Shown here: positions 1-32,000 of the stretch, one piece after another
How positions within the stretch are numbered: the stretch's first letter is position 1
Layout: every line of letters starts with the position of its first letter
Assembly: GCA_048886185.1 (NCBI GenBank)
Contig: JBHLKY010000012.1
Coordinates: 127,981 to 159,980, forward strand
Direction: 5' to 3'
Length of the DNA: 32,000 bases
Source: Candidatus Hermodarchaeota archaeon
Lineage (GTDB): Archaea > Asgardarchaeota > Heimdallarchaeia > Hodarchaeales > Hodarchaeaceae
Program-made: the position numbers and the translations under genes
The notes under the pieces: generated by a model
What the model was told of the DNA's origin: nothing
Seen by the model: the letters and a program-made list of their open reading frames with translations, nothing else
Database searches by the model: none

Positions 1-495
1 AGCACTTAAAAATTGATCAAAACTGATTGGTAAGTCTTGTTTCCATGTGATAAAGGCTAGAACACAAGCAATCCAAGTGAAAATGCTTGTGATTACTATT
101 ACAATCAGAGCCGAGACTGTTTTTCCCACATAAAGCTCAAATCGCTTTGTAGATGACAACAAGATTTCTATGGCTGATTCATGGAGGAACAATTCTTGAA
201 TTACAACAATAGAAATTAGAATATTAATGATATAAGCAAAAGTAATGTAAATTTGCAATAGATAGCCCACAAACCATTGATATCCATCCCTGTGTAAGTC
301 AATATTGAGTGACGCGGTTTCGCCAGCGTAGCTCACATATAGAAGTGTTGGGACAAAACAAAACACCACTAGAAATAATGTTCGATTTGATAATAAATAG
401 CGAGTAGTTTCATATTTTATGACAATGAAACAATTACGTATTGAAAACAACACTCCATAGAATAGATTTCTAAGAGTAATAATGTTACTTGTCAT
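1..495 (-). CDS. ABC-2-type transporter permease, partial (runs off the left edge)
   Basis: Missing from the ORF track. ATG at 495, 2 bp after the stop of the ABC ATPase; frame open for 165 codons to the window edge (MTSNIITLRNLFYGVLFSIRNCFIVIKYETTRYLLSNRTLFLVVFCFVPTLLYV...); several hydrophobic segments. Confidence 0.7.
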   Translation of the reverse strand, partial: MTSNIITLRNLFYGVLFSIRNCFIVIKYETTRYLLSNRTLFLVVFCFVPTLLYVSYAGETASLNIDLHRDGYQWFVGYLLQIYITFAYIINILISIVVIQELFLHESAIEILLSSTKRFELYVGKTVSALIVIVITSIFTWIACVLAFITWKQDLPISFDQFLSA

Positions 496-497
496 AA

Positions 498-1157
498 TTA
501 ATCTCTTCTCTTAATAGGAAAATGTATGTGACGAAAATTAGCGAAGTGTTCTTCGTTGTGAGATGCAGCAATAACAATATTGTTATTATTAACATATTCA
601 AGTAAGCAATCTTTCAATTTTTCCCTCATTTCCTGATCTAAGTTATCATAGGGTTCATCGAGCAGCAATACCTTTGGTTGATTTAATAGTGCAGAGCAGA
701 GTCCTAAACGTCGACGCATCCCCTCACTATATACACTGACATCAATATTACGCCATTTAATAAGACCAAAATCTTCAAGTAGTTCAATAGATCTTTTCTT
801 CGCATCTTTCATCCCCATCAAGTTACCTAAATAACATAAAAAAGTTAAACTGGATATTCCTGGATGAAATTTACATTCTTCAGGCATGAATCCAAGTAAA
901 TTCAACAATTTTCTGCTTCTCTGCTTTGTATTATGACCATAGATCAGTATTTTTCCTTCAGAAGGCATTAGTAAAGTAGCTATCATACGTAAAAGAGTAG
1001 ATTTTCCAGATCCATTAGCTCCAAGAAGAAGTACAGATTCACCACTAGAAATGGTTAAGGATAAATTATCGATAACTCTAACCTTAAGACTAGCTCTCCA
1101 AATAAGAAAGCTTTTACTAACATTCTGAATTTGAATTTCATTTACCAAAATTTTCAT
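498..1157 (-). CDS. ABC transporter ATP-binding subunit (CcmA/ABC-2 exporter type)
   Basis: Walker A GANGSGKST, signature YSEGMRRR, Walker B LLLDEP, H-loop ASH. Confidence 0.92.
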   Translation of the reverse strand: MKILVNEIQIQNVSKSFLIWRASLKVRVIDNLSLTISSGESVLLLGANGSGKSTLLRMIATLLMPSEGKILIYGHNTKQRSRKLLNLLGFMPEECKFHPGISSLTFLCYLGNLMGMKDAKKRSIELLEDFGLIKWRNIDVSVYSEGMRRRLGLCSALLNQPKVLLLDEPYDNLDQEMREKLKDCLLEYVNNNNIVIAASHNEEHFANFRHIHFPIKRRD

Positions 1158-1292
1158 CCTAGTGCTTAAAACTCACGGTATTCATAATTATGTGATCAAC
1201 TTTTTGAAGTATTCTTCAAGATAAAAATAGGTGGTTGAATAATCTCTTTTTAAATGGAAAAAGTTTTTTTTAGGATGTGTAAGTTGTAAACA

Positions 1293-2114
1293 ATGAAATC
1301 AAAAAATATGCTTAGCTTGATCTTGGTCATATTTTTCAGTTTTTTGATTATTTTTCCTTTTTATGAAACCACAGCAAAATCAAATCAGCGATTACTACCT
1401 TTTATTGGGATGGTTGTTAATTATAAACTGAATGTTAAAATCGAAGGCATCCCTTTTCCAGTTACAGCGAATTGGACGGTAACTTGGGAGCAATATAATG
1501 TTACGGCTCCAAGTGTCTTTATATCAAATTTAACAGTCAAATCCACCTATATAACCTTCATCACTTTTGTGGATCGTGAGTCTGGAATCATTATTGAGAA
1601 CAGGACTTCCCGAGAGGTTCTATTTATCAACTTAACTGATACAACTTTCTTACAAATATTATACGATCTATATTTTTCCCCTGATCGGCGAAATTACTCA
1701 CCATTTTACATTGATCCAACAGATATGAGTATAGGTGATCATATTAATGTTTATAGCTTTAATATGACTGTAGTTGCAACTGATCGAGTATCAGTGGCTG
1801 ATTTTGGATGGCGGAATGTCTGGATCGTCCAAACCAAAGAGACAGAAGAGAATGTTGAACACTTTATTAGCTTAATTTATGATAATAGAACAGGATTACT
1901 GGTAGGTGGGCGAATATTTACTAGATGGTTTTGGAGCGACGGATCACAGCGGAGATATGATGTGAAAATAATTTGTCAAAATACCAATGCATTAAACAGA
2001 TATAGATTACTTATTGAGACAAATAGAGTGTTAATCATTTTAGTTAGTTGTATACCCTTTCTACCTCTATTTGTCAAAATATTACGATTGAGAGAAATTG
2101 AAGGTGGATTATAG
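1293..2114 (+). CDS. Hypothetical exported, membrane-anchored protein
   Basis: N-terminal hydrophobic signal (LSLILVIFFSFLIIFPF), beta-rich body with N-x-S/T sequons, C-terminal TM (VLIILVSCIPFLPLFV) followed by basic residues. Confidence 0.75.
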   Translation: MKSKNMLSLILVIFFSFLIIFPFYETTAKSNQRLLPFIGMVVNYKLNVKIEGIPFPVTANWTVTWEQYNVTAPSVFISNLTVKSTYITFITFVDRESGIIIENRTSREVLFINLTDTTFLQILYDLYFSPDRRNYSPFYIDPTDMSIGDHINVYSFNMTVVATDRVSVADFGWRNVWIVQTKETEENVEHFISLIYDNRTGLLVGGRIFTRWFWSDGSQRRYDVKIICQNTNALNRYRLLIETNRVLIILVSCIPFLPLFVKILRLREIEGGL

Positions 2115-2158
2115 ATTTAGACTATTGCTAATAACCTTAAATTTTAAAGATACCTAAT

Positions 2159-2407
2159 TTAACTTGCATTCAGTGTAATGAGGGGAGGATTGTTTGTAAA
2201 AGTATGATTGATTGTGTCTTTGAAACTCTCAATAGTAAAGATATTCCCCGATTCATCTTGAATTTTGAACATGGCTTCTCTTACCAAGATTTCAAATGCA
2301 TCATAGGTCATTGTGGGATAGAAGGAATTTCCAGTGAAGGTACCTAGCGAGATAACCTGTGGAGGTTTATCTGGTTTTTTTCTCTCAAGATAATAATGTG
2401 GGCACAT
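2159..2407 (-). CDS. Small hypothetical protein (82 aa)
   Basis: Fills an otherwise empty gap, overlaps no larger gene, has GGAG about 10 nt upstream of the ATG; no family recognised. Confidence 0.45.
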   Translation of the reverse strand: MCPHYYLERKKPDKPPQVISLGTFTGNSFYPTMTYDAFEILVREAMFKIQDESGNIFTIESFKDTINHTFTNNPPLITLNAS

Positions 2408-2544
2408 TTTTGATTGTTCTCCATTGATTCAATGATCTATTCCACAATCACTAAATTTACAATATCATATGTTATCTTGAGAATATCGACATGCCTCCGA
2501 AATGTGGAGGTAAAAAAGGGGAATATGAAAATAGAATCGATTTC

Positions 2545-4950
2545 TTAAGACATACGACTATATAGCATATCTGGTAGAGATCTACGCCAAGTTCTCCAAG
2601 AAATTAAACTAGTGGCCATGAACACACAGACACTAAGAATGAAGACTATGAAAAACCATAATTCAACGGGTACCACTGCTGGGATATACAAATCAGGAAG
2701 GATATACTCATAAGTTGGCTTTAACAGGACAATACTCAGAGGAACACCAATGAAAAATCCAAATATGCCATATATCAGGTTTTCTGTTAAGATAATTTTC
2801 AGGATTGTCCTCCGTTTTGCACCCATTGCCCTTAAGGCCAAGAATTCCATTTCACGCTCCATCATAGTAATTGACATACTAGAAAATGTAAATAAAATAA
2901 GAGTAGCTAAACCTAGGAACGCAACAAGTAGTAATAATTGCATGAACATACTTAATAATTCTATAATTGTATCTTTTGCCTCATTACTATCAATATAAAC
3001 ATAAGGTTTGTATTTTTCTTGTATAATTTGTTTAATCTCTAGTTTTTCAGTATTTGATATAATCTCATTAAATTCAAATACAAATGCAGTAACATTTTCC
3101 GCAATCCCAATTTGATGGACATCAGACACAGAATCACGGATTCCCTCAATAGTCCAAAAAATTGTATTCTCTGCTATTTCCCCTGTGATTCCTATGACTT
3201 CAACTGTTACAATAGACTCCAAATCAAAGGTTAAAGTGATCTCATCTCCTAAATCTAACTTTAAGTCCTTTGCTAGGTTATTACCTATAAGAATTTTCTT
3301 TTTAGTGAGCTCTTTTTCTCCAGCTATTACATTATAGTCTCTTAAAGACGAATTTTGATGAAAAGCTTGCAATGGAATTCGTTGATTATCAATCCAAACG
3401 GTTGTATACAAAAATCCTTCTACATCAGTTATTCCTGATACATTTTGATGAATCCACTTTTTAATCTCAGTTTCACTAGTAGGATTTTGTAAAAGAATTT
3501 TTGCGTCATATTTTTCATACAAAGAGTAATTTTCTTCTAAAGCATACACATAATCATAAAATACACTTGCAGAGATAACTAAAATGACCATGGATGCTGC
3601 AACAACCATTGCAGTCGAGAATGACCGTCTTTTATTCATAAAAACTGACCTGAGAGGAATCTTAGAGGTTAATCCTTTGAGAATTTTTAATGGTCTCAGT
3701 ATATGTTCTAACAATGGTTCACTTCCGAGCTCACTAGTTGAATATGAAGCCTTTAACGCCTCATGAGGAGTCAAACGTAAAACTGGGTATGTAGCTAATA
3801 TTGAAAATGTTAGAATTAATACTACTGCCAAAAGGGTGATAGAAATCCAGTTTAAGGGATTAGTAGATATTGTTACGGTAATTAAACCAAAAACACTAAC
3901 TCCAACATTTACTAGTGCAAAAGTTGTTATTACTGCTCCCAACCATCCAAAAATAATTCCAATAGCTCCGAGCATTAAACCAAAACTCGTATAATGGAAG
4001 AGTATTGTAATGTTTCTTGAACCTAATGCTCCATATAAGCCAATATGTGTCCGTTGGGCCATTATCAATTTACTTAATGAATTATATATCCCAATAGATC
4101 CAACTATCAAAGCAAAAAGACCAAAGACTAACCCAATTTTTTCCATTGCATCAGTTCGAAGCTCTAGCCAGTCTCGTTCCATAGATTCATCCCAATAAAT
4201 TACTTTTTGAATTATTTTTTCGCCTAAAATTGAAGAAATAGCTTGATCCGCCTTCTGATTTGCAGCATTTGTCCTTTCATGAGTTTTAACTAGGATTTCA
4301 TTGATCCCAGTTAGGTTGAATTTTTCCTGAAGTATATCAAGAGGCATATAAATTACACATAATTCTCCTAGGGTTATAACATTTGTTTGCTCGTCTACAA
4401 CAAAGATATAATCAGAATCTGCAACAAATCCACCTATTGATACATTTGCAATAGAATTTCCCAAAAAAATCGAAAGTTGGTCCTGTAATCTAGCCTGAAC
4501 TCCTACTAAGGTAACATTGCCAAAATGCTGTTCGACAAATACTTGATCATCTGATAATTGTTCATTACCAACTTTGACTCTTAATTTGTTTATTCGAGTT
4601 TTCTCAAAGTTAATGCCAATTAAGTATGCTTTATGGATTTTATTATTGAATTTTACTGTACAATACTCAAAAATTCGACCCTCCAGATCAGTAATTCCCG
4701 CAATTTCTTTCTCAGACTCAGATATTAGCGATGATAAATTATTTTCAGGAATATATTCTGATAATCGAATTCTAATGTCAGCATTATTAAGTTCTTTATT
4801 TGTAGCTTCTACTGATGCCATTGCGGAGTCTTTTAAATTCATTAATCCTAATCCCAAAGTAAGAGCGAGGAAAACTGTAAGAATTATCATGATAGAGCGG
4901 AATTTGTTAAATCGAATATCTCTAAAGATCTTCTTAGTTAAGATTTTCAA
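2545..4950 (-). CDS. FtsX/MacB-family (type VII) ABC transporter permease, duplicated architecture
   Basis: 801 aa; two repeats of TM + large extracytoplasmic domain + 3 TM; FtsX-like loops (QRTHIGLYGALG; EREMEFLALRAMGA); directly downstream of a LolD-type ATPase; TTG start with AGGTG upstream. Confidence 0.9.
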   Translation of the reverse strand: MKILTKKIFRDIRFNKFRSIMIILTVFLALTLGLGLMNLKDSAMASVEATNKELNNADIRIRLSEYIPENNLSSLISESEKEIAGITDLEGRIFEYCTVKFNNKIHKAYLIGINFEKTRINKLRVKVGNEQLSDDQVFVEQHFGNVTLVGVQARLQDQLSIFLGNSIANVSIGGFVADSDYIFVVDEQTNVITLGELCVIYMPLDILQEKFNLTGINEILVKTHERTNAANQKADQAISSILGEKIIQKVIYWDESMERDWLELRTDAMEKIGLVFGLFALIVGSIGIYNSLSKLIMAQRTHIGLYGALGSRNITILFHYTSFGLMLGAIGIIFGWLGAVITTFALVNVGVSVFGLITVTISTNPLNWISITLLAVVLILTFSILATYPVLRLTPHEALKASYSTSELGSEPLLEHILRPLKILKGLTSKIPLRSVFMNKRRSFSTAMVVAASMVILVISASVFYDYVYALEENYSLYEKYDAKILLQNPTSETEIKKWIHQNVSGITDVEGFLYTTVWIDNQRIPLQAFHQNSSLRDYNVIAGEKELTKKKILIGNNLAKDLKLDLGDEITLTFDLESIVTVEVIGITGEIAENTIFWTIEGIRDSVSDVHQIGIAENVTAFVFEFNEIISNTEKLEIKQIIQEKYKPYVYIDSNEAKDTIIELLSMFMQLLLLVAFLGLATLILFTFSSMSITMMEREMEFLALRAMGAKRRTILKIILTENLIYGIFGFFIGVPLSIVLLKPTYEYILPDLYIPAVVPVELWFFIVFILSVCVFMATSLISWRTWRRSLPDMLYSRMS

Positions 4951-4973
4951 TCACAGTACACCTTCAAACTGAT

Positions 4974-5672
4974 TTATTTTGAGTGATCTTCAACAGTTTC
5001 AATCTGTCCATCACGGAGATGAAACACACGTTCAGCTTTCTCTGTGATACTGATATCATGAGAAACTACAATATATGTTCCTCCAAACTTTTTATTAAGT
5101 TCTTTCATAAGACCAGCAATTTTCTGACCTGTAACAAAATCAAGATTTCCAGTAGGTTCATCTGCTACAATTATTTCGGGATTTTTCACCAAAGCTCGGG
5201 CAATAGCAACTCTCTGTTGTTCTCCCCCTGACAATTGGCTTGGAAAGCGATCCGTCTTATCACCCAGTCCCACTGCGTCTAGAATCTTACATGCACGTTC
5301 CTTAATATTTTTACGATCACCCTTAAATTCAAGTGCTAATCCAACATTTTCCCATGTTCTGAGAGAAGGAATAAGGTTAAAAAATTGAAATATCCAACCA
5401 ACCTTATTACGACGATATTCAGATAATCTCCCTCCACCCCAATCAGTTATTTTCTCCCCGTGGATCTCCACAGTACCTTTGGTTGGGGAGTCAATTCCAC
5501 CTATTTGGTTAAGTAAAGTTGTTTTTCCTGATCCTGATGGCCCAAGCACAACAACAAATTCACCTTCATATACTTCCATTGAAATACCGCGTAATGCATG
5601 AACTATATGATCACCTAAAGCGAATTCACGATGTACATCTGATAAAATTACCATGGGTTCTTTTAATGCCAT
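4974..5672 (-). CDS. LolD/MacB-type ABC ATP-binding protein
   Basis: [38 protein letters not shown]. Confidence 0.95.
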
Positions 5673-5911
5673 TTTTAATTACTTCTTTTTTCAAGAATTA
5701 CTGAGTTCTTAATTATGAAATCTCTAAATTTTCACTTTCGAAAATCTTTAAAAACTTATAGATAATGACATTCATAAGTAATGACAAATTGAATAAGGTG
5801 ATTATTATTGTTTTTGATATATTATCGATTTATATGTCCATATAGATCTTTCTGGAGGTAAAAATTCTGACAAATGCCTCTTCATCTTCAAAAATAAAGA
5901 ACATAACCTTA

Positions 5912-6766
5912 GTGGACTTGGTAGATTTATCATTTATCCAAATTTACCTTTTAAATATCTTATCTTCTTATTCTACAGGTGCAGTTCGATTTACGTTGCT
6001 CAATCAAATTAATGACGTTTTTTTTCAAGAAAAACCTTTACATCGATCGACTTTTTACAATAGCTTAAAAAGATTAAAAGAGAAAAATTTTGTATCATTT
6101 AAAGAAGATAGTAGAAGTGGGAAAACAAAAAGTGTCCAAATTACGCCATTAGGCAAGATTGCGACAAATATGATAACCCAAATGATGATTTTCACTATTT
6201 GGGATATTGGAACGCTATTACAAGAACTTGTCCCAGAAGTTATAGCTAAAACCGAAATGACACCCGTCCACTTGAGTCTTCTTATCCATTTTGACGAATT
6301 GTTAAATGTTGAACTATTTGATGAATTCTATTATCCTTACTCGGAAGAGCTTTATGTACTAGCAGATGACAATTATTTTGAAAGATACTTAAAGCGAGGT
6401 ATCACTAGGATTCACCAATCGAAATTTCAGAACAACTTGATTCGTGAACCAAATGATTTTTTTGATAACACTTTTTTAATTCGGTATCGAAAGACGAAAA
6501 AATTTGGAATTTCGGAAAAAGAGATGTTGCATGAAGCTTTAAGAGTGACAAAATCAAATGGAAAGTTGATAATTATAACTATTAGTGACATTCCTCGATC
6601 AGATCACTTTATACCAGATAGTTTTGGTCAATTTATTAATAATAATCCTTTCTTCTTCTCAATAAGTGAAGAAGAATTATTATCTGATCTGAAAGAAGAG
6701 GGTCTTCAGAAGATTAATATCTGGAACATTAAAGGAGTCTTGATTGTGTCCGCTAAAGTTCCTTAA
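5912..6766 (+). CDS. Winged-HTH (PadR/MarR-like) transcriptional regulator with a C-terminal methyltransferase-like domain
   Basis: N-terminus HRSTFYNSLKRLKEKNFV...VQITPLGK fits a wHTH recognition helix and wing; C-terminal half has FFDNTFL...MLHEALRVTKSNGKLII, typical of class I SAM-MTase strands 4-5. GTG start; divergent from the ABC operon. Confidence 0.65.
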   Translation: MDLVDLSFIQIYLLNILSSYSTGAVRFTLLNQINDVFFQEKPLHRSTFYNSLKRLKEKNFVSFKEDSRSGKTKSVQITPLGKIATNMITQMMIFTIWDIGTLLQELVPEVIAKTEMTPVHLSLLIHFDELLNVELFDEFYYPYSEELYVLADDNYFERYLKRGITRIHQSKFQNNLIREPNDFFDNTFLIRYRKTKKFGISEKEMLHEALRVTKSNGKLIIITISDIPRSDHFIPDSFGQFINNNPFFFSISEEELLSDLKEEGLQKINIWNIKGVLIVSAKVP

Positions 6767-6955
6767 AAAAGTATAGACCCTTAATTACCATTGGATATTT
6801 TGATCCACCAAAAAGAGGGGATTGTAGTGTACAACACTCAAGAGTGAGGTCATATAAGCCCAATTGATTTACCTAGTATCCTCTACTCTTTGAGAATTCT
6901 TATCAGAGGCAGGATTGTTAAGAACTTTTTAAGAGGAAAATAGTAAATTAGGAAC

Positions 6956-7222
6956 TCACTCGACTTTTGAAACTGCGAGGCGAATATCAGATTCTTTTAT
7001 GGTTTTTCGGCCTGAATGACCCGCAATCTCTACAGCATATTTAGCGATTTCCATTCCTCGGTCTGTTATAACCTGATTCAAACTTGCGATTGCATCAGAA
7101 GATACACGAAATGCTCCCGCATCTCTGATTAGCTTTTCAACACGTGCGCCAGCGAAAGTTGCTTTTCCAGCTGGTGCTTTCTTAGCTGGTGCTTTTTTAG
7201 CTGGTTCTTTCTTTTTTGGCAT
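6956..7222 (-). CDS. Archaeal (HMf-type) histone with a Lys/Ala/Pro-rich N-terminal tail
   Basis: Fold residues match HMfB-type histones: LIRDAGAFRVSSDA, IAGHSGRKTIKESDIRLAV (conserved AGA, R-V, H, RKT and D). About 21 extra N-terminal residues, MPKKKEPAKKAPAKKAPAGKA. Confidence 0.95.
   Translation of the reverse strand: MPKKKEPAKKAPAKKAPAGKATFAGARVEKLIRDAGAFRVSSDAIASLNQVITDRGMEIAKYAVEIAGHSGRKTIKESDIRLAVSKVE
7169..7213. repeat. 3 x 15-bp tandem repeat encoding the histone tail (KKEPA KKAPA KKAPA)
   Basis: Plus-strand units agctggtgctttctt / agctggtgctttttt / agctggttctttctt. Confidence 0.9.
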
Positions 7223-7285
7223 TTTAAATCACAATTCCCAATAAGTTACTTAAATAATAAAACTCGTGCAGAAATTCAAACTTCC

Positions 7286-7300
7286 TTTATAAAGCTTTAT
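7286..7300 (-). promoter_or_regulatory. Candidate TATA box for the histone gene
   Basis: TTTATAAA at 7286-7293, about 65 nt upstream of the histone ATG, overlapping a perfect 12-bp palindrome ATAAAGCTTTAT (7289-7300). Position and motif only. Confidence 0.35.
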
Positions 7301-7445
7301 ACAATCCTAGTACACTAGAAGAAAAAGAGGAAAGATAAGTACTCTCCTTATCTCCATTTTTATCATGATAATGGTTAAATCATGTTTTTTTACACTTTTA
7401 GAGCAATAATCCCACAATGATCTTTAAAAGCCCTAAATATTTCTG

Positions 7446-8717
7446 TTAGAAGGGTTCCATTGTGTAAGGGGGCTCCTCTGTTCTGAAAAGTTTATTAAGT
7501 AATCCAAGATGACTTATATCAGTTATCTGTATTAAACCATATTCATATAGCCTTTTGAGACTTATCGCCCCCATAATTAGACTAGAAAAATGTTCAACAT
7601 TAAGTGATATTTTAACCACTTTCTCTTCATTAGCTGAAATCAACGTAGGTTTTCCTTCTTGAAAATGTACTAACATCTCTCCATCATTTATAGGAAGAAA
7701 ACTGTCTCTAACCGCTAATTTTAGCTTAATGGTCTGATCTCCAAATCTATGATCGGAGAGAAGAGTGAAGAACTTCTCAGTATTTATAACGCGATACATT
7801 ACCCCAACGCCTTGGATATTACTTTCTTGAAAAATATGGAAAATATTCTCGCTGCCACGGCTGCGTGGTTCATTCAAGAAATGGTGAAAATAATGATCAT
7901 GTGTGTTATAAATAATTCTGTGAATTTGATCTTGCTGTGTGGCAAGAAACGTTAGAAGGCTGCGAAAAGCATTCGGTGATTCATAAATAAATTCTATAAT
8001 GTGAATATTGTGTTGTAACCAACTCCCACCTTCCACCCTTCTCATCCGAAAAGCTAAATAACCAGCAAGATCACCATTTTCCCAGTATCCAATGGTTTTC
8101 ATTCCCTCAAGTATTTGTTTAAAGATCCTACTATCTTCTGTTCGTAAAATCATACCATGAGTTGTCGATGTATATCTTTGATAGCATGTAAAAACAGATT
8201 TTAGATCGGACAAGGATAAGTACGATATATTTGATTTTTTTGATTTTTGTAACGCTTTTGGTTCAAAGCAGTATTGATTCATTTTATTTCCTAATCCATA
8301 TCCCATATTGGCATAGAAATCTGGTCGAAATGGATAGAGGCAAGTTAAACAATATCCTCGCTTATAATAATGGTTATGAGCAAATATCATCAGATCCTTG
8401 GCTACATGTTCTTTTTTATATAGAAGGCCGACGCAAACTTCTCCTATCCCACCGCATTTAACAACATTCTTACCATATAAATTCATTTTAAAATCATAAA
8501 GAATCATTCCCCCCACTAATTTGTCTTGTTGAAAACACCCGTAAATATTCACAGCAGTATCTTCATTATTAACGCATATCCATTCTTTTTTTTTCTCTCT
8601 CTTCATGTCCTCAGTAAAATTAGGTGGTACCTGACCAGGATATGCTTCAGCCCAAATATCTAGAAAAGCGTCAAAATCTGTGTCTATAAGCTTTCTAATA
8701 GTTCTATTCTCTTTCAT
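7446..8717 (-). CDS. Eis-family GNAT N-acetyltransferase (tandem GNAT + SCP2-like C-terminal domain)
   Basis: 423 aa; GGIGEVCV...KKEHVAKDLM (motif A variant), LYPFRPDFYANMGYG, C-terminal LNVEHFSSLIMGAISLKRLYEYG resembling the Eis SCP2 domain. Confidence 0.85.
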   Translation of the reverse strand: MKENRTIRKLIDTDFDAFLDIWAEAYPGQVPPNFTEDMKREKKKEWICVNNEDTAVNIYGCFQQDKLVGGMILYDFKMNLYGKNVVKCGGIGEVCVGLLYKKEHVAKDLMIFAHNHYYKRGYCLTCLYPFRPDFYANMGYGLGNKMNQYCFEPKALQKSKKSNISYLSLSDLKSVFTCYQRYTSTTHGMILRTEDSRIFKQILEGMKTIGYWENGDLAGYLAFRMRRVEGGSWLQHNIHIIEFIYESPNAFRSLLTFLATQQDQIHRIIYNTHDHYFHHFLNEPRSRGSENIFHIFQESNIQGVGVMYRVINTEKFFTLLSDHRFGDQTIKLKLAVRDSFLPINDGEMLVHFQEGKPTLISANEEKVVKISLNVEHFSSLIMGAISLKRLYEYGLIQITDISHLGLLNKLFRTEEPPYTMEPF

Positions 8718-8750
8718 ATGAATTTTCCAATCCTAAAAACTCAATAATAC

Positions 8751-9365
8751 TCAATCATAATTAGGTATTGCATAATAGTTACTGTTTTTGTAAATTGTTA
8801 CACCACTTTCCGTTATCATTGTAATAGGATCGCTTAATGCTGCAGATAAGGTGATAGCTAGAGTTCTTCCTTTTTGTTCTTTCTGAAAATGATGAACATG
8901 TCCAGCCACTAGAATCTTAGGATTAAAAAGATCAACAAGCCTTCTTACAGACTTATTGCCACAATGAGGTATCATTTTCGCATGAAATGGATCACCACAT
9001 TTGTCTGCAAGCCCAAATGCTGGTTCATGGGAAATTAAAACATCTAAATCCTTTGGAATCGTTGTAGGTTCACGTAAATAATCAATTCCGAAGAAATTAA
9101 ACCCTGTAAGGTCTTTAAGCCAGTCCAAATGATCACCAAGCCAATAAAAGTTTTTAATATTCTCAAGAACCCTCAGAGATTTTGTGCCCCAGAGTTCTTT
9201 ATTTCCCTTTATACTAAAGAAAGGTAAAGGGAATTCGAAACTTCGTCCAGGATATTGGTGGTAATTGAAGATATCTCCTGTACAAACACAAATATCAGCT
9301 TTCTCTGCATATTGAAATAATCGGGTGAAATTACCTTCAAAATCGGCACTAAGAAGGATTTTCAT
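8751..9365 (-). CDS. Calcineurin-like metallophosphoesterase
   Basis: Ordered motifs ADFEG, TGDI, KGNKE, ISHEP, AGHVH; motifs I and III deviate from the D-x-H and GNH[D/E] consensus. Confidence 0.82.
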   Translation of the reverse strand: MKILLSADFEGNFTRLFQYAEKADICVCTGDIFNYHQYPGRSFEFPLPFFSIKGNKELWGTKSLRVLENIKNFYWLGDHLDWLKDLTGFNFFGIDYLREPTTIPKDLDVLISHEPAFGLADKCGDPFHAKMIPHCGNKSVRRLVDLFNPKILVAGHVHHFQKEQKGRTLAITLSAALSDPITMITESGVTIYKNSNYYAIPNYD

Positions 9366-9377
9366 TAGAATACTCCC

Positions 9378-9974
9378 TTAAGAAAATTGATTAGATATGC
9401 AATCGTAACAAAGAGTAATTTTCGTTTTATTGGGTCTTCTAATTATCTCAGCGCATTCTGTACAATAAAGATTTTGACAACTAGAACATTTCATTATTCC
9501 AGGTTCGTTTCCACATCGTTGACAATCATACCCAGGGGATCCACTTCTAAGTCTTAATGCAAGTGATTCTAAGATTTTTTTAATAGTTTGGGGATTTTGT
9601 ATCAAATCTGAATCCGTCCAGAGTCTTTCAGTCAACTTATGGAAATCTTCTCCAGATAGTTCTGATGGAAGAAACTCTTGGAGTAATGTGGTTTCAACAA
9701 TATCAAGATCAATCTTCCAAGTCGCTTTTGGATAAATAAAGACAAATTTACGACCCTTGATTTTAATATCTAATAATCCAATTAACCCCGCTTCTTCTAG
9801 GGCAGTTAAGTGGAAATCTAAACCTGCTCTTTGCAGATCAAAACGATTAAGTAACTCATTTTTAATTAAGAATTTTTCTTCTAGAATGTGATCAAAAATC
9901 TCTAATCGTTTTTTATTAGAAATAGCTTTCAATATCGTATCAATAGAGGGATCGTTTTCCATTCTAATACACAT
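9378..9974 (-). CDS. ArsR-family wHTH protein fused to a C-terminal 8-Cys (B-box-like) zinc finger
   Basis: ILKAISNKKRLEIFDHI...GLDFHLTALEEAGLI is ArsR-like; C-terminus has four CxxC pairs (CQRC, CSSC, CTEC, CYDC). True start may be Met5. Confidence 0.78.
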   Translation of the reverse strand: MCIRMENDPSIDTILKAISNKKRLEIFDHILEEKFLIKNELLNRFDLQRAGLDFHLTALEEAGLIGLLDIKIKGRKFVFIYPKATWKIDLDIVETTLLQEFLPSELSGEDFHKLTERLWTDSDLIQNPQTIKKILESLALRLRSGSPGYDCQRCGNEPGIMKCSSCQNLYCTECAEIIRRPNKTKITLCYDCISNQFS

Positions 9975-10216
9975 TAATCTAGGTCTTCTGGCATTAATTC
10001 TTTACTCAATTAACACTGAGGTACAATTATGAGAAGTGTTTTCTCTTGAGAGATTGGAATCTACTAAGGTAAATTTAAGTTTACGGTGAATTGTTACATG
10101 AGTTAACTTTATTTAACTCTTTTTTTGAAAATACTAAATTTTATTTTTTCCTCAAAACAATTAAGGGGGAAAATTATGGTATTAAATGGAAAGAATTACA
10201 TCATTCGGTGATATCC

Positions 10217-10909
10217 ATGAGTGACACAATTGTCGAAATTCATTCTCTGAAGAAAGACTATCAAAGTGGTGAAATAATTGTAAAAGCGCTCACAGGAATT
10301 GATTTAACAATTCAAAAAGGAGATTTTATAGTTATTCTTGGCCCCAGTGGTTCAGGAAAGACCACATTACTGAATTTAATTGGGGGGATTGATAGCTCCA
10401 CTAGTGGTTCAATACGTGTTAATAGTATAGAAATTACTAATTTACGGGAACGATCATTGACTGATTATCGTAAAGAGGACGTTGGTTTTATTTTTCAATT
10501 TTATAATCTTATTCCAACCCTCACTGCAGTTGAAAATGTAGAACTCGCAGCCCGATTGAAGTTTTCTAAAAAAGCTGCATATGAACAATCCATGAAGATG
10601 CTTGAAGCTGTTGAAATGACAGATAAAGCACGTAGCTTTCCCTCCCAACTTTCAGGAGGAGAACAACAGCGGATAGCTATTGCACGGGCCTTAGTGAAAA
10701 AGCCAAAGATTGTCCTTGCAGATGAACCAACTGGAAATCTGGACACTGTTACAGGAGAAAAAGTACTTCATTTGATGTTACAAATTTGTAAAAATGAAGG
10801 AACAACATTCCTCATCGTAACCCATAATGTAGCAATCTCAAAACTTGCAGATTATATTATTTATTTGAAAGATGGCAAAGTTTTTGGTACCTCGAAAGGC
10901 CAATTTTAG
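10217..10909 (+). CDS. LolD/MacB-type ABC ATP-binding protein
   Basis: [38 protein letters not shown]. Start moved from 10091 to the in-frame ATG at 10217 ([13 protein letters not shown]), which has GGTGA at 10207-10211. Confidence 0.93.
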
Positions 10910-10926
10910 CTTGGGGTGGAGTAAAC

Positions 10927-13359
10927 ATGCTATTCTTAATAAAAATTCTACGAGATTTACGAAAGAACAAGTCTCGTTCCTTACCTATAATTATCCTCAT
11001 TTGTGTTAGTCAAATTGCCAGCATTCTCTATATTGAGGTAGGCGTGATGATCGATGAGAGTTGGCAACAATATTTTCGGGAAACAAATGTAGGTGATGTT
11101 TGGATCGATACCGTTTCGATTTCTACAACGGTTTACAATAATTCAGTGACTAGTTACTGGAGGGATACATATTCCATCAGTGCAATTCAACCACGATTAT
11201 ATTTCAAAGGACAAATCACTATAAATAAGGAGAAAATACCTGTTGACATCATATCCTTACCTGCAGAGAAACCAGCAGAAGTCAACCGTATCATCACCAC
11301 TGATAAAAGTTATTTTGCAGACCATTCGAAGATTAATAATGGTATCTACATTGAGCAATCTCATTTAAAATTCTACAATCTGAAAACATTTGACGGAATT
11401 ACTCTTACTATTAACACTGGCTTGACAGAGAAAACTCTTAATTTGACAATATTAGGAGGCGCTTATAGTCCTGAATATCCTATAAAAATGGGTGAGGGGG
11501 GAAGTATCCAACAGTTTGAATTCTCTGCGACATTTGCTCAATACCTAACAATGAGTGTTTTTTTAAGAACGGATTATCTGCAGGATGAATTATATCAAGG
11601 TGAAGAAGTGTATAACCAAATTTGTATTTCTTTTGATGATAATATCAGAAAAGATACTTTTATTCGACATTTACAAACAGATCAATCTCTTATGTATCGA
11701 TATACTATTGATGTAAGAGAATATCCTTCCTTAATTGAAGACATGGTGTTTATCATGATTGGGGTTGGATTTGGGGTAACAATTTTTTTCTTGATTATCT
11801 CTATGTTTTTGACTTATACCATAGTTAATCGCTTTATTGACGAGCAAAGACCTCAATTAGGAGTAATGAAATCTTTAGGGTATTCTAATAGGTATATTCT
11901 AACGAGGAGTTTATTTTATGGCTTAATTCTTGGGTTGATAGGATCTACCTCGGGGAATTTCTTCGGTATCTGCATAGGAATTTTATTAGGAGATTTGTTG
12001 TTAAATTCATGGCTTTCCTTTCCGTACATTGCAGTATCATTACCCTTCACACAGTCCCTTGTACTCGTTTTTATCACCATTGTCTGTTCGACAATAGCAT
12101 GTTATATTTCCGCTCGTCGCATTCTAAAGATTTCACCTCGGGCTGCAATCATGCCTGCTTTTGTTGAAAGAAAAATAAGTACATTTGTTGTGGAAGATTT
12201 CATTCAAAAAATATTTAGAATTAGGTTATCTGTTCTAAGTAAATATTCCATTCGTAATGTTTTTACGAATCCCAAAAGAGCTATAACAACTATTGGTTCA
12301 TTACTTATGGCTATAGCACTTGTTGGTGGAGTTCTTACAATCGTTACAAGTGTCTTTAGTGGTGGATCATTAATGTTTCAATCTGAAAATTGGGATGCTC
12401 AAATCACTCTTTCTTACCCTCAGAACTTTGCTGATGTTCAATCTGATATTCTCATGCATTTTGATGATCACCAAACGATGATAATGGAACCTTTATTAGT
12501 GGATACTGCAAGGATTAGGAACCCTACTGATAAGGATACTTTCTGGAGGAAGGTCACATTCACAGCTCTTCCAATGAATCCAAATCTTAAACTATTAGAA
12601 AATACTGGTGTAGGATTCCAGAGTAATACTTCAGCTATCATTTCTCTTGATGTTGCTAAGCAGTTGGAACTAAATATAAGTGGAGAATATATATTATCAG
12701 GACGAAATGGCACACAGAAGACAATTATTATCCAAGTAATTCTCCCCCCACATCATGTCTCAAGTTTTTACATTCCAATGTCATTAGGAAACTTTCTTTC
12801 ATTTGGAAATGACTCAATAGAAATGGTTAATGGCGTTTTTCTCTCAAAACCAGCCCTATCAAAAACTGACATTGACTCCTTGAGCACTGATTTCGCTGTA
12901 ATCCTAAAATCAGATCTAATCAAAGAAACAGAATCTTGGTATCTGCAAATGAGCTCCATTTTGTTTGGATTACTCTTTTTAGTTCTCATAATTGCTGGAA
13001 TAATCATCTATAGTATAGCATCTATAAGTATTGCAGAACGAAAAGATGATTTTTCAATAATGAAAGCAGTTGGTATTCAAAATCGTAGTATATATCTCTG
13101 GAGTGTTCTTGAAGTGTTGATTTATTCACTGATTGCGAGCAGTGGCTATCTTATCGGTTTTTTCATCTCAGTATGGTATATGGATATTTTACAGCAATTA
13201 ATGAATTCTCCCCAAGGAAGATTTGAGTTATCACTCTTCCATTATCTTGTTTCTTTCTTGTTTGGTCTAGTGGCATCCCTATTTGGGCAGTTCTTCGCAT
13301 TACGTTATATACTAAAACAGAGAATTGCTATTGTTACTAAAGAGAAGATGTTTGGTTAA
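10927..13359 (+). CDS. FtsX/MacB-family (type VII) ABC transporter permease, duplicated architecture
   Basis: 810 aa, 8-TM duplicated layout, loops EQRPQLGVMKSLGY and ERKDDFSIMKAVG; 17 bp downstream of its ATPase. Confidence 0.9.
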   Translation: MLFLIKILRDLRKNKSRSLPIIILICVSQIASILYIEVGVMIDESWQQYFRETNVGDVWIDTVSISTTVYNNSVTSYWRDTYSISAIQPRLYFKGQITINKEKIPVDIISLPAEKPAEVNRIITTDKSYFADHSKINNGIYIEQSHLKFYNLKTFDGITLTINTGLTEKTLNLTILGGAYSPEYPIKMGEGGSIQQFEFSATFAQYLTMSVFLRTDYLQDELYQGEEVYNQICISFDDNIRKDTFIRHLQTDQSLMYRYTIDVREYPSLIEDMVFIMIGVGFGVTIFFLIISMFLTYTIVNRFIDEQRPQLGVMKSLGYSNRYILTRSLFYGLILGLIGSTSGNFFGICIGILLGDLLLNSWLSFPYIAVSLPFTQSLVLVFITIVCSTIACYISARRILKISPRAAIMPAFVERKISTFVVEDFIQKIFRIRLSVLSKYSIRNVFTNPKRAITTIGSLLMAIALVGGVLTIVTSVFSGGSLMFQSENWDAQITLSYPQNFADVQSDILMHFDDHQTMIMEPLLVDTARIRNPTDKDTFWRKVTFTALPMNPNLKLLENTGVGFQSNTSAIISLDVAKQLELNISGEYILSGRNGTQKTIIIQVILPPHHVSSFYIPMSLGNFLSFGNDSIEMVNGVFLSKPALSKTDIDSLSTDFAVILKSDLIKETESWYLQMSSILFGLLFLVLIIAGIIIYSIASISIAERKDDFSIMKAVGIQNRSIYLWSVLEVLIYSLIASSGYLIGFFISVWYMDILQQLMNSPQGRFELSLFHYLVSFLFGLVASLFGQFFALRYILKQRIAIVTKEKMFG

Positions 13360-13385
13360 ACTAATCAGAATCGAAGATACTTGTT

Positions 13386-13964
13386 CTAGGAATCTTCTTC
13401 GAATCTGCTGATTATTTTTCTACCAAGCACAGAAAAAGCCCTTTCCACATTTTCTCCTGTTTTTGCAGAAGTTTCAAAATATTTGATCCCATTATCTATA
13501 TTTGAGTATTTATTATCCAAGTTATCAATGATATATTGTTTGACTGTTTCTGCAGAGATTTTAACCTCGTTTTTTAAGTCCATCTTATTCCCTAGGACAA
13601 CAATTGAAGAATTAGGTAATCCAATGTTTTTTGAGAACTCCATTACCCATCTTTCAATATTTCTGAAAGAATCAGGACGTGTAAGATCAAAAACAAGAAG
13701 GGCGCCTACAGAGCCATGATAATATACCTTTCGGACTTGTTCAAAGGCAGGTTGTCCTGCCAGATCCCATATTTGGAAACGAATATCTTTTTTCTGAAAT
13801 CTGAATCCCAAAGAAACCTCCTTGGAATGAAAATCAGTACCTAAAGTTGGAGTGTATGCAGAAGGGAAACCTTTTCCTAGATATCTGTTAATTAAGGAGG
13901 TTTTTCCGACACTTCCATCTCCTAGTAAGCAGATTTTCATAAGTAGTGCCATTTTAGCATCCAT
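13386..13964 (-). CDS. Rab-like small GTPase (copy 1)
   Basis: G1 GDGSVGKTS, G2 YTPTLG, G3 WDLAGQ, G4 GNKMD, G5 ETSAKTG; RabF-like segments LGTDF, RFQIW, YYHGS, LVFDLT; no C-terminal prenylation motif. Confidence 0.93.
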   Translation of the reverse strand: MDAKMALLMKICLLGDGSVGKTSLINRYLGKGFPSAYTPTLGTDFHSKEVSLGFRFQKKDIRFQIWDLAGQPAFEQVRKVYYHGSVGALLVFDLTRPDSFRNIERWVMEFSKNIGLPNSSIVVLGNKMDLKNEVKISAETVKQYIIDNLDNKYSNIDNGIKYFETSAKTGENVERAFSVLGRKIISRFEEDS

Positions 13965-14087
13965 TCAGTAGTAAATAGATCTTTCAAGAGTGATTTTATA
14001 ATCATTAAAATTAATTAGTTAAAAACTAATTCATTGAATCATCACACGGATGATAGTTGAGAATATCAAAGACACCTTTAGTATAAT

Positions 14088-14312
14088 CTTTGCGAGTGTT
14101 AGCAATTCTTTCGCTTTTTTCATCTTTGTCTGAAATATCGGTATTCTCAAGGGTTTGAGGAAATCTCCTCAAAGAAAATTTGAGATGTCATATTTCCACT
14201 AGCTTACCTTTTCCTTTTAAGTCAAATCACTACTAGGACAGTTCTTTGCATTACACTATATTTATTAAAACAGGGTATTGCTATTGTCACGAAAGAAAAG
14301 ATATTTAGCTAG
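14088..14312 (+). pseudogene. Decayed copy of the 3' end of the FtsX-type permease gene (matches about 13131-13359)
   Basis: Colinear similarity: GQFFALHY..LKQGIAIVTKEKIFS* vs GQFFALRYILKQRIAIVTKEKMFG*; KSPQRKFEMSYFH* vs NSPQGRFELSLFHY. Contains stops and a 2-nt insertion. Confidence 0.85.
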
Positions 14313-14362
14313 AATGTATTAAAGACCCAGAATTTGTTATTAATGGGTATTTTTCCCTTTTA

Positions 14363-17300
14363 TTATATAACTGGTATTTCCTCTTGAGGATTCGTATTAT
14401 TTGGTACAACCACGTTTACTTCAGGCCTGCTTCCTATCCATAGAGCTTTGTAAACTACTTTCATATCAATCTTAAGAACTTTTGTGAACATATCTAATGC
14501 TTCACTAAGAGTAATTGAAGGAGTATCTCGTAAGAGAGCTAAAGATTTATCAAAAAGGTTTATCTGAGCTTTAGGATCAGTAATACTGGCATCTAGGTTC
14601 GCTTTCACGATTGCTAAGCGTTTAAGCGCATTTAATGAAGCTCTAGAAATACTAGAAATTGAAATACCCCGTTTGAATCTCTCTTCTATGTATTTAATGC
14701 GTCGACAATCAATATAGAAGGGGGAAAGAAGAGTTACTGGGAAATGCTGCTTTACAACTTTCTCTGTCATAGATCCCACGAGGACTTCATTAACAACACC
14801 CAATTCATGTAGAGTTATTTTTTCTTCAATGTTTCTCATAATTGAAATGAATGAGGATTTTATATATTCTGGTGGTGTCTCTTTTAAAAATAAGAATATT
14901 TTAAATGAAGGGGAAGACACAATTAAGATCTGAACTTTATTCTTCTCGATAATACTTGTTCTAATACTTTCTTCAATTTGATTTTCTAACAGTTCAGAGT
15001 CATGTTCAATGAATAAGTTAACAATATCTGATTGAAATGACTCTAAAAAGGAATCGATACCAACTGAAAGACCACCTAACACATCCTGTATCGCACTACG
15101 CGATTGATACATAATATTATTTGTATTATAAATTGGAATGCCTACAGCAGTGGTAACTAAGATCATATAAGTGTTTAATAAGGATTCTAACCTTTTTTGA
15201 TATTCACTGATCTCAGATATCTTCTGTTTCTTCCGCTCTTGATAGGTGATTGAAACTGTATAAACCACAATCACAATACACATCGTACATAAAATTGTCA
15301 GAATTACTGCTTCAAGTATAGAATCAAATATTGGAGGGGGAGGAAAGAAAAATGTAAATTCTCTTCTGATTGAGCCATTTGATTGATTAACTGAATCATA
15401 TACTTCTATAAACCATTTAAAAGTTACTGTATTGTGGAAAGAGAGCATTATTGTATAATGGGTTTGATTAAAAGTCATTGGAACTCTTTTCATCAGAGAT
15501 TCGGATCCATAACCACCTGTTTCTTCAAGAGAAGTAATTTCATAATTCAAATATACTTCAGAGACTCCTGAACCCCAATCTGAGATATTTGCCCAGATAT
15601 TTATTGTAGTTTTATTAATACTGTCAATTCCAGCCGAATGGATTATTGGTTCCCACCAATCAAACATCTGACCAGAGTTTGTGTACAGGCCTGCCTCATA
15701 ATGACCCTTAAGAACTCCTTCATCGATAACATGTATGATATAGGAGAATTTATGCAAATATTCTATCTGTATCTGATAAGTGTAATGAGATCCATTTAAA
15801 ATCATTTCAGTTTCATTTAAAATCCATTCGTCATACGTATCATCTTTCACTGATAATGTAATACTGTGTGTATTGAATAGATCATATAGCTTACACCATA
15901 ACAGGAGTTCTCCAATATATGATGTTGATGCGGTTGTTCCATGGTTAACAACCTTTGCTGGTTGAAAGTTTGATGTTCTTTGATTTATCTCTCCTATGGT
16001 TATATTATTTAATGCAGTATCATATATCTTAATGTAATAATTGAATGTCTGGTTAGAATCCACAATAATTGATTCGACATAATGTGATCCGTTATAACGC
16101 ATTTCTTTTTTTTCTATCCATGAACCAAATCTATTCAAGAAATTTATGGTAAGGTTGACACTATCAATAACACCAAATGGATCAGTAGCATTAGCCCAAA
16201 AGGTTAACAGGCATTCATATTGATTCCAAGTTGTGTTTAAAAAGCCAAATTCATAACAAATTGGATCTGTTTTATCATAAATAGTGATTTTTTGGGGGGA
16301 AGTGGATATATTGTTTCCACTATTATCAAAAGCAGTAATAAAATACCAGAAAGCACGATCAGGAACAAATCCATGTATATAGTAAATGTAAATGTTACCA
16401 GTTCCATTCCAATGCATTACTAGTCCGCTATAATCAGAAACGTATGTGTAATCCAAGAGAACAGATGAATTATCATCAAATAATCCACTACCATAAGGAC
16501 TCTCTTCAACTTCAGCCCAGATGACAACTGTTCCATTCTGGTACACAATTGATTCAGTTCTCGTAATATGTGGAGGAGCATTATCAGAAATTGTTATACT
16601 TTTAGAAATGACCCCCAAATTCCCCGCATTGTCTTCTACCCAAACTTTGATTAACACTTGATCTCCGAAAGGAAAGGTATAGGATGTTTTATATCGATAA
16701 AAGACATCATAATCCATTTCCAATAATATATGATTCTCTAAATGAGTGAAATTAACATAAAAAGTATTATTCACATAGTAATTATCCCCGTAAGGATCAA
16801 TCGCATATACAAAGACGGTTATTTCACCATCATTCTCAGTAGAGTTTTCAATTGAATATATAATTATCGGGGAAACAGTATCAGATAATGTAAAGTTTGA
16901 AGCTTGATCATTTCCTAGATTATACCAATTACCTGTAGTATCAACTGCTGATACATAATACCAAAGACTCTGTAAATTATATTCCAATGAATCAATGCGA
17001 GTAAAAAAAATAATATCTGATAATCGATTCATTGAAAGATTAGTCCATGTTCCAAAATAATTCTGTGAATATAACAAATAAGCAGTAGTATCATTTAATG
17101 GCCAGTCAAGTATTTCAGCATAGAAGTCTACTGTGCCATTTCCCCAATCTATTTTCCAACATGATACAATAGGTATTGAATTATCATCTATAATGAACGG
17201 CCCCTGAATTATTGATGTATTCGAGTTATTGGCAAAATCTGATGCAGTAATCCAATAGTAAACAACATCATTGCATTGAAGCGCCAAATTATAATAAAAG

Positions 17301-20300
17301 TGCTCTTCTGATTCAATCATATAGTATGAAAGGATATCACCATTTATATCTAGATGTAATTGTACATTACTCTTATTAACACCGCTTTGATAATCATTGT
17401 GATCCTCTATAGATACATAAATCTCTACATGACCATGGAAATGAGAATCAAAATTATCTAATATATCCTCCTCATCAATAGGTGGTGCTTCATCATCATC
17501 AGGGATAACCGTGCAAAAAGGAGGAGATAATAAGGAAACTTTTGATCCATTTTCATTTCCTAAACTATCTATTGCAGAATAAACCGTGTAGTTTAAAAGC
17601 ACACCATATTTTGCTTCAAAATAACATACCCAAAACCCAGTAATGTTTTGATGCATTTCTAGAAAACGATTATTTACCTGCAATATTACAGGATCCATTA
17701 ATAAACTCATATTATCTGTAATATTTGCATAAAACTGAAGTGTTCCATTCTGATAATCAGTAACACCATATTCAACAATAATGGGAGGAAAACCATCACC
17801 TAAATAAAGAGATTTAATATGAGTTACAATAGTATTATTTGCGACATCAATAGCAAGAATATTGTAAAAAATCTGAACATCTATATGGGTTAACGAATCC
17901 AATGCTGTTGCATTGTAAAATTGGTTATAAGAAAATTCTTCCATCGTAAAATTTTCATGAATAAGAAGAACTTCATCCGTTATATTGATTACAGTTAAAT
18001 TGATATAAACTTCAAAGCTGCTCTTATCACTAACATTAGCAAAAAAGGTAGGAGAGTTTTCGAAAAGAATGGAAGTATTAATAAAATAGAATTTATGCAC
18101 TAGAGGAGGATCATTATCAGTAAATTCAGAGACAATTACTGTGAACTCATACTTAGGATTAATCTGATAGGTTGAATAAGCAGCAAATTTAAGAAATGCA
18201 AGAGTTTTGTTAATTGAGTCTTCAAATTCTACTGTTATATTATAATAATTATAAGGTAGATTTGAAAAGATAGCATACCCTAAATTTGTTGTATTTTGTG
18301 TCCAAGTAATTGTTGCATTGTTAAAATTTGTAATGTTCACCCTAGCATTAGGAACAATCTTATTATCTAAATCTAAAACATTAATACGCACAGTTGCGTT
18401 CTCAGGGCCTCTCTCTAGATCTGCAATTATATTTCCGTAAACATCATTATTTTCCTCATCAAAATAAATTACGTAGAGTCTTTCTGATGAAATGAAATCA
18501 GTCCGTAATACATTCCAAGCACTTTGAGTAGTGCTAACTCGACGCCCTGATCCCCAAGATTCTCCCCCGTCAGTTGAATTCTTTACAAAAACTGTATTAT
18601 TGATGATATAAACAGCATAGAGATCATTATTTGAAATATCATAAATAGGTTTTGCTTCATCTCCATTTATTCCACAATTTGTAACTATATCAGTTTTTTG
18701 ACTCCAAGAGCGGTTGTGATCAAAGAATACCCATGTTTCTAAATCCCCTGTTGCGCTTAGAATATCATTATTAAGAATAGCATAAATATTATGAGTGTTT
18801 GGATCTATTGTTGCTCCCCAATTAGCATTGTTATTATAAGAATCTTCTGGAAGTATTGTCTCAGAAATGATAGTTGTTACAAAGGTGGGAGAAGTATCCC
18901 ATGTATCCAAATCCTCATTATAAGTAAATGAATAAAGAGAATTTTCAGAAGCATCTTCATAAAGGCAAAGAATATCTCCACCACTTAGAGGAAGGAGTTG
19001 GCCATGGTCATCATCATCCATTAAGAAGGAATATGGAGGAGTAATATCATACCAACTAGAATCAAACTTGGCAAATTGGGGTCCATAGGTCATCCAAGAA
19101 GCACCAAAAATTAATCCATCAGTTGAAACTGTTACTGTACCACCTCCATCAGGTGCATTGTGGGATCCACCAGAAGGCATAATTACGGTCCATTCCCCAC
19201 TAGAAGAGTCATCTTGAGTATCGAGGTAATTATATACCATTTCATCGTCACTGATAGAGTTTGCAACAAAATGGATTTTTGTACCCGTATTATTGGGTGT
19301 CCACTGGTCAAACCAACAACTAAAACTTCGAAACCGATATTCAGGAGGACCACAATCAATGTTAATTGGACCTTCCCAGATAGTCCCATTATCAGTTGTT
19401 TTATAATAGATTATCTCAGCCATACCACCGTTTGTCTTTTGGAAAAAGATATACCCATGAGAATTATTAATAAAAACGATATTTGGCCCTGGGTTGTATT
19501 CATCAGTGGCATCATAAACATCGGTATCAATAATGACCTCCGATCCATCCAAAACAACACTGGAGTCTCTTTGTTCTTCAAAACTAACTGTATAGAAGTT
19601 TTCCGGATCGTGTTGGTTATTGTACTCAGTTATGATCCAATCTGCAGAGATAATTCCCTTATAAAGACGTAACTCGTCAATTACTCCCGCAAATTTCTCA
19701 TCACCACCATAAGTCTGATCAAGAACGAGACGCCCGATTTGATAATTACCAATAGTACCGAATGTAGGATTCCCCGTATTGCTCATACTACCCTCATCAA
19801 GACCATTTACGTACATTTTACCTATATTTTCGCTTTGGTTAGCAGTAGCAACTATGTAAATCCATGATTGTCCAGGCCAAGAGGTAGTAGTGCTATCTAC
19901 ATAATCAAAATTACTACCACCAATACCTTCTACCTTTGAATAGAGCGCTCCATTATTTCCATGAAAATTATCTTGACCTGCAAAAGTAAACGCCATATTA
20001 TAGGCATCGTGGTTATAATGGCCAAAAATTGGCATGGATTCAGCTGAATTTGAATTGAAAGGGGCATTTAATTGCACCCAAGTTGAGATACTATAATTTC
20101 CAGTCCCAATTCTAGGATCCCATACACCTAGACTAATATAATCATCTATACCATCAAAACCTCGTGCTCTCCCTATTTTACCGACTTCATCAAAAGACCC
20201 TTGACTTGTTCCATCAACACTATTTGATGAAGAACCCATTAGGTCTGTATCTAAATGCCAAACTCCCACATAATTGTCACCCCATACACCAATAGCATTT

Positions 20301-20941
20301 TCTTGATTTTCAATGGTAGAATTCCCGTAATACATCGATATTGTGGTATTTACATCACTTGATAGAAATGGTAATCGAATCCATGCCACAAGCAATGCAT
20401 GAGATCCATTGTATGTTACATCAAAATGTTCTATCTCATGATCAAGTGTTTTATTTAATGAATCTTTGAAAATAATGTCATCACCATCAACTTGGGTGTG
20501 ATAACGAAGATCATTATCATAAAGTACTATCAGTACAGGAAAATCACTCAGATTGGCCTGAACATTACCTCCATCTATTGTAATATTTTTGCGATACTGA
20601 AAAGAAGGGGCTCCCCAATTTATGTTTTGAATGTCAGCCTTAATAGGGAATGTTAATTGTCTTTCATTTTGATATGAGTTAGAAGGGAAAGATAAGCATG
20701 GGTTTAAATTCTCTGGATAATTTATTCCGTTTTTTTTATTGAATGAGCTTATGTTGAAAGCATTGCCTTTTAGCTGGGGTACTCTTAAGTACTCGTTTTC
20801 AACTTTAACCATCTGATTATGAAGAGGGTTTACCTGAATAAAAAATTGGGAAAAAAGCGTTAATATAATCATAAATAAAAGGAATTTCAACCTTTCTACT
20901 CTTTTTCTGGATTTCATTTCACTATACTCGTATTTAATCAC
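14363..20941 (-). CDS. Giant single-pass surface protein: DUF2341, LamG/ConA-like domain, BNR/Asp-box repeats, about 9 Ig-like repeats, TM helix, cytoplasmic longin-like domain
   Basis: N-terminal hydrophobic segment; YRKNITID...DFPVLI...AWIRLP...MYYGN (DUF2341); VGVWHLD...FDGIDDYI...GVIDELRLY (LamG); TTDNGTIW and STDGGESW (Asp-box); repeats of about 100 aa opening with D-x-x-P-P/x-I and closing with A-x-D-x-x-G/N-N; TM at about 15243-15320; about 290-aa intracellular tail. GTG start. Confidence 0.85.
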   Translation of the reverse strand: MIKYEYSEMKSRKRVERLKFLLFMIILTLFSQFFIQVNPLHNQMVKVENEYLRVPQLKGNAFNISSFNKKNGINYPENLNPCLSFPSNSYQNERQLTFPIKADIQNINWGAPSFQYRKNITIDGGNVQANLSDFPVLIVLYDNDLRYHTQVDGDDIIFKDSLNKTLDHEIEHFDVTYNGSHALLVAWIRLPFLSSDVNTTISMYYGNSTIENQENAIGVWGDNYVGVWHLDTDLMGSSSNSVDGTSQGSFDEVGKIGRARGFDGIDDYISLGVWDPRIGTGNYSISTWVQLNAPFNSNSAESMPIFGHYNHDAYNMAFTFAGQDNFHGNNGALYSKVEGIGGSNFDYVDSTTTSWPGQSWIYIVATANQSENIGKMYVNGLDEGSMSNTGNPTFGTIGNYQIGRLVLDQTYGGDEKFAGVIDELRLYKGIISADWIITEYNNQHDPENFYTVSFEEQRDSSVVLDGSEVIIDTDVYDATDEYNPGPNIVFINNSHGYIFFQKTNGGMAEIIYYKTTDNGTIWEGPINIDCGPPEYRFRSFSCWFDQWTPNNTGTKIHFVANSISDDEMVYNYLDTQDDSSSGEWTVIMPSGGSHNAPDGGGTVTVSTDGLIFGASWMTYGPQFAKFDSSWYDITPPYSFLMDDDDHGQLLPLSGGDILCLYEDASENSLYSFTYNEDLDTWDTSPTFVTTIISETILPEDSYNNNANWGATIDPNTHNIYAILNNDILSATGDLETWVFFDHNRSWSQKTDIVTNCGINGDEAKPIYDISNNDLYAVYIINNTVFVKNSTDGGESWGSGRRVSTTQSAWNVLRTDFISSERLYVIYFDEENNDVYGNIIADLERGPENATVRINVLDLDNKIVPNARVNITNFNNATITWTQNTTNLGYAIFSNLPYNYYNITVEFEDSINKTLAFLKFAAYSTYQINPKYEFTVIVSEFTDNDPPLVHKFYFINTSILFENSPTFFANVSDKSSFEVYINLTVINITDEVLLIHENFTMEEFSYNQFYNATALDSLTHIDVQIFYNILAIDVANNTIVTHIKSLYLGDGFPPIIVEYGVTDYQNGTLQFYANITDNMSLLMDPVILQVNNRFLEMHQNITGFWVCYFEAKYGVLLNYTVYSAIDSLGNENGSKVSLLSPPFCTVIPDDDEAPPIDEEDILDNFDSHFHGHVEIYVSIEDHNDYQSGVNKSNVQLHLDINGDILSYYMIESEEHFYYNLALQCNDVVYYWITASDFANNSNTSIIQGPFIIDDNSIPIVSCWKIDWGNGTVDFYAEILDWPLNDTTAYLLYSQNYFGTWTNLSMNRLSDIIFFTRIDSLEYNLQSLWYYVSAVDTTGNWYNLGNDQASNFTLSDTVSPIIIYSIENSTENDGEITVFVYAIDPYGDNYYVNNTFYVNFTHLENHILLEMDYDVFYRYKTSYTFPFGDQVLIKVWVEDNAGNLGVISKSITISDNAPPHITRTESIVYQNGTVVIWAEVEESPYGSGLFDDNSSVLLDYTYVSDYSGLVMHWNGTGNIYIYYIHGFVPDRAFWYFITAFDNSGNNISTSPQKITIYDKTDPICYEFGFLNTTWNQYECLLTFWANATDPFGVIDSVNLTINFLNRFGSWIEKKEMRYNGSHYVESIIVDSNQTFNYYIKIYDTALNNITIGEINQRTSNFQPAKVVNHGTTASTSYIGELLLWCKLYDLFNTHSITLSVKDDTYDEWILNETEMILNGSHYTYQIQIEYLHKFSYIIHVIDEGVLKGHYEAGLYTNSGQMFDWWEPIIHSAGIDSINKTTINIWANISDWGSGVSEVYLNYEITSLEETGGYGSESLMKRVPMTFNQTHYTIMLSFHNTVTFKWFIEVYDSVNQSNGSIRREFTFFFPPPPIFDSILEAVILTILCTMCIVIVVYTVSITYQERKKQKISEISEYQKRLESLLNTYMILVTTAVGIPIYNTNNIMYQSRSAIQDVLGGLSVGIDSFLESFQSDIVNLFIEHDSELLENQIEESIRTSIIEKNKVQILIVSSPSFKIFLFLKETPPEYIKSSFISIMRNIEEKITLHELGVVNEVLVGSMTEKVVKQHFPVTLLSPFYIDCRRIKYIEERFKRGISISSISRASLNALKRLAIVKANLDASITDPKAQINLFDKSLALLRDTPSITLSEALDMFTKVLKIDMKVVYKALWIGSRPEVNVVVPNNTNPQEEIPVI

Positions 20942-21219
20942 TTATGTATCTAAATATAAGACCAGAGTCCCCTGTAATGCCTTTTTGTCTTATAAATGAA
21001 TTCTAAAGGGAGAAAATTCGATGGGAGCAGCGCTCATGGACGAAATTTGATTACATAATATGTTAAGCAGCATGTATATTCAAGAATCCAGATTATTAAA
21101 ATTAACTAATCAAAATATTTGATCAGGCGATATTCTAAGATCTTACTGTAAAGTCAATTACTTCTATTCCTGTCAAAAAAATAGCTTAGGTATATGATAA
21201 TAGAGAAGTATTCCTCTTT

Positions 21220-21790
21220 CTATAGGTATAATTTGTCAATTATCCTTTCTGCAAGAGCTAAAAAGCCTGATCCACATTTCTTCCAGTTTTGGCTGAGGTT
21301 GTATAACAATCAATTTATGCTTCTATATTTGAAAATTTATTGACTAAATATAAGTCAATATAATCCCTCACTTTATTGAAAGTTATCTTGATTTCATCTT
21401 TTAAATCTATTTTATTCCCTAGAACAATTATTAAGGAACTAGGTAATTCAATATTTTTTGAAAACTCTTTAAGCCACCTTTCCATGTTTTCTAGAGATTT
21501 AGTCCTTGTAAGATCAAAAACTATGAATGCACCAGCCGATCCTTTATAATATACCCTTCTAATTTGGCTGAATGCTTGTTGGCCAACTAAATCTTATATT
21601 TTAAAACGAATATCTTTAAAGCTATATTTAGTTTTAAAAAAAATTTGTTTTGATAGAAAATCGGAACCTAGCGTGGGAGTATATTCCGATGAAAAGCCTT
21701 TTCCAAGATATCCATTTATTAAAGATGTTTTACCTACCTCTCCATCTCCAAGAAAGCATATCTTAGTAATTCAAGGCAATTTTTACTCTG
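21220..21790 (-). pseudogene. Rab-like small GTPase pseudogene (copy 2)
   Basis: Missing from the ORF track. Reads ITKICFLGDGEVGKTSLING...YTPTLGSDF...KDIRFKI*DLVGQ...VLGNKIDLK...NIEA*IDCYTTSAKTGRNVDQAF, then a 1-nt deletion in a T-run before LALAERIIDKLYL*. Two in-frame TAA stops and a further frameshift near the 5' end. Confidence 0.92.
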
Positions 21791-21958
21791 GTAGACTTAT
21801 ATGATGATGATACTTAAAAACCTAAGGCAATTCATAAATCTATTTCTCCCAATTTATAACATTGGAAGACTATTTTATTTTATTAGTGTGTGTAACAACA
21901 CTTCATTGTTCGTTGATCAACTCAAATTATCTTTTATTTAATCTTCTTTTAACAATAT

Positions 21959-22531
21959 TTGGTGGTTAAAATTTATATTCCTTATCCTGATCCAACTATT
22001 GGAATTATTGATTTTTTGGTTCTAATTTTCTGTGAGGTAGGACTTCTTTGGTTCTTTTCACCCACACGCACCATTAGACAGACTTTCCCAATGATTCTAG
22101 CAATTAATCTTATTAAATTTGGTTGCTATAGTTTGCTAGCTCCGATATTTACTCCTGCTTACAATTATTTCTATTTTATTCCATTAAATGAAATAGCTAC
22201 ATTTATAGTTATTGGAACAATCTTTTCCACAATAGTATATGAACGAGAACAGATTGATTTCCCGCGAAATCAGGCATCCTCTCTTGCTTTCCGAGTTTCG
22301 AGTCTCTCAACCTTAATTTGGTGTACTTTTCGAAATCTAAATAAGCCAAATTATAGTGTGTTAGAGGGAACAACAATAAAAGGGCTTGTACCTGAACCAA
22401 TGATACCTTTATTCCAATCAGTTTCATCATCGAATGAAATCTTGATGGTGGTAGGACTTATTATTGGATTATTAATGATCTATATTCATTATAATAAGAA
22501 ATACATAAGGGATCACACCCTTACATCTTGA
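21959..22531 (+). CDS. Hypothetical polytopic membrane protein (about 5 TM)
   Basis: 190-aa ORF with repeated hydrophobic segments filling the gap between GTPase copies 2 and 3; TTG start uncertain. Confidence 0.6.
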   Translation: MVVKIYIPYPDPTIGIIDFLVLIFCEVGLLWFFSPTRTIRQTFPMILAINLIKFGCYSLLAPIFTPAYNYFYFIPLNEIATFIVIGTIFSTIVYEREQIDFPRNQASSLAFRVSSLSTLIWCTFRNLNKPNYSVLEGTTIKGLVPEPMIPLFQSVSSSNEILMVVGLIIGLLMIYIHYNKKYIRDHTLTS

Positions 22532-22586
22532 TACTTATTGTTTCCCTGCTATCTGAACTACTCTTACCCTTTATCGATATTTTCTT

Positions 22587-23141
22587 CTAACAATAATGTT
22601 TAGTAATGATCTTATACCCTAATATTGAAAAAGCTTGGTCTACATTCTCTCCTGATTTCGCAGAGGTTTCAAAATAATCAATGGTATCATGTATATTTGA
22701 AAACTTTTTGGATAGCCGATTTTCAATATAATTCTTTGCGGTGTCAATAGGAACCTTAATTTCTTTTGTTAAATCCCTTTTATTCCCTAGAACAATTATA
22801 GCAGAGTTTTGTTCAGTATTTTTTGAATACTCCTGTAACCACCATTCCAAGTTTTCTAAAGAATCTGGACTAGTTAAGTCAAATACCAAAAAAGCTCCAA
22901 TTGACCCTTTATAATACAGTTTTCGGATTTGATCGAAAGTTGGTTGCCCTGCTAGATCCCATATTTGAAAACGAAGATTTTTGGGGCCATCTGAAGTTTC
23001 TAAAGATACTTGTTTAAAAAGAAAATTAGCACCAATTGTAGGAATGTATTCTAAAGTAAAATCCTCTCCTACATATCGACTCATTAGAGATGTTTTTCCT
23101 ACTTTTCCATCTCCAAGCAAGCAAATTTTCGTAAAAATCAA
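22587..23141 (-). CDS. Rab-like small GTPase (copy 3)
   Basis: GDGKVGKTS, YIPTIGANF, WDLAGQ, YYKGS, GNKRD, ETSAKSG. TTG start; an ATG at 23161 is one base out of frame. Confidence 0.9.
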   Translation of the reverse strand: MIFTKICLLGDGKVGKTSLMSRYVGEDFTLEYIPTIGANFLFKQVSLETSDGPKNLRFQIWDLAGQPTFDQIRKLYYKGSIGAFLVFDLTSPDSLENLEWWLQEYSKNTEQNSAIIVLGNKRDLTKEIKVPIDTAKNYIENRLSKKFSNIHDTIDYFETSAKSGENVDQAFSILGYKIITKHYC

Positions 23142-23321
23142 TTTTTAGTCTTTTTAACCATTATTGATATCAAGCTTAAAAATATGGAGAAACTTACAAT
23201 TCTTCGATTCTTTGAACTATTAAGAAAGATAATTAAAATTAATTATATTTGAATCTTTTTTACGTCAAGAATTTATTCAACAATTCTTACTTGGTGATCT
23301 GTTCTTAAACCGATGCTTCAT

Positions 23322-24566
23322 TTAGAGTAAAGATAAAACAATCCAGCAAGTACTATACAAAATAAGAGCTAAGATTAGCAGAATCAAAACAGTTAATCCA
23401 TATTTTGAGAAAAATCCTGGATTATATGGTTCAGGTGGTTGGAAATGTCTTAAGGGCTTACTCTCATCAAATATCATTTTGATATTACGTTTTTTCATTT
23501 CTTCAAAGAATAGTTCAGGAACGTTTTTTGGTAAAGCTTCAGGAGGTAAAATACCTATTCCATTTATTTTTCCCTCAGCATAAAGTTGAGCGGCTATTGC
23601 CGCAGGAAAGCCTGTAAGTTCACCCATAGCGATACTGGGTGTACAGTACACCCAATGGACTGGCTTCTCTTTGTAAGTACCATGAATATCCACACGTGCT
23701 GAAGATGCAGCAACCCCTCCCGTCGCAAATAACCTTTCTGTTGCATGAATGACTCTTCCCCAAAATTTTTGGCGAGATCTACCCTGAATCAGGTGGAGGT
23801 GCTTAAATGACTCCAAAACTTTGTTATTCCAATCTGGAGTTAATCCCCCTTTCAGTGTGCACTCTGTCACATTAGGTAAAAATCTGGGGATTGTTATGGG
23901 TTCTGGATGACCGCAATCAAAAACACTGACCGTTTTAAGAGGGGCGGGAAAGTCAATTTTAAAGTTACCCTTTCCAGCAGGAGCATCAATAAATTTCCCT
24001 TTCTGATAAGATGGAAAACTACCTGTAACAGCATAATAAACGTGAAGTATGACTGCGAAGCCCTCAGAATCAGCAGCTCCTCCTGCCCATGATATGTTTA
24101 ACTGTACAGGACCACGATCTAATTTATGATATGCTTGGAGAGCTAATAGGTTAGTTAAACCTGGAGTCCAGCCATATCCAAGAAAGATTGGAATTTTAGC
24201 CTCCTTAGCAGCAGTATCCATTTCAAGAACTTCCTGAGTAGGATCTGGATCATCACAAATGTCTATCAATGGAATCTTGGCCTCAATCGCTGCTCGTGCA
24301 ATTAAAGGCCCAAAATGATAAAAGGGGCCAATTGCTGAACACGCACAATCATAATCTTTTAATAGACTTACTAATTCCCCATGATTATTGGCATCTACTC
24401 TCAGGTAGCCTAAGCGAGGATCTCCCAATTCATTAATCAGTTTTCTTGCATGATCTTCACGGATATCAGCAATAGTTATTTTAGTCCATATTGTACCAAA
24501 ATTAACGGCATCTTTAACTATGTAACTGCCCATATCCCCAGCTCCTCCAAGAATAACTAGTTTCAT
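23322..24566 (-). CDS. Saccharopine-dehydrogenase-like NAD(P)-dependent oxidoreductase with a C-terminal TM anchor
   Basis: Rossmann motif ILGGAGDMG, CSAIGPFY, IDICDD, GYGWTPGLTN, HPEPIT; C-terminal LTVLILLILALILYSTCWIVLSLL. GGTGA upstream. Substrate not determinable from sequence. Confidence 0.85.
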   Translation of the reverse strand: MKLVILGGAGDMGSYIVKDAVNFGTIWTKITIADIREDHARKLINELGDPRLGYLRVDANNHGELVSLLKDYDCACSAIGPFYHFGPLIARAAIEAKIPLIDICDDPDPTQEVLEMDTAAKEAKIPIFLGYGWTPGLTNLLALQAYHKLDRGPVQLNISWAGGAADSEGFAVILHVYYAVTGSFPSYQKGKFIDAPAGKGNFKIDFPAPLKTVSVFDCGHPEPITIPRFLPNVTECTLKGGLTPDWNNKVLESFKHLHLIQGRSRQKFWGRVIHATERLFATGGVAASSARVDIHGTYKEKPVHWVYCTPSIAMGELTGFPAAIAAQLYAEGKINGIGILPPEALPKNVPELFFEEMKKRNIKMIFDESKPLRHFQPPEPYNPGFFSKYGLTVLILLILALILYSTCWIVLSLL

Positions 24567-24644
24567 TCAGATCACCCTAATAATTTGAATTAAAATACTC
24601 AAACAAATGAGAAAGTTAAATATTTTACATTCAAAACAATGATT

Positions 24645-25391
24645 CTAGAGGATAAGAGAGGGAATCAAGTAACTCACTAGTTTTTTCTCGGCCTTCCGAA
24701 GGTGTTCTTCATATGTTCGGCGGTGAATATTCATTTCTTGCGCCAATCCTTCCAAAACAATTTTTCGTGGCAACTCATAGTAACCCCTATTATAAGCTAT
24801 CTTAAGTGCTTCAAGTTGTTTAGAAGTAAGATCGTTCTTCAAGTCATCTAAGGGAAGATAGAAAGGATAAGGAGTGGCAGCATTCTTTAGAGGAGCAAGC
24901 TTTAGTACATTCACAAGAGCATTAGGATCTTCTTTTCGAATATCCTCGAGAATTAACCCTGCATCTTTTGGTGTAACAATAAGATTGACAAGTTCACGTC
25001 CAGCGACGTATTTAACAGGAGGAAGTTCAAGACAGTTATATCTATTAAGAATTTTAACTAAAGGAAACTCAGCACATTTACAAAGTTTGATAATGAGTTG
25101 AGCATGACCTTGATCTGGAAAGATATTAAGAATGGTTCCCAATTCCTCTTCTAGATCAATGATGGCTCTTTTAAGAGCTTGATTTTCTCCTGTCAATTCA
25201 ATAATATCGTTCTGAGTATTACACCATAACTGGATTTGTACATTAGGGTGATTTCGGGAGAAATCAGAGAAAGAACAACTGTGTTGAAGTTCAATTAGGA
25301 AATTGTATAGTATTTGCTTCACCTTGTAAAAAGTGTAGTTGTATTTCTTATATAAATTTTCTCCATATGACACAATACAGTACAAAATCAA
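24645..25391 (-). CDS. Bacterio-opsin-activator-type (HTH_10) transcriptional regulator
   Basis: C-terminal LTSKQLEALKIAYNRGYYELPRKIVLEGLAQEMNIHRRTYEEHLRKAEKKL. The true start may be the in-frame GTG at 25322. Confidence 0.88.
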   Translation of the reverse strand: MILYCIVSYGENLYKKYNYTFYKVKQILYNFLIELQHSCSFSDFSRNHPNVQIQLWCNTQNDIIELTGENQALKRAIIDLEEELGTILNIFPDQGHAQLIIKLCKCAEFPLVKILNRYNCLELPPVKYVAGRELVNLIVTPKDAGLILEDIRKEDPNALVNVLKLAPLKNAATPYPFYLPLDDLKNDLTSKQLEALKIAYNRGYYELPRKIVLEGLAQEMNIHRRTYEEHLRKAEKKLVSYLIPSLIL

Positions 25392-25443
25392 CCGTCAAAT
25401 GGTGGGTATTAATTTTAGAGTCTCTTGACATATCGTATCTAAC

Positions 25444-26442
25444 ATGATGCAAACTCAAAAAAATGTTCAATCCAATATTCAATCGTCATCAAATGTCTTC
25501 AATCTAAGATTATTGTCTTCTCAACGCAGTGCACATTTTTTTCTACTTTTTTCTAATTTCATTTGGGGAATCACCCCAATTTTTGTTGAAGTTGTATTGG
25601 AATATCTCACTCCTCTTCAAACAACAACTCTACGATTTGGAGTAGCAGTGTTAGTGCTATCATTAGTCATACTTTTCATAAAAGGGCGAAATGGATTCTC
25701 AATGCTATCAGAAAAAACAATAATATTATTAGGCTGGTTTGATGCTTTAGGATATCTGGCAGCAACGATAGGTCAGGATATAACAACACCAGGAATTGCT
25801 ACTTTACTTGCATCATTTTATGTATTTATTGTCCCTTTCATTGCTTGGAAGCTGGAAGGTACAAAGTTAAATTGGAGAATTGTGGTAATTGGAGTCATTA
25901 GTTTATTGGGAATCTTTTTAATTTGCTTTGATGGTAATTGGGCGAATTTTACGGGTTCATCAATTCATGGAACATTTATTCTAATGTTTTCAGCTGTTAT
26001 GTGGGGATTCTACACGGTTATAACTGGAAAATTTTTGAACATTGCTTCTACCGAGGGTAAAAAAGTCGATCTTATGAGTTTCACGTATGCTAGTCTCTTC
26101 CACACCTTTTTAGCCCTTGTAACAGTTTCTTTAGTCTTTGGTGATATCTCTTTGACATCTCTAGAAGGAATATTTTTGCCTAAACTTCTTGAAGTAATCC
26201 TTTTCTTGGTTTTTCTGGGCATTTTTCCCACGATCATTGCTTTGGGTCTGTGGAATTGGGCAATTACTAGATTAGGATCGATAAAAACATCATTTTACCA
26301 ATTACTCCAAGTAATTATCCCATTCATTTTGGAATTTGCCTTTTTACAGCAGTTCTACTCTGGATGGATATACACTGGAATTCTCTTAATATTAATATCT
26401 ACTCTTTGGATCAACAAAAATGCTGATCATTCAATTGAATAG
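25444..26442 (+). CDS. DMT/EamA-family transporter
   Basis: About 10 TM in two repeats; IWGITPI, LRFGVA, MWGFYTV, LWNWAITRLGS. Confidence 0.9.
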   Translation: MMQTQKNVQSNIQSSSNVFNLRLLSSQRSAHFFLLFSNFIWGITPIFVEVVLEYLTPLQTTTLRFGVAVLVLSLVILFIKGRNGFSMLSEKTIILLGWFDALGYLAATIGQDITTPGIATLLASFYVFIVPFIAWKLEGTKLNWRIVVIGVISLLGIFLICFDGNWANFTGSSIHGTFILMFSAVMWGFYTVITGKFLNIASTEGKKVDLMSFTYASLFHTFLALVTVSLVFGDISLTSLEGIFLPKLLEVILFLVFLGIFPTIIALGLWNWAITRLGSIKTSFYQLLQVIIPFILEFAFLQQFYSGWIYTGILLILISTLWINKNADHSIE

Positions 26443-26600
26443 AGACATGAATTCTCATCCCCTAGCTTGTTTTTGATAAAAACAGACTCAAAGAATGATA
26501 AATGCATATGCTAGATTAGGTTCATTTATAATAAAAGATCATTCTGAACAGTCTCACTTATTAAAGAAGATTTTAGTACTACTATTTCTTTCCTTTAATT

Positions 26601-26867
26601 ATGAATGTTAAAGAGTTTCAGAGTAAAAAAAGATCTGTTGATCTCCCAATAGACTTACTTGCTAGAATTGAAACTCGTGTAAGTAATTCGAAGGAATTCA
26701 ACAGCATAAATGAATATGTTGAGTATGTTCTATCTGGAGTTCTTGATATTATCGAAGAGCAATTCCCTTATAACTCAAAAAGAGTTCAAGCTCGTTCATC
26801 ATCATCTTTGAATGTTGATGAAAAGGAGCAAATTAAAAAACGCCTTGAAAATCTTGGTTACATGTAA
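26601..26867 (+). CDS. Small ribbon-helix-helix (CopG-like) protein with a C-terminal RLxxLGY motif
   Basis: SVDLPIDLLARIE...FNSINEYVEYVL fits an RHH; ends EQIKKRLENLGYM. Confidence 0.7.
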   Translation: MNVKEFQSKKRSVDLPIDLLARIETRVSNSKEFNSINEYVEYVLSGVLDIIEEQFPYNSKRVQARSSSSLNVDEKEQIKKRLENLGYM

Positions 26868-26897
26868 TAAGGATAAATAAATCGAAATGGGTTTTTT

Positions 26898-28559
26898 ATG
26901 CATCAAAACTACCAGAAAAAACGAGTTTTGGTGATTGGTATAGATGGAGGAACATTTGATATTATTCATCCTCTATTTCAACAAGGGAAGCTATCAAACT
27001 TATTTAAAATATATAACCAAGGCTTTTCATCATCTCTTTTATCAACCATTCATCCTATATCCCCCACTGCATGGGGAAGCTTCACAACTGGGGTAAACCC
27101 TGGAAAACATGGACTTTATGACTTCTCAAAACGGAAACATGGTTCTTATGACCAACAAGCAACCACTTCTCGAGACATTCATATTCCACCACTCTGGCAT
27201 CTCCTTTCACAGAAGAATTTGAAGGTTTGTTTGGTTAATATCCCTGGAACTTATCCCCCTGAACCTCTGAATGGATTTTTAATAAGTGGTTTTCCGACAC
27301 CAGAGGAAAATAATGATTTTACTTATCCTCATTCATTGTTAAAAGAACTAAAGGATTTTATACCAAATTTTCATCTACAGCCGCGAGTAGTTACTCGGGA
27401 TGGCAATGAAGAAGCATTATTGAGAGATATTTGGAAGATCACCACGAATACAACAAATGCTACGCTATTTTTATCTGATAAAATAGCATGGGATCTTCTT
27501 ATTACAGTTTACACTGGAGCTGATGTCCTTGGACACCACTTTTGGAAGTTTACCGATCATAACCATCCAAATTATACTAAAGAATTAAATCAAATTTATG
27601 GCAACACAATCAATGATATTTATCAAAAGATTGATCAAGAAATTGGCGAATTAACAAAGATAGTTGATAACAATACCTATGTTATCGTTATGTCTGATCA
27701 TGGTTTTGGTGGAGCCTATAATGCTCTTGGTTTAAATAATTGGCTTTTAGAACATGGTTGGATGAAAGCTCGTGAAGGAATAACACATAGGTTAAAATAT
27801 TTTGGCTTTAGACGTGGGTTTACATTAACAAATGCTTTTCGGCAAACCAAGTTTCTTCGGACTCCAGATAACAGGAGGAAAATTTATGCAAAAAGATCTC
27901 TACTACGTAATTTAGTCCTCAAATTGTTTTTTTCATTCAATAACGTGGATTGGAGTCGTACGAAAGCCTACTGTGTTGGAAATTGCGGCCAAATATACCT
28001 TAACGTCAAAGGGCGTGAACCAAGAGGAATGATCTCACCAGAGGATCGATTAGCTGTTGCAAAACAATTACAATCAGAATTACTATTGATGAAAGATGAA
28101 GAGACTGGAGAGAGGATTTTTGATCAGGTTTATTTAAGAGAAGAGCTATATAATGGGCCCTTTGTTCAAGATGCTGCTGATCTTATCTGCTTCAATTCAG
28201 AGGCTAGATATCTTATCATTCGCTATCTTGAGTTTGGTGGCGGAAAATTATCATTCCCTCATCCAGTGTGGTCTGGTGCACATCGTTTAAATGGAATTTT
28301 CATACTTAATGGGCCAGGCGTTAAACCACAAAAATACACCAATGAATTAAGGATTTGGGATGTCTCGCCAACGGTTATGACTTTACTAGGAGTTCCAATT
28401 GCAGATTATATGGATGGAAAGGTAATTACAGAAGCATTTAGCTCAAATTTTATAGATAACAACTTAAATACGAGAATTTCTGGCTATTCCTTAGAAAAGA
28501 TTCAACTTAAAATTGCAATAAACCATTTTATACGAGATCAATGTATTTTAAGCAAGTGA
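26898..28559 (+). CDS. Alkaline-phosphatase-superfamily protein (type I phosphodiesterase/nucleotide pyrophosphatase-like)
   Basis: VLVIGIDGG, STIHPISPTAWGSFTTGVNPGKHG, DVLGHHFW, VMSDHGFG, SGAHRLNGI. Confidence 0.9.
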   Translation: MHQNYQKKRVLVIGIDGGTFDIIHPLFQQGKLSNLFKIYNQGFSSSLLSTIHPISPTAWGSFTTGVNPGKHGLYDFSKRKHGSYDQQATTSRDIHIPPLWHLLSQKNLKVCLVNIPGTYPPEPLNGFLISGFPTPEENNDFTYPHSLLKELKDFIPNFHLQPRVVTRDGNEEALLRDIWKITTNTTNATLFLSDKIAWDLLITVYTGADVLGHHFWKFTDHNHPNYTKELNQIYGNTINDIYQKIDQEIGELTKIVDNNTYVIVMSDHGFGGAYNALGLNNWLLEHGWMKAREGITHRLKYFGFRRGFTLTNAFRQTKFLRTPDNRRKIYAKRSLLRNLVLKLFFSFNNVDWSRTKAYCVGNCGQIYLNVKGREPRGMISPEDRLAVAKQLQSELLLMKDEETGERIFDQVYLREELYNGPFVQDAADLICFNSEARYLIIRYLEFGGGKLSFPHPVWSGAHRLNGIFILNGPGVKPQKYTNELRIWDVSPTVMTLLGVPIADYMDGKVITEAFSSNFIDNNLNTRISGYSLEKIQLKIAINHFIRDQCILSK

Positions 28560-28734
28560 ATTACCTACAGAATTAATGAAAAAAAGAGAAGATTCCTCTT
28601 TTATCCATTTAAGAAAATCTTAAATGAACCTAGAGGACTATTAATCTTTACTATGTCTCAAAACAAGAAGAGATAGCTTTTCAGGTTAAATGAGGATCAA
28701 AACTATATGAAAAGAAATTAATGGGTGGAAATCT

Positions 28735-29787
28735 ATGCCAATTAAAACTAATATTACTGAGATGCTAGGAATAGACCATCCTATTATCGCAGCACCAATG
28801 GCACCTTTTCATACCACGGAATTGACTGTTGCTGTTTCAGAAGCGGGGGGATTAGGAGTCTTATCACAAATTGGTCTTTTAGATGAAAATAAAAATCCTG
28901 TTGAAGAAATGAAGAAGAACATGAAATATGTTGTAGAACATACAAACAAACCTTTTGGATTCAACATCCGAACCTCGAGATTAGAACCATATGCTACCGA
29001 TTTATGCTCTGAAATACCAAAATTTATTTCAGAAAATCAACGAATTAAAGATCAATGTGTATATGCTTTAACAAGTGCAGGGTCAGCAAAAACTCTACCA
29101 AACTCTAAAAATTTTCAAAAATTAAAGAAAAAATCCCAGATAAAACATTTTCATGTTGCACCTGCATTATGGTTGGCTGAAAAAAGTATAGCAGCTGGAG
29201 TAGATGGATTAGTAATTACAGGAAATGAGGGAGGTGGTCATCAATCATATGAAAAGGTGAGTACGCTGGTTCTTCTCCAACAAATTCAACAAAAATATCC
29301 AGATATGCCTAGAGTTGCATGTGGAGGGTTTGCCACAGGTGAAGGATTAGCTGCAGCATTATCACTAGGAGCGGGCGCTATTGCTATGGGATCAAGATTC
29401 ATTGCTTCTAGGGAATGTGAATTCCATGAAACCTATAAAAGTGTCATTCCACCTGCTAAAGCCCAGGATACTGTACTAGTCACAGGAATTTTAGGCCCCA
29501 TTCGATTATGGAAGAACGAATATTCTCTACAAACTCATGCGGATCTAGTTGCTAATAAAAGAGAGAAATTGGCAAAGGAAGCGGAGATGAACACAGCAGC
29601 GTTAGCTAAAGCAGCCCGTGCATATGATATGGCTTACCAAGGGAATGTAAATGATGGTGCTGTTCTCCTTGGCCAGAGTATTGGTTTGATTGATAGGATT
29701 GAGAGCGTATCAGACATTATTGAAAGAATTGTAAAAGATGCCGAATTAGCTATTGGAAAGGCGATAAGTCGAATAGAGTATGTATGA
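28735..29787 (+). CDS. Nitronate monooxygenase / enoyl-ACP reductase II (FabK)-family flavoprotein
   Basis: LGIDHPIIAAPM, AVSEAGGLG, PFGFN, GNEGGGH, ACGGFATG...LGAGAIAMGSRF, GQSIGLI. Confidence 0.9.
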   Translation: MPIKTNITEMLGIDHPIIAAPMAPFHTTELTVAVSEAGGLGVLSQIGLLDENKNPVEEMKKNMKYVVEHTNKPFGFNIRTSRLEPYATDLCSEIPKFISENQRIKDQCVYALTSAGSAKTLPNSKNFQKLKKKSQIKHFHVAPALWLAEKSIAAGVDGLVITGNEGGGHQSYEKVSTLVLLQQIQQKYPDMPRVACGGFATGEGLAAALSLGAGAIAMGSRFIASRECEFHETYKSVIPPAKAQDTVLVTGILGPIRLWKNEYSLQTHADLVANKREKLAKEAEMNTAALAKAARAYDMAYQGNVNDGAVLLGQSIGLIDRIESVSDIIERIVKDAELAIGKAISRIEYV

Positions 29788-29830
29788 AAGAATTATCATA
29801 CTTTATTTTCTTGTTTCTAAGAAAAAATAT

Positions 29831-30232
29831 TTAAGTAATTGTTATTTCCAAAAATACCCTTTCATCAGGTTTTTTCCAGAATTTTAATTTCTGGAACATT
29901 TTAAAGGTGCTTAAAAGTATTTTATTGAATCCTCTATTAAATTTCAGATCCAGTGCTTCCTTAGCTTTCGACTCCTCTGATTCTGGTAAAATACGAACAG
30001 TAACATCCATATCATCACCAAGGATTTTTCCCCGTATTGTACAAGGAGCAATTTTAGCCTGTGAGTTCTGTTTGATGCGCTTCACTTTCCATGAATTTGC
30101 CCTTGTGTTCACATATAGTCTCTCATCTAGAGTAGCAAATTCTACAGGTGTGGCGACTCCTTTTCCACTCGGATAAAACGTGATGAGACTAATGTATTTG
30201 TATTTCGATAAATTTTCGTACTGGTTTGTCAT
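29831..30232 (-). CDS. PPOX-class (split beta-barrel) oxidoreductase, probably F420-dependent type
   Basis: YISLITF..SGKGVATPV, SWKVKRIKQN, APCTIRG match the PPOX/F420-binding family pattern. Confidence 0.8.
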   Translation of the reverse strand: MTNQYENLSKYKYISLITFYPSGKGVATPVEFATLDERLYVNTRANSWKVKRIKQNSQAKIAPCTIRGKILGDDMDVTVRILPESEESKAKEALDLKFNRGFNKILLSTFKMFQKLKFWKKPDERVFLEITIT

Positions 30233-30447
30233 TGAATATCCTCTAAATCAGTTGATTACGCATTAAATTACAATTAAAACCTATACATAATGATTCTTTG
30301 AATTTTCCTTTTACGAAAAAGATAATTTTAAGTTAGAAGTAATAAGTAATTTTATTAGAGGTTTATAAAAATATCAAACATAAACTTCGCTTAGATACAC
30401 TCCTCTGCGAAATCCAAAGAAATTAATTACATTTACGTGATATAATT

Positions 30448-32000
30448 ATGAACACAGCGAACTCTGACGATCATTCTCTTGATAAAGATTTTATTCGGAA
30501 AATTGTTTCAGATGATGTTAAAAACAACAAAAATAATAGTCGTGTACATACTCGTTTCCCCCCAGAACCAAATGGATGGTTACACATAGGCCACGCGAAA
30601 TCAATTCATCTTAACTTCAGTATCGCAGCTGAGTTCAATGGATTATGTAATCTACGATTTGACGATACAGATCCCGCCAAAGAAAGCATGGAATATGTAG
30701 AGGCTATTAAAAAAGATATTCAATGGCTTGGTTTTGATTGGGAAGACAGACTTTATTTTGCATCGGATTATTTTGAACAGTTATACCAATTGGCAATGGG
30801 ATTAATTAAAGCTGGAAAAGCATATGTATGTGATTTAAGTGTAAAAGAGATCAAGCATCAAAGAGGAACATCAGAAGAACCAGGAATGGAAAGTCCCTAT
30901 CGAAATCGATCAGTAGAAGAAAACATCAAGTTATTTGAGAGGATGCGCAATGGAGAGTTTGAGGATGGATCTCGGGTGCTACGGGCGAAAATTGACATGA
31001 CCTCTCCCAATATGCTTATGCGAGATCCAATAATGTACCGAATAAAGAGGGTACCACATTATAGAACTGGAAATGAGTGGGTGATTTATCCAAGCTATGA
31101 TTATACTCATGGTCAATCTGATGCAATCGAGGGAATTACTCATTCCCTCTGTTCGTTAGAATTTGAGACGCATAGACCCCTTTATAATTGGTACAGAGAC
31201 CAACTTCTGAAATTAAACTTGTTAAAATACTGTCCTGAACAAATTGAATTTTCTAGATTAAATTTAACTTACACTGTTATGAGTAAGCGACGGCTTCTAG
31301 AGCTGGTTGAACAAGGACATGTTTCTGGATGGGACGATCCCCGAATGCCAACTCTTGCAGGATTACGTAGACGTGGTTATCCAGCGGAAGGAATAAGAAA
31401 TTTCTTGGATAAAGTGGGAATTTCAAAGAGAGAAAATTATATTGATGTAGGTCTCTTAGAAGCATGTGTACGCGAAGTAATGGACAGAGAATGTAAACGA
31501 GTTATGGGAGTTCTCCATCCTCTGAAAGTTATAATTCAGAACTATCCCGAAAATAAGGTCGAAGAATTAGATTCGCCCAATCATCCCAAGGATCCCAGTA
31601 TGGGATCACGGAAAATACCATTCTCCCGAGTAATATACATTGAACACGAAGATTTTCTTGAAAAACCTTCAAAGAAATTTTATCGATTAACCCCAGAAAG
31701 AGAGATACGACTTCGATACGCGTATTATATCAAGTGTGTAAATGTAATTAAAGATGAGAATTCTGGAGAAATCCTGGAATTACACGCGACCTACGATCCG
31801 GAAACAAAGGGAGGGTATGCTCCAGACGGTCGAAAAGTCAAAGCGACTCTCCATTGGGTTTCAGCTGAACATGCAATAGCAGCAGAAGCACGCTTATACG
31901 ACCGACTTTTCAACAAGGAAAATCCAATGGAAAATGTAAAATTCACCCAAAATCTTAATCCAAAGTCACTAGAGAAGTTAACGTGTTTTGTAGAGCCAAG
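30448..32000 (+). CDS. glnS: Glutaminyl-tRNA synthetase, partial (runs off the right edge)
   Basis: Missing from the ORF track. Frame open for 517 codons from ATG 30448: [17 protein letters not shown] (HIGH), [56 protein letters not shown], plus beta-barrel anticodon-domain motifs YRLTP...RLRYAY and TLHWVS. Confidence 0.93.

What the first reader, a model, noticed from the sequence alone, without database searches (positions are those of the whole stretch)
6956..9974. Candidate archaeal histone-modification locus: Eis-type lysine acetyltransferase directly upstream of a Lys-tailed histone
Seen: four co-oriented genes, ArsR/Zn-finger regulator - metallophosphoesterase - Eis-type GNAT - tailed histone, with gaps of 12, 33 and 223 bp. 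The tail is made of PAKK-type repeats. Established: Mycobacterium tuberculosis Eis acetylates lysines of the nucleoid protein HU/HupB, whose C-terminal tail is also PAKK-rich. Inference: this could be a writer (acetyltransferase), possibly with a phospho-eraser, acting on an Asgard histone tail, which would be a non-eukaryotic route to histone-tail modification. The 223-bp gap and a possible separate TATA box mean the adjacency may be coincidental.
Basis: partly seen in the sequence, partly recalled or inferred. Interest (0 to 1): 0.8.

Follow-up and report, generated by a model that had tools for sequence, protein, structure and literature searches.

The report
Eis-type acetyltransferase beside tailed histone
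In one genus of Hodarchaeales archaea, a bacterial-type Eis-family acetyltransferase gene often sits next to the gene for a lysine-tailed histone, which makes it a testable but unproven candidate histone-tail writer; the four-gene "locus" is not one unit.

Summary
Four co-oriented minus-strand genes are present: an ArsR/B-box regulator, a metallophosphoesterase, a three-domain Eis-family GNAT, and a Lys-tailed histone, with gaps of 12, 33 and 223 bp. The genome is a Hodarchaeales MAG.

The four genes are not one module:
- The histone has its own TATA box, invariant in seven genomes.
- The regulator travels with the divergent ABC exporter.
- The phosphoesterase is mostly unlinked and lacks two canonical histidines.

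Only the Eis–histone proximity survives comparison. Eis lies within 2.3 kb of the tailed histone in about eight arrangement types, with Eis identity down to 42%, once convergent and three times with inserted genes. The pair is unlinked in at least five other lineages. Two genomes have the tailed histone but no Eis orthologue, and three have Eis but no tailed histone.

This Eis family was found in only one of 85 Asgard genera sampled. Its closest outside relatives are in bacteria and Bathyarchaeia. A 2026 preprint already shows Asgard tail modification and a different GNAT writer.

My estimates: about 0.5 for an inherited neighbourhood with a generalist enzyme, and about 0.33 for a genuine genus-specific tail writer. 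No biochemical or expression evidence was obtainable.

The parts
6956..7222 (-). Lys-tailed archaeal histone (88 aa): a tail of about 22-24 residues followed by a canonical histone fold.
   Evidence: NF043032 84.8 bits and PF00808 5e-13. It belongs to an orthologous group of 15 tailed histones in the genus, scoring 141-161 bits against 123 bits or less for paralogues.
7160..7210 (-). 15-bp tandem repeat, 3.4 copies, encoding the PAKK-type tail repeats.
   Evidence: Tandem Repeats Finder, score 74, 86% matches.
7285..7293 (-). TATA box (TTTATAAAG) of the histone gene, about 70 nt upstream of the ATG.
   Evidence: Invariant in 7 of 7 genomes. The surrounding intergenic region varies in sequence and in length, from about 120 to 480 bp.
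7318..7330 (-). Oligo-T run downstream of the Eis stop codon, a possible archaeal terminator.
   Evidence: Read directly from the sequence. It is not conserved in the three genomes with a 120-bp spacer, so this is inference only.
7446..8717 (-). Eis-family acetyltransferase (423 aa): GNAT, GNAT and SCP2-like domains.
   Evidence: PF13527 2.7e-28, PF17668 4e-10 and PF13530 4.3e-14. Near-full-length matches to the solved Eis-like chains 3N7Z, 2OZG and 2I00. The FY..MGYG motif and a C-terminal Phe are conserved family-wide.
8751..9365 (-). Atypical metallophosphoesterase (204 aa). Probably co-transcribed with Eis here, but not linked to it in most relatives.
   Evidence: PF00149 30.2 bits. Motifs read DxE, GDxxN, GNKE and GHxH. 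Present in 17 of 21 genus members, mostly on other contigs.
9378..9974 (-). ArsR-like HTH plus B-box-like zinc-finger regulator (198 aa). It belongs with the divergent ABC exporter, not with the histone.
   Evidence: HTH_20, NF033788 and ANCHR-like B-box hits, all below cut-off. The pair regulator plus ABC exporter is conserved in G006, G009 and G019 without Eis or the histone.
10091..13359 (+). ABC ATPase plus 810-aa permease, divergent from the regulator (context, not part of the histone story).
   Evidence: ORFs. Orthologues sit next to the regulator in every locus examined.

Best explanation
The four genes are three separate units that share a neighbourhood by descent.

(1) The ArsR/B-box regulator goes with the divergently transcribed ABC exporter.

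(2) The atypical phosphoesterase and the Eis-family enzyme are accessory genes. Eis is a three-domain, acetyl-CoA-dependent N-acetyltransferase of a family that this Hodarchaeales genus shares with Bathyarchaeia and anaerobic bacteria, probably through horizontal transfer. It most likely acts, as in those histone-less hosts, as a broad-specificity acetylase of cationic amines or many proteins (inferred).

(3) The Lys-tailed histone is an independently transcribed chromatin protein. Its promoter is shown. Its high abundance is inferred from the cultured Hodarchaeales strain HC1.

On this reading, the frequent Eis-histone proximity is an ancestral gene order that has decayed only partly. It is not a dedicated writer-substrate system.
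For: - The histone has its own invariant TATA box in a spacer that is otherwise variable, 120-480 bp long.
- In one lineage Eis is convergent with the histone. In three lineages one or two unrelated genes lie between them. Co-transcription is therefore not what is conserved.
- Orthologues at 35-44% identity occur in Bathyarchaeia, Theionarchaea, Brevibacillus, Vallitalea, Cytobacillus, Sporomusa, Chloroflexota and others. They share the HKKE[HK], LYPFRPDFY..MGYG and C-terminal Phe motifs. That is as close as some within-genus orthologues (40-44%).
- None of the bacterial or Bathyarchaeia loci has a histone nearby. Several have MFS transporters instead.
- Four genomes carry both genes on different contigs with at least 6 kb of flank. 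In the G021/P0137 lineage a radical-SAM gene follows Eis.
- G011 and G013 have the tailed histone but only distant Eis paralogues. G001, G016 and G012 have Eis but no tailed histone.
- Co-occurrence gives Fisher p = 0.054 over all 22 genomes and p of about 0.5 for genomes at least 85% complete, without any correction for relatedness.
- Regional synteny persists anyway. ArsB, the Rab-like GTPase, GlnRS and the window's 28735-29787 gene recur near the histone in other lineages. Neutral retention of proximity is therefore not negligible.
- 378 other Asgard genomes lack this Eis family, and that sample spans 84 other genera. Lokiarchaeia are reported to carry tailed histones.
- In Hod-HC1 and Loki the tails were mostly methylated, and tail acetylation was hardly detectable.
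Against: - Eis is the most persistent neighbour of the tailed histone. It lies within 2.3 kb in about eight arrangement types spread over at least three deep branches of the Hodarchaeales Eis tree.
- In three divergent loci (L080, L082, L086), Eis and the histone are the only genes with clear orthologues in the 32-kb window; L086 adds only weak ABC-ATPase paralogue hits.
- Where Eis is not adjacent (clade B), a different GNAT, FR47-like and 292 aa long, is the histone's divergent neighbour. That same GNAT family sits directly upstream of Eis in another lineage.
- The chance of a GNAT neighbour is only about 0.027 per gene.
- Mycobacterial Eis does acetylate a Lys-rich nucleoid protein. Asgard GNATs can acetylate histone tails in vitro.
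- The preprint's authors attribute the low in-vivo tail acetylation to active SIR2 erasers. This genome has three SIR2 and three HDAC-type genes.
Confidence: 0.5

Rival explanations
1. Genus-specific writer-substrate pair. The Eis-family enzyme acetylates lysines of the histone's N-terminal tail, possibly among other cationic substrates, using acetyl-CoA. Acetylation neutralises charge and loosens tail-DNA contacts, as mycobacterial Eis does to HU. The two genes are transcribed separately but are kept close by selection. SIR2 or HDAC genes elsewhere in the genome would erase the mark. Every step beyond gene proximity is inferred.
For: - Proximity is retained through rearrangements that replaced both flanks: A-type, G009, G019/P0003, P0023, P0149 and P0011, with Eis identity from 100% down to 42%.
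- The linked state occurs in several deep Eis clades.
- There is a second GNAT association: FR47-like GNAT with the tailed histone in clade B, and FR47-like GNAT with Eis in L090.
- Among nine histone-fold loci in this genome, only the tailed histone has a GNAT neighbour.
- Both genes were found only in this genus among the Asgard genomes searched.
- There is precedent in Eis-MtHU and in LoHAT2-HLoB.
- Candidate erasers are present.
Against: - The histone has its own promoter, and one lineage is convergent.
- The pair is unlinked in clade B and in G021/P0137. Other tailed-histone contexts (P0030, P0024, P0013) show no Eis within about 5 kb.
- There are tailed histones without an Eis orthologue and Eis without a tailed histone.
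- The family's motifs are identical in bacteria that have no histones.
- Tail acetylation was nearly undetectable in the cultured Hodarchaeales strain.
- Retention is only about 2-fold above that of a presumably unrelated neighbour, ArsB.
Confidence: 0.33
2. Cationic-xenobiotic defence island. Eis acetylates and inactivates aminoglycoside-like or cationic peptide compounds. It works alongside the two MacB/FtsX-type ABC exporters and the PadR-like and ArsR-like regulators of the same 12-kb region. The histone is an unrelated passenger.
For: - Two ABC ATPase/permease pairs and two small regulators flank the genes. This whole block is syntenic in clade A.
- Eis orthologues sit next to MFS transporters in two Bacillota lineages and in Hodarchaeales clade C.
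- An APH-type kinase gene lies 2 kb from Eis in L089.
- Solved relatives are Eis-like chains. Aminoglycoside acetylation by such enzymes is from recall.
Against: - Outside clade A, Eis is not near the ABC exporters or the regulators.
- Bacterial contexts are otherwise heterogeneous: PFOR, TrmO, CheW and nucleotidyltransferase.
- No substrate information exists.
Confidence: 0.1
3. A four-gene operon that acts as a histone-modification cassette: regulator, phospho-eraser, acetyl-writer and substrate, co-transcribed.
For: The genes are co-oriented, and the first three are separated by gaps of only 12 and 33 bp.
Against: - A conserved internal TATA box precedes the histone.
- A 2-kb insertion lies between the regulator and the phosphoesterase in three close relatives, and all four genes are dispersed in G009 and G019.
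- The phosphoesterase lacks two canonical histidines.
- The tail has one Thr and no Ser or Tyr.
- No phosphorylation was seen on archaeal histones.
Confidence: 0.03

Closest known systems
Mycobacterium tuberculosis Eis acting on the nucleoid protein MtHU (HupB)
   Same: Same three-domain Eis architecture (GNAT, GNAT, SCP2-like) and a C-terminal Phe. The candidate substrate is an abundant DNA-packaging protein with a Lys/Ala/Pro-rich tail. Acetylation of MtHU by Eis lowers DNA binding (Ghosh et al. 2016, as cited in PMC6135046).
   Different: The sequence relationship is only distant: NCBIfam Eis equivalog scores are 20-45 bits against cut-offs of 259-788, and the M. smegmatis Eis chain scores E = 8e-5. 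The tail here is N-terminal on a histone fold, not C-terminal on HU. No activity data exist. The canonical R/Q-x-x-G-x-G/A motif reads K-K-E-H-V-A.
Eis-like GNATs of Bacillus anthracis (3N7Z), Anabaena variabilis (2OZG) and Enterococcus faecalis (2I00, 2HV2)
   Same: These are the best solved relatives, aligned over nearly the full length (E = 9e-21 to 1e-13), with the FY..G[YW] catalytic-Tyr motif conserved.
   Different: Those proteins come from bacteria without histones, and their physiological substrates are unknown. The Hodarchaeales protein belongs to a distinct subfamily, also found in Bathyarchaeia and Bacillota, marked by HKKE[HK].
LoHAT2 / HLoB.2 of Ca. Lokiarchaeum ossiferum (bioRxiv 10.64898/2026.07.02.735847)
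   Same: An Asgard GNAT paired with a Lys-tailed Asgard histone. Tail acetylation was shown in vitro, and SIR2 erasers were shown.
   Different: The preprint compares LoHAT2's predicted cleft with human NatD and picked it by an AlphaFold screen, not by gene context. The preprint never mentions Eis, synteny or operons. This Eis family was not found in any of 378 other Asgard genomes searched.
HMpB tailed histones of Ca. Margulisarchaeum peptidiphilum HC1, and the Hodarchaeales tailed paralogues noted in PMC10919886
   Same: A Hodarchaeales histone with a disordered Lys-rich N-terminal tail, one of several paralogues. The own genome has about nine histone-fold loci, including a doublet and a fusion protein.
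   Different: The tail sequence differs from the published HMpB.1 peptide.

Membership tests
Eis-family acetyltransferase (Pfam Acetyltransf_9 + Acetyltransf_17 + SCP2_2) | Three-domain architecture: N-terminal GNAT, central GNAT, C-terminal SCP2-like domain. | tested here: met
   All three Pfam domains are above gathering cut-off, in order, covering residues 6-418.
Eis-family acetyltransferase | Full-length homology to solved Eis-like structures. | tested here: met
   Profile hits to 3N7Z (E = 9e-21), 2OZG (6e-17) and 2I00 (3e-15, residues 4-408 against 12-398).
Eis-family acetyltransferase | Catalytic Tyr in the (F/I)Y..(F/M)GY motif, and a C-terminal residue whose carboxylate reaches the active site (these roles are from recall of the M. 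tuberculosis Eis structure). | tested here: met
   Y135 aligns with the Tyr of FYRKYGW and LYRKAGY in 3N7Z and 2OZG. The last residue is Phe in all 19 family members aligned.
Eis-family acetyltransferase | GNAT motif A pyrophosphate loop, R/Q-x-x-G-x-G/A. | tested here: inconclusive
   It reads K-K-E-H-V-A, with His in the Gly position. This is invariant in the Hodarchaeales orthologues of A1, and the whole subfamily carries [KR][KR][EM][HKN] at the same place. It is therefore a subfamily trait whose effect on CoA binding is unknown.
Mycobacterial Eis proper (NCBIfam equivalogs NF002368 / NF002364) | Score above the curated equivalog cut-off. | tested here: not met
   28.6 and 19.6 bits against cut-offs of 576 and 701. 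It is Eis-like, not an Eis equivalog.
Eis-family acetyltransferase | Acetyl transfer to aminoglycosides or to Lys of a nucleoid protein; hexameric assembly. | not testable with these tools
   No biochemical tool is available.
Archaeal nucleosomal histone with N-terminal tail (HLoB/HMpB type) | A single histone fold above the family cut-off, plus a disordered Lys-rich N-terminal extension. | tested here: met
   NF043032 84.8 bits against 50. The fold spans residues 26-84, preceded by 8 Lys in 22 residues. Fifteen orthologues have tails that vary widely in length but keep a near-invariant M-x-K-K-K start.
Single operon / co-transcribed cassette | No internal promoter; gene order and adjacency kept together in relatives. 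| tested here: not met
   There is an invariant TATA box before the histone. The regulator and phosphoesterase are dispersed in G009 and G019, and insertions occur within clade A.
Functionally coupled writer-substrate gene pair | Proximity conserved across lineages in which surrounding synteny is lost. | tested here: inconclusive
   Kept within 2.3 kb in about eight arrangement types. Lost in at least five lineages. The excess over a control neighbour (ArsB) is only about 2-fold.
Functionally coupled writer-substrate gene pair | Phyletic co-occurrence. | tested here: inconclusive
   Counts are 13 both, 3 Eis only, 2 tail only, 4 neither. Fisher p = 0.054 for all genomes and about 0.5 for genomes at least 85% complete, not corrected for phylogeny. 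Both genes were found only in this genus among the genomes sampled.
Calcineurin-like metallophosphoesterase | Pfam score above cut-off, and the canonical metal and catalytic motifs DxH, GDxxDR, GNH[DE] and GHxH. | tested here: not met
   PF00149 scores 30.2 against 21.5, but the motifs read DxE, GDxxN, GNKE and GHxH, invariant in six orthologues. The fold is probably right; a canonical active site is not.
ArsR/SmtB metalloregulator | Score above the curated cut-off. | tested here: not met
   NF033788 scores 29.5 against 55, and HTH_20 scores 22.6 against 27. It is a winged-helix HTH of ArsR type only in a loose sense, with a B-box-like zinc finger.

The most novel reading that the evidence does not exclude
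A horizontally acquired Eis-family acetyltransferase was recruited in one Hodarchaeales genus as a dedicated writer for the Lys-rich tail of a genus-specific histone, possibly together with a second, FR47-like GNAT. The genes have been kept side by side through repeated local rearrangement. That would be an independent, non-eukaryotic invention of histone-tail acetylation in the archaeal order closest to eukaryotes. It would parallel mycobacterial Eis-HU and give the first gene-context handle on a Hodarchaeales writer.
Probability: 0.33. Interest if true: 0.8.

Novelty: new member of a known kind. Interest (0 to 1): 0.5.

Why it matters
How histone-tail modification arose is an open question in eukaryogenesis, and Hodarchaeales are the closest known archaeal relatives of eukaryotes. 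A 2026 preprint shows that Asgard tails are modified and that one Loki GNAT can acetylate them, but it reports no enzyme assays with Hodarchaeales proteins and did not use gene context. The recurrent Eis-tailed-histone neighbourhood gives a concrete, cheap experiment: one recombinant enzyme, one tail peptide and mass spectrometry.

If the result is positive, it would show that tail writers were recruited more than once from different GNAT families, here from a bacterial-type Eis. It would also link archaeal chromatin to the Eis-HU system of mycobacteria.

If the result is negative, the locus is an ordinary case of inherited gene order next to an already described kind of histone.

Tried and rejected
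- **Complex prediction.** Complex prediction on Eis (alignment A1) with the tailed histone (A3) returned 'no answer' (score 0.00, controls not run). This is not evidence either way.
- **Expression.** No RNA holder was listed for 6800-10000 or 6900-7800. Only sediment and estuary DNA runs were listed, four of them possibly the source sample.
- **Phosphoesterase structure search.** A PDB sequence search with the phosphoesterase profile found nothing at E up to 0.01.
- **G021 contig join.** I tested whether the G021 Eis contig and histone contig abut. The ends do not overlap, and a coding gene runs off the Eis contig. G021 is therefore counted as not adjacent or undetermined.
- **Paralogue outgroup.** Rooting the first Eis tree with the own-genome paralogue gave a long branch of 5.8 and an unresolved tree. 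I rebuilt the tree without it.
- **Co-occurrence statistics.** The result was borderline and vanished once incomplete genomes were dropped.
- **Third GNAT association.** The 182-aa GNAT upstream of the R-rich-tailed histone in G014 is not conserved. The orthologous histone P0033 has HSP20 there, so I give it little weight.
- **Net charge of Eis.** Values are pI 8.0 here and 5.7-9.8 across the family. This is uninformative about substrate.
- **Supplement search.** A search of the preprint's supplements for Eis, PF13527 or Acetyltransf_9 found nothing relevant.
- **Not attempted.**
  - A structure prediction of Eis, because the fold is already clear from sequence.
  - A genome-wide neighbour-retention permutation, because only the own genome could be laid in the Python box.

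Full report
**Observation**

The window carries four co-oriented minus-strand ORFs at 9378-9974, 8751-9365, 7446-8717 and 6956-7222.

- The last ORF is an archaeal histone (NF043032, 84.8 bits against a cut-off of 50; PF00808, 5e-13). The fold occupies residues 26-84, behind an N-terminal extension with 8 Lys.
- The PAKK-type repeats of the tail are encoded by 3.4 copies of a 15-bp unit at 7160-7210.
- The 423-aa protein has the complete Eis architecture: Acetyltransf_9, Acetyltransf_17 and SCP2_2, all above cut-off.
- The 204-aa protein hits Metallophos.
- The 198-aa protein combines a weak ArsR-type HTH with a B-box-like Cys cluster.
- Relatives' records are titled Candidatus Hodarchaeota, and B3_Heim is among them, so the taxon guess was right.

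**What the Eis-type protein is**

A profile of ten orthologues matches solved Eis-like chains over nearly the full length: 3N7Z, 2OZG, 2I00 and 2HV2. Mycobacterial Eis matches only distantly. The NCBIfam Eis equivalog cut-offs are missed by a wide margin. The protein is therefore Eis-like, not Eis proper.

The Tyr of the FY..MGYG motif and a terminal Phe are conserved. The usual R/Q-x-x-G-x-G/A loop reads K-K-E-H-V-A. All of these traits are shared with orthologues from Bathyarchaeia and from many bacteria.

Those outside orthologues are 35-44% identical, as close as some orthologues within the genus. They include Brevibacillus, Vallitalea, Cytobacillus, Sporomusa, Theionarchaea, Chloroflexota and Zixibacteria. 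Among 400 Asgard genomes from 85 genera, the family was found only in the window's own genus, in 15 of 21 other members plus G000. Trees place most Hodarchaeales sequences together, next to or interleaved with Bathyarchaeia. One Hodarchaeales sequence (P0157) groups with bacteria. The simplest reading is horizontal acquisition of a generalist enzyme.

**Transcription units**

I aligned the Eis-histone spacer from seven genomes. It varies from about 120 to 480 bp and is poorly conserved, except for an invariant TTTATAAAG about 70 nt before the histone ATG (window 7285-7293) and a GTGAT-like ribosome-binding site. The histone therefore has its own promoter. [quoted passage not shown] The 12- and 33-bp gaps suggest that the other three genes may be co-transcribed in this genome, but that order is not stable (see the regulator and phosphoesterase section).

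**Linkage inside the genus (22 species genomes)**

The tailed histone forms a clean orthologous group: 141-161 bits against 123 or less for paralogues. It is present in 15 genomes and in no other genus of the class searched. The Eis orthologue is present in 16 genomes.

- Eis lies directly upstream of the tailed histone in G000, G003, G008, G009, G010, G014 and G017. It lies about 1 kb upstream in G019.
- In the first group, except G009, the whole 12-kb block is syntenic, so those genomes add little.
- In G009 and G019 both flanks differ, yet the pair persists.
- In G002, G004, G018 and G020 both genes exist but lie on different contigs with at least 6 kb of flank.
- In G021 another gene follows Eis.
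- G011 and G013 have the tailed histone but only distant Eis paralogues.
- G001, G016 and G012 have Eis but no long-tailed histone.
- Co-occurrence is 13 both, 3 Eis only, 2 tail only, 4 neither. Fisher p is 0.054, falling to about 0.5 when incomplete genomes are dropped, with no correction for relatedness.

**Linkage in further lineages from metagenomes**

Looking up diverse tailed histones and Eis orthologues gave more arrangements.

| Query | Eis identity | Arrangement |
|---|---|---|
| P0003 | 47% | Eis, small ORF, histone |
| P0023 | 48% | Eis, FAD-oxidoreductase, Zn-ribbon, histone |
| P0149 | 46% | Eis, Rab-like GTPase, 92-aa tailed histone |
| P0011 | 42% | histone and Eis convergent, 138 bp apart |
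| P0030, P0024, P0013 | not applicable | no Eis within about 5 kb of the tailed histone |
| P0137, P0146, P0157 | 61%, 49%, 44% | no histone within 4 kb of Eis |

In L080, L082 and L086, Eis and the histone are the only genes with clear orthologues in the 32-kb window; L086 adds only weak ABC-ATPase paralogue hits. On the Eis tree, linked members sit in at least three deep Hodarchaeales branches. Proximity is therefore probably ancestral, kept in about four deep lineages and lost in about five.

The control is imperfect. ArsB recurs near the histone in two deep lineages. The Rab-like GTPase, GlnRS and the window's 28735-29787 gene also recur nearby. Regional synteny alone thus explains part of the signal. 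I estimate the excess retention at about 2-fold.

**Other GNATs**

The own genome has about 60 GNAT-domain genes, so a GNAT neighbour is expected with p of about 0.027 per gene. None of the other eight histone-fold loci has one closer than 3.3 kb.

- In the clade where Eis is unlinked (G002, G004, G013, G018, G020), the tailed histone is divergently adjacent to a different GNAT, FR47-like and 292 aa long.
- In another lineage a 47%-identical member of that GNAT family sits directly upstream of Eis.
- A third case, a 182-aa GNAT upstream of an R-rich-tailed histone in G014, is not conserved in the orthologous contexts.

These pairwise adjacencies among tailed histone, Eis and FR47-like GNAT are suggestive, but I found them post hoc.

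**The regulator and the phosphoesterase do not belong**

The ArsR/B-box gene is always next to the divergent ABC ATPase/permease pair. This holds in G006, G009 and G019, where neither Eis nor the histone follows it. In G011 it lies directly upstream of the tailed histone without Eis or the phosphoesterase.

The phosphoesterase is present in 17 of 21 genus members, including genomes without Eis, and is usually on another contig. Three close relatives have a 2-kb insertion between it and the regulator. Its motifs read DxE, GDxxN, GNKE and GHxH, so two canonical histidines are missing. The tail offers a single Thr, and the preprint found no phosphorylation on archaeal histones. There is no basis for a 'phospho-eraser'.

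**Literature**

- Eis-dependent acetylation of MtHU, with loss of DNA binding, is established (Ghosh et al. 2016, as cited in PMC6135046).
- Tailed histones of Hodarchaeales were already noted in PMC10919886, which used synteny to define paralogues but never mentions acetyltransferases.
- bioRxiv 10.64898/2026.07.02.735847 (July 2026) shows that Loki and Hod-HC1 tailed histones are abundant and modified. It shows that the GNAT LoHAT2 acetylates a Loki tail in vitro and that SIR2 enzymes erase the mark. Tail acetylation was hardly detectable in vivo, which the authors attribute to active deacetylation.
- That preprint does not mention Eis, synteny or operons, and its held supplements hold no Eis-type domain.
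- The own genome has three SIR2-type and three HDAC-type genes.

**Verdict**

There is no four-gene cassette and no phospho-eraser.

There is a recurrent, genus-restricted Eis-tailed-histone neighbourhood. It is somewhat more persistent than its surroundings and is echoed by a second GNAT. Against a dedicated writer stand five points:
- separate transcription;
- incomplete linkage and co-occurrence;
- a family identical in its motifs in histone-less bacteria;
- absence of the family from the other Asgard genomes sampled;
- scarce tail acetylation in vivo.

I put about 0.5 on an inherited neighbourhood with a generalist enzyme. I put about 0.33 on a real writer-substrate pair, about 0.1 on a xenobiotic-defence role with the exporters, and about 0.03 on the operon model. 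The components are known kinds. The gene-pair association appears unreported in the papers I could search, and one enzyme assay would test it.

Noticed in passing
L029:6792-7670 (+), next to the histone at L029:5998-6261 (-); the same layout in L031-L034: In the B3_Heim-type clade (G002, G004, G013, G018, G020) the Lys-tailed histone is divergently adjacent to a 292-aa FR47-like GNAT, with a Pirin gene downstream. Elsewhere in the genus this GNAT is unlinked, and it was not found in G000.
   Followed up: partly
L090:2917-3786 (+) and L090:4001-5260 (+): A 47%-identical member of the same FR47-like GNAT family lies directly upstream of an Eis orthologue. On the tree, that Eis groups with bacterial sequences.
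   Followed up: partly
L035:4775-5044 (-) and L035:5723-6271 (-): G014 has a second tailed histone with an Arg-rich tail and a 182-aa GNAT upstream. Orthologous histones (P0033) have HSP20 there instead, and ribosomal protein L10e lies downstream in both.
   Followed up: partly
window 9378-13359: The ArsR-like/B-box regulator and the divergent ABC ATPase plus 810-aa permease form the truly conserved unit of this region. A second ABC pair (2545-5672) and a PadR-like gene (5912-6766) lie on the other side.
   Followed up: partly
window 8751-9365: This metallophosphoesterase-fold protein has invariant DxE and GNKE in place of DxH and GNH[DE]. It has no PDB sequence relative and could be an atypical or non-catalytic member.
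   Followed up: partly
G000:C8:157388-158245 and G000:C8:160987-161175; G000:C4:71528-72061 and C4:72310-72558: An HDAC-type deacetylase gene lies about 2.7 kb from a divergent histone variant. A SIR2 gene lies about 250 bp from a GNAT gene.
   Followed up: no
G000:C4:4209-4661; G000:C5:119177-120283; G000:C9:176547-176777: The own genome also encodes a histone doublet (150-aa frame), a histone fold fused to a long C-terminal region (368-aa frame) and a short-tailed histone. This matches the paralogue diversity described for Hodarchaeales.
   Followed up: no
L089:5594-6163: A Rab/Arf-like GTPase, 55% identical to the window's 13386-13964 gene, sits between Eis and a 92-aa tailed histone. A relative of the window's giant surface protein lies nearby. 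This shows regional synteny with local shuffling.
   Followed up: no
L064:3728-5020, L069:4483-5739, L045:4486-5883: Eis orthologues lie next to MFS transporters in two Bacillota lineages and in the Hodarchaeales clade without tailed histones (G001, G016).
   Followed up: no
L076:5304-6668 (-): In G006 the gene downstream of the ArsR/B-box regulator is a 454-aa protein that, by eye only, looks like a RuBisCO large-subunit-type protein. It was not checked against Pfam.
   Followed up: no

Follow-up and report, generated by a model that had tools for sequence, protein, structure and literature searches.

A bacterial-type glutaminyl-tRNA synthetase (GlnRS) gene, glnS, runs off the right-hand end of the 32,000-nucleotide stretch of Asgard archaeal DNA analysed here (the window; G000:C12:127981-159980, where G000 is the source genome and C-numbers are its contigs), and just beyond the window edge two tRNA-Gln genes face it. 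This one genome carries four tRNA-Gln genes in two classes: the pair linked to glnS, with G73 and A37, and a native pair elsewhere, with A73 and G37. Our preferred explanation, to which we give a probability of roughly 0.7, is that the imported GlnRS charges the duplicated and retuned G73/A37 pair directly with glutamine and that a GluRS of the non-discriminating (ND) type together with GatDE keeps making Gln-tRNA on the native pair by the two-step route. Expression, charging, the assignment of enzymes to tRNAs and the purpose of the substitutions are all inferred from sequence. An earlier reading of the window by sequence only had recognised a GlnRS gene but had framed it as isolated. The gene is real; it is not isolated, since a retuned tRNA-Gln pair adjoins it and the native pair, GluRS and GatDE are retained.

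The glnS stop codon lies at G000:C12:160146, 166 bases beyond the window edge, giving a product of 572 amino acids. The protein passes the GlnRS test (TIGR00440, the glnS equivalog: 716 bits against a cut-off of 425.8) and reaches only 349 bits with the archaeal GluRS model TIGR00463 (gltX_arch; cut-off 401.75). Together with the retained pocket, HIGH and MSKR motifs, this bears out the GlnRS signature that the sequence-only reading had seen in the ORF beginning at 30448. Its best matches in the PDB are the GlnRS of Pseudomonas aeruginosa (5BNZ, 691 bits) and of Escherichia coli (665 bits); the human (4YE6) and yeast (4H3S) eukaryotic enzymes score lower (456 and 414 bits). Pfam identifies the catalytic and two anticodon-binding domains and nothing else. 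The eukaryotic R1/R2 extension (PF04558/PF04557) is absent, 35 residues preceding the RFPPEP motif, and the short N-terminus noted earlier is thus confirmed. No YqeY/GatB C-terminal domain, which it had been suggested might occur in the rest of the gene, is present: GlnS ends 4 residues beyond the matched core. We dropped a YqeY fusion because the protein stops at residue 572 and covers just 2-564 of the 769 positions of NF011291 (GlnRS-YqeY fusion, Deinococcus type). In composition the gene is host-like, in agreement with the earlier remark that it resembles the rest of the window: its GC content (38.2% versus about 35% for the genome) is inside the host range, and it lies at the 81st percentile for GC3 and the 16th for codon score among approximately 2,200 ORFs. 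Judged by score, active site and tree, GlnS belongs to the bacterial-type GlnRS family; two of its tRNA-contact features differ. As part of the full explanation given above, it is probably a working glutamine-specific synthetase.

Table 1. Positions of glnS, of the residues discussed and of neighbouring and related genes. Positions without a contig name are those of the window.
Feature	Location	Strand	Basis	Remarks
Nitronate monooxygenase family gene (+) and PNPOx-like gene (-)	28735..30232	.		Upstream flank; not part of the system
glnS	30448..32000; whole gene G000:C12:158428-160146	+	ORF	Window holds the first 517 of 572 codons
Arg36 (E. coli Arg30) through HIGH motif (His46-His49)	30553..30594	+	Alignment	
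Ser142 (E. coli Leu136)	30871..30873	+	Alignment	Tip of the bacterial 'unpairing loop'
Glutamine pocket Tyr217, His221, Cys235, Phe239 (E. coli Y211, H215, C229, F233)	31096..31164	+		
Thr241	31168..31170	+	Alignment	Replaces E. coli Asp235
MSKR motif	31279..31290	+		KMSKS-type
G36-recognition loop and C34 contacts: Lys410, Arg413, Arg421, Arg423 (E. coli 399, 402, 410, 412)	31675..31716	+		
tRNA-Gln(CUG)	C12:160175-160246 (L001:2176-2247)	-		Intronless; 28 bp past the glnS stop, beyond the window
tRNA-Gln(UUG)	C12:160292-160364 (L001:2293-2365)	-		Intronless; beyond the window
Native tRNA-Gln(UUG)	C3			37/38 intron, G37, A73
Native tRNA-Gln(CUG)	C14			37/38 intron, G37, A73

Residue equivalences were obtained from an alignment of GlnS to E. 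coli GlnS. The full glutamine pocket is kept (R36, D72, Y217, H221, C235, F239 and Q265, the last equivalent to E. coli Gln255), as are the U35 contacts (R351, Q529 and R532; E. coli Arg341, Gln517 and Arg520) and R413 (Arg402) of the G36 loop. The roles of the pocket and anticodon residues, and the opening of pair 1-72 by the unpairing loop, are described in PMC2978374. This loop (E. coli 132-141) is full-length in GlnS, with Ser rather than Leu at its tip; the position is Leu in 67 of 76 named bacteria and Ser in 6 of 12 members of the genus. The other difference concerns Asp235, which in E. coli GlnRS reads G3-C70 of tRNA-Gln. It is replaced by Thr or Ser in 12/12 members of the genus and by Val or Ile in 17 of the 18 GlnRS from the two other families that carry glnS (f4 and f7, see below); in the named bacteria it is Asp or Asn (68/76). 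Val is found at this position in the only bacterial relative whose tRNA-Gln was seen to have C3-G70. Three sister-clade Asgard GlnRS retain Asp, and two loci that were read among them adjoin C3-G70 tRNAs; the change is therefore not required.

The source genome is a 4.84 Mb draft of 75 contigs, 96% complete, with an estimated contamination of 4.96% and no 16S rRNA gene in the assembly, so that host identity rests on the labels of close relatives. These properties are what an origin of glnS in a chimeric assembly or in contaminating bacterial DNA would draw on, and the sequence-only reading had pointed to a possible chimera at 30232-30448. That junction lies within 9.5 kb of sequence that recurs in two other assemblies, with 100% identity in a Logan assembly and 99.99% (one base) in GCA_048938885.1; both may go back to the same sample or to one closely related to it. 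Both flanking genes recur next to glnS in related species (the nitronate monooxygenase gene adjoins it in three others, one of them a single-contig chromosome), which argues that the junction is real. The contig itself is 171 kb long with a tetranucleotide correlation of 0.999 to the genome, four single-contig genomes carry glnS, and the adjoining tRNAs are archaeal. The closest GlnS homologues (76-84% identity) are labelled Hodarchaeales, Heimdallarchaeota or Promethearchaeota, and the chromosome CP070695, labelled Heimdallarchaeota, belongs to the same genus as the host. On the junction matches, tetranucleotide fit, flank recurrence and single-contig relatives, we reject chimera and contamination. 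By its relatives' labels the host is a Hodarchaeales-type Asgard archaeon, in line with the earlier view of the genome as apparently archaeal.

Among 400 Asgard genomes, glnS is found in 43, all Heimdallarchaeia: 12 of 22 genomes of the host family, 21 of 31 of family f4 and 10 of 12 of family f7, with none in other families. A phylogeny of the Glx synthetases, as proposed earlier, was built in three versions (FastTree with 256 rows, a quick LG+C20 tree with 81 rows and a careful LG+C20 tree with 51 rows and 529 columns), whose topologies agree. The careful tree was rooted with a narrow outgroup (Asgard GluRS and the GluRS domains of animal EPRS) and omits L085 (wrong ORF), L190 and L207 (long branches) and many others. 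Eukaryote-type rows were picked by their long N-extension, Pfam R1 being confirmed in five, and most of the deep bacterial-side rows are metagenome proteins. GlnS falls inside bacterial GlnRS and outside archaeal GluRS. In the careful tree, the Heimdall GlnRS are monophyletic (99/95) and nest in a larger group (97/85) whose other members are 12 bacterial-side rows, of which 11 come from genome records of named bacteria. The clade of bacteria plus Heimdallarchaeia has support of 99/95 and the eukaryote-type GlnRS are separate (92/90). A single donor phylum is not resolved in this tree. The nesting supports a bacterial origin of glnS by horizontal acquisition, as had been supposed from the sequence.

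The Heimdall enzymes might instead be native to Asgard archaea, as ancestors or sisters of eukaryotic GlnRS, and bacteria would then have received the gene. Their monophyly, their restriction to the class that is placed nearest to eukaryotes, the Heimdallarchaeia, and the archaeal GluRS N-domain borne by the f4 and f7 versions would fit such a history. Against it, identity reaches 67% with bacterial proteins and only about 43-50% with eukaryote-type ones, and the bacteria-specific unpairing loop is present here and missing in 39 of 45 eukaryote-type sequences. Constraining Heimdall and eukaryotic GlnRS together is 38 log units worse (p-AU 0.003) and constraining the Heimdall enzymes to a basal position is 33.5 log units worse (p-AU 0.017). 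Both placements are rejected by these AU tests, and a native origin, largely refuted, is left as highly improbable. The earlier expectation that the position of this gene would bear directly on the origin of eukaryotic GlnRS did not hold: on these trees GlnS is not the ancestor of the eukaryotic enzyme, and the gene could at most provide an indirect relative date.

Relative distances point the same way. The GlnRS of the genus differ by up to 31% and diverge 4-6 times faster than RpoA' within it, yet between families the two proteins show about equal divergence (GlnRS 0.58-0.65, RpoA' 0.54-0.59). With RpoA' as the one marker, this combination suggests that glnS spread between Heimdall lineages after the families split, and inheritance from the last common ancestor of the Heimdallarchaeia is disfavoured.

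The linked tRNA-Gln genes have A1-U72, G2-C71, C3-G70, A37 and G73. Compared with the bacterial cognate set (U1-A72, G2-C71, G3-C70, G73, YUG and A37) they share G2-C71, G73, YUG and A37 and depart at two acceptor pairs (A1-U72 and C3-G70), which are of the archaeal kind. A37 of tRNA-Gln has a role in recognition by GlnRS. The linked pair is 68-78% identical to the native pair of the host and 41-67% identical to five bacterial tRNA-Gln; being nearer to the host's own, the linked genes are host duplicates and not imports. Co-transfer of bacterial tRNAs with glnS was rejected for this reason. Some orthologues of the linked genes carry archaeal-type introns. The 'tRNA-Pyl' calls made by ARAGORN in the source genome look like mis-parsed introns, the one on C14 being tRNA-Gln(CUG).

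The indirect pathway is present at the genome level, with intact gltX, gatD and gatE and an A1-U72 tRNA-Gln. A check of these three genes and of the tRNA-Gln identity elements, also proposed by the sequence-only reading, thus returned all three genes intact alongside both a G73/A37 and an A73/G37 pair. The gltX gene, on contig C7, encodes an archaeal GluRS (TIGR00463, 488 bits) of ND type: it has Arg at the position equivalent to Cys229, neither G36 loop nor unpairing loop, an N-terminal YqeY-like domain and a place among archaeal GluRS in the tree. GlnS does not show this set of characters. The gatD and gatE genes, both over their cut-offs, are arranged as gatE-gatD on a 5.8 kb contig, and GatE is 62-68% identical to orthologues of the same type in the genus. 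No GatA/amidase was found. In all 12 glnS-carrying genomes of the genus, a GatE over the cut-off and a gatD match are present.

Two further observations concern these enzymes. A second, divergent GatE clade (L225, L226, L227, L228, L230 and L231) is about 33% identical to the GatE of the source genome and keeps the catalytic motifs; no other type was seen in the genomes with a CUA tRNA (see below) or in those f4 genomes that were read, and in G072 and in f7 it accompanies the usual type. Two types of archaeal GluRS, also about 33% identical, coexist within the genus (L190-L193 and L197-L200 versus L201-L205), which implies replacement by transfer.

Within the genus, the 12 genomes with glnS each have exactly two G73 tRNA-Gln ends, all with A37, and at least one A73 copy elsewhere; in 11 of them there are tRNA-Gln genes no more than 1.5 kb from glnS. 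Nine of the ten genomes without glnS have no G73 tRNA-Gln, and the tenth has one G73 copy, beyond which the contig breaks off after 104 bases, on the side where glnS would be expected. As glnS and the tRNAs are physically linked and are lost together from drafts, this co-occurrence is not independent evidence. G37 is found in a set of 11 A73 copies that were read and in both of the source genome; five copies in one sub-clade differ (see below). The single-contig genome G067 carries all four tRNA-Gln genes together with GlnRS, GluRS, GatD and GatE. In a control family free of glnS with the same acceptor stem, 38 of 40 well-assembled genomes have A73 and G73 occurs in one genome only. A sister-clade contig holds glnS, a G73/A37 pair and a native A73/G37 copy, all within 2 kb, the arrangement that a local origin of the pair by duplication would produce. 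In bacterial relatives the tRNA-Gln beside glnS has G73 in 9/9 cases and G37 in 6/9, and A37 is therefore not needed by close bacterial relatives.

Five A73 copies in one sub-clade (L172-L176; genomes G058, G061, G062, G063 and G064) read CUA, with U37. These amber-type genes have a tRNA-Gln scaffold, A1-U72, A73 and a 37/38 intron with a good bulge-helix-bulge. No in-frame TAG occurs in the GlnRS, GluRS, GatD and GatE matches of these genomes, and no general reassignment is apparent. Beside glnS in family f4 there are also genes that resemble tRNA-Gln but have an anticodon loop that is irregular or of UUA type (L024 c1138-1212, L025 c1168-1242, L026 c1171-1245 and L034 2229-2302). A tRNA-Gln(CUG) within 2.5 kb of glnS is seen in 9 of 78 bacterial relatives (L040, L048, L053, L073, L077, L081, L089, L104 and L113).

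Archaeal tRNA-Gln, with its A73 and G37, is regarded as a poor substrate of bacterial GlnRS. The identity of archaeal tRNA-Gln (A73 versus G73) has been proposed as a barrier to bacterial GlnRS (PMC9499178). We envisage that a bacterial glnS entered the Heimdallarchaeia and then probably moved between Heimdall lineages. In Hodarchaeales both host tRNA-Gln genes would have been duplicated and the copies changed to G73 and A37 on an archaeal body, and the enzyme may have relaxed its contacts to pair 3-70 (Asp235 to Thr) and to pair 1-72. A stricter version would make the two systems mutually orthogonal, GlnRS acting only on the G73/A37 pair and ND-GluRS with GatDE only on the A73/G37 pair. The linked tRNAs keep A1-U72, the GatDE determinant, so the two routes may overlap, and we regard full orthogonality as doubtful. 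Were it true, we would have here a halfway stage, natural and stable, in the passage from the indirect route to the direct one, and changing two bases in duplicated tRNAs would be enough to lift the GlnRS barrier in archaea.

There may also be no division of labour: GlnRS would act on all four tRNA-Gln, G73 and A37 would simply tune recognition or hitchhike, and GatDE would clear the Glu-tRNA-Gln made by ND-GluRS. Family f4, which carries glnS yet has mostly A73 tRNA-Gln, and family f6, in which several genomes have G73/G37 tRNA-Gln and glnS was not found, both fit such an arrangement, and because the host GluRS, like a known ND-GluRS, has neither the G36 loop nor the unpairing loop, GatDE would be needed in any case. 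What makes it unlikely is that both isoacceptors are duplicated, altered at the same two positions and kept across the genus; moreover, the N-domain added in f4 and f7 could make up for A73 there, and GlnS here has no such domain. Far less probable still is that GlnS serves as a tRNA-Gln-specific GluRS (GluRS2-like) that supplies GatDE, or that it acts outside translation. Such a role would account for the retention of GatDE throughout the glnS-carrying genomes of the genus and of A1-U72 in the linked tRNAs, but Cys235, His221, Tyr217 and Phe239 form a glutamine-type pocket, and GluRS has Arg at the Cys position. Direct charging of the retuned pair by GlnRS, with the indirect route retained, is the account that we prefer.

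The locus can be compared with several known systems. With bacterial GlnRS (E. coli GlnS, PDB 1GSG/1GTS/1QTQ; P. aeruginosa 5BNZ) it shares a three-domain core of about 560 amino acids without appended domains, the glutamine pocket, the U35, G36 and C34 contacts and the unpairing loop. It differs in its archaeal host, in partner tRNAs with A1-U72 and C3-G70 instead of U1-A72 and G3-C70, in the changes of Leu136 to Ser and Asp235 to Thr, and in coexisting with GatDE and a second tRNA-Gln set. The archaeal indirect pathway (Methanothermobacter thermautotrophicus, PDB 3AII, PMC2978374) has the same components as here (gltX without G36 and unpairing loops, gatD, gatE and an A1-U72/G37/A73 tRNA-Gln) but is stated in reviews to be always the sole route in archaea, which it would not be in this genome. 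Eukaryotic GlnRS (human 4YE6, yeast 4H3S) belongs to the same family and has the same glutamine pocket; GlnS, in contrast, has no R1/R2 extension, has the unpairing loop and lies in a separate clade whose union with the eukaryotic one is rejected.

The chimeric GlnRS of f4 and f7 form a sister clade (56-59% identical), often lie beside tRNA-Gln and likewise occur with retained GluRS and GatDE. They are longer (approximately 641-653 amino acids) and start with a fused archaeal GluRS N-domain (in L018-L035, 38% identity to the GluRS of the source genome over 73 amino acids, E 2e-21), and their tRNAs have mostly A73. These are possibly two answers to one mismatch: to retune the tRNA, or to add a tRNA-binding domain to the enzyme. 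In the GluRS1-GluRS2 pairs of Helicobacter pylori and Acidithiobacillus ferrooxidans (PMC9976931), two Glx synthetases also divide tRNA species within one cell. The second enzyme of those pairs loads Glu and depends on an amidotransferase, whereas GlnS has a glutamine pocket, and here it is the tRNA genes and not the synthetase that are duplicated.

According to reviews, GlnRS is missing from all known archaea; they describe this as an anomaly and attribute it to tRNA-Gln identity (A73 versus G73) (PMC9499178, PMC8762117, PMC5388404, PMC7373986). The present locus is a clear exception. The bare presence of GlnRS in Hodarchaeales is not wholly unrecorded: these proteins carry automatic labels in public databases as glutamine-tRNA ligases, and a single preprint (bioRxiv 2024.07.04.601786) mentions GlnRS in passing in Hodarchaeales and Kariarchaeaceae, linked to cox genes. 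We see no such link, the only coxA being on C1 and both Glx synthetases on other contigs, and four glnS-carrying relatives have no coxA match. Our search, which covered sources other than subscription journals, found no paper describing the origin of archaeal or Asgard GlnRS or a second tRNA set. With GlnRS, both tRNA pairs, ND-GluRS and GatDE in one genome, the idea of an A73/G73 barrier becomes directly testable. The locus does not show from where eukaryotes obtained their GlnRS. It offers a model for installing a direct charging route without losing the old one, a step that the eukaryotic lineage took independently.

The window and its surroundings contain several other genes of interest. 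A Ras-family small GTPase, typical of Asgard archaea, lies at window 22587-23141 (-), and a protein of 2192 amino acids with LamG-3 and DUF2341 domains, probably surface-exposed, at window 14363-20941 (-). About 5 kb downstream of glnS, amid ordinary metabolic genes, is an Hcp-family (PF05638) gene whose product has a hydrophobic N-terminus (L001:6975-7592, +). Further on, a 579-amino-acid protein (L001:11472-13211, -) has a poly-proline run, a charged stretch and Cys-pair motifs. Elsewhere in the genome, two glutamine-synthetase-family matches lie face to face on opposite strands (G000:C26:14932-16955).
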